Source of the DNA: a virus
Direction: 5' to 3' (one strand)
Length of the DNA: 64,000 nt
Virus record (IMG/VR): IMGVR_UViG_3300010885_055964
Span: 114,027 to 178,026 of that record
The notes below the pieces were generated by a model. It was given only the letters and a program-made list of their open reading frames with translations, was not told where the DNA came from and did not search any database. Position 1 is the stretch's first letter; every line of letters begins with the position of its first letter. Positions 1 through 64,000 of this stretch are shown in pieces. Made by a program: the position numbers and the translations under genes.

Positions 1-513
1 TTTCCTCCTATCGAAGTCTTCGACAAGCAGGGAAATGTAATAGGTAAAACGATAGGCTCAAAAGGCGATTATCTATACGGATTTGATAATGTAGAGATGG
101 CATCATATTTGATAATAACAGAAGCGATATTCGACCAAAACACATTGGGCATACAATGTGTAGCATCAGGCGGATGTGATCTTACAGCGAATCAAATAAA
201 TAAGATAAAAATATTGGGTCCTAAAAAAGGCGTTATCCTATCACCAGATAATGATAATGCAGGAATAAGTAGCATAATACGTAATCGTAATTTATTAGAA
301 CCATTACAGGTGCCACTATTTTACAGTATACCACCCAAGTTACCATACACGATTAATGGAGAAACGAAACATACCAAAGACTGGAATGAGATTGGAGAAA
401 AGGTGGTCGGATTCGAAAGAGTGAGAGATTTACATGATCAAGGTATTAAAAAATTAACACTGCGTGAAGTTATTAAAATAAAAAGACTGCTCCCAAGAGG
501 AAAATCCAGATGA
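1..513 (+). CDS. DNA primase, C-terminal Toprim part (5' truncated by window edge)
   Basis: Frame 1 is open from base 1 (FPPIEVFDKQG...KGDYLYGFDNV) into the called ORF. Toprim motifs LIITEAIFD and ILSPDNDNAG. Confidence 0.8.
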   Translation, partial: FPPIEVFDKQGNVIGKTIGSKGDYLYGFDNVEMASYLIITEAIFDQNTLGIQCVASGGCDLTANQINKIKILGPKKGVILSPDNDNAGISSIIRNRNLLEPLQVPLFYSIPPKLPYTINGETKHTKDWNEIGEKVVGFERVRDLHDQGIKKLTLREVIKIKRLLPRGKSR

Positions 514-749
514 AATGGGTATTGATAGATGACGAGTCCTACAAAGGACTTGGTGGATCTGATTCCGAGCACCAAATACAGACATATGCCTTTATGATAG
601 ATGGCATCGGGTGTATCGTGTTGGTTAAGACTATGACTAGTAGCTCTACTACATTCGTCACTGGAACAAAGATAGTCGACAATAAACTAGTTATAATGGA
701 TGGATATAGATATATGCCTGAAGATGTCTGGCCCCACCCTACGGTATGA
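510..749 (+). CDS. hypothetical protein
   Basis: 79-aa ORF with an ATGA overlap on the primase stop. Confidence 0.6.
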   Translation: MKWVLIDDESYKGLGGSDSEHQIQTYAFMIDGIGCIVLVKTMTSSSTTFVTGTKIVDNKLVIMDGYRYMPEDVWPHPTV

Positions 750-765
750 AATTAAATAGTCAGTA

Positions 766-2085
766 TTACTTGCCTACTTTGCGAGCAACTGAATCATAAT
801 CAAATCTTGCACAATATAGATCTGTGTACCAGAATGCTCTGGTTAGCCTGTGGTGGAACCCATATACTACCCAGTTGCCAGTCATCCAGTAATGAGGTTT
901 ATCTATAAACGAGGTCTTACCTTTGGTCCAGTGGATGTATACTGTGTCTACACCTAACCCATCACAGTCTGACCATTCTCCATGCCCTATTATTTGAAAT
1001 TTTGCACGCATTACTGAATTGATCATATTCAAGTACATGCCCCGAGGTCGGCCGTCGATATAATCCTGATAATCAAGTCCTAGGTCACCAGCTGACCAAA
1101 TTTCAGGTATCCCAGAAATGGAGGACCATCCTACCCTTGGTGGGCCAGCCCCAAGCTCATCAGGAGGTTTTGAAAAACTCCTGTCCATACGAGTTTTGGC
1201 TATCAGCTTATTGGGAGTTCTACTGTCTTTGACGACTATTTTTCGCTCATCAGCATCAGTTACTTTATCAAGATATTGGCCAGAAATGGCACTGATGCCT
1301 TGTGTTATCAATTTAGTCTGGGTTAGAGATAGGCCATGATCAGCTAATAAATCCCATGTTTTGATATCTGAATGATTTTTATCAGCTAATAAAGTATAAT
1401 ACCCCCTTTGTTGTGACTTAAAGTCAGCTTGTTCTTTAAGTTCTAGACGAAAATCGTTAGGATTAAACATCCAGTGTGTCTTGCCTTTTGTTATGGACGA
1501 AGACCAGTCTATCATCGAAGCTATAAATGTCTTAGGATCCTGTCTATGCAACCACCATTTATTGTTTTGATCATCAATGGTTTGGCTGATAGACAGGTCT
1601 ATGTTAGGTGCATAGTCGTTAATCACTTGCTTAATCACATCGCTGGCTCTGCCTTTATATGCCTGACCGCCTGCATCTCCCATATTAAGATAGTATGACG
1701 GTGGATCAATGGCGACGAACTCCAGAACGCCCTTGTCAGAACTATCAGAACTGCTATGTTTGAGAGTCAAAAGGCATGCCTGTTTGACTTTAGTAGCACT
1801 TTCAGGATATTTAGCCTCATTTTCAGGACCCCATCTAAGCTGGAATTTGACTTTGACACCCTTACTGGCATCTCTAGTGTTTTCGAAATAACCAGAATCG
1901 ATAAGGGAATCTAATCTATTAAAATTAGTGTCAAAGAATTTACCTCTGATAATATAGCCACCGTTCACCATGGCCTTATATTCAAATGAAGATAACAGTG
2001 GGCCTAGATCGGTAAAAGGAGAGCCGGAATCGAAATCAAATGTTAAGTAGACTTGAGGCCTAGATTGTGCTTGAGTAGTTGACAT
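766..2085 (-). CDS. putative baseplate hub / tail protein (gp27 / late control D-like)
   Basis: 439 aa. The segment AYKGRASDVIKQVINDY...WWLHRQDPKTFIASMIDW and C-terminal WMTGNWVVYGFHHRLT resemble hub proteins. Lies next to the tape measure/baseplate block. Confidence 0.5.
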   Translation of the reverse strand: MSTTQAQSRPQVYLTFDFDSGSPFTDLGPLLSSFEYKAMVNGGYIIRGKFFDTNFNRLDSLIDSGYFENTRDASKGVKVKFQLRWGPENEAKYPESATKVKQACLLTLKHSSSDSSDKGVLEFVAIDPPSYYLNMGDAGGQAYKGRASDVIKQVINDYAPNIDLSISQTIDDQNNKWWLHRQDPKTFIASMIDWSSSITKGKTHWMFNPNDFRLELKEQADFKSQQRGYYTLLADKNHSDIKTWDLLADHGLSLTQTKLITQGISAISGQYLDKVTDADERKIVVKDSRTPNKLIAKTRMDRSFSKPPDELGAGPPRVGWSSISGIPEIWSAGDLGLDYQDYIDGRPRGMYLNMINSVMRAKFQIIGHGEWSDCDGLGVDTVYIHWTKGKTSFIDKPHYWMTGNWVVYGFHHRLTRAFWYTDLYCARFDYDSVARKVGK

Positions 2086-2371
2086 GGAATTATATTACAT
2101 CCTATATAATGCTAAAGGTAAAAGTCCAAGATATTTACTAGTATTTCCACTAGGTAGTAGAAATAACAAGCTATGCATGATAGACACTACTGGCATGTCA
2201 AAGACAGAGATAAGCCGGGTCAAGTCAGCCATTCAAGACTTGGGTGCATTATCTTTGGAGGACAAGCTAGATTGGGCTAGTAAGCAGATTCCTAATGCTT
2301 TTAAGCGAGGCTACAAGGAGATATCGAATAGTAATTATAGAATTATTAGCATGCACAGTATTCACAAATAA
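2084..2371 (+). CDS. hypothetical protein
   Basis: 95-aa ORF whose ATG overlaps the opposite-strand ATG at the CATG at 2083-2086. Confidence 0.5.
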   Translation: MELYYILYNAKGKSPRYLLVFPLGSRNNKLCMIDTTGMSKTEISRVKSAIQDLGALSLEDKLDWASKQIPNAFKRGYKEISNSNYRIISMHSIHK

Positions 2372-2405
2372 TCCCATCGGTGTAACAAAGTGGTAGGAGG
2401 ATGAC

Positions 2406-2759
2406 ATGAGTTTTACACCATACTTTGACAGTGATATCAAAGAGACCATCGACAACCAATCCATGCACGATTGGGTAGAGATGATCCGTGTTGCAAATAT
2501 GCAGCAGTTGAATGAGTACCACCAAGATCTGGTCACTGAGAGTCAGATCGACCCGGCCTTTAAGAGGTCCAAGATCTTCCGCGTTGGCTGCAAAGCCATC
2601 GCTAGGGGTCTCCAACGTTGCCGACAACGTGGCGAATATCTGGTAGAGGATGTAGGCCAGCCGATTACTTTAGCGGGGGTGATTAGTTCTGCGATGAAGG
2701 GCTGGATCATCGGTGATGAATTCGCCAAGCGTTGGTCTGGTGAACGGTCTGGCTTCTAA
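2406..2759 (+). CDS. hypothetical protein
   Basis: 117 aa, preceded by AGGAGG; looks somewhat more GC-rich than its neighbours. Confidence 0.65.
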   Translation: MSFTPYFDSDIKETIDNQSMHDWVEMIRVANMQQLNEYHQDLVTESQIDPAFKRSKIFRVGCKAIARGLQRCRQRGEYLVEDVGQPITLAGVISSAMKGWIIGDEFAKRWSGERSGF

Positions 2760-2852
2760 TGTCCATCGATCGTTTGGCTAGTTGAGAACTGCTAATAGTA
2801 TTATATATAGATTATAGACTGTACATATCAAAAATACTCTAAGGAGTAAGAT

Positions 2853-5800
2853 ATGGCAGTCGATCCGAATGTATATGCGCTGTCTCTACAGCTGCAATTA
2901 GATTCTGCAGAAGCATTCGCTTCTTTAGATAGTTTTGGTAAAGCTGCTAACGATATGGAGCAGCAGGTATCCAAAGCTGCGCAGGGTGTTATTAACACCA
3001 TATCTAATAATATAGATGATATGGCCATGAAATTATCTCAGGTGGCCGCGTCCGGTAATGAAGGATTTGATTCGGCCAGTACCACTTTAGATTCGTTGTC
3101 TGCCAAGTTCATAAGCATGGCCCAGAGTGGGGCGGCTAGTTTGGATGATATAAATGAGCGACTTAAAGTGCTTAGTGATATAGATCAATTATCAGATAAG
3201 ACTGAAAAACATATGAAATTGGAGAAGAAATACTCTGATGACATGCTAAAGTTTTATGCTAAATTGCAAAAGGATATAACTAATAAGAATAAGTTACATC
3301 AATCAGAAAATACATTGGTCGGCGACGAGGGCGAGTTATTACGTGAAAATGGGGATATTATCGGCAAAAACACAAGAAAAATAGATTTAGCTAATCAAGC
3401 ATACAAAGCGATTGAGCAGCAAGTAACAGCTTTGAAAGCTGCGATCGTAGCGATTGATAGTGAAGCTGAAAATTTTGTGCAGACTAATTATAGGGCCTAT
3501 GGTTCACAATATGGCTTGTTACAGAATGCGATGATGCTATCTGGTGAATATGGTGCATTGCGTAAGACCACCATCGAAGCATATAAAGCACTCGCTAATG
3601 TACGGACCCCGAAAGAAGAGATAGATGGTCTGGCAGGAATAATATCTCAGGCTAATCGTTACACAGGTGTATCAGCTGAGACAATGGCTGAGTACACTCT
3701 GCGTTTGAGACAGGCTGGTCTGAGTGGTACTCAAACTACGCAGCAGATCAAGCTAATGACGTCGGCTATGCGTGTGTACGGACTAACAACGGCTGATGTA
3801 AATGGTCTGATGAATACTAGTGCTACATCAGCATTAGCCTTAGGCGAAATGTTTGGCGGGATCGATACAGATAAAGTGGAGGAAAGCAGGTTAGTATTTG
3901 CTGGTATGGCAAAGCAAATAGGGGTCAGCACAGCAGAAGCGGCCAAATTCTTCGAAACAATGGCTACTGATGCAATGGCCATGCAGATGTTCGGCGCTTA
4001 CGCTGATATGCAGATAAACAGCGCAGAAGATCTACAGCAAGCCATGGTTAAAGCAGGCGTGAAGACTCATGAAAGTATGGCTGAATTAAAAGCTGACTTG
4101 GCTGCTGGAGATATTGGGCAGGCAGAATTTAATATTAGAAGACGACAAATGATAGATCTATATTATGCAGGCAACGAGGCTGCATTTAGAGCTTCGATGG
4201 AACTAGGAAAAGAGGCTAAACAATTAGGATTAACAGGTGAAGCTGCATCTGATTATGGTGATATAGCTAAAAAATTAAGAAAAGATGCGATAGACCCTTG
4301 GAGCGAATCGAATAGGACTTTGACAGCTCAGTTAAGATTATTATATAACACACTACATGGTTTGATCGGACCAGTTATAGTCAGCATATCCGAAGGATTA
4401 ATGTATCTAATGATGGCAGTCAATGCAGTTATTATACCTATATTAAGGTTTATCGTAGGTCTAGGTGAGCTGTGGGCCGCGATGGAGAAATGGCCTATTA
4501 TAGGATATTTATTCTCTACCATAAGAATAGGTTTCTCCATTTTGTTGGGGTTAGTAGGTGTGCTGGCTATGGCTGGCTTATCGTTAATCACATTTGCATC
4601 ATTATTCGCAGGTGCTACTAATATAGTTAGAGGAGCATTAAATATAATTCGTTATGTGGGTAGAGCCATAATAGAAGTAGCACAGGCTTTAGGGCAGGGC
4701 ATAGCTGCCATATTATCCGGCATAGGACAAGGGCTGGCAGCATTGGGAACCGCAGTACGGCCTGTAATAGTGCCGTTGTTGCAATTATGTTTTGCGGTGC
4801 TGCTGGTAGGTGCTGGCTTTTACATGATGGGCCTTGGTATGGCCGCTGCAGCCCAACATGGATGGGCAGCAGTTGGTATGCTGGCAGCTATGACTGTCGC
4901 TATAATCACACTAATGGTGGCATTCGCATTAATAGCAGCAGTTGCTGCGCCTGTCATACCTTTAATGATTAGCCTATCAATAGTGGCACTAACATTAGGT
5001 GCTGCAGTAATGCTCGCTGGTCTGGGCATGTACATGATGGGGATGGCTGTTGAGAGCATAGCTAACTATGGACTACAAGCAGCAGCAGCGATACCAGCAT
5101 TGGCACTTGGATTGCTAGCGTTAGGAGGAGTTGGTTATGTGGCTTCGTTAGGAATATTGGCACTAGCTGCGGCGATGTTGGCTTTAGCCATACCAGTCTT
5201 GTTGATTGGTGTAGGATTATCACTGCTATCAGCAGCTATAGATTCTATCCAAGTTGATAACTTGGCGCCAATGGCTGAGGCCCTGCTTGAATCAGCTTAC
5301 TATTTCATACAAGCTGGTTTATTATTGATACCTGCTGCAGTAATGTTAATAGTTGGCTCTGCAGGAATACTAATAGCATCAGCAATATTAGCAGCAGCTG
5401 GAGCTGCTGTAGCAATTGCTGTGCCAGTGGTAGCAGTGGCAGGAGCTGCTTTAGTAGTGGCTGCTGCGTTGTTGCTAGCTGGTTCGGTGATGGTGTTTAT
5501 TTCTGGATTAATGTTGTCGGTGGGTTCAACAATGTTGTTAGCTGGGGCCGCCATATTAACACCTGCTTCGTCTTTGATAATTGCCTCTGCTTTTATTATA
5601 GGCGCGGCTGGTTATGCTTTATCAGCTGCTGTTGGGCCGTTGTTAATAGGTGCCACTGCATTATTCACAGCTGCAGCATTGGTATTAGCGTCCGGAGGTT
5701 CAATACTGGTAGGGGCATCAATGCTATTGAGGGGTGCTAATATATTATCGACAGCATCTGAAGCATTGTTAAACGCATCAACACAGGCGATGTCTGCCGC

Positions 5801-7664
5801 ATCTATGCTATCAGATGCAATGATCATACTGCTACCAGCATCTTTAAAGACCGTAGTATCAGGGGCCTTGTTGTTAATAGGTGCTGGCTTGATATTGGGT
5901 GCTTCAATCGCATTATCGATATCTGCTCTAGCATTGGCAGCGGTCGGTACTTTAGTAATTATAGCTGCAGCATCAATTCTATATGCTTCTGTAGCATTGT
6001 CGATAGCGGCTGTGGCGTTAACAGTAGCAGCAGCCTTAATGATATCCGGTTCTGGTATAATGTATATGGCTGCTATTACTTATTTGATAGCTTCTGAAGC
6101 TTTACTATCAGCGGCTAATAAACTGGTTCCAGCAGCTGAACAATTATATTTAGCTGCTACTAATTTATTACCTGCTGCAGCGATGTTGTTGGTATCTGCA
6201 TTCTTGATGTTATCTTCTATCCCAGCATTCGTGACCGCATCCATCGGTTATTTAGTAGCATCTTCTATCTTGTACTTAGCATCTAGCATTTTGTCTGAAG
6301 CATCGATCATGCTTTATGCAGCTGCTGAGAATATATTGCCCGCATCAGCTATGTTAGCTGCAGCAAGCGGATTTCTGTTGGTTGGGGCAAACATTATATT
6401 CTTAGCTGCTCCAATATTATTGATTGGTTCAGGCATATTATTGATCGCATCTTTGGTGTTGCTACCAGCTTCGATAGTGCTGGGCTTAGCCTCGAGTATA
6501 CTATTACCCGCCTCCACCATGCTGTTCATTTCCAGCATATACTTGTTATTAGGGGCAACTGCACTATTAACTGGGTCGACTATACTAATAACAGGTGCTG
6601 CTATATTAGCAGTAGCCTCAGTTGCTTTACTATTCACTTTACCAATAATCATGTCGGCAGCAGTCGGCATAGTCGTAGCTGCATCAGTGTTACTAGTCGG
6701 GTCGACATTGTTAATTGCGGGTGCTATGTTATTGGCCGTTGCCTCAATAGTAATGCTGTCTGGTGCGACGACTATGTTTATGGCGAGTGCTATTCTTTTA
6801 ATAGCTAGCCCTCTTTTGATTATGGCATCTAGCGGCATGCTGATAGGTGCCTACATTTTAATCTCTTCTTCATTGGTATTGGTGAGTGGTGCAGTGGCTT
6901 TAATGGCCGCATCTTTGATCATGCTACCAGCAGCACTGATTCTTTATTTTGCATTGTCGATAGTGTCTAGTGCGACGTCTAGATTCAAGCAATCCATTTC
7001 TGACATTGGCATAATGGGTAACGGGCTTAGGATGATGGCTCAGTCATTTACTGCACTGTCAAATTTATCGTTGCGAGGATTTAGTAAGACCATAGACGAT
7101 GCACTATCGGCGATGCCAGGCATAAAAAAGCTAGCCACTGAACTATCATCCTCAGCTGATTTGTTACAGAATGCTGCTGATAAATTCACAAAACCTGTTG
7201 ATCAAATATCTGAGAGTTTACAGCGACTTGGTACCACACTGGCTAGTGTTGGTAACCAAGGTCTCACAGTGCAAGCTGACATGGATAAAGTCAGCGCTCT
7301 ATTAGATGAATACTCCACGCTATTAGAAGGCGCAGCACAACGGATAGAGATAGCTGTGGCTACAAAGGCTCAGCCTGCTATGGCTACAGCTCGAGATGAA
7401 GGTCTGGAACAGACAGTAAGATCCGAAGCGATTAATACAGTACAGGTAATGGATAAGAGAGAAGGAAGCGCAGAATCGAATGATATGTCTTACGAAACTA
7501 GTATGTCTCAAATAGAAATACTAAAAAGCATAAATGAAAAGATGGATAATATGGGCAATACAGCAGATGTAAAAGAAATAATATCCATATTGATGGGTTA
7601 TTTGCCTAATTTAGGCACAGGGTCGGAAGGTTTAACGACTGAATTTAACTCTTGGCTAAAATAA
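2853..7664 (+). CDS. tail tape measure protein
   Basis: 1603 aa, Ala/Leu-rich and predicted all-helical, with a long repetitive hydrophobic core. AAGGAG RBS. Directly upstream of baseplate genes. Confidence 0.85.
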   Translation: MAVDPNVYALSLQLQLDSAEAFASLDSFGKAANDMEQQVSKAAQGVINTISNNIDDMAMKLSQVAASGNEGFDSASTTLDSLSAKFISMAQSGAASLDDINERLKVLSDIDQLSDKTEKHMKLEKKYSDDMLKFYAKLQKDITNKNKLHQSENTLVGDEGELLRENGDIIGKNTRKIDLANQAYKAIEQQVTALKAAIVAIDSEAENFVQTNYRAYGSQYGLLQNAMMLSGEYGALRKTTIEAYKALANVRTPKEEIDGLAGIISQANRYTGVSAETMAEYTLRLRQAGLSGTQTTQQIKLMTSAMRVYGLTTADVNGLMNTSATSALALGEMFGGIDTDKVEESRLVFAGMAKQIGVSTAEAAKFFETMATDAMAMQMFGAYADMQINSAEDLQQAMVKAGVKTHESMAELKADLAAGDIGQAEFNIRRRQMIDLYYAGNEAAFRASMELGKEAKQLGLTGEAASDYGDIAKKLRKDAIDPWSESNRTLTAQLRLLYNTLHGLIGPVIVSISEGLMYLMMAVNAVIIPILRFIVGLGELWAAMEKWPIIGYLFSTIRIGFSILLGLVGVLAMAGLSLITFASLFAGATNIVRGALNIIRYVGRAIIEVAQALGQGIAAILSGIGQGLAALGTAVRPVIVPLLQLCFAVLLVGAGFYMMGLGMAAAAQHGWAAVGMLAAMTVAIITLMVAFALIAAVAAPVIPLMISLSIVALTLGAAVMLAGLGMYMMGMAVESIANYGLQAAAAIPALALGLLALGGVGYVASLGILALAAAMLALAIPVLLIGVGLSLLSAAIDSIQVDNLAPMAEALLESAYYFIQAGLLLIPAAVMLIVGSAGILIASAILAAAGAAVAIAVPVVAVAGAALVVAAALLLAGSVMVFISGLMLSVGSTMLLAGAAILTPASSLIIASAFIIGAAGYALSAAVGPLLIGATALFTAAALVLASGGSILVGASMLLRGANILSTASEALLNASTQAMSAASMLSDAMIILLPASLKTVVSGALLLIGAGLILGASIALSISALALAAVGTLVIIAAASILYASVALSIAAVALTVAAALMISGSGIMYMAAITYLIASEALLSAANKLVPAAEQLYLAATNLLPAAAMLLVSAFLMLSSIPAFVTASIGYLVASSILYLASSILSEASIMLYAAAENILPASAMLAAASGFLLVGANIIFLAAPILLIGSGILLIASLVLLPASIVLGLASSILLPASTMLFISSIYLLLGATALLTGSTILITGAAILAVASVALLFTLPIIMSAAVGIVVAASVLLVGSTLLIAGAMLLAVASIVMLSGATTMFMASAILLIASPLLIMASSGMLIGAYILISSSLVLVSGAVALMAASLIMLPAALILYFALSIVSSATSRFKQSISDIGIMGNGLRMMAQSFTALSNLSLRGFSKTIDDALSAMPGIKKLATELSSSADLLQNAADKFTKPVDQISESLQRLGTTLASVGNQGLTVQADMDKVSALLDEYSTLLEGAAQRIEIAVATKAQPAMATARDEGLEQTVRSEAINTVQVMDKREGSAESNDMSYETSMSQIEILKSINEKMDNMGNTADVKEIISILMGYLPNLGTGSEGLTTEFNSWLK
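5262..6962 (+). repeat. 81 consecutive in-register hydrophobic heptads within the tape measure
   Basis: Residues 804-1370 parse as 7-mers (LAPMAEA ... LLPAAAM, YLVASSI, LLPASIV, LLVGSTL ... LYFALSI). The register was checked from coordinates: 804+80x7=1364. Confidence 0.85.
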
Positions 7665-7674
7665 GGAGTTAGTA

Positions 7675-8241
7675 ATGGGAGTATTTTATACTGGACATGA
7701 TATAGCATTAGCCGAGGAATGTGAGCTACAATTACCGGACGGACAATTCGTCAATTTTCAGTTCGCTCCAAGAATATTATCAGACAATAGAAAGGGAAAT
7801 TGGAACGAAGGGGAACAGCGGGGCAAAGAACCTGTGGCTGTTTTTCAGAATTCAGGCCAAAGAGAGATGACCATGTCTTGGTGCTATATAGTAGATGGGG
7901 CTAATTGGACTACTGAAGCAGTCGTATATGAAATAAAGAGGATAAGAGGATATTTCGCGAACGTGTTAGAGCCAAATGCTGAACAAAGGTCACTAATATG
8001 TGGGTTTAAATATGGGTTATACGGAAATCAACAAAGGTTTTCAGCAAGAATTAAATCAATAGATGTAAAGCATGGTGATACTTTGGTTATACCGAGTGTC
8101 GGAGGAATTCCAGACACTACTAAGGCTTTTCCATTAAAATCCGACATAACTATCGATTTGAGATTATGGACTAAAGGTGGTGATAGAAAAGTGCAGGATT
8201 TAAAAGGATTGATTACTAAAGAGACAGTTGACTGGTACTAG
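7675..8241 (+). CDS. putative tail tube initiator / baseplate tube-like protein
   Basis: 188 aa between the tape measure and gp53-like gene. VNFQFAPRILSD...GKEPVAVFQNSGQREMTMSW pattern is typical of tube-fold initiators. Confidence 0.55.
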   Translation: MGVFYTGHDIALAEECELQLPDGQFVNFQFAPRILSDNRKGNWNEGEQRGKEPVAVFQNSGQREMTMSWCYIVDGANWTTEAVVYEIKRIRGYFANVLEPNAEQRSLICGFKYGLYGNQQRFSARIKSIDVKHGDTLVIPSVGGIPDTTKAFPLKSDITIDLRLWTKGGDRKVQDLKGLITKETVDWY

Positions 8242-8251
8242 GAGATAAAAA

Positions 8252-8569
8252 ATGGCGGAATTCGACGAGTTTTCCAGATATAGATCCACCGAGCCTATAT
8301 TTTATGATGATAATGAGACATTAGGCACGTGGGCCAAACCAGCTTTCTTATTAAATAGACCTAAAGAAGATCAAATCGGAGTATTTAGGGTAACATCAGC
8401 TGTTGAAGGCAGACCAGATAAAATAGCCAATCAATTGTATGGTTCTCCACTGTTGGATTGGGTGCTGATCTCCTTCAACAATGCTAGGTCTGTTCTCAAT
8501 TGGCCAAAGTCTGGTACCGCTATAGAATATCCGATTAAGTCAATCGTGATCCCGGAGATCGTTGGATGA
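8252..8569 (+). CDS. baseplate wedge protein, T4 gp53 / LysM-like
   Basis: Motif RPDKIANQLYGSPLLDWVLISFN. Confidence 0.8.
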   Translation: MAEFDEFSRYRSTEPIFYDDNETLGTWAKPAFLLNRPKEDQIGVFRVTSAVEGRPDKIANQLYGSPLLDWVLISFNNARSVLNWPKSGTAIEYPIKSIVIPEIVG

Positions 8570-10698
8570 GTGATAATATCAATGTGATATGGAATAAATT
8601 CTTTTCGCATAGAACTCGTACATTATGGGACAGATTTCCAGGATATTATAGAGCGTTGGTAGTAGAGACTAATGACCCTCTAAATATGTATAGGGTTAGA
8701 TTTAAATGTCCTGATATGCATGATTTTGATCTAGAACCAGATTGGTGTCCTTGGGCAGTGTCGTGCTTTGATTTGGGCGGTAAGAAAGCTGGCAGGTGGG
8801 TAGCACCTTGTATCGGTGACTGGGTTTGGATCACGTTTGAACGGCAGCATCCATACGGACCAATATGGACTGGTTTTGCTGATCCTACCAGAAGAAGATT
8901 TTATGCTTATCCTCAGGTGTTCGGCATTACACCTCTCAGTGTAAATGAAGAGGGTAAAAAAGATCTAAGACCCAAAGATTATGACACAAAATACCTCCCT
9001 AAAGATGGGAGGCCCATGAGCCATGGGTGGGCAGATCGATATGGCAATTTAGAATTACATTCTGCTGTAGGATTCTATCCAGCAGAGCATCAAGACCCTC
9101 CTCCTCCATCTGATCATGATGCGGTATCTGGTTCTGGGTTCAAGCAGAAGAGAAAAGAACCTTTAGTTAATGATCCAGATAAGAAGTATATGGCTCGGGT
9201 CACTAAATATGGCCATATTTTTATAATGGGAGATCAGGGTTATCATTGGAAGAAGGATGAATCGCAAGATATAGGCGAATTCCATGGAGATGCGAAGAAG
9301 GATGAAAAATTCGAAACCAAGAGGTGGTTATTTTTACAACGGCTACTGAATGACAATAAGCCTAGAGCTAGTATGAACGGTGGTGATCAGCGGAAACAGT
9401 TGATGATGACTAGGTATGGTCATCGTATAGAGATGAGGGACGTAGGTTGGGCTCAACAAGGGCCAATTGCTTCACAATCTAGACAAGGTGAATTCGGCCC
9501 AGCTACTACGTTATCTCAAGAGTCTAATGTAGATCATAGATGGATCAAGATAAGAACCAAAGGCGGGATGTTATTCCAAGCTTATGACAAGGGCTTTAAC
9601 CCAGATAAAGACATATTTATCAAGCGTAAATTATTAGAAGAGTCAGGAGCCAAAAGCGAGCTAGAGGACAAATATTGGAAAGATCGTGACGCCAGATGGA
9701 TGAGAATGGTCACTCGTTATGGCTATAAATTCGTGTTGGATGATCGTGGCAGTAATGAAACAGATGCACGAAGACGTGAGCTGCCAAGAGGTATGGGTAT
9801 ATTGATCAAGGGTAGAAGATCCCCATCAGCTAAGAATTTGCCTAGACGAGGTAATAGCAGAGGCTTTCATTGGGAGATAAATGAAAGAGATGATGCAAAC
9901 CATACTACTTGGTGTACGCCACTAGGGCAAGCAGTAGAACTCAATGACAGATATCAATATGTGATTATGACATCATCGCTAGGTAAAAAGTGGGTATCTA
10001 AATGGAGGCATGTAAAAGATAATGAATTTTTAAAAAAGCCTGTGATGATACGTGATCCAGAAATGACCACGCATCATATGAAAATAGATCATGACAATGA
10101 GTATATTCGCTTCAAGACAAGAGCAAATAATGGTAGCAAACCTATTAAACCGGCTAATCCTAGTATGGTAGGAGCCGGTGAAATAAATCAAGGGGTAGAG
10201 GCTAGAGATGGACGTAAGGGTGATGGAGCTTGGGTGGAAATAGTGGACTGCCAACATAGGGGTATGTGGTTTTCAAAGAAATACAATATAGGCATTTGGA
10301 GAGCTAGAAAAAAGAGAAAAATGTATCAGTGGATGGACGAATCTGCGAGAAAGATAGTTATATTTAACGACGAGTCGAATGGCAGAATACAAATATTCGC
10401 TAATGGTGAAGTAAGCCTGACATCTAATCGTGACATTAATATTAGGGCAGATAGGAATATATTAATGAGGGCTGGTAATAATATATTCATGCAGGCGGGC
10501 GGGTCTAAATTTTCTATCTTACCGAGTGGAAGGATCAGTTCTAATACTGTTATCTTTACCAGAGGTGTTATAACCCCTGTTAATGGTGGTACGGCTGTTT
10601 CAAGAAAAGCAAGTCCCGATCCTCCACCCAAATTAGAGCCTAGTGATAGAGGTAAAACATACAATAAGCCATATGAAGCTTCGGAGGATGTCGAATGA
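8566..10698 (+). CDS. baseplate central spike, gp5/VgrG-like (OB-fold plus beta-helix)
   Basis: N-terminal YRALVVETNDPLNMYRVRF...PCIGDWVWITFE..HPYGPIWTG; C-terminal SNRDINIRADRNILMRAGNNIFMQAG repeats. Confidence 0.8.
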   Translation: MSDNINVIWNKFFSHRTRTLWDRFPGYYRALVVETNDPLNMYRVRFKCPDMHDFDLEPDWCPWAVSCFDLGGKKAGRWVAPCIGDWVWITFERQHPYGPIWTGFADPTRRRFYAYPQVFGITPLSVNEEGKKDLRPKDYDTKYLPKDGRPMSHGWADRYGNLELHSAVGFYPAEHQDPPPPSDHDAVSGSGFKQKRKEPLVNDPDKKYMARVTKYGHIFIMGDQGYHWKKDESQDIGEFHGDAKKDEKFETKRWLFLQRLLNDNKPRASMNGGDQRKQLMMTRYGHRIEMRDVGWAQQGPIASQSRQGEFGPATTLSQESNVDHRWIKIRTKGGMLFQAYDKGFNPDKDIFIKRKLLEESGAKSELEDKYWKDRDARWMRMVTRYGYKFVLDDRGSNETDARRRELPRGMGILIKGRRSPSAKNLPRRGNSRGFHWEINERDDANHTTWCTPLGQAVELNDRYQYVIMTSSLGKKWVSKWRHVKDNEFLKKPVMIRDPEMTTHHMKIDHDNEYIRFKTRANNGSKPIKPANPSMVGAGEINQGVEARDGRKGDGAWVEIVDCQHRGMWFSKKYNIGIWRARKKRKMYQWMDESARKIVIFNDESNGRIQIFANGEVSLTSNRDINIRADRNILMRAGNNIFMQAGGSKFSILPSGRISSNTVIFTRGVITPVNGGTAVSRKASPDPPPKLEPSDRGKTYNKPYEASEDVE

Positions 10699-11420
10699 TA
10701 ATTAATTATCCTACTGGATTGTATAATACCGTAATACCTTCAGATACTGAATCTGGCAATGTTACATTCACTGTTAGTAACCAGATGCCACCTCGTACTG
10801 ATTTATTATACCCCAAGATACCCAAATCACTAGTGGGTAGAATTAAAGACCGTCGTTCGAGAGAGTTATTATCGAGACGTGCTACCATGGGTGAACTGGC
10901 ATTCACTGTCACTAAATCTACCAGGGCCGAATTAGGCAACACAGAACGTGTATACGCTACTGGGCAGATATTAGATTTCAACGATGATCCTATCAAAACG
11001 ATCGAACCAATGTTGGTGGCTGATAAGACAGAGATAGTTCATGATTCATCCCAGATCAATTATAGAGGTCTAGATATATTACAACAGGACGTTGACACTA
11101 TACAGGCTAATGCGTTGGTTATTTATGAAAAATTAAAAAAACAATTAAATGTTATAATCCGTAAGCGGAAAGGCAATGAGGAGTTGATAGTCACTAATCA
11201 GAAAATAGTCAATGATGCCGATCGAACAATTAGTGCCTTAACTATCGTTAATAAAATCGAATATAATTCAGATATAAATGGAATAATAATCAAAGCAAAG
11301 GCCAAAAAAGCAGACGCATCTAAGAAGATAGACCAAGCGATTATTATAGCGAATAACCTGGCTGTTCAAGCAACAGCGATACAAGATCAAATAAGAGAGA
11401 TATCATTGGTGATCAAATGA
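10695..11420 (+). CDS. hypothetical virion protein with C-terminal coiled coil
   Basis: 241 aa, ATGA-coupled between the gp5-like and gp25-like genes. Confidence 0.6.
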   Translation: MIINYPTGLYNTVIPSDTESGNVTFTVSNQMPPRTDLLYPKIPKSLVGRIKDRRSRELLSRRATMGELAFTVTKSTRAELGNTERVYATGQILDFNDDPIKTIEPMLVADKTEIVHDSSQINYRGLDILQQDVDTIQANALVIYEKLKKQLNVIIRKRKGNEELIVTNQKIVNDADRTISALTIVNKIEYNSDINGIIIKAKAKKADASKKIDQAIIIANNLAVQATAIQDQIREISLVIK

Positions 11421-11806
11421 CAGCCACATATTATGGTTTTAATCCTCCATTTTTGGGCGGCCCTCAAAACATTATGTCTAGGCAAGAAGATGATAGATTA
11501 ATAAAGAATGATATATTACAATTATTGTTAACTGTGCCGGGTGAAAGGGTAATGAGGCCTGATTACGGTGTGAATTTAAGGAATTTTGTATTTGAGCAAT
11601 TGGTCGATCGTGATTTGAGTCAATTGAGACAAGAGATAATCAGAGGCATAACAGAATTCGAACCACGAGTAGACGTGGAAGAAGTAGTTCTTAAACGGCA
11701 AGATGATTCGAATAAGTTAACTATAAGATTGATAGTGACTTTAAAAAAAGATCCACGCAGACAATTGACCATAGAACAATTTATTAATTTATCAACACAG
11801 GCTTAA
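11417..11806 (+). CDS. baseplate wedge protein gp25 / gpW-like
   Basis: IKNDILQLLLTVPGERVMRPDYGVNLRNFVFE signature. Confidence 0.9.
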   Translation: MTATYYGFNPPFLGGPQNIMSRQEDDRLIKNDILQLLLTVPGERVMRPDYGVNLRNFVFEQLVDRDLSQLRQEIIRGITEFEPRVDVEEVVLKRQDDSNKLTIRLIVTLKKDPRRQLTIEQFINLSTQA

Positions 11807-11817
11807 GGTTATTAAAA

Positions 11818-13407
11818 ATGGGCGACATACAGAAGACATTATTTGATCTGCCAAACGAGCCAGAGCAGTTTGGTGTTATATTAACCCCAGCTAAATTGAG
11901 AAGGATTGACTTTAGTGGGTTGGATTTCACAACAGCTAGAAGGGCGATAATAGAGTATATCAAGACATACTATCCAGATCAATTTAATGATTATGTAGCA
12001 AGTAACGGTATTATGATGATCACCGAGATTATAGCTTCGGTAGTCTCTAAGTTATCGTTACGAGCAGATATATTAGCCAATGAGGCCACACTACCGACCG
12101 CTAAAACCGAGCGGGCTATCATCAATCATTTAGCGTTGATTAACCAACGAATAAAGAGACAAACGCCAGCAATAGTAGACATAGAAATAACCGTAGATGT
12201 CCCAATAACGACAGATATTGAGATCTCACCAGGCATAGTGTTTGCTGCGAATGGTCCAGATAACCAACCTATATATTATGAGGCATTTAAAGCTCCAGGC
12301 GATTTTACTAGCAAGATAGTGATACCAGCAGGCAAGAGAGGTGTGATAATTTGGGGTGTGCAGGGGCAGTTCGCTGGTCCTGTTAGGGTCATTAGTCCAG
12401 GCGGGGGCAATCAAACATTTGAAGTCACTGACAAACAAATATTGGATGATCCTATAAGCGTATATGTAACATATGGGTCAGACAAAGTAGAGTGGACTGT
12501 CGTTAAAGAACCGATTGAAAGATATGGACCTAATGATAAAGTAGTCGAAGTTAACTTCTTTGATGATAACGCCATATTTAGATTCGGTGATGATATTACT
12601 GGTGCTGCCCCTAAATCAGGGTCACTACTCGAGTTTGTGTATAGGACAGGAGGGGGGATTAGAGGCCGTATAGGCGTCAATACGATCGACACACAAAGAC
12701 AAATTACGCCACTCCCGCCAGCTAATTCTGCCGTTTCCGTTCGTTTCCGTAACATTACAGCATCGAGTGGCGGCACAGACCGGGAGACAGTAGAACAAGC
12801 CAAGAAAAGGGCACCAAGAGACTTTTCTGTGCAAGGGAGCATAGTCACTGCAGGAGACTATGCTACGGCTGCGTCCAACTTCGCCCATCCTGTCTACGGG
12901 TCTATATCTAAATCAGTAGCTGCTTTGAGAACAGGAAAGAATGCTAATTTAGTGGAACTATACGTTCTAGCAGCAGGACCAGATGGTATTCCTACGGCTC
13001 CTAATGCTGGATTGAAGGCTGGTTTAGAAACATATATCAGTGATTTAAATGTCTTCACTGATCATGTGAATGTTTTAGATGCTAACATTTTGCCTGTGAA
13101 TATAGAGATGAATATTATTATCGATCGTAACTCTGATGCATCTGTTATTAAACAGAAGGTCGAATCAGCTATTGACAAGTTCTTCAATATCAATAATTGG
13201 GAACTAGGCCAGGGATTATATGTGTCCAACTTTATTGAGGCACTCGAGGCCGTAGATGGTGTTTCTTATGTGGATCTATTTAAGCCATCAGACAATATCG
13301 TACCTGCTAACACCACGTTCAATGATAGCAAATTGACTACAATACGATTCAACCAATTAATAGTCGAAGGCGAGAGAATAACTAATTATTATTATTCCAA
13401 GAATTGA
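11818..13407 (+). CDS. baseplate wedge protein gp6 / baseplate J-like
   Basis: IDFSGLDF..ARRAIIEYIK..YPDQFNDY, FRFGDDITGAAP, GGTDRETVEQAKKRAP, IVTAGDY motifs. Confidence 0.85.
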   Translation: MGDIQKTLFDLPNEPEQFGVILTPAKLRRIDFSGLDFTTARRAIIEYIKTYYPDQFNDYVASNGIMMITEIIASVVSKLSLRADILANEATLPTAKTERAIINHLALINQRIKRQTPAIVDIEITVDVPITTDIEISPGIVFAANGPDNQPIYYEAFKAPGDFTSKIVIPAGKRGVIIWGVQGQFAGPVRVISPGGGNQTFEVTDKQILDDPISVYVTYGSDKVEWTVVKEPIERYGPNDKVVEVNFFDDNAIFRFGDDITGAAPKSGSLLEFVYRTGGGIRGRIGVNTIDTQRQITPLPPANSAVSVRFRNITASSGGTDRETVEQAKKRAPRDFSVQGSIVTAGDYATAASNFAHPVYGSISKSVAALRTGKNANLVELYVLAAGPDGIPTAPNAGLKAGLETYISDLNVFTDHVNVLDANILPVNIEMNIIIDRNSDASVIKQKVESAIDKFFNINNWELGQGLYVSNFIEALEAVDGVSYVDLFKPSDNIVPANTTFNDSKLTTIRFNQLIVEGERITNYYYSKN

Positions 13408-13872
13408 TTACGGCCAATACTCGCCTCCTTGGTCAATGCGGACTATATCAGATAGAGTGCATTGTTCTTGAGTGCCTGTCCAGTATATTTCGACTAATTG
13501 ACCAGTAGATATTACAAAAAATCTGTGTAGCATATTAGGTGGCACAACAAAATATTGTCCTGGTCGTATATAATGTACATGGTCTGGTGTCGGGATCGTG
13601 GAATGTATTATGTTTTTATCCATAAACATATTTAATAGGCTGGTACCTTTCTTATCATCCCATATTTCGATCCCTATTGTAGCGGTAGTGCAGATAAACG
13701 CGTTGTATCTATGCCTGTGTAAATGTATCGAACTTTGCCATCCACGATTGACCTCCAATATGCTTTCATTGATTATTTTATCATCGAATCTATGCCATAC
13801 TCTGCCCCAGCATTTATGTTCCCATGTGGCAATACCTAACCAAGATAAGATTATACCTGTTAAATATTTCAT
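13408..13872 (-). CDS. cupin-fold protein (RmlC-like / sugar isomerase-like)
   Basis: KCWGRVW...SSIHLHRHRYNAF...PGQYFVVPPNMLHRF metal-binding cupin motifs. Confidence 0.75.
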   Translation of the reverse strand: MKYLTGIILSWLGIATWEHKCWGRVWHRFDDKIINESILEVNRGWQSSIHLHRHRYNAFICTTATIGIEIWDDKKGTSLLNMFMDKNIIHSTIPTPDHVHYIRPGQYFVVPPNMLHRFFVISTGQLVEIYWTGTQEQCTLSDIVRIDQGGEYWP

Positions 13873-13943
13873 AAATGTGATACCTGTATTTCAAAACGAA
13901 CTGGTGCTTAGAGATATTTACCCGCATATCAAGAAGCCGACTA

Positions 13944-14360
13944 ATGGTACAAACAGTAGATGGAGCGAGTGACCAAGTGGAATTTAAAGATAAGGTAATT
14001 ACAGTATATTCTATTTGTTATGATGGCAATCCAGATCAGATTTATACGTTCGTTAACTTTGATAAGGCAGTGGCTTCAATAGAGGGGTCTTTCAGGGATT
14101 ATTACGGTAGCAGTGATGATGTAGCTATATTCGATTCATTTTGTGATGAGGTAAAAGAAAAGATATATCAATTAAAAAGTTCACCTTGTATACCTTTGAA
14201 ATTCGACAATCTACAAGTGATATTATATAGTTGGGAATTAGATCACACTAATCAGATACATCAAGTATTGTCTAAGAGCTACGATCAGGCCACTAAGACA
14301 GGAGACGCTAAGCTCGCATCGGATATAGGAAAATTATTTTCTCAATCGGTTAGAAACTAA
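13944..14360 (+). CDS. hypothetical protein
   Basis: 138-aa ORF with plausible composition. Confidence 0.6.
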   Translation: MVQTVDGASDQVEFKDKVITVYSICYDGNPDQIYTFVNFDKAVASIEGSFRDYYGSSDDVAIFDSFCDEVKEKIYQLKSSPCIPLKFDNLQVILYSWELDHTNQIHQVLSKSYDQATKTGDAKLASDIGKLFSQSVRN

Positions 14361-14656
14361 TCATCTCCTTTGTCTATATCTAAGTCGGATAGGATATCTT
14401 TCTTTATCTGACGTAATACCTGAGCCATCAATGAAGCTGCTTCGACTATATGCGGAGCATTATAGAATACCAAGGGCTCATCAAAATCAGGGTGTTTAGC
14501 TATGGCAATAGCACATTGTAATTGCATCTTTTCACATTGTTCGCCAAATCCATTCATTAATTGATTGAATATCTGTTCAAAGATCTCTTGGCGACCAGGC
14601 TCTGGATGATCATTAGCAGCTGGCTGGTTATCGTTCTGGCGGTCAGCGGATTGCAT
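14357..14656 (-). CDS. hypothetical protein
   Basis: 99-aa ORF convergent with the previous gene; GGGAG upstream on the - strand. Confidence 0.6.
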   Translation of the reverse strand: MQSADRQNDNQPAANDHPEPGRQEIFEQIFNQLMNGFGEQCEKMQLQCAIAIAKHPDFDEPLVFYNAPHIVEAASLMAQVLRQIKKDILSDLDIDKGDD

Positions 14657-14693
14657 TCTGTGCTCCCGTTTAAGAATGTGTATTAGTTAACGT

Positions 14694-15353
14694 ATGAATA
14701 CGTTAGAAAAAGATCAAGAAAAAGTGATGATTGTGTGGAATTGGTGTTCTGATGCTTATTTACAGCATGGTATAAGACTTAAATTACCAGCTAATACTGA
14801 CCCTACTACTACATATCAATGGAGGTACGCTAGGGCTATAACTAACAAGTTCACTGAGTGGGGTTTTGATGATGCGACAGCTATCCAATTCATTAAAATC
14901 GCAGTTAAGCATTGCAAAGATGCAGGTGTTCTAAAGAAGGGCTTAGCATCTTTGCATCAATCTAATTTATTAAGCGTGTGCTATAATCGGTTAAAGACGA
15001 GGTCTGAGTCAAATTTACTGTCTGTCGAGTCAATCGCCCACATACATTCATGGCTGATGAAGAAATCAGGACACGACCTGCTTTCTAGCTTGTTGCATAG
15101 GGATGATCCTGACGAATATTGTAATTTAGTCAAATGGTATAAAGCATCACGCATTTCTCGATTGTATTTAGCCTTATCTAAAACGTGTGGTAAAGCATTA
15201 GTTCGTTTAGGTCGCGTCAATCCGGAAGAGCGATCGATAATACCACCTGCTACTTCATTATACATGCTCAGAACAGAATTCATTGAAGAAGCTAACAATT
15301 TAAAATGTGTTAAACAGATTTTGGGCAACGATTGGAGAGAACCGTGTCAGTAA
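14694..15353 (+). CDS. hypothetical protein
   Basis: 219-aa ORF upstream of the RNR. Confidence 0.65.
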   Translation: MNTLEKDQEKVMIVWNWCSDAYLQHGIRLKLPANTDPTTTYQWRYARAITNKFTEWGFDDATAIQFIKIAVKHCKDAGVLKKGLASLHQSNLLSVCYNRLKTRSESNLLSVESIAHIHSWLMKKSGHDLLSSLLHRDDPDEYCNLVKWYKASRISRLYLALSKTCGKALVRLGRVNPEERSIIPPATSLYMLRTEFIEEANNLKCVKQILGNDWREPCQ

Positions 15354-18300
15354 ACATTAAGAATGGACCATCGATGAAATCAACTAACGATGTCTCTGAA
15401 GAGTATTTTGGCCATATTTATACCAATAATGACTCCCCATTTAAATTAGACACTGATTTCATAGCAATATACGCTAACCAAAAGCCGAATTTTGGTTTTA
15501 ATGGCCTTGGGGAATTCGTCTATTATCGAACATACTCGAGACTGCTAGCAGACGATATTAAAGAGCGATTCATAGATACTTTGATTAGAGTTGTAGAAGG
15601 ATGTTATGAGATACAGCGTAGACATTGTAAAAAGATGCATATACCTTGGGATTATGATAAGGCCCAAAAGTCTGCCCAAGAGATGTTCGTAAGAATGTGG
15701 AATTTCAAGTTTCTGCCTCCTGGGCGTGGGCTTTGGATGATGGGAACAGACTTTATGTGGAAGCGAGGCAGTGGTGCATTAAATAACTGTGGATTCGTTT
15801 CTACTGACGATGCTATAGAGTCAGATCCTGCTGAGCCATTTTGCTTTTTAATGGATATGTCCATGTTGGGAGTAGGTGTAGGATTTGATACTAAAGGTGC
15901 AGGCAAGATAACTATCAAAAAGCCATGTCAATCAACTACTTATATCCATCAGATTCAAGATAGTCGTGAAGGGTGGGTCGAATCAGTAAGGTTTTTGATA
16001 TGGTCATATACAAAATATTCGGAAAATGGTGTAGTTGAGTTCGATTATAGTCTGATCAGAGGCCCTGGAAGTGATATTAAAGGCTTTGGCGGCAAAGCCA
16101 GTGGCCCAGCTATCCTACAAGAATTGCATGATTTAATTAGAGGACATTTGGCCAAACGCGTCGGTACCACGTTGTCTAGCGTGGATATAACCGATTTGAT
16201 GAATTATATCGGAAGGTGTGTTGTAGCTGGTAATGTGCGGCGGACGGCTGAGATAGCATTTGGTGAGCCAGATGATACGTCTTACTGCTCGATGAAAAAT
16301 CCTCTTGCCACATTAGAAGAATCTGATGTTGGCAAGTTCTATGAAATAACAGGAAATCTATATTCTCTAAATCGTAGTACAGCGGAATTAAACGATTTTG
16401 CAGATAATGATGGCGGTTATGTGATACCAATTGACAGATTATTACCTGCTATAGAGACTTGGAATGCACTTAATCATCATCGGTGGTCTTCTAATAACTC
16501 GATATTTGCCTATGTTGGCATGAACTACGACTTCATTGGTAAGCAAATAGCTGCTAATGGAGAGCCTGGATTGATGTGGTTAAATAATATGCGTGATTAT
16601 GGTAGATTAATCGATGGTAGGCAACCAGGGATAGACGGACGTGTTAAAGGAGGGAACCCCTGTTTTACTGGTGATATGAGATTGTTAACAGAGCAGGGTT
16701 ATGTTAAGTTATATGATTTGTGGTTGTCAGGTGGTTCACATGAATACTACGGTACTGACGATGCTATAGCTAAGTATGGATCACAAAAGATAGTTAATAA
16801 TCGCGGTGTGGTCATGGCATCCAATGTTTATCGTACTGGTACTGCAGTTCGCACCTATAGAGTGCGATTTAGTGATAACTCTTATATTAATGCTACAGCT
16901 GGTCATACTATGATAAGATTGAATAGAAAAGCTAGTAAGAATGCTGGTAAAACCAAGTACGAGGAGCAACGCGTTGCTCTTAAAGATTTAAATATAGGTG
17001 ATATGATACCTCTTAATAATAGTGTGAGCTTTGGATCATTCCATAATCCTACTTATGCTGAATTAGCAGGATGGTGCATAGGCGACGGATCATTGTCCAA
17101 AATCGTCTTCCATTCCATTCCAATTAAAGCAGATGGGCAGATAAAAACTGAATGCACTTGTTATGAGTCTGATATACACGAGGCTAGACCAAGAATAGTT
17201 GGTCTATTGCAGGAGTTATATCTTGCTTATAATCTCTCATCTAGTCAGCAGCCATCTTATGCAGGATGGAATACAAAGCAAGATCAAGATCATTTTGAGC
17301 AATGCATGCAAGGATCCAAAGTCTTAGGGAGGCTACTGAGGAGTGACGACGTAGTTACTGGCGACAAGCATAAAGTACCAGTGTCAGTCTGGGGAGGCAC
17401 TAAGGCCACAGTAGCGGCATTTATACGTGGTTTCGCTTCTACTTATGGAAGTGTTCAAACCAGCAATACTAAGCATTCTATATCTGTTAGAATTAAACAA
17501 TCGAATGAGAAAATGCTTCAAGATTGTCGTTTGTTATTAAACCAATTCGGAATCGCTTCTACCGTGCATAAAAGACACGGAGCTATGAAACAATTGCTTA
17601 ATGACGGCAAGGGAGACAAAAAACTGTATAACAGGAAACCTGGTTATGAACTAATAATATCAGGTACTAAACAGGTGGATAAATTTATACATGATATAGG
17701 TTTCATACAGCCATCTAAGTCTGCAAAGGCTATAGAATGGCTTACGCGACATAGAGGGTCGAATAACTCTAATACTGGCCAATATGTGAAGGTGGTATCC
17801 GTAGAATATATTGGTGAGCATGATACATATTGTCTAACAGAACCAGGCGATAATAGAGTAGTGATAGAAGGATTACAAGTAGGACAATGCTTGGAACAAT
17901 CGTTGGAATCATACGAGTTATGTAATTTGGTAGAGACATTCCCTGCGAATCATGAAGATGCAGATGATTACATGCGGACACTCAAATTCGCGTATCTATA
18001 TGCCAAGACGGTGACTTTGCTACCAACACATAACCCGCGTACTAATCAAGTAACTCTACGAAATAGGCGCATAGGTCTTTCACAGAGCGGTATAGTGCAA
18101 GCTTTCGCTAAATTCGGTCGCAGAGCCATTTTAAACGACTTCTGTGATGCAGGATATAATGAAATTCGTAGGTGGGATCAAGTCTATTCTGAATGGTTGT
18201 GCATTCAGAACTCGATCAAGGTCACATCAGTCAAGCCTAGCGGAACGGTATCTTTAGTGGCTGGAGCAACTCCGGGCATACATTACCCAGAAGCTAGTAC

Positions 18301-18775
18301 ATACTGGCGTAGAGCTAGGTTAGCTAAGGATAGTCCGCTAGTAAAAATTCTGTCCGATGCGGGATTCCACATAGAGCCTGATGTTAAGGATCAGGAACGT
18401 ACTGTGGTAGTTAAATTCGGCGTGAGCGACGAAAGGGTCAAGCCGGTTGATCAAGTATCTATGTGGGAACAGATGGCTAATGTTGTAGATTATCAAAGGT
18501 ACTGGGCAGATAACCAAGTATCATGCACCATCAAATTCAAACCAGGTGAGGCTGGGGAGATCCCACGTATTCTTGAAACATATGAAGACCAGCTTAAAGG
18601 CATAAGTTTTTTGCCTTTAAGTAATCATGGTTATGCTCAAGCTCCTTATGAACCATGTTCGCCGGAAGAAGTAGAAAAATATAATGCGAGATTAGGCAGC
18701 ACAGATTATTCGACATTTACCGGTCATGATGCTGAAGGCGCTAAGTTTTGCGATTCGGATAAATGTACCATATGA
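15332..18775 (+). CDS. nrdJ: class II (B12-dependent, monomeric RTPR-type) ribonucleotide reductase containing an intein
   Basis: FVYYRTYSR, FLPPGRGLW, ALNNCGFV, VVAGNVRRTAEI, spliced NP-CLEQ.LESYELCNLVE, TSVKPSGTVSL and C-terminal CDSDKC. The true start may be the ATG at 15374. Confidence 0.92.
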   Translation: MERTVSVNIKNGPSMKSTNDVSEEYFGHIYTNNDSPFKLDTDFIAIYANQKPNFGFNGLGEFVYYRTYSRLLADDIKERFIDTLIRVVEGCYEIQRRHCKKMHIPWDYDKAQKSAQEMFVRMWNFKFLPPGRGLWMMGTDFMWKRGSGALNNCGFVSTDDAIESDPAEPFCFLMDMSMLGVGVGFDTKGAGKITIKKPCQSTTYIHQIQDSREGWVESVRFLIWSYTKYSENGVVEFDYSLIRGPGSDIKGFGGKASGPAILQELHDLIRGHLAKRVGTTLSSVDITDLMNYIGRCVVAGNVRRTAEIAFGEPDDTSYCSMKNPLATLEESDVGKFYEITGNLYSLNRSTAELNDFADNDGGYVIPIDRLLPAIETWNALNHHRWSSNNSIFAYVGMNYDFIGKQIAANGEPGLMWLNNMRDYGRLIDGRQPGIDGRVKGGNPCFTGDMRLLTEQGYVKLYDLWLSGGSHEYYGTDDAIAKYGSQKIVNNRGVVMASNVYRTGTAVRTYRVRFSDNSYINATAGHTMIRLNRKASKNAGKTKYEEQRVALKDLNIGDMIPLNNSVSFGSFHNPTYAELAGWCIGDGSLSKIVFHSIPIKADGQIKTECTCYESDIHEARPRIVGLLQELYLAYNLSSSQQPSYAGWNTKQDQDHFEQCMQGSKVLGRLLRSDDVVTGDKHKVPVSVWGGTKATVAAFIRGFASTYGSVQTSNTKHSISVRIKQSNEKMLQDCRLLLNQFGIASTVHKRHGAMKQLLNDGKGDKKLYNRKPGYELIISGTKQVDKFIHDIGFIQPSKSAKAIEWLTRHRGSNNSNTGQYVKVVSVEYIGEHDTYCLTEPGDNRVVIEGLQVGQCLEQSLESYELCNLVETFPANHEDADDYMRTLKFAYLYAKTVTLLPTHNPRTNQVTLRNRRIGLSQSGIVQAFAKFGRRAILNDFCDAGYNEIRRWDQVYSEWLCIQNSIKVTSVKPSGTVSLVAGATPGIHYPEASTYWRRARLAKDSPLVKILSDAGFHIEPDVKDQERTVVVKFGVSDERVKPVDQVSMWEQMANVVDYQRYWADNQVSCTIKFKPGEAGEIPRILETYEDQLKGISFLPLSNHGYAQAPYEPCSPEEVEKYNARLGSTDYSTFTGHDAEGAKFCDSDKCTI
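16661..17887 (+). mobile_element. intein (409 aa) in NrdJ with LAGLIDADG domain, ending Gly-Gln
   Basis: GGNP|CFTGDMRLL ... TYCLTEPGDNRVVIEGLQVGQ|CLEQ. LAGLIDADG-like blocks AELAGWCIGDGS and AAFIRGFASTYGSV. Confidence 0.9.
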
Positions 18776-19607
18776 CAGCGGGGCAACTATCGTGTTATGC
18801 CAAAGTAGGGGTCGTGCTAAATGGGAACCCGCTGAAATACGTTCTCTGAAGTTATTAGTACAGGGTGTACGAAGTATATCTATTCCAGGTAGATCTAAGC
18901 AAGCGATACAACGAAAAATCAAAGCTTTAGGATTAAAGAAAGATAGACGGTATGAACTATGGACAGATCAAGAAATCGCCTCGCTAAGATCAGGGGTATG
19001 CATAATAGGCAGATCTAAGGCATCTGCCCTAAACAAAAAACGTAAGTTAGGTCTATATAAAAGAGCACCCAGATTCAGATGGTCTAAGCATAACATTGAA
19101 ATATTGAGACAGGCACATGCTGCTGGCAATAGTGCAAAAGCTATTCACCATAAACAAATACTGCCAATACAATATTCTATTAGTTCGATACAGAAGAAAT
19201 TATGCAGGTTGGGTTTAGCTCGTAATTTACCAAAATATAAGAAATTTAACTCGGTCACTAAGGATATATTCGTTAAATTTATTACAGATAATTGGGTCGG
19301 CCGTTTGCCAGACGAATTGGCTCAAATGTGGAATCGATGCAATGCATCATACCCTGTTACTGCTAGAAGAGTGATTATGTATCTAACTAAATTAGGAGTA
19401 AAGGTAGCATGTTATGAGATGGGACGTATCAGGAAGTTAAGACAATATGAAAATCAGATAAGAACTAGTGGAGAATATAATCCTACAGATGTTAACGATA
19501 AAATAAGATGGAATAGGGCTGAGTTAATGGCTTGCAGATTAGCTAATAACCAAGATATATGGAGTGGTTTACAAATGGCTTCTTCTATTAATATAGAAGA
19601 GGACTAG
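18726..19607 (+). CDS. Myb/SANT-like HTH repeat DNA-binding protein
   Basis: Three W-x3-E/N-I...RS/YS...K-LGL units (KWEPAEI..., LWTDQEI..., RWSKHNI...). The start is uncertain and probably lies downstream of 18726. Confidence 0.6.
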   Translation: MMLKALSFAIRINVPYDSGATIVLCQSRGRAKWEPAEIRSLKLLVQGVRSISIPGRSKQAIQRKIKALGLKKDRRYELWTDQEIASLRSGVCIIGRSKASALNKKRKLGLYKRAPRFRWSKHNIEILRQAHAAGNSAKAIHHKQILPIQYSISSIQKKLCRLGLARNLPKYKKFNSVTKDIFVKFITDNWVGRLPDELAQMWNRCNASYPVTARRVIMYLTKLGVKVACYEMGRIRKLRQYENQIRTSGEYNPTDVNDKIRWNRAELMACRLANNQDIWSGLQMASSINIEED

Positions 19608-19653
19608 TAACTATTGAACTTGGCAAAATCGGGCGATTCCGTATTCGATTGAT

Positions 19654-21252
19654 ATGAGAGCCATAATACGTGACAATAAATGGATTTGGTTTGATAATAT
19701 AACTGATGCCGAAGAGGAGGTATTATGGGCTCAGTTCAGTGTGACTAAGCCTGGACTGTATATTGACCCTTCACAAATGGGTAATTGGGATGGAATATAT
19801 AGGAAATATAATAGAGCAAAAAGGAGGATGGCCAGGCCTCTTTTGAGCATGCTTCGTGGGGTATGTGACAAATTTAATATACCTCTAGTAATAAAAGATG
19901 AAAGACCTAAATGGCCTCACTATAAGTTAGACCCAGAAAAAATCGATGAAGATTTATTGCCCGGCATCAAACTAGACCCACATCAAATAAGGTCAATACA
20001 AGCTGCGTGTAGGATAGAATGTGGTATTATAGATATTCCTACTGGTGGCGGCAAGGGTGAGATCATCGCAGGGATATGTAAAGCTATAACATGTCCTACT
20101 GTGGTAATAGCTGACCAACGTATCGTTGTTGAGCAGTTAAAAAGCAGGTTGGAATTACGAGATGTGATTGACGAGGTGGGATTATTTTATGCAGGAGTAA
20201 AACCAGATGGTGAGCAGATAGTAGTCGGAACGATCCAATCGCTGTCTATGTCTTCTAAGCCCCCAAAAATGCCAGAACGTACTGCAAAGGACCATGATAA
20301 GACGTATGCTAAAAAGTTAGAAAGATGGGAGTCATCATATAAGGGGTATAAGACTAGAAAGCGAAATTGTAAGTTATTGCAGCAATATGTAAAAGATGCA
20401 GAGATGTTATTAGTAGATGAATGTGATAAAGCCACTTCTGATCCATTCAAGAATATGTTTAGATATTTATTTAATGGAAGGCGAAGGTATGGATTTAGTG
20501 GTACACCATTTGATGAATCAAAACCTGTAGAAGGAATGGTGATGCAGGAGCATTTAGGCTCCATCATCGCAAAAGAGTCTAGGCAAGAACTACAAAGAAT
20601 AGGAAGAATAATACCTTTTGACTACCATATGATAGCATTCGGTTTAGAAGGAGAGCTAAACAACCGAGCAGCGTATGATATAGCATATAAACAATGGCTT
20701 GTAGATAACGAGAAATTCCATCAGTTAATATACTCTATATGTAAAAAATATAGTAAAGAAAAAGAAGACGGGACATTAATTTTAGTCGACAGGGAGAGCT
20801 TAGGTTCGCATATTGAAAACATATTAATTGAGAATGGGATCACTGCCCACTTCATATATGGAAAGACTGATAAACGTCGCCGAAATGAAAGGTTGCGGGG
20901 ATTCGAAAATAGGGAATTTAACGTACTTATAGGGGGTAAAATAATCAACCGAGGTTTGGATCTCAAAGGCGGATGTGAGAATCTGATAGTTGCTACTGGC
21001 GGAAAATTAAGATCGGACTTCGTGCAAAAGGTCGGTAGAGCTGTCAGGCACAACAGACGTGGGCGAAGCAGAGTTTTTGACTTTTTCTTCAGGTGCAACA
21101 AATACTTGTATGACCATTCGCGATCAAGGCTCAAGGCCATGATAGCTGAGGGTTATACAACCACCGTTCATTTTCCAGGCGGGGGCATTGATGGTGAGCG
21201 ACTCGTCAAAAGCAGGTTCAGAGTCCCTAGAGGAATTATGTACAGGACCTGA
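19654..21252 (+). CDS. uvsW: superfamily 2 helicase, UvsW-like
   Basis: DIPTGGGKG (motif I), LLVDECD (II), GFSGTP (III), NRGLD (V), QKVGRAVR (VI). Confidence 0.85.
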   Translation: MRAIIRDNKWIWFDNITDAEEEVLWAQFSVTKPGLYIDPSQMGNWDGIYRKYNRAKRRMARPLLSMLRGVCDKFNIPLVIKDERPKWPHYKLDPEKIDEDLLPGIKLDPHQIRSIQAACRIECGIIDIPTGGGKGEIIAGICKAITCPTVVIADQRIVVEQLKSRLELRDVIDEVGLFYAGVKPDGEQIVVGTIQSLSMSSKPPKMPERTAKDHDKTYAKKLERWESSYKGYKTRKRNCKLLQQYVKDAEMLLVDECDKATSDPFKNMFRYLFNGRRRYGFSGTPFDESKPVEGMVMQEHLGSIIAKESRQELQRIGRIIPFDYHMIAFGLEGELNNRAAYDIAYKQWLVDNEKFHQLIYSICKKYSKEKEDGTLILVDRESLGSHIENILIENGITAHFIYGKTDKRRRNERLRGFENREFNVLIGGKIINRGLDLKGGCENLIVATGGKLRSDFVQKVGRAVRHNRRGRSRVFDFFFRCNKYLYDHSRSRLKAMIAEGYTTTVHFPGGGIDGERLVKSRFRVPRGIMYRT

Positions 21253-22216
21253 AGATATAACCACAGAGAGTGATGATACTCCTGTAGATACCCCAAACAT
21301 AGAAGCTGTGATAGGAGAGATTAAACTACCGCAAAGGAAATTATATTTCATAAATGAGATAGTAGAATGGCAATTAACTAAATATATTTGGACTGGCTGT
21401 ACAGATATCGAGTTACGTGATCAAATAATGTCCAATGCTACTGAGTTAATCAGGCAGATAATTAGAAAACAAGGCCTTCATACGATATATCCTGGCCAGG
21501 ATGAGTCCTCTTTTGCCGATCTATTACAGACTGCTTGGGTGCAGATAGAGCGAACACTATACAAGTATCGGGCAAGACCGCATTGCCGTTGTTGTTATAA
21601 CCCAGACAACCCAGCTAAATCTCTACTATATATGCCAACTGATAGGGAATATGGCATTAAAACGCTAGACGAAGTCATCGAGATGCATAATGGCAGGAAG
21701 TGCCCACATTGTCAATCTAAGTTAACCGTGGGTCCTATATTAGAACCAGTACAGGATTTCTATGCTGGGTCTGATACTATTTTATTTCGTGGCATGTCCA
21801 AAGTGTTTAATATGTGGTCACAAATAGCAAGAACAGTAATACTTGCTTATATAAAGAAAGAAGGTCGTGATAGAAAGAATTCGACATCATATGTGACTCA
21901 TTTGGGTAATAAATCTAGACCGATGAGCGATATAATGATCAGATTTATAAGCGAGGCTAAATTAATATGCCAGTATAGCAGTGATCATTTACAGATCATC
22001 GAAGCTATAGAATGGCTAATGTACAATGATGAAAGACCACATGACGGAACTATAGGTAAATTGGTGGAAAAGACAGGATTATCTAGAGCCGTAATAACAC
22101 AATTTATGCGGCTGATCAAGTTAAGAAGCCTCGAGTTTACTGATTCTCCAATAAATAAAAATATATTAGAATTAAAAGATAGGAGAAGGATTAATATGGA
22201 CTTCGATGATGAATGA
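21188..22216 (+). CDS. putative phage sigma70-family (gp55-like) factor with zinc-ribbon insertion
   Basis: Region-2-like ELIRQII...SFADLLQTAWVQIERTLYKY and FNMWSQIARTVILAYIKKE; C-terminal HTH-like IGKLVEKTGLSRAVIT; inserted CRCC...CPHC. Start uncertain. Confidence 0.55.
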   Translation: MMVSDSSKAGSESLEELCTGPEDITTESDDTPVDTPNIEAVIGEIKLPQRKLYFINEIVEWQLTKYIWTGCTDIELRDQIMSNATELIRQIIRKQGLHTIYPGQDESSFADLLQTAWVQIERTLYKYRARPHCRCCYNPDNPAKSLLYMPTDREYGIKTLDEVIEMHNGRKCPHCQSKLTVGPILEPVQDFYAGSDTILFRGMSKVFNMWSQIARTVILAYIKKEGRDRKNSTSYVTHLGNKSRPMSDIMIRFISEAKLICQYSSDHLQIIEAIEWLMYNDERPHDGTIGKLVEKTGLSRAVITQFMRLIKLRSLEFTDSPINKNILELKDRRRINMDFDDE

Positions 22217-22234
22217 TCCTGCAAATATATTTAT

Positions 22235-23026
22235 ATGGCTACAGATTTAGTTACGAGTTGTTGTGGCCTCCCTATCGCTGATTGTCAGGGGTGCCCAGAT
22301 AGAATGTCATTAATTACCAAGGAAGAGTATATGAGCAATATCAATGTTATAGCCAAGAAAATAGGCGTAAAATGGGAGGATGTAGAATTTACTAAAGAAC
22401 ATTTAGAATTAGGAATAATTGCGGAGATGAAGCAGTCAGAAGCTCTAGCGATTAAAACCAAAGAACAAGCAGCTGAGGCTGCTTTAGCTCATCTAAAAGC
22501 GGACCCAAAATATTATAATAAAAGCGATCAGATAGCAGAATCGACTATATTATCGTCAGTATTGTTGAAGATAGAGAATAAGACAGTCAGTATTGATGAT
22601 TTTAATCAACTAATTAAAGAAGCAACTCCTGCTTCGGTCGTCGATCGTGTACGACGTAAGATGAATCCTAATAATAAGAGAAAAAGACGTAAGCATGATG
22701 CTTCAGGGCACGCACCTGGGCTGCCTAAGTTAGCAGCCAGGATTAATCCTGCGAGAAAGCGACCTAATAGAACACAAATGCAGCATGGTGGCAAACAAGG
22801 ACATAGAAGAAGCACCAGAACGCAGAGAAGAAATAGTCAGAAATCTAAAATAGCAGAAGCGATCCTATTTTTTAGGACGCATATGGGCAAGGTAATCGAT
22901 GATCAGCAATTAGTGAAGCTAGAAAATCGACAAATGCTTAAAAAAGTAGCCACAAAACTAATGTCTAAGCCTAATGCTAATCGTGATTGGTTATGCGATT
23001 TTATGAACAAGGTGGACAATGGTTAA
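22235..23026 (+). CDS. protein with DUF5661-like domain and Arg/Lys-rich region
   Basis: KKIGVKWEDVEFTKEHLELG...AALAHLKADPKYY resembles DUF5661 as I recall it; basic tract RVRRKMNPNNKRKRRK...RRSTRTQRR. Alternative start at 22331. Confidence 0.55.
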   Translation: MATDLVTSCCGLPIADCQGCPDRMSLITKEEYMSNINVIAKKIGVKWEDVEFTKEHLELGIIAEMKQSEALAIKTKEQAAEAALAHLKADPKYYNKSDQIAESTILSSVLLKIENKTVSIDDFNQLIKEATPASVVDRVRRKMNPNNKRKRRKHDASGHAPGLPKLAARINPARKRPNRTQMQHGGKQGHRRSTRTQRRNSQKSKIAEAILFFRTHMGKVIDDQQLVKLENRQMLKKVATKLMSKPNANRDWLCDFMNKVDNG

Positions 23027-23567
23027 TATGGATGATGATCTACAAGATCTATTCGACCAGCTAGACAATAATGATGTGCAGGCACCAGCCGATAAATCCT
23101 CGTCTGTAAAAGAGACCGGCAACGTGGGCAACGGTGCACCTACTGCATTAAAACCTATAGAAGATATCCCATCTACGTTGAATAGTCCTATAATAAGTGA
23201 GCAACCACCTACGGTGGATATAGCTAAATATTTGGATAAAATGGAGGTCGTATCTGATGAGGTATTGCAAGCATGTAGATCTGATAGAGCAGAGGCCCAA
23301 GAAGTTATAAATATGCTTCGTGGACAATGTGATGAAGCTCACAGTAAAAATCATCCGCCAGCAAGAATGTATGTGGATGGGCTAGTTAAAGCTGTAGAGG
23401 TCAAAGCTAATATTAATACTAATGCGGTAAAGGTCATGGAAGGCGTGGCTAAGATGATAGCTGCCACCAGGTCTAGCTTGAACATAAATAATAATACACT
23501 CAATGTATCTACCACAGAGTTGGATGAAATATTAAACGGGCCAGTAAGTACAGAAGAACTAGACTGA
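23019..23567 (+). CDS. putative terminase small subunit
   Basis: 182 aa, immediately upstream of and coupled to TerL; helical core and C-terminal NNNTLNVSTTELDEIL reminiscent of T4 gp16. Confidence 0.55.
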   Translation: MVNMDDDLQDLFDQLDNNDVQAPADKSSSVKETGNVGNGAPTALKPIEDIPSTLNSPIISEQPPTVDIAKYLDKMEVVSDEVLQACRSDRAEAQEVINMLRGQCDEAHSKNHPPARMYVDGLVKAVEVKANINTNAVKVMEGVAKMIAATRSSLNINNNTLNVSTTELDEILNGPVSTEELD

Positions 23568-26500
23568 TGGTCAGATTAAATACTCAACAACGTGAGATCA
23601 TAAGAAGATCACAGCAATCTGTGAGTTGGTGGTTGAGTAACTTCGGGAGGATTAAGCATTCTTCTGCTGGAATTCTCCCTTTTAGGCCTTTTAAATATCA
23701 GAAACATGCTATTCAGTGCTTTCGTAAGAATAGGTTAAATATATTTAGAAAATGTAGACAGTCTGGAATATCTAAAATATCTGGTGGATTCGCTACGTGG
23801 TTTGCAATGCTTCATTCACATAAGACAGTATTAATAGTGTCTCGTAAAAATGACGACGCTATGGGTTTTTTACGTGATCATATAGTGTTTTTATTTGAGC
23901 ATCTGCCTCCATGGATGCAAGATGTATGGGCACCCAAAAAACAGAATGAGCATGAAATAATATTTCCCAATGGATCTAGAATACAGTCATTAACATCTCA
24001 TCCAGAAGTGTTACGAAGTAATTCTGCTTCGCTGAACATCATAGACGAGGCAGCATTTATACAGGGCATGGACACGATGTGGGCAGCAGGATGGCCATGT
24101 AGTAGGGGTGACACATTAATCCAGACTAAAGATGGACTGATAAAAATAGAGGACATAGCTGCTGGTGGTGATCCATGGAAAGATATTGATCTAATGGTGG
24201 CGACAGATGATGGATTTAAGCACAGCAACAAAGGATATGTTTCAGGTAAGAAGCCTACTACTATAATAAATACATATCTGGGTTTCGAATTTGAAGGTGC
24301 TGATCACCATCAAGTAAGAATAATAAATGATAACGGTGATTATGTCTGGTCTAGACTGGATAGCATAAAACCTGGTGATACTATAGTATCAGTGCCGGGA
24401 CAATATGTGGGAGCCAGAAGAAAATTATCTAATGATATAAAACTAGATGAACAGCTAGCAGAAATAATCGGATTATATATTGCAGAATCAGGCGGCACCA
24501 CCGAAAATTTGAGACTCAATTCGGCAGAGTTCTCGCAGTTTATGGTAGCCAATGGGCTAAATAGTAAGACATGCCCTCAAGATGCCCAGATACCTAGTTT
24601 AATACTCAAATCAGATGAACCAGTATTATGTGCTTTTTTGAAAGGACTATTCGATTCAGATGGATGGTGTTATCAGAGCGCTACGAACCTCAAGTTAGGA
24701 TTTAGTACTACATCTTTAAAATTAGCAGAACAAGTTCAAATATGCCTTCACGCCCTAGGTATAATCTCACGCAGGAATTATGTAGACAATATTGAATCTA
24801 AGAATGAAGACAGATATTCAAAAGACCCATACTGGCGAGTAGAAATATGGGATGCACATAGTAAGTTAGTTTATAGACAGAAAATAGGTTTTATCACTCA
24901 AAGAAAACAGAAATGTCTTGATTCGTTTAAAGGGAGTAATGAATACTCTGATATAGCCAATGTGAATTTGGTCAGAGAGTTCGCATTAGCAGCTAAGAAA
25001 GCATTATTGAATGATGGCTCATTTAGGAATTGTAAGGATAGCAGAAAGTGGAACATTTATAAGATAGCCAGAGAAGGCAGAGTAAGATTGTCCGTGGTAA
25101 GGGAATTGAGTGAAGAGTTCGATCTGCAATGTAGATTATCTGAGTATGTTAGAAAAGGATATTATTTTGATATAGTGACTGAGATAAGAAATGGAGAAGA
25201 AGATCTTTATGATATATCAGTACCAGGTAACAATACATATTTAGCAAATGGGATAGTTAGTCATAACACGTTGCAGCATGGTGGTAACGCGATAATAATT
25301 AGCACCACTAATGGTATAGGTAATTGGTACTGGTCTACTTGGACTGATGCAGTAGCTGGTGTGAATGGCTTCAATCCTATCAATGTGGATTGGTGGGATA
25401 TGGATTGGGCTATAGAATACAAAGATGCAATATCTGCAGAGTGGAAAAGAATAGCTCCTTGTGATGATATTCGTAAATGTACTGATAGTAAAGAAATAAG
25501 TAAATATGGACCTTATTGGTCTCCTTGGTTAGAAGTACAGTACAATGCATTACAACAGCAAGGAGACGGTTGGAAATTCGAACAAGAGGTGCTAGCTTCA
25601 TTCATAGGATCAGGCAATACGGTTTTATCTAAGGATGCATTATCACATGTACAGACCACGATTAAAGAGCCCATCCAACGTGTCGCCGGTTACCAAACAT
25701 ATGTGCATCCAGTAAGTGGTGAGGTAGAGGATATCAACTTTGATTTTGATGACGCGGAACAAGGCCTATGGATTTGGAAAAAACCAGTAGCAGCTCAGCC
25801 TATTAAGAGGAAAGGCAATGAAGTCATACATCCTGGTTCATCTGCCCATTCCTATGTGATGGGAGTAGACATAGCGACAGGCAAAGGCCGAGATTTCAGC
25901 ACTATAGAAATATTCGACATAGATGAAATGGAGCAGGTCGCTGAGTTTATGGCCAGATGCCTGCCAAGGGAACTGGTGAAATATATCGACAGAATAGGCA
26001 GATTATACAATTGTGCTTTGGCGGTCGTAGAGCGTAATAATGGTGGTGACACACTAATAGACAGCTTGAGATATGATGTAATGTATCCTAGGATATGGAG
26101 GAAGAAGGATATAAATGACAAGCCAAGAATAAGTGATGGTGGTCAGAGATCTTTGAAGGTATCACAGTATGGCTTTTCTACTAGCTTAGCTAGTAAGCCG
26201 ACCTTGAATAAATATCTTATAGATTATATATCGGCTACTGAAGGAGAAGGATACAAGATCTATAGTGCAAGATTACTGAAGCAACTACAGATATATGTTA
26301 GAAAGAGGGATAGAACTGGGAGAGATACGAATAAAACAGAGGCCGAAGATGGTGCCGGTAACTTTGACGATTTGGTCATAGCTACCGCTTTGTCGCTGGT
26401 GGGTGCCTCAGACGCATTTGTGGTGGATAGTTCTAATTTATTACCTACTGGTAGTGCGAATGATTTCAGTCCTGGTATAAATGATCGGATAGCCCAGGGT

Positions 26501-26689
26501 AAAGAGAAGCATTTCATAGAGCAGGGTGGTCAGACTCTATTAATGCCAGTGATACTACCACCAGATGAAATACCAGATGTAAGCAGACAAAGATACTTAG
26601 ATGAATACACTATCCAGCTAGGCGGTATACCGGTAAATACAGGTGGGCCAATTGTTATCCCTAACAAAGAATATTTTAAAGGTAAATGA
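23567..26689 (+). CDS. terL: terminase large subunit (T4 gp17-like) containing an intein
   Basis: KCRQSGISK Walker A region, IIDEAAFI Walker B, ISTTNG, nuclease YVMGVDIATGKGRDFS, VVERNNGG, DDLVIA. Confidence 0.92.
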   Translation: MVRLNTQQREIIRRSQQSVSWWLSNFGRIKHSSAGILPFRPFKYQKHAIQCFRKNRLNIFRKCRQSGISKISGGFATWFAMLHSHKTVLIVSRKNDDAMGFLRDHIVFLFEHLPPWMQDVWAPKKQNEHEIIFPNGSRIQSLTSHPEVLRSNSASLNIIDEAAFIQGMDTMWAAGWPCSRGDTLIQTKDGLIKIEDIAAGGDPWKDIDLMVATDDGFKHSNKGYVSGKKPTTIINTYLGFEFEGADHHQVRIINDNGDYVWSRLDSIKPGDTIVSVPGQYVGARRKLSNDIKLDEQLAEIIGLYIAESGGTTENLRLNSAEFSQFMVANGLNSKTCPQDAQIPSLILKSDEPVLCAFLKGLFDSDGWCYQSATNLKLGFSTTSLKLAEQVQICLHALGIISRRNYVDNIESKNEDRYSKDPYWRVEIWDAHSKLVYRQKIGFITQRKQKCLDSFKGSNEYSDIANVNLVREFALAAKKALLNDGSFRNCKDSRKWNIYKIAREGRVRLSVVRELSEEFDLQCRLSEYVRKGYYFDIVTEIRNGEEDLYDISVPGNNTYLANGIVSHNTLQHGGNAIIISTTNGIGNWYWSTWTDAVAGVNGFNPINVDWWDMDWAIEYKDAISAEWKRIAPCDDIRKCTDSKEISKYGPYWSPWLEVQYNALQQQGDGWKFEQEVLASFIGSGNTVLSKDALSHVQTTIKEPIQRVAGYQTYVHPVSGEVEDINFDFDDAEQGLWIWKKPVAAQPIKRKGNEVIHPGSSAHSYVMGVDIATGKGRDFSTIEIFDIDEMEQVAEFMARCLPRELVKYIDRIGRLYNCALAVVERNNGGDTLIDSLRYDVMYPRIWRKKDINDKPRISDGGQRSLKVSQYGFSTSLASKPTLNKYLIDYISATEGEGYKIYSARLLKQLQIYVRKRDRTGRDTNKTEAEDGAGNFDDLVIATALSLVGASDAFVVDSSNLLPTGSANDFSPGINDRIAQGKEKHFIEQGGQTLLMPVILPPDEIPDVSRQRYLDEYTIQLGGIPVNTGGPIVIPNKEYFKGK
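24098..25267 (+). mobile_element. intein (390 aa) in TerL with partly deleted LAGLIDADG domain
   Basis: AAGWP|CSRGDTLIQT ... LYDISVPGNNTYLANGIVSHN|TLQHGG. Motifs LAEIIGLYIAES and FLKGLFDSDG. Confidence 0.92.
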
Positions 26690-26946
26690 ACATGGATGAT
26701 GTAGGCGGTATTAAATCTACTGAGCTATGGTTGACAACTATTTCTGGAGTCGTGCAGGTGATATTGGTATCAGCAGCACCATCATATACCTCAATATCTA
26801 TATCTGTCTGCTTGACTGTGACCGCATCTGTATACTTAATATGTAGAACATGTTTTAAGATAGCAAAATTAAAATATGCTCCTGATTCAGCAGTTGAATT
26901 TTCGGCTAGCAAACTAGACAAACCCAAACAAACGATAATCGACTAA
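26686..26946 (+). CDS. small membrane protein, holin-like
   Basis: 86 aa with two hydrophobic segments after KSTELWLT and a charged C-terminus; ATGA-coupled to TerL. Confidence 0.45.
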   Translation: MNMDDVGGIKSTELWLTTISGVVQVILVSAAPSYTSISISVCLTVTASVYLICRTCFKIAKLKYAPDSAVEFSASKLDKPKQTIID

Positions 26947-26955
26947 AGGTGTGAC

Positions 26956-27693
26956 ATGAGTAGAGTATATGGCTGGAGGCCTGATAAACCTGATACTAGG
27001 GATCATAAATACGAGATAGAAGCGTTTGGCCTATTGCCCAAAAAGGTAGATTTAAGAAAGAACTGCTCACCTGTCCAAGATCAAGGTGAACTTGGTAGTT
27101 GTACTGGCAATGCGATAGCCTCAGCTCTCGAATTTTTGGATAAAAAGGCCGGAAGGAAATATTACGATTATAGTCGTCTGTTCATATATTACAATGAGAG
27201 GGTATTAGAGAATACAGTGAATAGCGATGCCGGAGCTGAAATACGTGACGGCATCAAGACTGTTAATAAAACTGGCTGCTGTTATGAATCTCTATGGCCA
27301 TATATTATAGAAAATTATACTAAAAAACCTCCGGTCACAGCGTACACGCAAGCTAAAACACACTTATATACGAAATATCAAAGGTTATGTACAGTCGACC
27401 AATATAAGAGTTGCCTCGCGTCAGGATATCCATTCGTGTTTGGATTCACCGTCTATGAAAGTTTCGAATCTGATATGGTGGCCAAGACTGGTGTAGTATC
27501 GATGCCTGCGCCGAACGAGAACATACTAGGTGGTCATGCAGTATTGGCCGTTGGATATGACGATAATACTCAAAGATTCACGGTACAGAATTCATGGGGC
27601 ACTACTTGGGGCCAGAACGGATTTTTCACTATACCATATGATTATTTGGGCAATACCGACCTAGCTGATGACTTTTGGGTGATTAAAGCATAG
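26956..27693 (+). CDS. papain-family (C1A) cysteine peptidase
   Basis: DQGELGSCTGNA (Gln and catalytic Cys), GGHAVLAVGY (His), VQNSWGTTWGQNGF (Asn). Confidence 0.92.
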   Translation: MSRVYGWRPDKPDTRDHKYEIEAFGLLPKKVDLRKNCSPVQDQGELGSCTGNAIASALEFLDKKAGRKYYDYSRLFIYYNERVLENTVNSDAGAEIRDGIKTVNKTGCCYESLWPYIIENYTKKPPVTAYTQAKTHLYTKYQRLCTVDQYKSCLASGYPFVFGFTVYESFESDMVAKTGVVSMPAPNENILGGHAVLAVGYDDNTQRFTVQNSWGTTWGQNGFFTIPYDYLGNTDLADDFWVIKA

Positions 27694-27711
27694 ATATAAG
27701 GAGGACGCGCG

Positions 27712-28017
27712 ATGAGCCTGCATGACGACATGGCAGAGGTAAACGCCATGCTCGACGACCTTGAACGTAGTCGGTTCAAGCCGTTGGAGAGAGAACGCTT
27801 TAAATGGACGATCGATCATGCGTGGACGCTCTACGCGGCGTGCTGGTGGTTCAACAGCATTATGACCCATGTTGCCGGATTTGCGTCACTCTCCCACCCG
27901 TGCAATGTGGACGGACCGGCGGCGTGGTGGATGTACGCTTCGGGTTGGATCACGGGCGGCCTGATGTTTGCGCCGCTGCTGGTTCTGATGGCTGGGCTAA
28001 GGCTCCCTGGAGATTGA
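27712..28017 (+). CDS. hypothetical membrane protein on a GC-rich patch
   Basis: 101 aa, AAGGAGG RBS, two hydrophobic Trp-rich segments, visibly higher GC than its flanks. Confidence 0.6.
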   Translation: MSLHDDMAEVNAMLDDLERSRFKPLERERFKWTIDHAWTLYAACWWFNSIMTHVAGFASLSHPCNVDGPAAWWMYASGWITGGLMFAPLLVLMAGLRLPGD

Positions 28018-28213
28018 AATGGCGAATTGGGCGACCATTACGTTTTCTACATGAGCGAGCCTATGGACAGCGTTGACGCCGTGCTGGCCGCCACGATCCG
28101 CGGCCTGCTCGCGCGGGCAGCTAATAATACGATCTGCAAATTTAATATATGCTGAGCTGTTATAATTCTGTTTTAGTACATCCTCTGTAAATATACATAA
28201 ATAAAGGACTTAT

Positions 28214-30205
28214 ATGCCTAGTAGCTGGCTCGCTTGGGATAGACTTAGAGCATTAACTCGCACGAGTAATATTTTTCAAGCTGAACGTATATTTCAAGAC
28301 CAATCCAATCTGGATACGTTGGTGGCTGGTGGTCAGTTCTTCGATCTGAATGACCAGTCTTTAATATTAGATCAGACCAATCTACAAATTAATAGGTTAG
28401 AGAGATATAAAGATTATGAGCAGATGGACCAAACGGGTGAAGTCAGTTTAGCTTTGGATTTATATGCCGATGAAGCAAGCCTGGTCGACCCAGAGAAAAA
28501 ACACACATTAATTATCAGGGCACAGACAAAGAGGATCAAGAAGGAGTTAGAAGATTTATTTTATAACACTTTACAATGGGATGCATATTGTAGGCCCACT
28601 GTGCGATATCTATGCAAGTATGGGGACATGCCATATGAAATAGTTATGAATAATGCCCGGGATGGGATATCATCTCTAAAGTTCATGAATGTATACAACT
28701 TCACTCGAATAGAAACGAGGCATGGAGACTTGGTCGGTTTTTTCTACATGGACCCGATGGTGTCTGAACCTCAGTTCTTCCATCCTTGGCAAGTGATGCA
28801 CTGCCGATTGACTAGCTTTGAGAATCTGTACCATCCATATGGTAGATCAATATTGGATGGAGGCCGCAAAGCATTCAAGCAGCTGAGACTAATGGAAGAT
28901 TCAGCTCTAATATACAGGATAACTAGGGCACCAGAAAAGAGGAAATTCACAATACCTGTTGGTATGATACCTCCCAAGGAGGTACCAGAATATATGCAAA
29001 TGATAGCTAGGACTTTTAAGCGTCAGAGATTCTATAATCCGACTAATCAATCTTTCGATGAGAGGTATTCACCGCTGACACAAGAGGATGATTTTTTCTT
29101 GCCTCGGAGGCCTGATGGTTCTGGTCCTGATATAGACACATTGCCAGGTGCAGAGAATCTAGACCAGATAAAGGACATAGAATACTTCAAGAAGAAGATG
29201 ATAGCACCGACTAAGATACCATTCGCTAGAGTAGGAATAGGCGATGGAGCCGGCGAATCTAGTGAAAAATCGTTATCAATGTCTCACTCTGAATTCGCTA
29301 AGGCGGTACAATGGATTCAGCGTGAAGTGGCTACTGGATTGACCAAAGTAGCCATAGTGCATCTAGCATTAAGAGGATATACCACCAAGGAGTTAAAAGG
29401 ATTCGAAATAGCGTTAACTGCCACTTCGGCTATGGAAGAATTATATAGGATAGAGACTTGGCAGACTAGAACTGGCGTGATGTCTGATTTAAAAGATTTG
29501 GGCTGGTTCCCTAAAGAATGGATAGTCACGCATTTTACTGACTTGTCACCAGATGAAATAGAAGAAATCAAAGAGATGGAGGATGTAGAATCCAATGGTG
29601 GTGGTGGGGGAGGCAAACCAATTGGTCTCGGTGGTGGGATGGATCTAGGCGGTGGGGATGGATTAAAAGATGGACCGCCTGATGGTCCGCCTGGCGATGA
29701 TCCGCTAGCAGACTTAGAAGGCCCTGATGAGGAGGCTGGTGCGCCAGGTATGCCACAAGCTGGTGGTCCATCGGTTGGTGCAGATGGTTCTGCATTGGAG
29801 GGGTTCGACTACGCTGCCGAAAGAAGATTGCTAGTCGAGATGAGGAAACAAGGAAGGATATCTGAGAGTCGTAATATAATTAATAAATGGGCAGAAAGGA
29901 TAGGCCGCACAGCTTATACTAATAGAGAATACCATAGTGGGTTCGATCATTTATTGGAGATGAAAGAACTCGATGGATTGACAAAGACTCAGATGGAAGA
30001 TAGTAGTGGTGCAAATATACAAAATCCGAATGACACAGACGGTCTGCTGGTAGAGTGGTCTGTGAGTGAAGATGAAAGATCAGAAGCGATCAAAGAAGTG
30101 TTGAGTGTCTTAGTTAGTGATACGGCCGATACTCTTCCGATTGATGAAAACCTCATCACTGACGAGGATATAGCCGTTTCGACTAGAACTCTGAATGAGG
30201 GATAA
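28214..30205 (+). CDS. portal protein (T4 gp20-like) with acidic/Gly-Pro C-terminal extension
   Basis: LRLMEDSALIYRITRAPEKRKF, EDDFFLPRR, DTLPGAENLDQIKDIEYFKKK, KIPFARV. Confidence 0.92.
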   Translation: MPSSWLAWDRLRALTRTSNIFQAERIFQDQSNLDTLVAGGQFFDLNDQSLILDQTNLQINRLERYKDYEQMDQTGEVSLALDLYADEASLVDPEKKHTLIIRAQTKRIKKELEDLFYNTLQWDAYCRPTVRYLCKYGDMPYEIVMNNARDGISSLKFMNVYNFTRIETRHGDLVGFFYMDPMVSEPQFFHPWQVMHCRLTSFENLYHPYGRSILDGGRKAFKQLRLMEDSALIYRITRAPEKRKFTIPVGMIPPKEVPEYMQMIARTFKRQRFYNPTNQSFDERYSPLTQEDDFFLPRRPDGSGPDIDTLPGAENLDQIKDIEYFKKKMIAPTKIPFARVGIGDGAGESSEKSLSMSHSEFAKAVQWIQREVATGLTKVAIVHLALRGYTTKELKGFEIALTATSAMEELYRIETWQTRTGVMSDLKDLGWFPKEWIVTHFTDLSPDEIEEIKEMEDVESNGGGGGGKPIGLGGGMDLGGGDGLKDGPPDGPPGDDPLADLEGPDEEAGAPGMPQAGGPSVGADGSALEGFDYAAERRLLVEMRKQGRISESRNIINKWAERIGRTAYTNREYHSGFDHLLEMKELDGLTKTQMEDSSGANIQNPNDTDGLLVEWSVSEDERSEAIKEVLSVLVSDTADTLPIDENLITDEDIAVSTRTLNEG

Positions 30206-30269
30206 ATAACCTTATTCTTCATTCAAAGTTATAGTGGTCACAATATAAAGATTTAGTAGGAGTAAATCA

Positions 30270-33215
30270 ATGGCTCAGAATCAGAATCCAACGGCTAGCC
30301 AATCCGTAAAAATGGATAGTCGTAAATTTCTGGGAGCTTTGAACGATTCAGCTCAGGCTCGTATCACATACTTCGAGGACAAGATCGCTAGCATGGGCCA
30401 GCATGCCGGTAAGAATTACCGGCTGGTAGCTCTACATGCTAAAAACTTATACTTTGAGGATATCGACGCCAACAATTTCTATGTGGCTGACCACATAAGA
30501 GATAAGGGTAACAAGGTATCAATTTCTAATATCCGTAAGGTGGACATCGTCGAAGAAGAGAAAGCTTCTCTCTTCGGTGAGTCATGTCTCAAGTTAATCA
30601 ATGCCATCGAAGAGAATGATCAGAAGGGCATGGGAGCGGCATTCAATAGAATGAGTGCCCAACGGTTTTCTAGCCGGGTAGTTCCCTTTTCTGGTATGGT
30701 TAAAGGTAGAGACAATGTTACTCGTAAGATTACGATCTCGAGCAACACGAACTTAAGCGAAGATATTAGACATAAATTGATAAGCACCATAGTCGAGAGT
30801 CTCCGAGATAAGGTGATCGTGGAAAATGGCCAGATAGTAGCAGGCCAGTTTGTAGATGGTGAGGCATTTAAGCTGCCAGTTACCAAATGGGCATCTCGTA
30901 AGCTAGTCGCTCGCAGAATGCGTGAGACAGCCCAGAATGCATATTGGTCAGAGGGCTTTCAAAAGAGGGTCTCTCATTGCGCAAGATTGGTAGCAGAAGG
31001 TAAGATTCAGGATGCCGTAAAATCGGTAACTACTTTCTTGAGCGAGAACGAAGAGTTTACGTTACTCAGACGTGATCAAGTACAGACGTTGATAGAGAAC
31101 GCTCTCGCTACCAAAGCGGTGTTTAATGACCAATTGGCGACTGACACAGCCACGCTATTCTACAGAACCAATATGCGTTTAAGTCGCCATAAGATTATCG
31201 ACGAGTGGAGAAACATAGCAAGAAAGGCAGAGCATCCTGTCTTAGCAGAAAACGTGCACATACTCGAGTCTGCCTCGAATTTCGAGCCGGCTTACGATAA
31301 GTTCTTGACCCTTATCTTTGAGGCATTCAGCAACAAAGATGTGGCTGCTTCGGCTCTAGCGACGACTCTTACCACGTTGATGGACAAGACTCCAAAGATC
31401 AAGGAGTCAAATGAGCTTTCCAGTAAGCTCAATGGTCTTATCAGTCGTCTGTCTGGTAAGGATTGCGATGATGCAGCGATTTATGAAGCTGAGGATTTAA
31501 TAGCGACAATCCAAGAGGAATTGTCTGCTGCTGATTCGCTTAGCAATTTCGATATGATGCCTGGCGATGAGAATGATGTCTCGAGCGTACTGAACAAGGG
31601 CCAAGGCCAAGGCCAGCCAATCATTAATATCAATTCTCCACTTATCCAGATAGGTGGGCAGAGTGGTAAGAATGATCAAACTGAAGATGAAATACCGGCA
31701 CTCGATGATGATAACGACGTTGACGAGCTAAGTGCGTTATTGGGTGCAGGTGATGAAGCTCCAGCACCTGCTCCTGCCCCGGCCCCTGCCGCGAAACCAG
31801 CTGCTGCACCAGCTGCTCCTGCCGCACCAGCCGCACCAGCTGCTTCAGGTAATCCTTTCGAAAGCAAGAAGTCGCGAAAAGCCATCAATGAATCGAGACC
31901 GGTTCATTATGAGATGAGAAGAGATGGTATAGACGATGATATGCCAGAAGATGAAGACAATGTGGAAGAGAGCCGTGACCCATATGCCATAGCCAAGGGC
32001 GAATTAGACATAGCTGAAAGTGGTAGGCTGATGTCCGACTACGGGGCACCAGTTATCAATGATTCAGCAGATGTGCAGCGGATCGTAAAGATCATCAATA
32101 GACTAGCTGAAGAGCACCAGCTCGAGGGTGAGCAGTTGCAGGGTAATCTGGTGTACATGGCCGAAGCAGCAATAAAGGCTATAGGGTTGAGAATACCGGA
32201 AGGCAGAATGAACAAGGCTGTCGAGCAATGCCTAGAAATGTACGAGTCACAGTCTAAGAAGTTGCCAGACTTTATCAAGAATAAGATGAAGGATGATGAT
32301 GACTGTGATGACGAAACTGAAGAGGACATGGCTGAGGATCAGCGTAAGGGTCCCCGGATCAGGAAGAATGGTTATGCTCGTAGTGCAATAGCAGCGAGAG
32401 AACTCAAAGAATCAATCCAGTGGAATCAGACACAGTCTGACGCTTTATTGGGAGAGATGGCCGGTGTCGGGTTCATATTTGACCATGGTGGTGACTCCCA
32501 ATTGAAGCCAGTAATACTGTCTGAGGATGGGTCTGTCGAGATCCCTGTCCCAGAAGAGATTGTGGAAAGTGCTTATGCTAGTGCCGGTTTGTTAGATGGT
32601 GATGGCCGTAAGTTCGAGGGGTGGCTAAGAGGGTCATTGGAACAATTGAGGCCCATCCTTGACGATGAGGACACAGCTCTAGCCGAAGCAATGGCCACAA
32701 TCAGGACTAATCCAGACGGTTCGTTATCTGTCGAAGTCACAGACGATGTAGACGTTCAAGACGTCCCGAGTTCAGATGATCTAGACGATTCTGTCGGTAT
32801 GGCACCAGTGGATTCTGTTACCACATCGGCAGATATTGGTGATGACCTAGGCGACGATGGCGGAATGCCAGACTTTGAGAAATTTGGTGGAGATTCTGAA
32901 GACGAGTCAGAAGATGAATCTGATGAATCTGATGATATGGAATCGGATGAATCTGATGATACGGAATCAGAAGATGATTCAGAGGATGGCTCCGATGAGG
33001 ATGAAGATGAGGACGGGATGTTCGAAGACAAGGACATCACTGACCCTAAGAACTCCAAGTACGCTAAGCATGTCAAGGAAGACCCTCGAGACATGCCAAC
33101 TCCAAAGATGACCAAAGATAGCGATGATAAGTTAGATGGCATCGGACCAGACGTAAAAAAGGATGATGGCACTGGCACCAAGCCACCCACAGCTAGACCG
33201 ATGAGCAAACAGTGA
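30270..33215 (+). CDS. large prohead core / internal head protein
   Basis: 981 aa between portal and prohead protease; Pro-Ala linker, Asp/Glu tracts and many hydrophobic-x-Glu sites. Confidence 0.6.
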   Translation: MAQNQNPTASQSVKMDSRKFLGALNDSAQARITYFEDKIASMGQHAGKNYRLVALHAKNLYFEDIDANNFYVADHIRDKGNKVSISNIRKVDIVEEEKASLFGESCLKLINAIEENDQKGMGAAFNRMSAQRFSSRVVPFSGMVKGRDNVTRKITISSNTNLSEDIRHKLISTIVESLRDKVIVENGQIVAGQFVDGEAFKLPVTKWASRKLVARRMRETAQNAYWSEGFQKRVSHCARLVAEGKIQDAVKSVTTFLSENEEFTLLRRDQVQTLIENALATKAVFNDQLATDTATLFYRTNMRLSRHKIIDEWRNIARKAEHPVLAENVHILESASNFEPAYDKFLTLIFEAFSNKDVAASALATTLTTLMDKTPKIKESNELSSKLNGLISRLSGKDCDDAAIYEAEDLIATIQEELSAADSLSNFDMMPGDENDVSSVLNKGQGQGQPIININSPLIQIGGQSGKNDQTEDEIPALDDDNDVDELSALLGAGDEAPAPAPAPAPAAKPAAAPAAPAAPAAPAASGNPFESKKSRKAINESRPVHYEMRRDGIDDDMPEDEDNVEESRDPYAIAKGELDIAESGRLMSDYGAPVINDSADVQRIVKIINRLAEEHQLEGEQLQGNLVYMAEAAIKAIGLRIPEGRMNKAVEQCLEMYESQSKKLPDFIKNKMKDDDDCDDETEEDMAEDQRKGPRIRKNGYARSAIAARELKESIQWNQTQSDALLGEMAGVGFIFDHGGDSQLKPVILSEDGSVEIPVPEEIVESAYASAGLLDGDGRKFEGWLRGSLEQLRPILDDEDTALAEAMATIRTNPDGSLSVEVTDDVDVQDVPSSDDLDDSVGMAPVDSVTTSADIGDDLGDDGGMPDFEKFGGDSEDESEDESDESDDMESDESDDTESEDDSEDGSDEDEDEDGMFEDKDITDPKNSKYAKHVKEDPRDMPTPKMTKDSDDKLDGIGPDVKKDDGTGTKPPTARPMSKQ

Positions 33216-33964
33216 TAATGGAGGCTGTGATGATACCAACTAGAAAACGAGTCGCCGACATAATGCGTGCTTCTAATTTTGACAGAAGAGTGATAGCAGA
33301 GACTGGTGTTCTGCCGGTTGGCTCCAAGTTGATAAGAGACACTTTTGCATTCGATGTCATAGACAAGAAAGAAGTAGTTATTGAGGGCAAGAATGGGTCG
33401 GAGATACCTGCGATGCGGGTGTCTGGTCTGATACAGATGGGCGATCGTGAAAATGCGAATGGTAGACTATACTCTACTGCTGAGGTTTTAAGGCCAGCAG
33501 TTCAGAATATACAGGAAGATATTCAGTCCAGGGCTGTGATGGGTGAATATGATCATCCAGCAGACGCCAAAATACATCTAGATAGAGTCAGTCATTTGAT
33601 GACTAAGGTATGGATGGACGGCAGAAAGGTGTATGGCGAGGCAGAGATATTATACAACCTGCCGTGTGGTGCTTGCTTGCGTGGACTATTCGAACATAAA
33701 GTCAGAGTTGGCATATCATCACGCGGTGTAGGCGATATGGAAGTAGTTGAGAGTTCTGGTAAAGAACTATACCGCGTAATGCCAGGATACAACTTTGTCA
33801 CATGGGATGCTGTTGCCGAACCTTCAGTAAATGGGGCAATACTTAATATTCAAGAGGGATTAGCACGTAAGATAAAGCCATTGAGCAATAATAAACATAA
33901 ATTTAATCCTGAATTATATCAGGGTATATTAGTTAAAGAAATAAACAAATATTTTGGTCTGTAA
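33212..33964 (+). CDS. prohead core protease (T4 gp21-like)
   Basis: ENANGRLY, MGEYDHP, RVSHLMT, VGISSRGVG, VTWDAVAEPS. Confidence 0.92.
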   Translation: MIMEAVMIPTRKRVADIMRASNFDRRVIAETGVLPVGSKLIRDTFAFDVIDKKEVVIEGKNGSEIPAMRVSGLIQMGDRENANGRLYSTAEVLRPAVQNIQEDIQSRAVMGEYDHPADAKIHLDRVSHLMTKVWMDGRKVYGEAEILYNLPCGACLRGLFEHKVRVGISSRGVGDMEVVESSGKELYRVMPGYNFVTWDAVAEPSVNGAILNIQEGLARKIKPLSNNKHKFNPELYQGILVKEINKYFGL

Positions 33965-33978
33965 CAAATAGCTTGGCT

Positions 33979-34011
33979 TAACCTCGTCTAGTATATAACC
34001 AGGCGAGGTTA
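33979..34011 (+). promoter_or_regulatory. RNA hairpin sequestering the RBS of the downstream nuclease gene
   Basis: TAACCTCGTCT / AGGCGAGGTTA form an 11-bp stem with one G-U pair. GAGG lies in the 3' arm and the ATG is at 34013. The AT-rich loop is AGTATATAACC. Confidence 0.7.
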
Positions 34012-34012
34012 T

Positions 34013-35587
34013 ATGATAGACTGGACTCTTTCTAATTATAATGTGAATAATGTAAAGAATCGATGTATAGTCATAGTAGTATGTGAATCCTGTGATCGAA
34101 AACGTGAACAATCGTATCAAGTGGCTAAGAGAAAGCCTACACATATATGTATGTCTTGCGTTCAATCTAAAAATAAACATGGTAATTTTAAAACTGGCCA
34201 ATTAGTCATTCATAGATGTACTTGTGGTATAGAGAAGGAATTAAAATACAGACCAAATAGATATGAAGGATGGCAATGCCACCATTGTGCGATGGTGCAG
34301 GGTCACAAGGATGGTAAATTTAAGATAACCCGTAATGTACCATCAGAGGAAGGTAAGAAGAGATTATCTATTATAGCCAAGCAGAGATGGAATGATCCAG
34401 CGTATAGGGAAACAATGGCTGCTAAAAAAGCAGCTTCTAGGGACAAAAGATCCGCGATATCCAAACGACAGTGGTCGGATGATGATAGATTAAGGGCCTT
34501 GTCAGAGTCACTTAAAAAATTATGGCTAGATGAAGAATATAGGGCTGTAAAGACCAATCAAAGTAGGCAGCTATGGTCAAATGAACTATACATAGAAGCA
34601 CAATCCAATGGTTACAATAACGATGTAAGAAGAACCATATCTGAAAGTAGTGCAAAAAGATGGCAGGATGATAGCTATAAAGAGAAAATGGTTCACTATA
34701 GAGCTAATCAACCTAGGGTAAGTAATATACAGGTTTTACTATACAAATTGTTAGATGATTTGAATGTGACTTATTTCAAAGAAGGATCAGAAACAGTAAT
34801 AGGACCATATTCATTTGATTGTCTGATACCTGCCAAGAAGAAGTTATTAATAGAGTGTCAAGGAGACTATTGGCATACTTTGGAAAAGGCGGCGAGTAGA
34901 GATAGAGCCAAGTTTACTTATATTAATAGATATTTCCCAGAACATGAAATAATGTATATCTGGGAACACGAATTCTATGCTAAAGACAAGGTGTTAGGGC
35001 GGCTAAAACACAAACTAGGAATAGATATCTTAGTAGAGGAATATGACTTTAGTGATGTAACGATTAAAGATGATATCAAAGCTGCAGATATAAATAACTT
35101 TTTAGATGCATATCATTATATTGGTAAAGGTAGATCTGGGCATAATTTTGGAGCTTATTTAGGTGATCAACTAATTGGTTGCGTCGTATACTCTAATTTA
35201 GTTAGACAAAATATTGCACACCAATTTGATGGATCGTGTGTTGAATTGTCTAGGTTATGCATCCATCCCAAATATCAAAAGCATAATTTAGCTAGTTATT
35301 TTGTTTCGAGGACATTTAAAAACCTAAAATATAACAATGTGGTGAGTTATTGTGATACTACTGTTGGACATACAGGAGCTGTCTATAAGTCGCTTGGGTT
35401 TACATTGCACCATGAGGTAGATCCTGATTATTGGTATGTTGATATTAATGGGTGGGTAATGCATAAGAAGACATTATATGAGCGTGCTAAGAAAATGAGC
35501 ATCAAAGAGAATGATTACGCTCACCGATTTGGATATATTAGGATATATGGCGGCAAGAAATATTGCTTTGTCAAGCAATTATATTAA
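34013..35587 (+). CDS. Vsr/DUF559-like endonuclease fused to Mom-like GNAT domain (copy A; Zn-finger + NUMOD-like N-terminus)
   Basis: IGPYSFDC..LIECQGDYWH; YHYIG...ELSRLCI...VSYCDTTVGHTGAVYKSLGF; CxxC pairs; SEEGKKRLS..AKQRW-type repeats. Confidence 0.75.
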   Translation: MIDWTLSNYNVNNVKNRCIVIVVCESCDRKREQSYQVAKRKPTHICMSCVQSKNKHGNFKTGQLVIHRCTCGIEKELKYRPNRYEGWQCHHCAMVQGHKDGKFKITRNVPSEEGKKRLSIIAKQRWNDPAYRETMAAKKAASRDKRSAISKRQWSDDDRLRALSESLKKLWLDEEYRAVKTNQSRQLWSNELYIEAQSNGYNNDVRRTISESSAKRWQDDSYKEKMVHYRANQPRVSNIQVLLYKLLDDLNVTYFKEGSETVIGPYSFDCLIPAKKKLLIECQGDYWHTLEKAASRDRAKFTYINRYFPEHEIMYIWEHEFYAKDKVLGRLKHKLGIDILVEEYDFSDVTIKDDIKAADINNFLDAYHYIGKGRSGHNFGAYLGDQLIGCVVYSNLVRQNIAHQFDGSCVELSRLCIHPKYQKHNLASYFVSRTFKNLKYNNVVSYCDTTVGHTGAVYKSLGFTLHHEVDPDYWYVDINGWVMHKKTLYERAKKMSIKENDYAHRFGYIRIYGGKKYCFVKQLY

Positions 35588-35597
35588 TATTATCTGT

Positions 35598-35609
35598 CAA
35601 ATATAAATA
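35598..35609 (+). promoter_or_regulatory. candidate late promoter (representative of the YAAANATA motif; also an exact T4 TATAAATA)
   Basis: CAAATATA at 35598 overlapping TATAAATA at 35602. The same motif precedes many genes (see findings). Confidence 0.55.
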
Positions 35610-35627
35610 TAACCAAAGGAGAATTAT

Positions 35628-35975
35628 ATGAAGGTATCTAGTGAATACGGACCTTTACATGTGAATATGCTTGCTTCTAGCGTTAATAAGTCGATGAAAA
35701 CAGTATATTTTTGGATAATGAATACTTTAAATCCCAAAGAGAATATTACATTTGGGTTTGAACATGATTCGGTTTATGTGGGAGCTAGGGCTGACGTCGA
35801 GGGTTCATCTGGGGTATATGGTTGGGCATTGATAGCCCACCGAGATGGTACTGCAACACTTCAAGTAAGAGATGAAAAAGGTGGTGCAGTAACAGTAGAC
35901 TTGCTTAAGGCCGCTAGGGTTTTGAAGCGGCTTATAGATGCTGAAGATACTAATGCTAGCCAAGACGATGAATAA
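35628..35975 (+). CDS. hypothetical protein
   Basis: 115 aa, AAAGGAG RBS, TATAAATA at 35602-35609. Confidence 0.65.
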   Translation: MKVSSEYGPLHVNMLASSVNKSMKTVYFWIMNTLNPKENITFGFEHDSVYVGARADVEGSSGVYGWALIAHRDGTATLQVRDEKGGAVTVDLLKAARVLKRLIDAEDTNASQDDE

Positions 35976-36070
35976 TAAAATACCTGGATTTAATCAAAGA
36001 TATATAGTAAATAGGGAATGCTCGACTCAGGCAAAAATAACATTACACGTTATCAGTGAGGAGTTAAGAG

Positions 36071-36790
36071 ATGGATAAGATTAAGGCGCTTCTCGAAAAA
36101 GCTGGTGTCAAGAGTGAGTTGGCTGACCAGATATGCGAGTCGCTGGCCAATTATAAGACATCTCTACGTCAACAATTCAATCAAGAGTATGCTGCTAAGG
36201 TCGAGCAGGCCAAGAAGGTCTGCGTTGAAGAGACTGAGGCGCATAAGAGAGAACTTGCACGTCGTGTGCAGATTTGGTGTGAAACGAAGGGGACAGCGAT
36301 CGAGGCACAACTTGCTAGGCAGTCGGCCCTTAACGAATCCGATGCCATGTCCAGGCTAACCCGCATAGTAGGATTACTAGAGGGTATTGAGCCAAATGGC
36401 GGGCAAAGCGGTGAAGTTACAGCCACAATAGAGAAGCTCAAGCAACAGGTCAAAGTCGCATCTGAGGGGAAGGTTCAAGCAATCGAACTTGCTAATCGCA
36501 AGACAGCGATTGCAGAAAAGGCTCTTAAGCGTAACCGGCAATTGGCAACTGCTCTGAAGACACTCGAAGAGCGGAAGCAACAGGCCCGCCCTGCTAATAC
36601 CGTTTCGGAAGGAAGGGTACCAGCAAAGGCAGCCCGGATTGATCAGTCACGTGATTCTGGTCGTTCCAGATCAACTAGAGCTACCCTCACTGAGAATCAG
36701 GATCGTCGTCCAGTGCAGCAGCAAAGACCGTCGACTAATGGTTTCAGCATCGACAACATTGCCGCTGACATGGACAGCGATCTAGTTTAA
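36071..36790 (+). CDS. prohead core scaffold (T4 gp22-like)
   Basis: Coiled-coil 239-aa protein directly before the MCP; MDKIKALLE...EYAAKVEQAKK pattern. Confidence 0.75.
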   Translation: MDKIKALLEKAGVKSELADQICESLANYKTSLRQQFNQEYAAKVEQAKKVCVEETEAHKRELARRVQIWCETKGTAIEAQLARQSALNESDAMSRLTRIVGLLEGIEPNGGQSGEVTATIEKLKQQVKVASEGKVQAIELANRKTAIAEKALKRNRQLATALKTLEERKQQARPANTVSEGRVPAKAARIDQSRDSGRSRSTRATLTENQDRRPVQQQRPSTNGFSIDNIAADMDSDLV

Positions 36791-36840
36791 CTTGTACTTG
36801 ACCCAATAACAGAGCATTTTTTTATTTAGGAGCAACAAAG

Positions 36841-38469
36841 ATGGCACTGGCTAGAACTGGTAGAACTGGAATGAGCAGAACTGGAATGAGCAGAACTGGA
36901 ATGAGCAGAACCGGTTGGACCGGCAGACACCTACAGAACCGTATGGTTACTGAGGCTTCCGATCCCCATCGTGCATCTGTCGTGCTCGAGTCCAAGAAGA
37001 ACCAACTCGTTAAGAAGTGGTCGCCAGTTCTTAACAAGTGCCGTGAGGTTCCCAAGGCCAAGTTCGGCCTGATGGCTTCGATCCTGGAAAACCAGTACAA
37101 TGCCTGGAATCCAGGTAATCGATCGATGCTGTTAGAGGATCAGACCACCACGGCTAACATAGCAGACTTCACCCGGTTTGCTCTGCCCCTGATTCGCAAG
37201 TCGTATCCCAAGCTCATTGCTGACAATCTGGTTGGCGTTCAGCCAATGAGCCAGCCAGCAAGCTTGATCTTCTACATCAGATATCGTTATGCCCTTTCCA
37301 AGGGTCAGACGGTAGCTGGTACGCAGATCATGCGTCAGAACACCGCCCAGAGCTACTCACGCTCTAACGGTTGGGCACTCGATCCTTACTACAGCTCGCA
37401 AGAGGTTCGTGGTGAGGACGCTACGGTTGCTGGCGATTTGATGAACGTATCAGCCACCCTGGCACACCGACCAGTTCTTGCTGGTACGGTAGTGGTCGAG
37501 GTGTTTGCGAGTGAGAACGACGCAAGTCCCAACTGCGATGACGCAGTACCTTGCCTCAGAGTGGGCTTCAACAGTGCTGGCGATCCGGACGTGGTGCTAA
37601 TCGGTGACTGCACCGAGTTTACTTCGACCCTAGCAGTAAACGAGTCTGGTTCGAACTTCAATCACGCTACCGGTGCGGTTAATATCGCACTGTCGGGTGG
37701 TTCTTTCCCAGCTGGTGCTGTGGCACGGGTTAACTACGAGTACGATCTCGAGGCTAACCCTTTCCAGCCAGAAGTGACCATGAGCATCGACAGTGATAGC
37801 GTTTCGGCTATACAACGTAAGCTCAAGACCAGCTGGAGCTTGGAGGCGGCTCAGGATCTTAAGGCTGTTCACAACATCGATGCCGAGAGCACTCTCACCG
37901 ACCTTATGGCCGATGAGATGGTCGCGGAACTCGATCGTGAAATCATCAATGACTTGATCATTGCTGCAGCTATCCGTGCTGAGCACAACTTCGCGACCGC
38001 AGCCGGTGCTTCGGTTAACTTCACAGACCGCAACATCGCTCTGATGTACAAGGCTCTGGAAGTTGCCAACATCATCCACCGTACCACTCTCCGTGGTCCG
38101 GCTAACTGGATGGTGATGAGTGCTGACCTCTGCAGCAAGTTCGAGCAGTTGAACGATTTCCGTGCCAGTGATGCTTTCAGCACCGAGGGTGTTGACATCG
38201 GCATCATGAACGTCGGGACTGTTCAGGGCAAGATGAAGATCTACAAGGATCCACTCTTCCCAAGCTGCAAGATCCTTCTAGGGTTCAAGGGTAGCAGCGT
38301 CCTCGACGCTGGTTACTTCTACGCTCCCTACATTCCGTTGCTAAGCACCCCGACCGTGATGGATCCCAACAGCTTCACCCCAAGCAAGGGCATCATGACC
38401 CGCTACGGGAAGAAGCTCATAGAGGACGGTGGTCTTTACTACGGTGTGATCACTGTCAGCAACCTCTGA
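36841..38469 (+). CDS. major capsid protein (T4 gp23-like)
   Basis: LVGVQPMSQPASLIFYIRYRY, RKLKTSWSLEAAQDL, EMVAELDREII, YFYAPYIPL, KGIMTRYG. Codon usage is distinct from neighbours (many C-ending codons). Confidence 0.95.
   Translation: MALARTGRTGMSRTGMSRTGMSRTGWTGRHLQNRMVTEASDPHRASVVLESKKNQLVKKWSPVLNKCREVPKAKFGLMASILENQYNAWNPGNRSMLLEDQTTTANIADFTRFALPLIRKSYPKLIADNLVGVQPMSQPASLIFYIRYRYALSKGQTVAGTQIMRQNTAQSYSRSNGWALDPYYSSQEVRGEDATVAGDLMNVSATLAHRPVLAGTVVVEVFASENDASPNCDDAVPCLRVGFNSAGDPDVVLIGDCTEFTSTLAVNESGSNFNHATGAVNIALSGGSFPAGAVARVNYEYDLEANPFQPEVTMSIDSDSVSAIQRKLKTSWSLEAAQDLKAVHNIDAESTLTDLMADEMVAELDREIINDLIIAAAIRAEHNFATAAGASVNFTDRNIALMYKALEVANIIHRTTLRGPANWMVMSADLCSKFEQLNDFRASDAFSTEGVDIGIMNVGTVQGKMKIYKDPLFPSCKILLGFKGSSVLDAGYFYAPYIPLLSTPTVMDPNSFTPSKGIMTRYGKKLIEDGGLYYGVITVSNL
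36862..36906 (+). repeat. 3 x 15-bp tandem repeat AGAACTGGAATGAGC (RTGMS) at the MCP N-terminus
   Basis: Perfect copies at 36862, 36877 and 36892; partial copies at 36853 and 36907. Confidence 0.95.
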
Positions 38470-38499
38470 GAACAAGCCCTTAATAAGGCTAATAATAAG

Positions 38500-38529
38500 A
38501 AACCCGGCCCGAAAGGGCCGGGTTTTTTT
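38500..38529 (+). terminator. intrinsic terminator after the MCP
   Basis: AAACCCGGCCC-GAAA-GGGCCGGGTTT followed by further Ts. Confidence 0.92.
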
Positions 38530-39993
38530 ATGTATTTAAATGTGACTCGTTATGGGAAGAACATAATGCCAATACCAGTTAAAGATCAGTTTACTAATGA
38601 TCAAATACAAGATATAAAAACCTTTTTTAATCAAGGGAAAACCAGAGCAGAGATAGGAGTAATTTATAATAAACCACCTAGGACTATAGGGAAGTTATTA
38701 AATATTTTAGGAATTAAAAGATCACATTCCGAGGCTGCTAAATTAAAAATATTTTCACCAATAGACAATATGGAATCTATAACTATAATAAAGTCAATGC
38801 GTAATACTCATAAGCTAGAAGATATAGCGACGAGCTTAAACTCTTCAATTAGTGCTGTTCAGAGGATATGCAAAAAATATGCTATAGATTTACCAACAGA
38901 CTATCAAGAGCAGCAGGCGAAGAGGTTAAGGGATGCTTGGACCAATAGCATGAAAGAAGTAGCTTCTGTAAAATCAAAACAAAGATGCACCGAAGATATA
39001 AGGAATAAACTAAGCAAGGCTTCTAAACTAAGGTGGAAAGAAGATAAATATAGAGAGGTCCAAGCCGAGCATAGGTCCAAACAAGCTTTTAATATATCAT
39101 CTATTCAACAATATTTGTACGACATTTTGGATGATATAGGGGTAAAATATTATAGAGAATACAAAGACAAGCAGAATGATCCGGAGACTGTTATTGGGCC
39201 ATATAATTTCGATTGTGTGATACCAAGAAATAATAAACCCACTCTTTTGATCGAATGCCAGGGAGATTATTGGCACACAATAGATAAAACTATAAGGAAA
39301 GACAATCAGAAAAGTTCATATATATCCAACAACTTTGCGAATGAGTATGAACTGAAAACATTGTGGGAACATGAATTCAAATGCCACGATAAGATCATGG
39401 AATTATTAAAATATTGGTTGGGTATAACCAAATTGGAAGTAATAGAATATGAGTTGAATCAGGTTATTATTAAGAAAATAGACGTTAAGGAAGCTAATAC
39501 TCTACTAGACAAATATCATTACTTGTCTGGGTGTGGTAGAGGAGGAATTATCTATGGTGCGTATCTAGATGATAGATTAATAGCTGTTTGTTGTTTTTCA
39601 TCATTAATTAGACAAAATCTGCCATATGATCATATTACTAGTAGGGAATTGTCTAGGTTCTGTATACATCCTAAATATCAAATGAAAAATTTTGGTAGTT
39701 GGTTTATAGCACGATGTATAAAACTTCTTCCGGCCAGCATTAGTTTAATCATATCATACTGTGATACTACATTTAATCATGATGGGGCTTTATACAAGGC
39801 ATGTAACTTCTCATTCGATGGCATGGTGCGACCAGATTATTGGTATGTTAATCAAACAAGATGGATTATGCACAAAAAGACTTTATATAAGCATGCGAAG
39901 AAGATGTCTATGACAGAGGTAGAATTCGCAGATAAGAATGGTTATAAGCGAGTGTATGGATCTGAGAAGTTAAGATTCATATATCGAAGGTAA
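38530..39993 (+). CDS. Vsr/DUF559-like endonuclease fused to Mom-like GNAT domain (copy B; HTH N-terminus)
   Basis: IGPYNFDC..LIECQGDYWH; YHYLSG...ELSRFCI...ISYCDTTFNHDGALYKACNF; two HTH-like segments. Probable start is the ATG at 38566. Confidence 0.75.
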   Translation: MYLNVTRYGKNIMPIPVKDQFTNDQIQDIKTFFNQGKTRAEIGVIYNKPPRTIGKLLNILGIKRSHSEAAKLKIFSPIDNMESITIIKSMRNTHKLEDIATSLNSSISAVQRICKKYAIDLPTDYQEQQAKRLRDAWTNSMKEVASVKSKQRCTEDIRNKLSKASKLRWKEDKYREVQAEHRSKQAFNISSIQQYLYDILDDIGVKYYREYKDKQNDPETVIGPYNFDCVIPRNNKPTLLIECQGDYWHTIDKTIRKDNQKSSYISNNFANEYELKTLWEHEFKCHDKIMELLKYWLGITKLEVIEYELNQVIIKKIDVKEANTLLDKYHYLSGCGRGGIIYGAYLDDRLIAVCCFSSLIRQNLPYDHITSRELSRFCIHPKYQMKNFGSWFIARCIKLLPASISLIISYCDTTFNHDGALYKACNFSFDGMVRPDYWYVNQTRWIMHKKTLYKHAKKMSMTEVEFADKNGYKRVYGSEKLRFIYRR

Positions 39994-40042
39994 TATGGTC
40001 TGTAATGCCTTCTGTGGTAGAGAAGGATTAATGGTTAGCAGT

Positions 40043-40073
40043 GGTCAAATATAACGAAAAGGAGAATAATATG
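40043..40073 (+). repeat. 31-bp promoter-RBS-ATG cassette, copy 1 (copy 2 at 43510-43540)
   Basis: GGTCAAATATAACGAAAAGGAGAATAATATG versus GGTCAAATAAAACGAAAAGGAGAATAATATG, 30/31 identical. Confidence 0.9.
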
Positions 40074-40229
40074 ATACGGAATGGCGACCACAATGAATTC
40101 TGTAGTTTCGTATTCAACAGCACAGCTCCAAATAGATATGAAATGGTGCTGGAGTTATCTAAATATAAGAAGGTAGATTGTTATGAGGAGTATGCAAATG
40201 TCCTATGTGGTAACACATTGGCAAGGTGA
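40071..40229 (+). CDS. small hypothetical protein (52 aa)
   Basis: The ATG at 40071 follows an AGGAG RBS within the cassette. Confidence 0.5.
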   Translation: MIRNGDHNEFCSFVFNSTAPNRYEMVLELSKYKKVDCYEEYANVLCGNTLAR

Positions 40230-40288
40230 GTATAGATGGTTAACGATATGAATGTTGCAAAAATCAAATATATATAAAAGGATCTTCT

Positions 40289-43200
40289 ATGAGAATAGGT
40301 ATTATTGCAGAAGGCCCACGAGATGATACTAAATCATTATTATATAATAGGTTAGTCCAACGGGTGAAGTTGGCCGGATATCACTTTAAACCAATCAACT
40401 ACCGCAGCACATATAATCCCGTGGCGTGGTTTGCCAGGGTGGTACCAGACGATCCCGAGCTAGAGAAGGCGATGGGGCATGGGAACGTGATAGACATAGG
40501 TATTGTCAATGGTGAGCCAGGTCTGCGTGTGCAACAAATGGGTCATGCCACTACTTGGGAGCAATTAGAAAAGCTTATAAAACTGCGTATTGAGCGGGAA
40601 AAACGGCTATATAGTAAGGGTGCTGCATCGGTTACCAAGGCAAAGGGAATCATAGATATTCTCGATGGTTGCTGGTCTAAAAACTCTTCTACAGGCATGG
40701 TCGGTGGGTTAGTTCAGACCAAAGTTAATGATTCAGGTAGTGGGGTAATTTATCGTAATTATCTCGGTGGGTTAGTTCAGACACCAGTTAATGATTCAGG
40801 TAGTGGGGTAATTTATCGTCATTATCATTTTTCTACTCCTCAATTATCACATGCCGATTTTGAAGGGATTAGTGTATCGATAAAGGGGGCAATTATAGTA
40901 CCATTGCAAGTAGCTCGTGCAGCATCTACAGTATTTGAATACACTGCCACCGTCCGGATGTCCGTAGGGCCTATAGCCGACGGGAAATATCATGAAATAA
41001 CACTAAGCATGCATTCGAAAGTACACCCGTCTAATATAACTACATTGTTTTCCACTGAGTCTACGAAAGCGGAAGAGAGTTTACGCCAGATATCGATATC
41101 GAAGTTCAATATAAATAACAATTATCATACGTGGCCATCGGTCCGTGAGATTACTGATCTATCAAAACACATCACACAATATGGTGTGAAGATATATGTG
41201 CCGAATAATGATCTAAAAGATTATGTAAACAAAAATGTCTTGCGTGTGCTGCAAATGTTGGTTACTGGGGTGAGAATGCCAGAAATTGATATACCCCAAT
41301 CCATGGCTGAATTGAGTAGAGTGCTGCGTTCTTATCGGGCTGAGGATGAATGGTATCAACCTATAAAAGCCAAAATCGAGGATTACCTGCCAACCTACGA
41401 TCCTAATTCTGGCACGGTCAGCCGCCAAATGTCAGCTAATTCTGACGAGTTAAATTTATCGATGAACACAGATTACGGTCGCGTCAAAGTCAAGCTTGAT
41501 CGTCCTGATGATACAGGCATGCATTTGATCAAAATAGAACCTGAACAGACCGATGGTATAACTGATGACAAGCATCTTACTGCCAAGATCACATCTGAAC
41601 AAGCGTTGGATTTTTTCGATACAGTTAACTCGATGCTCGAAAAAAGCATTGTGGGAGAGAATTACAGACGAAAACTAGATATGATTTTTGAAGATGATTA
41701 TGACGATATCGGGGAAGATCTTACCGCCCAAATTAAAGAGGTCCTCAAGGACGCGATTCGGAAACACCCAGAGATTCAAGTGAAACGAAGTAACTACGTT
41801 CAGAAGGGCAATTTACACGGTCTGTTTACACTCTCTCACCCTAATGCCAAAAGATCCTTAGATATCTTGGATAATGGCAATCTGGTGGTTGGTTCTTACG
41901 GTAGCAAAAAGAGAGAGGTGAATACAGATGCGGAACTTGAGGCGGCCATCGACGACTGGGTAACTGGCAAAACAAGGAAAGCTCCTCGTGGTCCTGCGGC
42001 TCCTCCAACAGATCGGAACCTTAACCAAATTAAACAGGTAAGCAAAAGAACAGGACGCGTTGTTGAGGTGCCAATATCTTCCTTCTTCCCATACAACGTG
42101 CATCGATTGAATAAAAAGATACCGGGGGTACTAGTCTCCAAAGGCAAGCCATTCACCCTCGCTATAAGTGCCAGAGACATAGACATACCAAGTGAAATAT
42201 TTAGCAGTATGGATTTGCATCGTTTCAGCAAAGTCATCAAATCTCCTCAGGACATAGACCAAGGTCCCTCGTACAAGCACCTAGGTTGGATAGGCGGTAC
42301 CGTCGACGGTACTAGCATGCACATTGACGAGGTCCAGTCAGACCTAATGCAGCGTACTATAGAAATGACTAATCAGGAACAATTTGACATAAAGAATACT
42401 AAAACTATCGAAGATATCAAGTCTATGATTGGTCAGAAGCGGCGAGAATTAGCTACAATGAAGCGTGAGTACCAGCTAGCTCCGGTCAGTCACCGCCTCA
42501 GATTAGCTCAGGATATTAATCATGCGGTAAAAGAATTAAAGACTGCTCAAAACAACGCAGCACGGAGATATAAACTAACCGATTTTTCGCAATTCAAATC
42601 AAAGGTCGAGAATTTTTACAAGAACTGGATAGATGCCTTCTACCATGCTTGTTTTAATTATGCCCGCAAGAATGGAGTCACAGATGTTTACATTATCTCT
42701 AGTGCTATGATCAGTAAAATTTGGAGCAAGGCAAGAGGGAAAGAAGAAGAGGAAGGGAGCATATATTACCGGGCTTATGACAAGGTTGCCCAAAATCTGG
42801 GTGCTGAGAAGGTTGATGACAAATGGTGGCATATTAAATTGGATAAAATCACGCAACGTGAAGCGAAGGATCTCGAGCTGATTTCGTCGTTGCTTACCGA
42901 ACATGTGCTGTTGGAATGGGATGGGGTCGACATACGACGAATACTACAATGGTTGGAGCACGCTGGTTTTACCGTTAGCGAGATCCACGGTGCACATCAG
43001 GAAGGAGACTTTAGAAACCTCAGTATGATGGTCTCCAAGATTATCGATGGTCAGGCGATAACGACTCAAGAATATACTGATATCAATCCTGAGCAGTTAC
43101 AGAGGGCACTCAGTTTCGTGCAGTACGACGTTTCAGCAACACCGGTAGAGGAGAACGAGTACGAAGTTGAAGAATTAAAGCGTGACGCAGCGATATTAAT

Positions 43201-43447
43201 TACTGCGTACAAGATGATTGGCGATATTCCTTGTGGTATCGCAATCGCGAGTATGGAAGACCCTAACATGGAAATGTTTGTACACGAGCCAGAGAGTGCT
43301 GGTATAGGGTACGGCGGGGTGGATTTATTAAATAATCCTGGTTATGAGGAAGAGAAATATCAGGATGATCAAATGACCGATGCCGATCTGTTTGGCTTAT
43401 CACCCGAAGAAATGGACGACATATGGGATCGGCACGGTAATACTTAG
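40289..43447 (+). CDS. large multidomain protein, probably head-packaged; central GNAT-like DEVQSD domain
   Basis: 1052 aa. N-terminus MRIGIIAE|G; internal IVGE/IFE and LTE/LLE junctions; HLGWIGG..MHIDEVQSD...FYHACFNYARKNG..VYII..IYYRAYDK. Confidence 0.55.
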   Translation: MRIGIIAEGPRDDTKSLLYNRLVQRVKLAGYHFKPINYRSTYNPVAWFARVVPDDPELEKAMGHGNVIDIGIVNGEPGLRVQQMGHATTWEQLEKLIKLRIEREKRLYSKGAASVTKAKGIIDILDGCWSKNSSTGMVGGLVQTKVNDSGSGVIYRNYLGGLVQTPVNDSGSGVIYRHYHFSTPQLSHADFEGISVSIKGAIIVPLQVARAASTVFEYTATVRMSVGPIADGKYHEITLSMHSKVHPSNITTLFSTESTKAEESLRQISISKFNINNNYHTWPSVREITDLSKHITQYGVKIYVPNNDLKDYVNKNVLRVLQMLVTGVRMPEIDIPQSMAELSRVLRSYRAEDEWYQPIKAKIEDYLPTYDPNSGTVSRQMSANSDELNLSMNTDYGRVKVKLDRPDDTGMHLIKIEPEQTDGITDDKHLTAKITSEQALDFFDTVNSMLEKSIVGENYRRKLDMIFEDDYDDIGEDLTAQIKEVLKDAIRKHPEIQVKRSNYVQKGNLHGLFTLSHPNAKRSLDILDNGNLVVGSYGSKKREVNTDAELEAAIDDWVTGKTRKAPRGPAAPPTDRNLNQIKQVSKRTGRVVEVPISSFFPYNVHRLNKKIPGVLVSKGKPFTLAISARDIDIPSEIFSSMDLHRFSKVIKSPQDIDQGPSYKHLGWIGGTVDGTSMHIDEVQSDLMQRTIEMTNQEQFDIKNTKTIEDIKSMIGQKRRELATMKREYQLAPVSHRLRLAQDINHAVKELKTAQNNAARRYKLTDFSQFKSKVENFYKNWIDAFYHACFNYARKNGVTDVYIISSAMISKIWSKARGKEEEEGSIYYRAYDKVAQNLGAEKVDDKWWHIKLDKITQREAKDLELISSLLTEHVLLEWDGVDIRRILQWLEHAGFTVSEIHGAHQEGDFRNLSMMVSKIIDGQAITTQEYTDINPEQLQRALSFVQYDVSATPVEENEYEVEELKRDAAILITAYKMIGDIPCGIAIASMEDPNMEMFVHEPESAGIGYGGVDLLNNPGYEEEKYQDDQMTDADLFGLSPEEMDDIWDRHGNT
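40701..40826 (+). repeat. 63-bp tandem duplication (GGLVQT.VNDSGSGVIYR.Y)
   Basis: Two copies starting at 40701 and 40764, with 4 mismatches. Confidence 0.92.
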
Positions 43448-43509
43448 GATTTTGGCTAGTGAGACTAATATTCCTATGAAGCTATTATGTTCGATTCGAT
43501 AGTCGAGAA

Positions 43510-43540
43510 GGTCAAATAAAACGAAAAGGAGAATAATATG
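43510..43540 (+). repeat. 31-bp promoter-RBS-ATG cassette, copy 2
   Basis: Matches 40043-40073 at 30/31 positions. Confidence 0.9.
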
Positions 43541-44110
43541 CCATACAAAGTGGTTAAATCAGGTAGTGGTTACAAGGTGCGGAATAGTGATACAGGCAAG
43601 ACATATAGCCGCAAGCCTCATAAAACCAAGGCTAAAGCATTAGCACAAATGCGAGCTATATATGCTAACACTAATGAGTCTAGAGTGATAAATCCGCTAG
43701 TTCGCAAATTAGAGGAAGCTATGGACATGCGTGGTATATCGCCTGTTATTCCACATTTAGATGCTTTCACTAGTGCATATATGGATACGGCACTATGGTC
43801 TAGCATTGATAATGGTCATCCTTTAGACCGTGGATATGATATTCGTGATATATCTGATGAGACTAAGGCAGAGATGATTGCTGACTGTGCCGATTTTCAG
43901 GAATCTGCTAAACCATGGCTCATGAAGTCGGATAAAAGAGATGCTGATGCCCAGGCTGGCAAAGATTTTTGGTTAACAAGAAATGGACATGGTGCTGGAT
44001 TTTGGGATGGTAGTTGGGGCAAAGAGGCTGGTGTGGCATTAACTAAATTAGCTAAGTCTTTCGGTGTTATGGATTTATATGTGGGTGATGATGGTAAGAT
44101 TTATAGTTGA
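43538..44110 (+). CDS. two-module phage protein (basic N-terminal module + DFWLTRNGHGAGFWD domain)
   Basis: MPYKVVKSGSGYKV...AKALAQMRAI; AYMDTALWSS...AGKDFWLTRNGHGAGFWDG. Function unknown. Confidence 0.65.
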   Translation: MPYKVVKSGSGYKVRNSDTGKTYSRKPHKTKAKALAQMRAIYANTNESRVINPLVRKLEEAMDMRGISPVIPHLDAFTSAYMDTALWSSIDNGHPLDRGYDIRDISDETKAEMIADCADFQESAKPWLMKSDKRDADAQAGKDFWLTRNGHGAGFWDGSWGKEAGVALTKLAKSFGVMDLYVGDDGKIYS

Positions 44111-44172
44111 TACGATCATATCGCTACGATTAAAAAGCCAGATCCATGTAAATTGGCCATGAGTCATATTAT

Positions 44173-44985
44173 ATGTTTATGCGTGGTAAATGTTTGGTAG
44201 TTCACCCTCTTGGTGGCTTTGGCAATAGGATGTTAGCGATATTCTCAGGTATAAGAGAATTGGCTTTATCTAGGTATGATGCTATTATTATCAAATGGGA
44301 TATTGATAGTAACTGTAATATTAATGTGTTAGATGTTTTTACTTTTAGAAACGATATTATCATAGATACTACCGACAAGTATAAGATCACTAACATAGGT
44401 GGGTATAATCAGATTATTGAAAGTGGATGGTATGATTATATCAGAACATCGACACTTTTTGACAGCCATGTACCAGTCGACGTAGAATATATTGTAGGTT
44501 GGCTTAAGGCGAATCTTCACGATCATTTAATATTTAAGTTAGTTAGACCAGACAAAGAGACAATTGGAATACATTGTAGGAGAGGTGATTGGGGCAGAGC
44601 TGATAATAATTGTAGAGAAGTAATCAACCTGGAGGATATTCAATATAATCATTTATTACTAGACTTGGCATTTTTTGAATACATAAAGAAGTATGAAGAT
44701 ACAACAATATTTATCAGCACAGATTCAGCAAGTACTTTAGCATTTTTCAGACATCAGTTCAAGGATCGATTATTTTATAATAAGAAGGTCGAATACAGTT
44801 ACACCACTACAAAGTCACCTCGATCAATGATTGAGGCTATAGAAGATTTAACATCTCTAGCGGCGTGTAAGTTAATAATTCGTGACTCTCATAGTACATT
44901 TTCATTGGTTGCTAGTATTCTAGGCTGTAAGCCTTTGGATTCATGGGATAGGCCAGTATTGATTTACTCTGGTTCAGGGCTATAA
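44173..44985 (+). CDS. glycosyltransferase, fucosyltransferase-like (GT11/GT23/NodZ-type)
   Basis: GGFGNRM, IGIHCRRGD, IFISTDS, DLTSLAACKLII..STFS motifs. Confidence 0.75.
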   Translation: MFMRGKCLVVHPLGGFGNRMLAIFSGIRELALSRYDAIIIKWDIDSNCNINVLDVFTFRNDIIIDTTDKYKITNIGGYNQIIESGWYDYIRTSTLFDSHVPVDVEYIVGWLKANLHDHLIFKLVRPDKETIGIHCRRGDWGRADNNCREVINLEDIQYNHLLLDLAFFEYIKKYEDTTIFISTDSASTLAFFRHQFKDRLFYNKKVEYSYTTTKSPRSMIEAIEDLTSLAACKLIIRDSHSTFSLVASILGCKPLDSWDRPVLIYSGSGL

Positions 44986-45074
44986 AGTGTGGCGATACTA
45001 AGCACATGTATTTTAATGTGAGTGCTGATCGTGTGGTCAGCTGCGATTTAAAGGAACCTATCAGGGAGGATCTA

Positions 45075-45446
45075 ATGCGTGGTTTATTAGTATTGGTTTT
45101 AATCTGTGTGTGCAGTGTTGCCGAAGCTCGTCCTAGACGGGTTTATAATTCTGGGTCCACATCTGCGGGTCAGTCAGCTAATAACTTCACGTATACTTCT
45201 AACACTACTTCTAGTGCTAACATTGGAAGTAGTGACCAGGAGAGGTGCCAGGCAGAAGCTAATTACATGGCAGCTAATAATATAACTGGCCATGTTTGGG
45301 GGTGCATCGGAAGTTTTGAGGGGGTTGGTTATGGTTCTAGTCCTAACTGCAACACGTGCACACCTTCGAGTCGCATGAATAATACTGGCGATGCCTCTGC
45401 CCAAGGCCGCAATGGCATGTGGTATAGGGTCAGAAGCTGGCGGTAG
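45075..45446 (+). CDS. secreted Cys-containing protein
   Basis: GGAGG RBS; signal peptide MRGLLVLVLICVCSVAEA|RP; C-terminal GHVWGCIGSFEGVG..CNTC..AQGRNGMWYRVRSW. Confidence 0.7.
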   Translation: MRGLLVLVLICVCSVAEARPRRVYNSGSTSAGQSANNFTYTSNTTSSANIGSSDQERCQAEANYMAANNITGHVWGCIGSFEGVGYGSSPNCNTCTPSSRMNNTGDASAQGRNGMWYRVRSWR

Positions 45447-45506
45447 TCAGATCGGTATATAATCGATCGGAGGCTGACGCTGAGCCAGTTGACGATTGGT
45501 ATGGTG

Positions 45507-45577
45507 TGCCTGATGGTGTAACGGTAGCACAAAGGATTTTGGTTCCTTTTGTCTAGGTTCGAATCCTAGTCAGGCAA
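45507..45577 (+). tRNA. tRNA-Gln(TTG), CCA not encoded
   Basis: Acceptor TGCCTGA/TCAGGCA; D-arm GTGT..AGCAC; anticodon stem AAGGA/TCCTT with loop TT-TTG-GT; T-arm CTAGG-TTCGAAT-CCTAG. Confidence 0.93.
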
Positions 45578-45618
45578 TTGTTCAACTGTTTCTTAACTAT
45601 TACACAGGAGTTAATATA

Positions 45619-45804
45619 ATGTTAAAGATATTTAATGCATTTCAGATGGTTGCAATGTTTGCCTTTGCCCCATTTGGTATCCAATATCTGGCTAATGCGT
45701 CTTTTCCATTTCAAGCTGCAGCTCTTTGGATTGGTATAATCATATATCTTGTGTTTTTCGTGATAATGTGGGTATGCATTGTAGCCGCAATCGAAAAGCA
45801 GTAA
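45619..45804 (+). CDS. small membrane protein (2 TM)
   Basis: 61 aa, AGGAG RBS, two hydrophobic stretches. Confidence 0.6.
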   Translation: MLKIFNAFQMVAMFAFAPFGIQYLANASFPFQAAALWIGIIIYLVFFVIMWVCIVAAIEKQ

Positions 45805-45816
45805 CATAGGTGAAAT

Positions 45817-46398
45817 ATGTACCTGTTTATCGACACAGAAACCGGAGGTATAACTACGGATTATAGTTTATTATCTATTACGGCTATCGTAACAGATAAA
45901 CATTTTAATGTGGTACCTGTGGTCGATTATCCGAATGGCATCCAATTATTCATTAAGTCTCCAAAATATGTAGTTAATGCACAGGCGTTAGCTATTAATA
46001 ATATAAACATAGTATCGCATGATAAGTCTGCAGTCTGTGTTTCGGATGCGAGACAAGCATTGTTGTCATATCTGCAAGATGCTCTTAAATTGTCGAATTG
46101 CCACAGATTTATAATGGCAGGTCATAATGTGGTATTCGATCGTATTTTCATAGATAAACATCTATTAATAGATGGTGAATTAGAGAAATATATAACATAT
46201 CCTTTTTTTGATACTGCAGTAATAGCTAGATTATTGACAACATTGGGCTTACATGACAAGGGCTTCTCTCTGGCTATTCTGATGAGCAAATTTTGCCCAG
46301 AATACCCTACGGGCACATTGCATGATTCATATTTTGATACTATGGCTACTATTAAGTTGGCTAAAAAATTCGTAGAAATACTAGGTATTCCTAAATGA
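45817..46398 (+). CDS. DEDDh 3'-5' exonuclease (DnaQ-like)
   Basis: LFIDTETGG, AGHNVVFD, LHDSYFD. Confidence 0.88.
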   Translation: MYLFIDTETGGITTDYSLLSITAIVTDKHFNVVPVVDYPNGIQLFIKSPKYVVNAQALAINNINIVSHDKSAVCVSDARQALLSYLQDALKLSNCHRFIMAGHNVVFDRIFIDKHLLIDGELEKYITYPFFDTAVIARLLTTLGLHDKGFSLAILMSKFCPEYPTGTLHDSYFDTMATIKLAKKFVEILGIPK

Positions 46399-46466
46399 TA
46401 ACATCAAAATTGATATGCATTGTAGCAGCAATCTAAAAGGGATAACTCCGGGTAATAATTCGCTCT

Positions 46467-47153
46467 ATGACTTCAATTTTGCGGCAGTTGGCCAAATACC
46501 AGCCACCAGCTCCCACACAATTAGCACCTGTAGAGGTGGTCGAAGTCCAGTCTTCTACTCATCCATATGCCGACATAGTAGAGAGGCTTTGCACACTCCC
46601 TCCCGGAGGCAAAAGATCCGAAGAAATCTTCCGATCGCTTAAAGCATTGAATGATTTCAGCCCGCCACCATTGGTAGGCAAATTATATCCGCTCGAGCTA
46701 GCCGTTTTGTATCATTTATTCTATCATCACAAGATAACCTTGAGTGATGAGGGTGTTGCTGACGCGATTTTGAACAATTTCGTTACGAGAGCCATTGGCC
46801 AAGACGGCATAGAAGAATATATGTCACAGTTAAAGAATGGGTTTGATGATTGTTCGATTAAGATCTTTTTATTTAGGGTGATGGTGGCAGCTTTTGGCCG
46901 TCGAGATAGATATACTAATAATCAGGATAAAATCGAACGTTCATTTGGGATTAAAGCTGCCCATGCTTTGGGGGCTGCTGCTGCGGCTAAGGACGCATGG
47001 AAAGGCTTAGAATATAATCAGTCAATAGCAAGTGTAGAACAGAGAATTATAGGAAGAATAGCTTACGTTGCATTTTGGCAGTGGTGCCAAGCAAGGCCAA
47101 ACTGGCAGTGTGGAGACTATTTGACTAATCATTCTATTAAATTATTGGAATGA
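46467..47153 (+). CDS. hypothetical protein
   Basis: 228-aa ORF. Confidence 0.65.
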   Translation: MTSILRQLAKYQPPAPTQLAPVEVVEVQSSTHPYADIVERLCTLPPGGKRSEEIFRSLKALNDFSPPPLVGKLYPLELAVLYHLFYHHKITLSDEGVADAILNNFVTRAIGQDGIEEYMSQLKNGFDDCSIKIFLFRVMVAAFGRRDRYTNNQDKIERSFGIKAAHALGAAAAAKDAWKGLEYNQSIASVEQRIIGRIAYVAFWQWCQARPNWQCGDYLTNHSIKLLE

Positions 47154-47238
47154 TCAATGTGTCAGTTGGCTCATATAGTATCCTACGAAAAGCGTTTACA
47201 TATGATCAAATATATTATAACTAATAGGACAGATAACT

Positions 47239-47799
47239 ATGTGGTTTATATGGAAGTCAAATCAACTATCCGAATTATCTAAACAGATAACAGATCAAAA
47301 GAATATAATAAAGAAAATAAGATATGAACAATTGGATCTGATTACACGTATTAGATATCTTGAACGGTTAATCAAAAGTGTGTGCAAGAGCAAGTTGGGG
47401 CCTGTTGGGTTCAAAATCACTAGTGAAAGGAACGGCGAAGGCATGGCAGACATGATCAGATTCAATGTAACACTTCCACCGAAGGCTGCTCCGGACGTGG
47501 TAAGCAGAGAGTTGACGATCTCGATAGGGGATAGCCAAGAAGTCAAGATGTTGGGTGCTGATGCACTCGAGGCTGAGGGGTTTGAGGGGCCGCAAGATTC
47601 CGGCGTGGTAGTATCCCTTGTGGATATTGATGATAGTGGTAATAGGTCAGAATCGAGCAGCATCAGCTTTGTGCTTGCTGATGTGGTGCCCCCGCCGATG
47701 CCAGGCACGTTGGGGGTTGTGGTACTTGATGAGCACTTCGTAGATGATGCTGTGGTCGAGCCTGCTCCTCCGTCCGAAGAGCAGTTTCCGAACACTTGA
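47239..47799 (+). CDS. hypothetical protein with C-terminal beta-sandwich-like region (possible internal start at 47443)
   Basis: AT-rich coiled N-terminal part and a more GC-rich acidic part MADMIRFNVTLPP...VSLVDIDDSGNRSE. Confidence 0.55.
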   Translation: MWFIWKSNQLSELSKQITDQKNIIKKIRYEQLDLITRIRYLERLIKSVCKSKLGPVGFKITSERNGEGMADMIRFNVTLPPKAAPDVVSRELTISIGDSQEVKMLGADALEAEGFEGPQDSGVVVSLVDIDDSGNRSESSSISFVLADVVPPPMPGTLGVVVLDEHFVDDAVVEPAPPSEEQFPNT

Positions 47800-47829
47800 T
47801 CGGATACAGACTCGCAGTATTGGTGCTTA

Positions 47830-47858
47830 GGGGGCCAAATGCATTGCATTTGGCCCCC
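47830..47858. promoter_or_regulatory. perfect 14-bp inverted repeat with 1-nt centre
   Basis: GGGGGCCAAATGCA-T-TGCATTTGGCCCCC, with no U-tract on either side. Confidence 0.7.
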
Positions 47859-47957
47859 GGCCTATATAATATATTGGGCGATAACGCATAGATGCTCGAA
47901 TTAGATATTGGTATGTATATAACATATTGGTTTGGTACATTAACGAAGGGAATAATT

Positions 47958-48191
47958 ATGCCGGTTACATGTCGGAGAAGCAAAGCAGCAGTTGCATCAA
48001 GCAAAAGCTGGGAAAGAGCGAGTAAACTGTGCCAGGCGGCAGGGTTGAGCAACAAGACTTTAGCACGGAGTTTTATCGCCAGTAATAAGGACGACGATAT
48101 CGTATCCATCTTAGATGGGCGGATTGATAAGCGTAACGCTAAGGTAAGGTCTATAATTCATGACTACATCACATGGCTCAAGAAACGATGA
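47958..48191 (+). CDS. small basic hypothetical protein
   Basis: The ATG at 47958 follows GAAGGG and is in frame with the called ORF 47892-48191. Confidence 0.6.
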   Translation: MPVTCRRSKAAVASSKSWERASKLCQAAGLSNKTLARSFIASNKDDDIVSILDGRIDKRNAKVRSIIHDYITWLKKR

Positions 48192-48223
48192 TGTTGGTCA
48201 TTTTAATATAGAATATTACTATC

Positions 48224-48253
48224 GCAAAAAGCCCGGTAATACGGGCTTTTTGC
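48224..48253. terminator. bidirectional intrinsic terminator
   Basis: GCAAAAAGCCCG-GTAATA-CGGGCTTTTTGC. Confidence 0.88.
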
Positions 48254-48313
48254 ATATGCTGATTTAATGGTGGCTAATAGCTACAGAATCGGTTATATCT
48301 AATTAAATATACT

Positions 48314-48478
48314 ATGACTATGAGACTTACTGAAATAAGTGAGGGGTATTGGCAAGTGCCACCTACAAGGTACCCCAATTCATTGGTGAAGCCTACCAAA
48401 GGGCGTATGAGTTTTTTAATATGCCCATCAGACAGAAGTCGATTCTTTAAGAAGAGACGAAAACGTAGATCTAAATAA
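48314..48478 (+). CDS. 54-aa basic protein (below ORF-track cutoff)
   Basis: MTMRLTEISEGYWQVPPTRYP...FFKKRRKRRSK; TAAATATA at 48304. Confidence 0.55.
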   Translation: MTMRLTEISEGYWQVPPTRYPNSLVKPTKGRMSFLICPSDRSRFFKKRRKRRSK

Positions 48479-48480
48479 AA

Positions 48481-49224
48481 ATGGGTGTAAAAATGAAGTC
48501 CATATTACTATGTTTAACTGGGCTTATTTGCCGTTTGGTTGGTTTATTTGGTGATAGGGCAAGAGCAGCATTTGGTTCATGGCTGGTTAAGTTTATTAAC
48601 GGTCGTAAAATAGCGACGATACCGTCATCTGCCATATTTGATCCGGCTACACAATTAAAAACGTTGCAAGACATAAAAACAGCCTTCGATGCATTAACAC
48701 CTGATGGTAAACGAGGTGGATGGGATGCAGTGCAAGAGCTAATCCTAAACCAAAGAAAACAAGCAGAGCCATTGTTGTCTTTGCCTAGAGAATTAATAGT
48801 AACGATAATGATGGGGATGGCTGGTGACTTTACGCCTAGATCTTCAGCTGCTGCTACAGCTAAGATAGAAGAGATAACTAAACAATATCACATGTCAGGG
48901 GAGCCCGATTTCCTATACAAGCAGGTCATCGCTGAAACAGTTAAATTGTTAATAGCTGCAGACACACAAAAAGGCGTAGGAACGGGATGCCTTAAGAAAC
49001 TTTTTGAGGCAAGAATGAATCCTGATCGAGAATTCGGTGAGAAAGTAAGAGAACAAGCAGTATTAATGGCAATGCAATATAATCCAGAATTGCAGAAATT
49101 TCTGGGAAAAACAGAACAAGGGCATTATACATTACCAGTTGGAAATACATATGAGTCTTTTGCTGCAAGTATGTTGTTTAATGCATATGGTGATTTTAAA
49201 CAAGGGCCAGTAAATGAGAGATAA
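48481..49224 (+). CDS. hypothetical protein
   Basis: 247 aa with a hydrophobic N-terminus. Confidence 0.65.
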   Translation: MGVKMKSILLCLTGLICRLVGLFGDRARAAFGSWLVKFINGRKIATIPSSAIFDPATQLKTLQDIKTAFDALTPDGKRGGWDAVQELILNQRKQAEPLLSLPRELIVTIMMGMAGDFTPRSSAAATAKIEEITKQYHMSGEPDFLYKQVIAETVKLLIAADTQKGVGTGCLKKLFEARMNPDREFGEKVREQAVLMAMQYNPELQKFLGKTEQGHYTLPVGNTYESFAASMLFNAYGDFKQGPVNER

Positions 49225-49909
49225 AGACATGAAGAGACAGAAAAGACGAAGAAAGAAGCCAGAGCAAGTAGAGCAGATGCTACGGGAAGTCGCTTTATCG
49301 CCTATAAATAAACAACAAGACGCAGCTATAAAAGCGATTTCTAGAGCTTCAGTGGCTTTCTTAGTAGGACCAGCAGGTACTGGTAAGACCCACATAGCAT
49401 GTGGTTACGCTGCAAGATGCGTAGCTGACGGTAAGGTAGAGCGTATTATATTAACCAGACCAATTGTCGAAGCTGGTGAGAGTTTAGGCTTTTTACCAGG
49501 CACTCTCGAGGAAAAGTCTGCTCCATACTTGTTGCCTATTTATGACGCATTAGACACTGTAGCAGGTAAAGTAGGCCAGAGACGTGAACAACTACGTGCG
49601 TCATTACAAATATCTCCTTTAGCTTACATGAGAGGCCGTACGTTTAACCGGTCGATTATAGTAGTAGATGAATCACAGAATTGTACACTTGCACAATTGC
49701 GATTAGTAATTTCACGTCTGGGTGTTGATTCACAGATGATATTAACTGGAGATCTATCGCAGAGTGACCTAAGGAGTAACGATCAGGCACTCGGGTCAGT
49801 AATAGACAAGCTTGAAGGCACACCCGGTGTAGCAATATTCAGATTTGATGACACAGGAATAGTACGACACCCTATCCTCGCAGAAGTATTGAGAAGACTA
49901 AGTAAATAA
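49214..49909 (+). CDS. phoH: PhoH-family ATPase
   Basis: GPAGTGKT, RPIVEAGESLGFLPG, PLAYMRGRTF, DESQN, GDLSQSD, VRHP. Confidence 0.93.
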   Translation: MRDKDMKRQKRRRKKPEQVEQMLREVALSPINKQQDAAIKAISRASVAFLVGPAGTGKTHIACGYAARCVADGKVERIILTRPIVEAGESLGFLPGTLEEKSAPYLLPIYDALDTVAGKVGQRREQLRASLQISPLAYMRGRTFNRSIIVVDESQNCTLAQLRLVISRLGVDSQMILTGDLSQSDLRSNDQALGSVIDKLEGTPGVAIFRFDDTGIVRHPILAEVLRRLSK

Positions 49910-49970
49910 ATTAGCCAACCGGAAGTCAAATATACTCGAGAAAAGTTAGACTGAACAAACGAGGGATATT

Positions 49971-50399
49971 ATGGACAAGATAGCCACGATCCAAGATAAT
50001 AAATATTACTTAAAGATGAAGAGTATCATCGAATATACCATGTCCGCATTTGACGATGGTAAGTTATCAGTATCAGAGGTGTGGGCATTCGGTTTAATAT
50101 TGGGTGACGCGGTGAGCACAGTAATAAATGATTCTATAAAGTGGGATGAGGGAGACACAGCAGCGGTAAAAGCAGCGGCTGTGGAATTATACAAACAATT
50201 TGTTGAGCCATTAGATTTGCCAGGCCCCGATTATATGGTTGACCCCTTGCTAAGGGATGTGGTCATCCCTGGCATAGTTGAGGGAGCTGTAAGATTAGCC
50301 AAGGGCAAAGAGGTCTTGATTCAGAAGCAATCTGCAGAAGCCATGGGGTCAGTAGGTGCCTCAGACTGGCCCAGCCAGCCAGTTAGCAAATTTAAATAA
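49971..50399 (+). CDS. hypothetical protein
   Basis: 142 aa; CAAATATA at 49927. Confidence 0.65.
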   Translation: MDKIATIQDNKYYLKMKSIIEYTMSAFDDGKLSVSEVWAFGLILGDAVSTVINDSIKWDEGDTAAVKAAAVELYKQFVEPLDLPGPDYMVDPLLRDVVIPGIVEGAVRLAKGKEVLIQKQSAEAMGSVGASDWPSQPVSKFK

Positions 50400-50443
50400 G
50401 TAGTAGACTTACGCTGAAGGCCCACACACCCAAGAGGCCAATC

Positions 50444-50797
50444 ATGTCTGTTAACCTAGCAATATCACGTGGGTTAATCACAGAAGATCCTAATGTATCG
50501 GCAGAACAACCAACAGGTGCAATAGCCCCAAATGCTTGGGGCGGAAGCTATTCATCCAAGCAGAGCAATGCTCCATATTCACCATCAGATAGACCACTTA
50601 ATAGTCATGAGAAGGCGATGATCGTTTATATGAGTTATCTGCAGGGTAAAAAATTGCCAGAAACTCGTGAATATTTTGATAGTTTTGGTGGGCGACAAGG
50701 ATTCTTACAAATGGCCACTAAGGACGAAATGTGGATCAAAACCAATCAGAAGCAGAGAGAGTATATGCTGTCGCAGATGATATCGTCAGTAACATAA
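50444..50797 (+). CDS. hypothetical protein
   Basis: 117 aa, GAGG RBS, N-terminal GLITE|D. Confidence 0.6.
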   Translation: MSVNLAISRGLITEDPNVSAEQPTGAIAPNAWGGSYSSKQSNAPYSPSDRPLNSHEKAMIVYMSYLQGKKLPETREYFDSFGGRQGFLQMATKDEMWIKTNQKQREYMLSQMISSVT

Positions 50798-50826
50798 TAA
50801 TCTGATATTGCTGCGAATTTAATCGT

Positions 50827-51549
50827 ATGGATTTCGTTAGTAAATTAATATCGATATTCGAGTCTACTAAAAAGGGCCACCTACATCAGCAATTGTGGCC
50901 AGATGGTAAGCATATAGATGGTGATGTAAGAATCAGATTAGATAAAATAGCGAACGATTTTATCAACGATCATGAAATACCCTCAGAAGCCATAATAGAT
51001 ATAATCTTGACTGGTAGCATGGCTAACTATAATTGGACTAGTTATTCAGATATCGATTTGCATATATTAGTAGATTTTGAACAACAGGAAGAATGTGAGC
51101 ATATACTGAGTGATTATTACAACGTGGCCAAATCTTTATGGAATGATAAACATCATATTACTATATTTGATCATGAAGTAGAAATATACGTGCAGGATAG
51201 TAATGAAGCACATTACTCGACTGGCGTGTACTCACTTAAGAAAAACAAGTGGATCACCAAACCAAGTAAAGAACAGACTTCGATTAAACCAAACCAAGAG
51301 GCCGTAGAGAGGAAAGCACGTAGGCTGGCTAGTAAGGTATCATCCATAAACGCATCAGATAAAGACGCTGAAAGTCAGGCTAAAAAATTGATGCAGTATA
51401 TTAAGGATATGAGAATGGAAGGGCTTCGCAATGAGGGCGAATATTCTATTGAGAACCTAGCATTTAAATATTTGAGGAATAAAGGTTATTTAGAAAAGTT
51501 ATCATCATTGAGTATTAAATCTTATGATCATAAATTATCAGTAAAATAG
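50827..51549 (+). CDS. Pol-beta-superfamily nucleotidyltransferase
   Basis: IILTGSMANYNWTSYSDIDLHI (GS + DxD) and third acidic residue in EVEIYVQD. Confidence 0.8.
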   Translation: MDFVSKLISIFESTKKGHLHQQLWPDGKHIDGDVRIRLDKIANDFINDHEIPSEAIIDIILTGSMANYNWTSYSDIDLHILVDFEQQEECEHILSDYYNVAKSLWNDKHHITIFDHEVEIYVQDSNEAHYSTGVYSLKKNKWITKPSKEQTSIKPNQEAVERKARRLASKVSSINASDKDAESQAKKLMQYIKDMRMEGLRNEGEYSIENLAFKYLRNKGYLEKLSSLSIKSYDHKLSVK

Positions 51550-51566
51550 GCCGTATTAAAGATATT

Positions 51567-52034
51567 ATGAACAGTAATATAATCGGTGACCCATCGTATT
51601 ATGAATTAGTTAGTTGTATCAGGTTAAATAAGGTTCAATATTATCCTATAATCACTCGTGATTGCTGCCTAATTACATATAAATCTACATCGTTAAACGA
51701 CCCTAACTCAGTCCCATTGTGCAAATTCCATTATGCCGGTGTGCTAAAATTCATGTTTAAAGATAATGAATACGCAGCTTGTGATATAGATAAAAAACAG
51801 TTGGATATCAAGTCTAAACAATTAGATGATGCTGGGCTAATAGAAAATTACAATCAGATCCAGTGGTGGTTGGGTAGATTGCCATCAGAGTATATTGGTG
51901 CCGGGAATAACCAAAGAGCTGAACAATTAGTTATTCGACGCAATCCACGCTTAGCATCGGCGGTGTTATCTGCATTCTCTAAAATAGAAAATGCAGCAGA
52001 GGAATATTATAGGATATGTGTTTACGAATGCTAA
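51567..52034 (+). CDS. hypothetical protein
   Basis: 155 aa. Confidence 0.6.
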   Translation: MNSNIIGDPSYYELVSCIRLNKVQYYPIITRDCCLITYKSTSLNDPNSVPLCKFHYAGVLKFMFKDNEYAACDIDKKQLDIKSKQLDDAGLIENYNQIQWWLGRLPSEYIGAGNNQRAEQLVIRRNPRLASAVLSAFSKIENAAEEYYRICVYEC

Positions 52035-52057
52035 TGTAAATATGTCGGGAGATAGAA

Positions 52058-53281
52058 ATGGCTACGATCAGAGTAATCAAGGAAGCTATAGACATATGCA
52101 GACACGCTAAAATAAGTCTATTTATATGGGGGCACCGTGGTTTAGGTAAATCAAGCATAGTTAAACAATATACTGTAGAAAATCAGATAGGGTTTATCGA
52201 CACTAGGTGTTCTCAAATAGAGGCATCAGATATCAGAGGGTTACCGAATGCAGTAGATGGAAGAACTGTGTACCTGCCACCGGTCGATATGCCAGTTGGA
52301 GGTTTAGAATATGAGCAAATAGCAGCTAAGCTAGCGAACGTCTCACCCGCAGACTATAGGAGGGAATTTAAAAGGCTTCAACCTTATCATAACAATGGAA
52401 TATTGTTTTTAGATGAAGTGAATAGGGCTCAAGACGATGTGTTGCAAGGTATCTTTGAACTTATCCATGATGGTAGTGTAGGACAATATATATTACCAGA
52501 AGGCTGGACTGTGATATCTGCCGGCAATTTTTTCGAAGGTTATATGACCAATGGATTCAATGACCCGGCGTTTCTAGATAGGTTTTGTCATATTACTTTA
52601 TCTGGTGGTGAATCTACGTTGGGAGAGTGGGTCGATTATATGGCTAATATATATGGTGAGTCAGCTGCTGATGTGATTGAATTCGCATCACATAATGTAG
52701 ATCACTTAGATGGCAAGATAAGTGGAGAACTAGGCTTTAGTATACAACCATCGCGTAGGTCATGGGAAAAGGTAAGTAAAATCAATATACTAGCACAAAA
52801 TAATAAATATAGCCAAGAAGCTATAATGGAAGTGTATGCTGGATTGGTAGGCCGGGATTTAGCCTTATCATTCACCAAATATTCATGCCCTGTTAAACCA
52901 TCTGATATATTAAGAGATGGCGTCCAAAAATACGTGGCACCATTAAATAAGCTACAACGAAATCAATTATGTGGTTTGGTCTGGGGTTTGGTAGCTTCAA
53001 GCAAGAATAAGATAGACCAAGATGCGATATCTAATGTGTGTGCCGATTTTGCCCAATATGTTATGGATCGAGAGAAAGATTTAGCAGTAGCATTTTGTAG
53101 AGCTTTGATCAATGATGTTAATATACCAGATGAGATTAAGTCCGCTACTATTTCTAATCCTAACTTGGCCAAGATTATGTCTAAATTCAATCAAAAATCG
53201 GCTGGCAATAAAACATTTGTTGATAAACTAAACCAGATGCCCATATTGCAACAGGCATTATCCAATGTATGCTGGGGATAG
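52058..53281 (+). CDS. MoxR-like AAA+ ATPase
   Basis: IWGHRGLGKS, ILFLDEVNRA, VISAGN, DPAFLDRF. Confidence 0.88.
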   Translation: MATIRVIKEAIDICRHAKISLFIWGHRGLGKSSIVKQYTVENQIGFIDTRCSQIEASDIRGLPNAVDGRTVYLPPVDMPVGGLEYEQIAAKLANVSPADYRREFKRLQPYHNNGILFLDEVNRAQDDVLQGIFELIHDGSVGQYILPEGWTVISAGNFFEGYMTNGFNDPAFLDRFCHITLSGGESTLGEWVDYMANIYGESAADVIEFASHNVDHLDGKISGELGFSIQPSRRSWEKVSKINILAQNNKYSQEAIMEVYAGLVGRDLALSFTKYSCPVKPSDILRDGVQKYVAPLNKLQRNQLCGLVWGLVASSKNKIDQDAISNVCADFAQYVMDREKDLAVAFCRALINDVNIPDEIKSATISNPNLAKIMSKFNQKSAGNKTFVDKLNQMPILQQALSNVCWG

Positions 53282-53299
53282 GCAAGACGATGCTGATAT

Positions 53300-54466
53300 A
53301 TGAGTGATCATTCTGATAAGATAATGAAGGCAAGGTGTAGATTAATGATATGTGAGCCTTTCTATGGGCATATATCTATAAACATAGATTGGATACCACA
53401 CGAAATGCCATGGAAGCCTGTTCAAAAACGGTCCATGGGTGTACGCATAGTCAACGGCGGCCAGGTACAGTGCTTGTATTTTCCGCCGTTCGTCGATAGA
53501 TTAACACTTGAAGAACTGTATGGGGTCATACAGCATGAAATAGAGCATATAGTCCGGTGTCACTGTATAAGGATAGGCGATAGAGATGGTCAATTATGGA
53601 ATGTAGCGACAGATATGTCTGTCAATGGAAAACGACACAATCCAAGAATAGGATACAAGGATAACAGAGGTAATGTAACCTTACCACTCAATGGCGAGAT
53701 AATCTGGATTCCAGACGATTGGGACTCTGATTTGACGACAGAAAGTTATTATGATTTATTAGATCAGGAACAACTGTCATGTAGTGACTTTTCTAATCAG
53801 ATCGATGATCATGAAACATGGTCTCAATCTGAAGTGTCTGCTGATGAAGCTAGACAAGTCGTTAAGAATTTAATTAATGAAGCTGTCGATAAATCTTTAG
53901 GGCGTTTGCCCGATCACGTACAAAGCATAATCAAACGATTGAGCCAGCCTATCGTAAAATGGCAGCAATTGTTGAGATTAAATGTGGGTAGACATATTGG
54001 AAATAAAAGACATACTTATAGCAGGCGTGATAGAAGATCAAGGGCATTTGGTACCAAAGGTACGAGCAAGCATGCTATTGGTGAAGGCAACGTAATAGTT
54101 GACATATCTAGATCAGTAAATGAGCAAGAGCTAGAACAGTTTTTTACCGAAATAGAAGCTATAAGCTTTAAGTGCCAGATATGGATACTGTTGTGGGATG
54201 ATCAATTTAGAGGATATGCTAAATATAGAAGAGGAGATTGGCGGAAGATCCCATTAAATGGCCGAGGTGGTACAGATATGGCTGCTCCCATAGAGTGGCT
54301 TTACCAAAATCGATTGGTGAAAGATGTGCAAATAATGCTTACAGATGGATACTGTGAGTATAGTAGCCCAAAAAACATGGAATATATATGTGTGGTGACT
54401 ACCAATGATACCAACACTAAACTTCCGAGTTGGGGAAAAGTGATACAAATGCACGTCACAGGTTAG
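53300..54466 (+). CDS. HExxH metallopeptidase-like + VWA domain protein (DUF2201-type)
   Basis: IQHEIEHIV, WNVATDMSVN, MIDAS-like VIVDISRS, GRGGTDM, MLTDGY. Confidence 0.82.
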   Translation: MSDHSDKIMKARCRLMICEPFYGHISINIDWIPHEMPWKPVQKRSMGVRIVNGGQVQCLYFPPFVDRLTLEELYGVIQHEIEHIVRCHCIRIGDRDGQLWNVATDMSVNGKRHNPRIGYKDNRGNVTLPLNGEIIWIPDDWDSDLTTESYYDLLDQEQLSCSDFSNQIDDHETWSQSEVSADEARQVVKNLINEAVDKSLGRLPDHVQSIIKRLSQPIVKWQQLLRLNVGRHIGNKRHTYSRRDRRSRAFGTKGTSKHAIGEGNVIVDISRSVNEQELEQFFTEIEAISFKCQIWILLWDDQFRGYAKYRRGDWRKIPLNGRGGTDMAAPIEWLYQNRLVKDVQIMLTDGYCEYSSPKNMEYICVVTTNDTNTKLPSWGKVIQMHVTG

Positions 54467-54544
54467 TATCATGATAGAGCATATACAGGATGATTATGAC
54501 CTAGTGTTTGTTGTGGTTTATTATTATGAGCATGTGTCGATAGA

Positions 54545-54578
54545 TGATATAATGAATAATAATCAATACTGATATAAT
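54545..54578 (+). promoter_or_regulatory. two extended -10 (TGnTATAAT) sigma70-type elements
   Basis: TGATATAAT at 54545-54553 and 54570-54578 in an AT-rich intergenic gap. Confidence 0.55.
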
Positions 54579-54611
54579 CATCAAAGTTTATATTTTTTAT
54601 AGAGGTTAGCC

Positions 54612-54812
54612 ATGGATGAAGATATAAATCAGATCACGAAAGATAAACAGAATCAACTCAACGCTGCATTCGAGATCGACCGCAGGGTCTGTTTGTATAT
54701 AGAACATGAATTAGCTGTCAGTCTTGGTAAGTTAGTCTTAGAATCTGAGACCAAGAATACAGCATTGTTGGCATTAGGACACCAATTGAGGAAATTGGCA
54801 AATGGAAGATAA
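54612..54812 (+). CDS. small hypothetical protein
   Basis: 66 aa, GAGG RBS. Confidence 0.6.
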   Translation: MDEDINQITKDKQNQLNAAFEIDRRVCLYIEHELAVSLGKLVLESETKNTALLALGHQLRKLANGR

Positions 54813-54969
54813 CTACGACATTAATCAAGCATGGTCATCAAATGATATATATGACCAAATGGCTGTATTATCTGATATACATGATATGAATTCGGATGAT
54901 GAACATTTAGAAGAAGAAGTAGAAGAAGCTGATTATTATGATGAGCATCAAAGCCAGTATGTTGATTAG
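54802..54969 (+). CDS. 55-aa very acidic protein (below ORF-track cutoff)
   Basis: MEDNYDINQAWSSNDIYDQMAVLSDIHDMNSDDEHLEEEVEEADYYDEHQSQYVD; 19 D/E and no K/R; overlaps the upstream stop. Confidence 0.55.
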   Translation: MEDNYDINQAWSSNDIYDQMAVLSDIHDMNSDDEHLEEEVEEADYYDEHQSQYVD

Positions 54970-56450
54970 ATAATATTGAAGTTACTAATAGAGCATTCAC
55001 CACGTGGCCCAAGTATGCGATGTTGTCTGTTAGTGGCCATAATATCCGTCTTGCCTAGTTTTACCGATACTGGTGAATTATTGAATATCGTTATTGGCGT
55101 TTGAATGACCTTTATCCAGTCTCCATTATCTCTTATTTCACCAATATAAGTATTATCTTGTATTCTGATCCTTAAACCATAAGTAGTGTTTGGCTTGACT
55201 TTGCCTGCGTCTAGATTATTATCTAGATGGCTATATCCTCCAAAAGAGGACGCATACCTCAGATTAAGTTTTAAGAACCCATTGGGCCAGTGAACTGATA
55301 AACCCGGCCCCCAAATAACTCCAGTATCAGTCCCAGTATTGACTTCGCAGCTCACTTCTTTAAAATCAGATATCGGAGCCTCAATATAGCAGTAATTATT
55401 CTTTAGGGATGATATAATCATCTTTTGTGTAGATATCTTAGCACTGGCGTCCGCAGATTTGCTACATTTCCATATGGGCCCGGCGTCAGGCCGAACACTA
55501 TCCAATTGGCTGATACTCGCTGTATTACCTGTATACAGCTGTAAGCCATATGATTCACGAATGATATTAATAGGACTGGCTATGGTTACCTTGTCAGACC
55601 CTGCGAACAGCAGTGCGACAGCATTGCCGTCCATGTCCATTATTATGCTTCCTGAGTCACCAGGTTTACTCATAGCAGACAATACGATGCATTGGTTAAA
55701 CCTAGCTGGGCCGAAGTCATAATGTATGCCAAAACTAGCGTTTACCCCTAACACTCTGCCGGTGGTATACCCAGTTGTTCTACCGCATTTTTGCACACTT
55801 TGCCCTACAGTCACTTCGCCAAAACCCTTGAGCCTCTGGTTAATGTGAGGATATAAATCACTGATCTGATTGGTAGAGATTATATCTGGACTGATGTAGG
55901 CTATAGCGGAATCTTGAGTATTATTGCGGTTGTTCATTTTCACATATTTAGCCAACTTACCTATGATATTGTCTTCGGTCAGGGCTAGATCGGCTGGGCC
56001 TGGTTGGTATATTGCTTCTCCTAATTTTGCCCTGTTCTCATTAGCCAATACATGATTATTGCTCAGAATGACGAGTCGGTTAGACTTATCAATGAATATA
56101 CCACCAATAGTCCCTGCAGAGATCGACCCGTGGCCACAACTAAATCCTGGTCGGATAGGTCTGACTCTAGTGATTAGTTCTGCCTGCTTAGTAATATGGC
56201 CAACTTCTATTACATCAGTAGGTACTCCTTCTATCTGGCTAGGCACTAAGTCCTTGGCACTGTATGCAGTAAGAACGCGTTGGCTATTAATAGACTTTTC
56301 TGGATACTTCTTTTGTACGAATACTAATATCGCTTTTTCACCTGTCGGTTTACCATCTCTCCACTTCTCACCAATGGCTGTGCCTTCTACTCCTTGCTTG
56401 TCGAGTAGTGATTCTTGATAATCAGATTGTATATTTTCTATCGAAGACAT
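54966..56450 (-). CDS. trypsin-like (S1, Nal1-type) serine protease with pro-domain and C-terminal beta domain
   Basis: LSNNHVLA (His), QDSAIA (Asp), SKPGDSGS (Ser); pro-region ILVFVQKK..VPSQIEGVPTDVIEVG. Confidence 0.88.
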   Translation of the reverse strand: MSSIENIQSDYQESLLDKQGVEGTAIGEKWRDGKPTGEKAILVFVQKKYPEKSINSQRVLTAYSAKDLVPSQIEGVPTDVIEVGHITKQAELITRVRPIRPGFSCGHGSISAGTIGGIFIDKSNRLVILSNNHVLANENRAKLGEAIYQPGPADLALTEDNIIGKLAKYVKMNNRNNTQDSAIAYISPDIISTNQISDLYPHINQRLKGFGEVTVGQSVQKCGRTTGYTTGRVLGVNASFGIHYDFGPARFNQCIVLSAMSKPGDSGSIIMDMDGNAVALLFAGSDKVTIASPINIIRESYGLQLYTGNTASISQLDSVRPDAGPIWKCSKSADASAKISTQKMIISSLKNNYCYIEAPISDFKEVSCEVNTGTDTGVIWGPGLSVHWPNGFLKLNLRYASSFGGYSHLDNNLDAGKVKPNTTYGLRIRIQDNTYIGEIRDNGDWIKVIQTPITIFNNSPVSVKLGKTDIMATNRQHRILGPRGECSISNFNII

Positions 56451-56566
56451 TAGATATCCTTTGGATGTAAACTATTTTTGTGCGACGCAAATATTTTTTA
56501 GAACGTGTATGTAATGTTAATATAGGGATACATGTAACTTACATATAATTGGTATGTAAAAACGAT

Positions 56567-58147
56567 ATGTCATCTTCATTACTACCTAACGACAACGCTT
56601 CATTTTTGCCGATCACGCCTACAGATGGGCAGAGGTTCTCAGACGCGCAGGGCGTGCAATGGATTTACTGTGCACAGAAAAGAGTATGGGAAAAGAGAGG
56701 AGTAGTCGATAGTATACCGGTAGCGACAAGCACACAACCTGGCTTATTGCCCGCACGTTTGAAAAAAGTAATAGACAGAGTTCCAGCAGTGGGTGGTGGC
56801 TTCGGGATTATAGCTGATACCAAGACCATATTAAAAAGTCCTACTAATCCTAATGGTGTAATCACTGGTGATATTAAGTTAGTAAGTGAAAGCTTACGCA
56901 TCAGATGTGTAGATGCTCAGTCCAAGAAGATAACTCCTACTTGCAGCTCTATCGAGATATTAGACTGTGGTGGTGAGAACGTCACTGGTAATAGAGCCGG
57001 TCTTGAATTCTCACTAAGCACTAAATTTCTTAATACCTTATTTATAGATGCAGCAGGAGATAATGGCAAGAAAGGCGTAGATGGAGAAAAAGGCCCGACA
57101 GGCATCCCAGGATATGACTACACTGGGCCCAAAGGCAATCGTGGGTCTAAAGGTAGAGATATATCAACATTATGTCAATTAGATGGTATATTGATCAATG
57201 ACATAGAAGGTATGGCAGACAGTGCTATAGTCGACTTACAGATTAAGGACGATAATGGGCACGGATGCAAATTAATAGTAAACAAAGCCAAGCTAAATCT
57301 AGAAGGTAATCGGCCAGTCGATAAGTTAATAGCTACTAGGCTAAGCCGGACTATAGTTTATAAACCGAGTGATTTCGAGAGCTGTACTGTAAATTCTCTA
57401 GACAAGTGGCAACTTAAAAAGGCTGCTGGTGATACCACACGGCTCAATTTACAACTAGTGCGTTTCGCTAAATCACCAGAAGGAGACGTAGAAAGCCCAG
57501 CTTCATTTAATAGCACGATATCACTGAATACTTTTATTAATGGCATTGTAGCAGAATACAAGAAGAGGTTACAAAAAGTCGATAATCAATGGGGGCAGCA
57601 AGTTAGGCAGTATATTAATGAGTTAGATAACAAAGCTAGAACTATATTATCACAATTAGCTGATGACCTGACACAATGTGAGTTTGCTCTACCAGCTATC
57701 GATTATTGCATTACATTTGAGGAGTGTGGGGGACCAAACCCGCCTCCGCCTCCGACGCCTCCGCCTCCGACGCCGCCGCCTCCGACGCCGCCGCCTCCGA
57801 CTCCGCCGCCGACTCCACCTCCGGTGCCGCCTCCGGCACCTCCGGTGCCGCCTCCTGCGCCTCCGGTGCCGCCTCCTGCGCCTCCGGTGCCGCCCCCTGC
57901 ACCGCCGGTTCCGCCCCCTGCACCTCCGGTGCCGCCCCCTGCACCGCCTGTGCCGCCCCCTGCACCGCCTGTGCCGCCCCCTGCACCGCCGGTGCCGCCC
58001 CCTGCACCGCCGGTTCCGCCGCCATCTAGTCCGCAGGCACAGGCTTCGAAACGAGCCACTGATGTTAACTTACACCAACAGAACACTAGTGTACAAAATG
58101 TGACGATAATCGGTATGGGCAAGAGAAAATGGAACATCAAACTGTGA
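56567..58147 (+). CDS. fibre-like virion protein with collagen triplets and polyproline tract
   Basis: FLPITPTDG..WIY..W and AT..PGLL N-terminal fibre motifs; GDNGKKGVDGEKGPTG; (PPVPPPA)10. ATG at 56567 preferred over TTG at 56549. Confidence 0.7.
   Translation: MSSSLLPNDNASFLPITPTDGQRFSDAQGVQWIYCAQKRVWEKRGVVDSIPVATSTQPGLLPARLKKVIDRVPAVGGGFGIIADTKTILKSPTNPNGVITGDIKLVSESLRIRCVDAQSKKITPTCSSIEILDCGGENVTGNRAGLEFSLSTKFLNTLFIDAAGDNGKKGVDGEKGPTGIPGYDYTGPKGNRGSKGRDISTLCQLDGILINDIEGMADSAIVDLQIKDDNGHGCKLIVNKAKLNLEGNRPVDKLIATRLSRTIVYKPSDFESCTVNSLDKWQLKKAAGDTTRLNLQLVRFAKSPEGDVESPASFNSTISLNTFINGIVAEYKKRLQKVDNQWGQQVRQYINELDNKARTILSQLADDLTQCEFALPAIDYCITFEECGGPNPPPPPTPPPPTPPPPTPPPPTPPPTPPPVPPPAPPVPPPAPPVPPPAPPVPPPAPPVPPPAPPVPPPAPPVPPPAPPVPPPAPPVPPPAPPVPPPSSPQAQASKRATDVNLHQQNTSVQNVTIIGMGKRKWNIKL
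57740..58023 (+). repeat. GC-rich tandem repeats encoding PPPPT units then (PPVPPPA) x10
   Basis: Val codons every 21 nt from 57824 to 58013; 15-nt units upstream. Confidence 0.95.
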
Positions 58148-60135
58148 ACAACTTCCCTACTAATCCGAATCATGGTGACATATACGAATATAAGACTGGT
58201 TTATTATATCAATATGATGCTGGAGTTAATGGATGGATACCTGTAGTATCAAATAGTGCGAATATGGAGCTGGCTACACCTATCAAAAGCGGCGCTATGT
58301 CATCAGTAGACTTACATAAGTTAAATAGGCTAGTACTACCATTTCCACAAGCGACCATCATAGGCAATGATTGTGATTTTCCTTTCAGTAGGGGCAATAT
58401 AGCGATATCATCTGGAGACGATTACGTAGGAGTAGATGGACAAGTTAAGGTAAGAAACTTGGACGCTGTAGGTGATGATATAGCTAAATCGATAGACTTT
58501 CAGATACATCAACACACCTATGGGTTCGATTTCACCTTAAATCTACCCAATTTAGTTCAAGATTTAATCCAGTTAGGACAGATCAAAACACAAGGTGGAA
58601 CTGGTCCAAAAGGAGACAGGGGTGTTAAAGGTGATGATGGCATCAATTCATTGTTCGCTGGTCCTCCAGGTGACAAAGGCGAATCAGGTAACGCACCACC
58701 ATGCCAATTAAGCATAGAGACCGAGCCAGTATCAGTTAATCCAAGATATGGGTTAGATAAGGCTTTAGTAGATGTGCGCATTAAAGATCACCCTACTGAT
58801 AGATTAAAATATTACTTGGAATTCGATAGACAGTCGATAGGAGATGATAACAGAGCAGCTACTAGACTAAACGTCGATAAATTCAGTTCTTATTGGGTAG
58901 TGGCTGTTGCTAATCAAGCTGCTGGTAACAAACGAGTATATTATCTGGACGTAGAACCTATTATTAGTGCTATCAAAGACAAATACTTGGAACAAATAGA
59001 ATTACTAAGAGCAGGATATGAGAGCATAACCAAGCATTGGGTTCAAACTATGTCTGACTTATTTGATGAACAAAAGGCTGCATTGTGCTGTGCGTTAGAA
59101 AATTGTATATCTAAGACCAAGGGTGTCGACACTAGACAACATATGGAAACCACAGCTGCGGCTGTGATACCAGACGGAAAAATCAAGATAAATGTGTTCC
59201 CACCGAAAGGATCACCACAATCAGACGTCAGAGAAGTAAGCAATACTCGATTAACTCCTGGTAATGATTGTTATAAAAAGCCGACATCAAAACAAACTGC
59301 GATTAACCAAGTCGTTACGCTTGATGCCGCTGTCCATGTGGGATCAGCCAAGAATGCCAAAAAGGTTACATTACCCAAGGGTAGATATTCTGCAATAATT
59401 AGTAGTATGGGGGTAAAAATAGATGATCAATACGGAAGTCTAATCAGAATACAAAATGTGTGCAATGGATCCACCAAAATATCATCATTTTTGGATCAGG
59501 GTCGATATGATCATCTGCAAGATGCGAAAAGCGCATATGAAGGGTTGTCTCTAGTAGTAAACCATGATGGTGGTGACATTTATTTTTATCTGCCTTCTTA
59601 TCTTGCCAATAATATGAGTGGTGAGGCATCATTAGAGTTGATTCCCACATCAGTTGATGAGCCGACGGTAAATGCTTTAGTCGAGTCACAGAAACTAACA
59701 GCGTCCGAGGATAATATATTCTATTGTTCTATGACGAGTTCTCACCTTAATTGGTATAAAACGGGATGGGAGCAGGGCAACTGCTGTGGTTTGGTAATTA
59801 AGATAGCTGGCCAAGATTATATTATAATCAAAAGAGGACTGGGTACAGATGATGCGTGTGGCGGTGGCGAAGTCGCCACGACGCCATGCATAGAGAGTAG
59901 CAACCACGCATTTAAATCTCATCCATCATTCGCATGGCCCACGCTTAACGGACAAGATTTTGTTCCGATCCCATCTGGCAATATTACATTTAAGTATGAT
60001 GAGGAATTAAATATTGCTGTGAGGGAGAAGATAGGACTTGAACAATATCAGGAACCTCATGGAAATCCGAGCACTCATCGCCATTTGGCATTCCAGCTTG
60101 ATCTGATATTATTTCCGACTATAGACAATGGCTGA
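58129..60135 (+). CDS. fibre-like virion protein, paralog of the upstream gene
   Basis: FPTNPNHG..YQY..W, ATPIKSGAMSSVDLHKL, collagen GGTGPKGDRGVKGDDG, Cys-rich C-terminal domains. Confidence 0.7.
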   Translation: MEHQTVNNFPTNPNHGDIYEYKTGLLYQYDAGVNGWIPVVSNSANMELATPIKSGAMSSVDLHKLNRLVLPFPQATIIGNDCDFPFSRGNIAISSGDDYVGVDGQVKVRNLDAVGDDIAKSIDFQIHQHTYGFDFTLNLPNLVQDLIQLGQIKTQGGTGPKGDRGVKGDDGINSLFAGPPGDKGESGNAPPCQLSIETEPVSVNPRYGLDKALVDVRIKDHPTDRLKYYLEFDRQSIGDDNRAATRLNVDKFSSYWVVAVANQAAGNKRVYYLDVEPIISAIKDKYLEQIELLRAGYESITKHWVQTMSDLFDEQKAALCCALENCISKTKGVDTRQHMETTAAAVIPDGKIKINVFPPKGSPQSDVREVSNTRLTPGNDCYKKPTSKQTAINQVVTLDAAVHVGSAKNAKKVTLPKGRYSAIISSMGVKIDDQYGSLIRIQNVCNGSTKISSFLDQGRYDHLQDAKSAYEGLSLVVNHDGGDIYFYLPSYLANNMSGEASLELIPTSVDEPTVNALVESQKLTASEDNIFYCSMTSSHLNWYKTGWEQGNCCGLVIKIAGQDYIIIKRGLGTDDACGGGEVATTPCIESSNHAFKSHPSFAWPTLNGQDFVPIPSGNITFKYDEELNIAVREKIGLEQYQEPHGNPSTHRHLAFQLDLILFPTIDNG

Positions 60136-60646
60136 ATTAAAGATAGCTCAATTCTGTAGTCTGGCTACTTCCCCATCATGGCACACATGGCTATATAATT
60201 ATGATCGAGCAATATATGACCATTTCATGGTCTCGCTGAAAGAGTCTAAGGGTTGCACTTATAACCGTGAACTGATGACCTTGACGCTGGATAAGGTTAA
60301 AAAGTCGGGTGGGTATGAATTGTTAATCGATTTCATTAATGTTCACTTTCCATATATGGTAGTTGGTGATGGTTTAGGTAAGAGAGCCTCATCAAGAAAG
60401 GATATCATATTTCCTGAATATGTGGCTAATGTTTTAACATATCCGAGAAGGATAATCTTCGAAGGTGAACCAGACCAACTTAATATCAGGATACAAAGAT
60501 TCACCCACGATAAGATTAAACATGACTCGATAGTCATAGGTAATAAAGGGTATGTTGAATATCTGGTAGGGCAGGACTCTAAGATAGCTGATAAGATTCC
60601 ATTAAACAATTGGTTAATAGCGAGCTATCGCAAAAATAATATATGA
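60128..60646 (+). CDS. hypothetical protein
   Basis: 172 aa, coupled to both neighbours. Confidence 0.65.
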   Translation: MAELKIAQFCSLATSPSWHTWLYNYDRAIYDHFMVSLKESKGCTYNRELMTLTLDKVKKSGGYELLIDFINVHFPYMVVGDGLGKRASSRKDIIFPEYVANVLTYPRRIIFEGEPDQLNIRIQRFTHDKIKHDSIVIGNKGYVEYLVGQDSKIADKIPLNNWLIASYRKNNI

Positions 60647-63600
60647 GCAAGAAAAAAGCACCTAAGATGCCGAGAGTACCTGACGAAGATGGGATAGAGC
60701 GTCACGATTCTTACACCAGGGTAAATCCTCAAGGCCACAAAGAATTCGTGACGGATGAGACCGAAGAAACCCTAAATGAATTATCAGATGATATACTACG
60801 TCTACTAGAGAGTATTAGCTTTGGTGGTATGAACCAAACTGGTGGTGGAGCAGGCTCTGCCGAGCAATTGCAAACGGATAGAAGGCATAATAGATTATTA
60901 CCATCCTCGAGGGACGAAGACGAGAACAATATGACAGCGGCTGAACCATTAGCAGCTGATGATCCAGAAACATCTAGGGCCAAATCTGATATTAAGACTA
61001 GCACTATAAGAAATGAAGAATCTCCAAACAAAAATATTATAAGATGTTCATATAGTATTCTAAATGAATCAATGACCGGGACCGGGGCGATCGCCATGGT
61101 TCCTGGTCCACTGAACATTGATGATGATCTAGATGAAGACGAAGACCAAGAAGACAATCAAACGGAGAGCGTCATGATGGCAAAGAATAATGGTCTAACC
61201 AACAGCATCCAAAAGCTGCTCAATGAGTGGGAGCCCAAATTCGTTGCCGGTGAATACTCTCCAGGTGATGGTGGTGTTGAAAGCCCTAAGGGGAAGGGAA
61301 TACAGAGCGGGTCATTAAAGAAGCCAAAGGGCGGTGGTGGTGACAATGGTCTTAAGAATCATGGTGATGCATTTGGTGCTGGGCACAATGAGACAGCAGC
61401 CATGTGCGATGTAGAGGAGAACGGAGTAGAGAATAAGCCACAGGGTGATCATGAATCATCGGTTGGTAAGCCAGATGACGGCCACCAGAGCAAGATGGGG
61501 CATGATTGGCCAGCCCAGCCCAAGAATAAGGGTGGCTCCTTTGAGCCGGTTGGTGGTAACAGATATAGCAATGGCGGCACACTGGGTAGCGTTAAAGAGG
61601 GGTGGTCCCCAGCTAAGATCGGTTCTTTAATGGATGAGGAAGTGAACATCCAGGATCTATTCAACGCATACGCCAAGAGTGTTGATGTAGTGTGCGTTGA
61701 GGACTTCCAGAATATTTGTAACTCTCACGGATTTGCCACCAGATTAACTGAAAAGAATCTAGTGTCGCTAATGTCTATAAATGAAGAGTTTCTATTTTAT
61801 CATGGCGAGGATGCCAACGGCCCATATTGGCAGGTGACTCCATTAGCTAAGAGGCCTTTATCTGAGTTTCAGGTCAGATCTCCGGAAGAGGAAATGATCG
61901 GAGCCGATCCAGATTTTGTCAACGATCATTTAGACAGTAACGATGAGATTGGTGATGATGATTTGCCAGACGATGAGCATGCAGAAGGTGAATATGATGA
62001 TGGTGAAGGCCGATTTGGTGGTGATGGCTGCCCTGAATGTGGTGCTTTCTGTGGTAACGAGATGAGCTGCCCTGAGTGTGGTTGCGAAGTGAACATGGAC
62101 TCTGGTGAGGAAGCCACATTTGGTGGATCCAAGGCATATATTAAGGATATTGGCCCGACAACTCACGATATCGGGCCTTGGGACGATTTTATGGGTGATC
62201 AACGCATAGTTGATCGTGACCCAGCCAGCGATGATGGAAGGATGATGGAGTCGAGAAAGGCGAATCGTAGAGGTGTGTTGCACTTAGAGAATTCTAATAG
62301 TGGCTCTCGAGTCGTATTTTATGTGAAGGAGAATTCTCCTTTAGCTTTAGACCATGATGGTCAACTCGGAGTTGAATTCACTAATCTTATTGAGAGAGCC
62401 GTTGGCTCCGTGGAATGGAGCAATGATGCATTATCGTTTAATCTGCCTCTAGTTAATGGAATGGTGCCGTCAGGCGAGGATGATGCATTTCTTCAGCTAG
62501 TGAACCAAATCAAGGCAGGCAGACATGGAAGAGAGATGCAGTTAGCGTTGAATTCGTTAGAGAATCCGGGTAGTGTTGAAGGTCAACGACCTGGTGATGA
62601 TGAATACTGGCTAGAATACCCTGAGCGGCACGGCCATAAACCTATGGTGGATGAACATGGTCAAGAGTGGATGGTTGGATACGGTGATCAAAATGATGAT
62701 CCAGCTCTTGAGTCTAGATTACATAGATTCTTAACCAATGCTAAGAACATCCTCGAGTCTTCTGCCTCGCGTACTCCATCTCAATTAGCAAAGAGGAAGG
62801 TAGGGCAGGCATTGGCTCGCTCTTGGAGATTGCACGCTGAGGGTGTCGATTTGAGAAATGTGCCACGTGGTGTCCGCAATGTCATTGGTGGTTTGACGCG
62901 TAGGTTTGGTGCTTTCGCGAATGCTATCTCGGAAAGTGAATTGGGTTCTGGTGGGTTTAAACCAGACAAGCTAGATGAGCAACCCACTCCAGAAGACGGC
63001 AAGGATTTGGGTGAGCCATTCGGCAAGAAGCAGACTAACAATCTAGATGGCACACCAGTTATTGCTGGCACAGCCAAAGGTTTGAGTGGCAAATCGACTG
63101 GTAAGATTTCTGCTGCTCTCAAAGAGAATATAGTTAAGCTAAATCGTCATGTTCGGCGTCATTTGCACGAATGTGTCAAAAGTCTACGTGGTAAGCACTC
63201 GTGTGAATTTCAGATTCAGGTGACTGAGGGTAAGTCAGTCAATCTCACGCCGGTCAGAAGGGCTTTGTCTGAAGCTTTGGCTGATGCTGAAGAGATCCTG
63301 CAATATCATGATTCAAAGGATGTGGACCTCAAGGCTAGCTTCAAAGATGCCCGTGGTGAAGTGGTATTAGTTCATGATGTGCCATTACTGACGATTAATC
63401 CTAGAGGGCTAGTAGCTTCTGAAGGAGCAGTGCTTTTCAGATTTAAGAGGAATGCTGAGAGATTCGCTAATAAGGTAGTCGCAGAAGGTAAGACTTGTAA
63501 GGTTGTGCCTCATAGCTGGGGTACAGCTGTGATGGAGTCAAGAAAGGCGAATCGTAGAGGTGTGTACTTAGAGAATATGGGTGGAGCACGTGCTAGCGAT

Positions 63601-64000
63601 ATCGCAAATACGCTCATGAACGCGATAGACAACGCTGACCCAATGGCCATAAGCGGCCCAAACGGTTTGCAGCTATCGTGTGGTCCTTTTGATGAGTACC
63701 CAGATCTGACTGTAGTATTACATGGCGGGCGAGGGCAGCCTCTTTACGTTTCTGTGACTAAAGAGGGTGACAGTGAGACATTCTTAGCCGACGAATCTGG
63801 GGTAAGCCAAGCCGCTGAGTTCATAGTCTCTGTGATGGAGTCAAGAAAGGCGAATCGTAGAGGTGTGTTGCACTTAGAGAATTCTAATAGTGGCTCTCGT
63901 GTCACATTCTTTGTGAAGGAGAATTCTCCTTTAGCTTTAGACCATGATGGTCAACTCGGAGTTGAATTCACTAATCTTATTGAAAGAGCTGTTGGCTCCG
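60643..64000 (+). CDS. large modular acidic protein / putative head polyprotein (3' truncated; absent from ORF track)
   Basis: I translated frame 1 from the ATG at 60643 to the window end (1119 codons) and found no stop. Contains CPECG..CPECG and three MESRKANRRGV copies. Confidence 0.88.
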   Translation, partial: MSKKKAPKMPRVPDEDGIERHDSYTRVNPQGHKEFVTDETEETLNELSDDILRLLESISFGGMNQTGGGAGSAEQLQTDRRHNRLLPSSRDEDENNMTAAEPLAADDPETSRAKSDIKTSTIRNEESPNKNIIRCSYSILNESMTGTGAIAMVPGPLNIDDDLDEDEDQEDNQTESVMMAKNNGLTNSIQKLLNEWEPKFVAGEYSPGDGGVESPKGKGIQSGSLKKPKGGGGDNGLKNHGDAFGAGHNETAAMCDVEENGVENKPQGDHESSVGKPDDGHQSKMGHDWPAQPKNKGGSFEPVGGNRYSNGGTLGSVKEGWSPAKIGSLMDEEVNIQDLFNAYAKSVDVVCVEDFQNICNSHGFATRLTEKNLVSLMSINEEFLFYHGEDANGPYWQVTPLAKRPLSEFQVRSPEEEMIGADPDFVNDHLDSNDEIGDDDLPDDEHAEGEYDDGEGRFGGDGCPECGAFCGNEMSCPECGCEVNMDSGEEATFGGSKAYIKDIGPTTHDIGPWDDFMGDQRIVDRDPASDDGRMMESRKANRRGVLHLENSNSGSRVVFYVKENSPLALDHDGQLGVEFTNLIERAVGSVEWSNDALSFNLPLVNGMVPSGEDDAFLQLVNQIKAGRHGREMQLALNSLENPGSVEGQRPGDDEYWLEYPERHGHKPMVDEHGQEWMVGYGDQNDDPALESRLHRFLTNAKNILESSASRTPSQLAKRKVGQALARSWRLHAEGVDLRNVPRGVRNVIGGLTRRFGAFANAISESELGSGGFKPDKLDEQPTPEDGKDLGEPFGKKQTNNLDGTPVIAGTAKGLSGKSTGKISAALKENIVKLNRHVRRHLHECVKSLRGKHSCEFQIQVTEGKSVNLTPVRRALSEALADAEEILQYHDSKDVDLKASFKDARGEVVLVHDVPLLTINPRGLVASEGAVLFRFKRNAERFANKVVAEGKTCKVVPHSWGTAVMESRKANRRGVYLENMGGARASDIANTLMNAIDNADPMAISGPNGLQLSCGPFDEYPDLTVVLHGGRGQPLYVSVTKEGDSETFLADESGVSQAAEFIVSVMESRKANRRGVLHLENSNSGSRVTFFVKENSPLALDHDGQLGVEFTNLIERAVGS
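62244..62410 (+). repeat. dispersed in-frame repeat, copy 1 (leader-only copy at about 63531-63576; long copy at 63834-64000)
   Basis: Copy 1 versus copy 3: 8 mismatches in 167 nt, cut off by the window end. Copy 2 shares only the MESRKANRRGV(Y)LEN leader. Confidence 0.95.

Follow-up and report, generated by a model that had tools for sequence, protein, structure and literature searches.

A stopless jumbo-phage reading frame with small modules fused behind copies of a basic linker, and its possible processing by the prohead protease

The stretch of viral DNA analyzed here (the window; 64,000 nucleotides, positions 114,027 to 178,026 of IMG/VR record IMGVR_UViG_3300010885_055964) ends in an open reading frame (ORF) in which small modules are fused in frame behind copies of a short basic leader, or linker (Table 1). 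We give about an even chance to the whole reading, in which this ORF would encode a prohead-internal carrier that is processed by an S77 protease and contains a reusable linker and fused small domains. Its most extended form is an expandable cargo polyprotein, with captured cassettes, a cleavable linker, a prohead carrier, delivery with the DNA and the linker DNA as recombination site; this we propose tentatively, as a possibility.

The ORF (60643 to 63999, plus strand) starts with an ATG and runs for 1119 codons without a stop codon, and it is truncated because the end of the window is the end of the contig (G000:C1:178026; linear, approximately 49% complete). An earlier reading of this DNA, made from the sequence only, had proposed a stopless frame of more than 1119 codons, and this is indeed what is found, the frame being cut by the assembly at the contig end. 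The contig terminus falls inside the second copy of a 168-nt repeat, a typical assembly break point. The protein has an N-terminus of its own (MSKKKAPK...), which is not a leader, and no other assembly has this exact protein on record.

Table 1. Features of the cassette ORF and of the head genes in the window (positions are those of the window; ↓, putative cleavage).
Feature	Position	Strand	Remarks
981-aa ORF between portal and protease	30270..33215	+	[LIVMA]xE-S-enriched
Prohead protease (Peptidase_S77, gp21 type)	33212..33964	+	Peptidase_S77 E = 1.7e-15; proposed processing enzyme
Major capsid protein (Gp23 family)	36841..38469	+	Gp23 E = 2.1e-77
Candidate late-promoter motif CAAAAATA	60631..60638	+	4 nt before ORF ATG
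Truncated ORF	60643..64000	+	1119 codons, stopless, runs past contig end
N-block (aa 1-533)	60643..62241	+	acidic, pI 4.4, mostly predicted disordered; conserved short motifs
Double CPECG zinc-ribbon motif (aa 463-480)	62029..62082	+	family-conserved
Leader 1 (aa 534-550, MMESRKANRRGVLHLEN)	62242..62292	+	subtype GRMMES
Module A (aa 551-690)	62293..62712	+	acidic; ends ...DDPALE↓S
C-block (aa 691-963)	62713..63531	+	basic, pI 9.9; ends HSWGTAV
Leader 2 (aa 964-978, MESRKANRRGVYLEN)	63532..63576	+	subtype AVMES
Module B (aa 979-1064, 86 residues)	63577..63834	+	own in-frame ATG; free-standing relatives
Leader 3 (aa 1065-1080)	63835..63882	+	subtype SVMES; 39 nt identical to leader 2
Module A' start (second module A copy)	63883..64000	+	cut by contig end

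By sequence similarity, the ORF belongs to an uncharacterized family of approximately 50 related T4-like jumbo phages, and the analysis thereby defines a widespread, unannotated jumbo-phage protein family. The homologues comprise 29 proteins (E-values down to 0; 33–71% identity in the best local alignment) plus another 21 loci, and the motifs that define the family are all found in the ORF (GTGAIA, NETxAMCDV and CPECG in the N-block; FRFxRxAE...HNWGxAV in the C-block). The family core consists of an N-block that is acidic, disordered and equipped with two zinc ribbons, a basic C-block ending in HNWGxAV, and a short tail. The acidic tracts and the double CPECG reported in the earlier reading are both present (CPECG at aa 463–467 and 476–480), and the N-block also contains a small helical domain (aa ~332–388) and the candidate sites LLE↓S (E56) and LNE↓S (E142). 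The C-block, which combines a helical part with an alpha/beta domain, is the most conserved part of the family. Extra modules are confined to the immediate clade of the window phage; approximately 45 relatives are without cassettes, and the core therefore has a function of its own. A search for relatives longer than 1959 aa found none, which is weak evidence.

When the ORF, each of its modules, the modules of relatives and the neighbor genes were scanned with Pfam and PHROG, there was no informative match, phmmer gave none against PDB sequences, and tblastn against 50,697 deposited phages matched neither the ORF nor the 981-aa ORF. No usable match came from the ESM Atlas. The AF2 model of the C-block (pLDDT 78.5) matched nothing significantly in Foldseek PDB or BFVD and produced only generic helical matches in a VIA-wide search (Z ≤7). 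The sole domain-level lead in the fold search with the whole-protein model was module B against YkuJ (2ffg, Z 7.6), which is below the trusted level, and nothing on function should be read from this model-based match. In none of these searches (Pfam, PHROG, PDB sequences, folds) did any part of the ORF match a known head or ejection protein.

The circumstantial evidence for processing consists of the S77 protease gene in the window, the predicted disordered linkers in which the leaders lie, and the distribution of candidate cleavage sites. T4-type and giant-phage prohead proteases cleave after Glu (PMC5694885, PMC7411985), and the earlier reading had counted approximately 20 more gp21-type sites in the protein. 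Such sites are present, with 28 occurrences of [LIVM]xE, but they are only weakly above chance (19.6 ± 3.7 in shuffles, z ~2.3). The sharper motif [LIVMA]xE-S is found nine times in the ORF where 2.0 are expected, an enrichment that is partly circular because the motif was picked after inspecting this protein. The 981-aa ORF, probably a head protein judging from synteny, served as internal reference for likely protease substrates and contains nine occurrences for 2.1 expected. These two are the only strong outliers among the 187 ORFs of the contig, and in a 354-kb relative (G001), which provides an independent replicate, both orthologues are among the top 3 of 421 ORFs. Over the whole family 127 occurrences stand against 43.8 expected, but in the core without leaders and modules only four against 1.3 (P = 0.04). 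Because the motif singles out the cassette ORF and the 981-aa ORF in two genomes, processing of the cassette ORF by the prohead protease is plausible, and we consider it about as probable as its opposite. Hydrophobic-x-E↓S is a candidate cleavage motif for this clade's prohead protease, which would then have at least two likely substrates.

The cassette gene lies outside the head module, approximately 22–27 kb from the head genes, and is translationally coupled in an operon with two upstream collagen-repeat genes, whose tail-fiber PHROG matches are weak. It may be expressed late; CAAAWATA, the candidate late-promoter motif, occurs 37 times in the contig, 17 of these copies lying at most 60 nt upstream of a same-strand start, that of the scaffold gene included. 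The operon shared with the collagen-repeat proteins is one of the points in favor of an uncleaved variable multidomain protein, either a fiber-associated structural protein or a non-virion one, in which the modules would act while attached and the leader would be no more than a recombination hot spot and a flexible, basic linker. The lack of similarity between the ORF and known head proteins, the predicted disorder of more than half of the protein (602 of 1119 residues in the AF2 model) and the variable C-terminal ends that phage adhesins often have (PMC3157838) also agree with it. We regard it nevertheless as unlikely, since it leaves unexplained both the hydrophobic-x-E-S enrichment of the ORF and of the portal-adjacent ORF in two genomes and the double-Glu basic motifs that recur at family block junctions. 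Moreover, neither a fiber-like repeat nor a fiber-like domain is seen in the ORF or its AF2 model, and the ORF has no fiber PHROG or Pfam match.

The 16-residue linker, MESRKANRRGV(LH/Y)LEN, has three in-frame copies in the ORF and none elsewhere in the 178-kb contig. Its 32-nt core occurs at exactly three sites of the window (62245, 63532 and 63835), all on the plus strand and in frame, for a chance expectation of 0, so that the three leaders first reported are confirmed, and the search of the contig adds no other. The leader DNA pattern had no further copies among IMG/VR or JGI metagenome contigs. In the AF2 model, leaders 1 and 2 are low-pLDDT, predicted disordered linkers between compact parts, and leader 2 occupies the site at which distant relatives stop or have a tail of IAE↓SAFRxL plus basic residues. 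The first putative site of the leader (VME↓S or MME↓S) fits hydrophobic-x-E and resembles the capsid junction VLE↓S, and the second (HLE↓N or YLE↓N) has a P3 residue that is poor compared with the T4 consensus. Leader-like basic motifs with two Glu sites are found at block junctions of the divergent relatives P0010, P0015, P0022, P0024, P0025 and G001 (EMSE↓SRRQRTGIIE↓S in the latter). On these sequence grounds, the linker is a redeployed family motif composed of hydrophobic-x-E↓S, an Arg-rich peptide and then hydrophobic-x-E. Substitutions in the leader preserve its basic character (MESNKKKRRGV, MESKKVNRRGV), its codons are identical between genomes in 18 of 24 cases versus 50% elsewhere (P ~0.01), and its RNA structure is not significant (folding z-scores of 0.5, -2.0 and -0.9).

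Compared with the four closest homologues (P0002–P0005), leader 1 and module A are cleanly inserted in the central linker, and no homologue of module A was found among proteins shorter than 615 aa. As stated in the earlier reading, leader copies 1 and 3 open the same domain (62243–62410 and 63833–64000; 95% identity over 168 nt, with eight differences of which five are synonymous), whereas copy 2 heads an unrelated module. This module B is predicted to be a small alpha/beta domain (pLDDT 70–85). It is approximately 50% identical to two free-standing proteins of 84–88 aa (P0031 and P0032), and its free-standing relatives sit in small-gene arrays with a repeated intergenic element; at least one module (B) can thus be said, by homology, to descend from free-standing small phage genes. 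Downstream of the core end WGTAV, the five closest relatives have five different arrangements. L003, an independent assembly recovered from several samples, has the core-leader-module-leader layout of the window with both leader subtypes; its third module, or next gene, is in the +1 frame, with an ATG formed by the last codons of the leader. In another locus (L031) the next module sits after a TAA in the same frame, and module fusion is therefore not obligatory. The insertion of module A, the five arrangements, the free-standing relatives of module B and L003 support the claim that the leader is where modules are gained, duplicated and swapped, and the comparison of cassette content and order among relatives revealed variation, not an invariant set.

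It is improbable that leader 3 and module A' (63833–64000) are an assembly artefact in which a strain variant of 62243–62410 was joined via the shared leader. In favor of an artefact, the contig stops after 168 nt of the repeat, leader 2 has 39 nt in common with leader 3, and an exact stretch of approximately 57 nt is shared by copies 1 and 3. However, the end of module B runs in frame into leader 3, the eight nucleotide differences between the copies are mostly synonymous, as for diverged paralogues, and L003 independently has a second leader after its C-terminal module; an artefact here would still leave the first two leaders and both modules, A and B, in place. Only a slim chance is left for the modules being separate small genes with their own starts, the leader being a gene-boundary element and the long frame incidental or due to recent stop loss: the ATG of module B directly after LEN with GAGGTG 14 nt upstream, the placement of the L031 module and of the L003 next gene, and the arrays of free-standing module B relatives, comparable to PeSL cassettes (PMC2839356), would fit, but the ORF has three leaders and no stop over 1119 codons, the same fusion exists in L003, amino-acid changes keep the leader basic, module A lacks a start codon behind LEN, the Shine-Dalgarno-like spacing is poor versus real starts of this genome, and there is no significant leader RNA structure. 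An internal Shine-Dalgarno sequence and start for each cassette was considered and found unconvincing against the real starts in this genome.

In the cleavable-carrier model that we favor, the S77 prohead protease would probably cut the family protein at multiple hydrophobic-x-E↓S sites, and the protein would be internal to the prohead and possibly ejected. The window sub-clade reuses the junction or tail motif of the family as a portable linker, in which an Arg-rich peptide of approximately 10 residues is flanked by hydrophobic-x-E↓S and hydrophobic-x-E. Each copy of the linker is followed by an in-frame fusion to a small accessory domain, with module A within the central disordered linker and at least two modules (B and the second A) at the C-terminus. 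Recombination at the approximately 45-bp linker DNA would add, duplicate and exchange modules and so account for the differences seen in every close relative. After assembly, the protease would release each module, which might then act following injection into the host. Several observations sit less well with a cleaved carrier, namely the failure of all parts to match known head or ejection proteins, the location of the gene outside the head module, the partly circular motif enrichment, the poor P3 of HLE↓N and YLE↓N, the non-obligatory fusion in L003 and L031, and the contact of leader 3 and module A' with the contig end. Should the linker be cut and the modules packaged, the ORF would be a natural polyprotein counterpart of the engineered T4 CTS cargo system, through which giant phages would gain injected accessory proteins without new promoters or targeting signals; the modules, chiefly B, would be candidate early-acting host-takeover or counter-defense proteins.

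The earlier statement that no description of this arrangement was known is too strong, as T4 CTS leaders, SPN3US gp53/gp54, polyvalent proteins and PeSL shuffling are precedents (PMC7411985, PMC5694885, PMC5512222, PMC2839356). In T4, the IPI, IPII, IPIII and Alt proteins share a short conserved CTS (capsid targeting sequence) that ends in a post-Glu prohead-protease site and heads otherwise unrelated small proteins (PMC7411985, PMC3012670). Like T4, the window phage has genes for a protease of gp21 type (S77) and a capsid protein of gp23 type. However, the T4 CTS is N-terminal and belongs to separate genes, whereas the leaders described here are internal and in frame within one ORF that has a large conserved carrier; the leader is also basic and unrelated in sequence to the CTS. 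Giant-phage head proteins have several post-Glu processing sites, and SPN3US gp53 and gp54, which are paralogous ejection proteins (phiKZ gp93-type), share an identical short N-terminal sequence with two tandem cleavage motifs, AXE-12 and SXE-15 (PMC5694885). Each of the two has its own gene and a long propeptide, neither is similar in sequence to the ORF, and their motif is A/S-x-E instead of hydrophobic-x-E↓S.

Polyvalent proteins, known from phages and conjugative elements, carry several unrelated, conflict-related domains in a large polypeptide of mosaic content; they are predicted to accompany the DNA, and for some of them release by peptidases is predicted as well (Iyer et al., 2017, PMC5512222). 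The mosaic domain content, with five arrangements in five close relatives, is shared by the family described here. In contrast to polyvalent proteins, none of their hub domains (zincin-like MPTase, MuF, ParB and ART, among others) is detectable in the ORF by Pfam or PHROG, the modules are tiny, and release would depend on a separate prohead protease acting at a repeated linker. In T4-type phages, PeSL elements are conserved motifs of approximately 40–50 bp that bound small accessory genes and are thought to mediate their exchange (PMC2839356, PMC4122927). The free-standing relatives of module B lie in an array of this kind. PeSLs are intergenic promoter-terminator elements (an early promoter plus a stem-loop), whereas the boundary described here is translated, in frame and without significant RNA structure. 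Polymorphic toxins (CdiA with its VENN motif, Rhs, MuF) have a conserved body, a short demarcation motif and C-terminal modules that vary among close relatives. The ORF differs from them in having no recognizable toxin or immunity domains and in carrying its modules in tandem in one frame, each with its own copy of the motif.

The capsid protein of the window phage has a 50-aa N-terminal extension that ends in VVLE↓S. VLE↓S was considered as the capsid maturation site and rejected, as it is where this extension joins the canonical gp23 precursor; MLLE↓D (E99) is what aligns with the canonical maturation site.

The window comes from a T4-like jumbo phage and encodes, besides a portal and a prohead protease (Peptidase_S77), a capsid protein of the Gp23 family whose closest GenBank counterpart (37% identity) belongs to an uncultured 595-kb phage. 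Translational coupling joins the focal gene to the three genes ahead of it; the products of the leading two contain short collagen-like Gly-X-Y stretches, and this four-gene order is conserved in relatives (contigs L004, L005 and L032 and the related phage genome G001). The sequence-only reading had called the ORF hidden for want of a stop codon; its 1119 open codons do run to the final base of the window, but because this coincides with the end of the source contig (IMG/VR; 178,026 bp, linear class, ~49% complete), the gene is truncated by the assembly rather than hidden. The motif CAAAWATA is concentrated just upstream of gene starts (17 of 37 copies, the scaffold gene among them), and the placement of CAAAAATA tentatively supports late expression of the focal gene. 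A spacing of 4-5 nt between motif and start recurs at several other genes of the contig; should the motif act as a late promoter, transcripts would begin with little or no 5' untranslated leader.

No Pfam, PHROG or PDB-sequence match was found for the focal protein, nor any relative in deposited phages. In metagenomes, by contrast, it has 29 homologues of 823-1254 aa, and 21 additional family loci are present; some of all these are on contigs of 205-388 kb. Two blocks are common to all homologues, an N-block (query 1-~500) and a C-block (query ~685-963) that terminates in ...FRFxRxAE...HNWGxAV. Most relatives end 3-70 residues beyond HNWGxAV, and many carry there a short tail in which basic residues succeed AKTxxxIAE-SAF(R/K)xL. 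Acidic (pI 4.4) and for the most part disordered, the N-block contrasts with a basic C-block (pI 9.9); the double CPECG motif and acidic tracts noticed earlier are both present. In AlphaFold models with the family alignment as input, the C-block (pLDDT 78.5) combines a helical part with an alpha/beta domain, pLDDT is <50 for 602 of the 1119 residues, and leaders 1 and 2 lie in low-confidence linkers adjoining compact domains. Fold searches with these models returned no trustworthy match. In three distant relatives (L028, L029 and L030; ~6400-6800 in each), ~130 aa extend the protein C-terminally past the HNWGxAV end of the core and contain a CPxCG...CYGCG zinc-ribbon pair.

Onto this core the window's lineage has added cassettes, in the window each headed by the leader MESRKANRRGV(LH/Y)LEN. 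As first noticed, there are three in-frame leaders: copies 1 and 3 run into the same 168 nt (module A and its second copy, A'), with 8 differences, 5 of them synonymous, and 2 amino-acid changes over 55 codons, while copy 2 opens onto a different module of 86 residues, B. A six-frame search of the whole contig allowing <=3 substitutions found no further copies. Leader 1 and module A (aa 534-690) align as a clean insertion relative to the four closest homologues (56-69% identity), in a variable linker with zinc ribbons on one side and the C-block on the other. Downstream of the core end, WGTAV, the arrangement differs in every close relative (table); cassette content is lineage-specific and highly variable. 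Two leader subtypes, GRMMES and (A/S)VMES, are common to the window and L003, the contig of homologue P0002; where their residues are identical, the codon also agrees in 50% of cases elsewhere in the gene but at 18 of 24 positions in the leaders (P ~0.01), a small sample that suggests homogenisation or DNA-level selection and fits recombination at the leader.

The description of the leader as two Glu sites around a short basic peptide holds across the family, because the block junctions of divergent homologues carry closely similar elements (table). Judged from these sequences, the double-Glu basic motif is demonstrably ancient in the family, and the window's clade has redeployed it as a module linker.

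Features of the focal gene, its family and candidate cleavage sites
Feature	Coordinates	Strand	Description
981-aa ORF	30270-33215	+	9 [LIVMA]xE-S vs 2.1 expected (P ~0.0005), several xxE-SR
Major capsid protein extension	36841-36990	+	50 aa, N-terminal, absent from RB16 gp23, ends VVLE-S
Three genes upstream of focal gene	56549-60646	+	532, 668 and 172 aa, translationally coupled
CAAAAATA	60631-60642 region	+	4 nt ahead of focal ATG, inside upstream gene's end
Focal ORF	60643-64000	+	
32-nt leader core	62245, 63532, 63835	+	all in frame; 0 expected by chance
140-aa ORF, third G001 outlier	G001:C1:92707-93129	+	4 [LIVMA]xE-S vs 0.22 expected
Junctions, P0010			TE-SRRNNRRTINE-N and SE-SRRRRHRAINE-A
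Junction, P0015			ME-SRRRTRRRIVE-G
Junction, P0022			NE-SRSRRGRTLNE-Y
Junction, P0024			TE-NRRGNRRTINE-L
Junction, G001 (354 kb)			SE-SRRQRTGIIE-S, immediately ahead of C-block
Beyond WGTAV, window			leader, module B, leader, A' and more
Beyond core, P0002 (L003)			leader, different 85-aa module, second leader, 16 residues, stop
Beyond core, P0005 (L004)			diverged leader VMAESAFRKSL, unrelated 130-aa module ending ...REMESLRKYIP-stop
Beyond core, P0003 (L031)			collapsed leader AVMLNEMGEK-stop, then same-frame 94-aa ORF
Beyond core, P0004 (L032)			stop only

Prohead proteases of the T4 type and of giant phages cleave after Glu at short motifs, and core and ejection proteins undergo multi-site processing by such enzymes (PMC5694885, PMC7411985). 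Because many candidate sites in the focal protein precede Ser, all ORFs of the contig (n=187) were scanned for [LIVMA]-x-E-S against residue shuffles. Only two outliers emerged, the 981-aa ORF and the focal ORF (9 observed vs 2.0 expected). The enrichment of the latter is partly circular, since it was this protein that supplied the motif, and amounts to 8 vs 1.9 without the duplicate leaders and to just 4 vs 1.3 (P = 0.04) without all leaders and modules. The 981-aa ORF is an independent check. It has no family match, lies where core genes 67 and 68 are placed in the T4 gene order, with the portal on one side and the protease on the other, and likely encodes a multiply processed prohead core protein. 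The enrichment recurs in G001 (98% complete, ~40% identity in the C-block), where the top three of 421 ORFs include the family homologue (6 vs 0.96) and the 981-aa orthologue (6 vs 1.8); that of the third is regarded as chance. An orthologue of this third ORF lies in the window's genome (contig ~127449-127865, minus strand). Across 30 family members, 127 sites were observed vs 43.8 expected, counts that are not independent because sites are partly shared by descent; LLE-SISF recurs around residue 55, IME-SLHN or ALE-SRLH where the C-block opens, and either IAE-SAFR or VME-SRKA within the tail. In the capsid protein, the extension gives way directly to sequence homologous to RB16 gp23 from its residue 2 onward, and the canonical gp23 maturation site aligns to MLLE-D, so that hydrophobic-L-E sites occur where cleavage is expected. 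This extension carries tandem MSRTG/RTG repeats, and a good AGGAG precedes its start at 36841.

That the focal protein is a processed, packaged cargo has, in our judgement, about an even chance: it would be packaged, cleaved at the leaders and its modules released, possibly to act after injection. Against this stand the position of the gene beside collagen-repeat genes, outside the head module, the poor match of the second leader site (HLE-N, YLE-N) to the T4 consensus, and the fact that the protein resembles no known head protein. An uncleaved, variable multidomain protein is a less probable alternative. It is improbable that leader 3 and A' are an assembly artefact; the contig ends partway through the second 168-nt copy, and assemblers tend to break at such places, but even if true this would leave the rest of the finding intact, and the core-leader-module-leader design is not the artefact of one assembly, because contigs of several samples share the L003 layout. 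About as improbable is that the modules are translated separately, the window's leaders all being in frame; in L031 a stop and in L003 a frame change splits off the next module, which could point to separate translation and also counts against packaged cargo. In L003 (4275-4569), a 127-aa gene in the +1 frame takes its ATG from the AAT-GAG codons closing the second leader; this stop/+1-frame overlap, also present in contigs of other samples, could be a site of separate translation or of frameshifting. In L031 (3560-3902; 70% identity), the ORF end WGTAVMLNEMGEK-TAA resembles a collapsed leader and a single stop separates it from the 94-aa ORF.

The statement that no such arrangement had been described was too strong. 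The nearest precedents are the T4 IPs and Alt with their CTS, SPN3US gp53/gp54 (an identical 15-residue leader bearing a pair of cleavage motifs), polyvalent proteins, PeSL cassette shuffling and polymorphic toxins that carry a demarcation motif. The window's leaders differ in being internal, repeated in one frame and on a conserved carrier; the hub domains of polyvalent proteins are absent, and the boundary element, unlike that of PeSL, is translated. The arrangement thus departs from each precedent without being categorically new.

As to the origin of the modules, no relatives of module A were detected. When aa 961-1119 were searched exhaustively with HMMER, the sole matches were two proteins (84 and 88 aa) ~50% identical to module B; each is the product of a free-standing gene within a dense array, on a GC-rich contig, of same-strand genes coding for 46-114 aa. 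With these relatives and its own ATG immediately after LEN, module B looks like a captured small gene, and its derivation from a free-standing gene appears established. One such array (L006:1-4170; also L009; 62-67% GC) comprises 13 same-strand genes of 46-114 aa, one being the module B relative, and shares an assembly (JACCDJ01) with family homologue L025. Upstream of nearly every gene in L006 lies a repeated intergenic element, TTGAC...CTCGCCACAGG...GTCGCCCC.ACCCC..GGAG, which resembles PeSL-type promoter/stem-loop cassettes.
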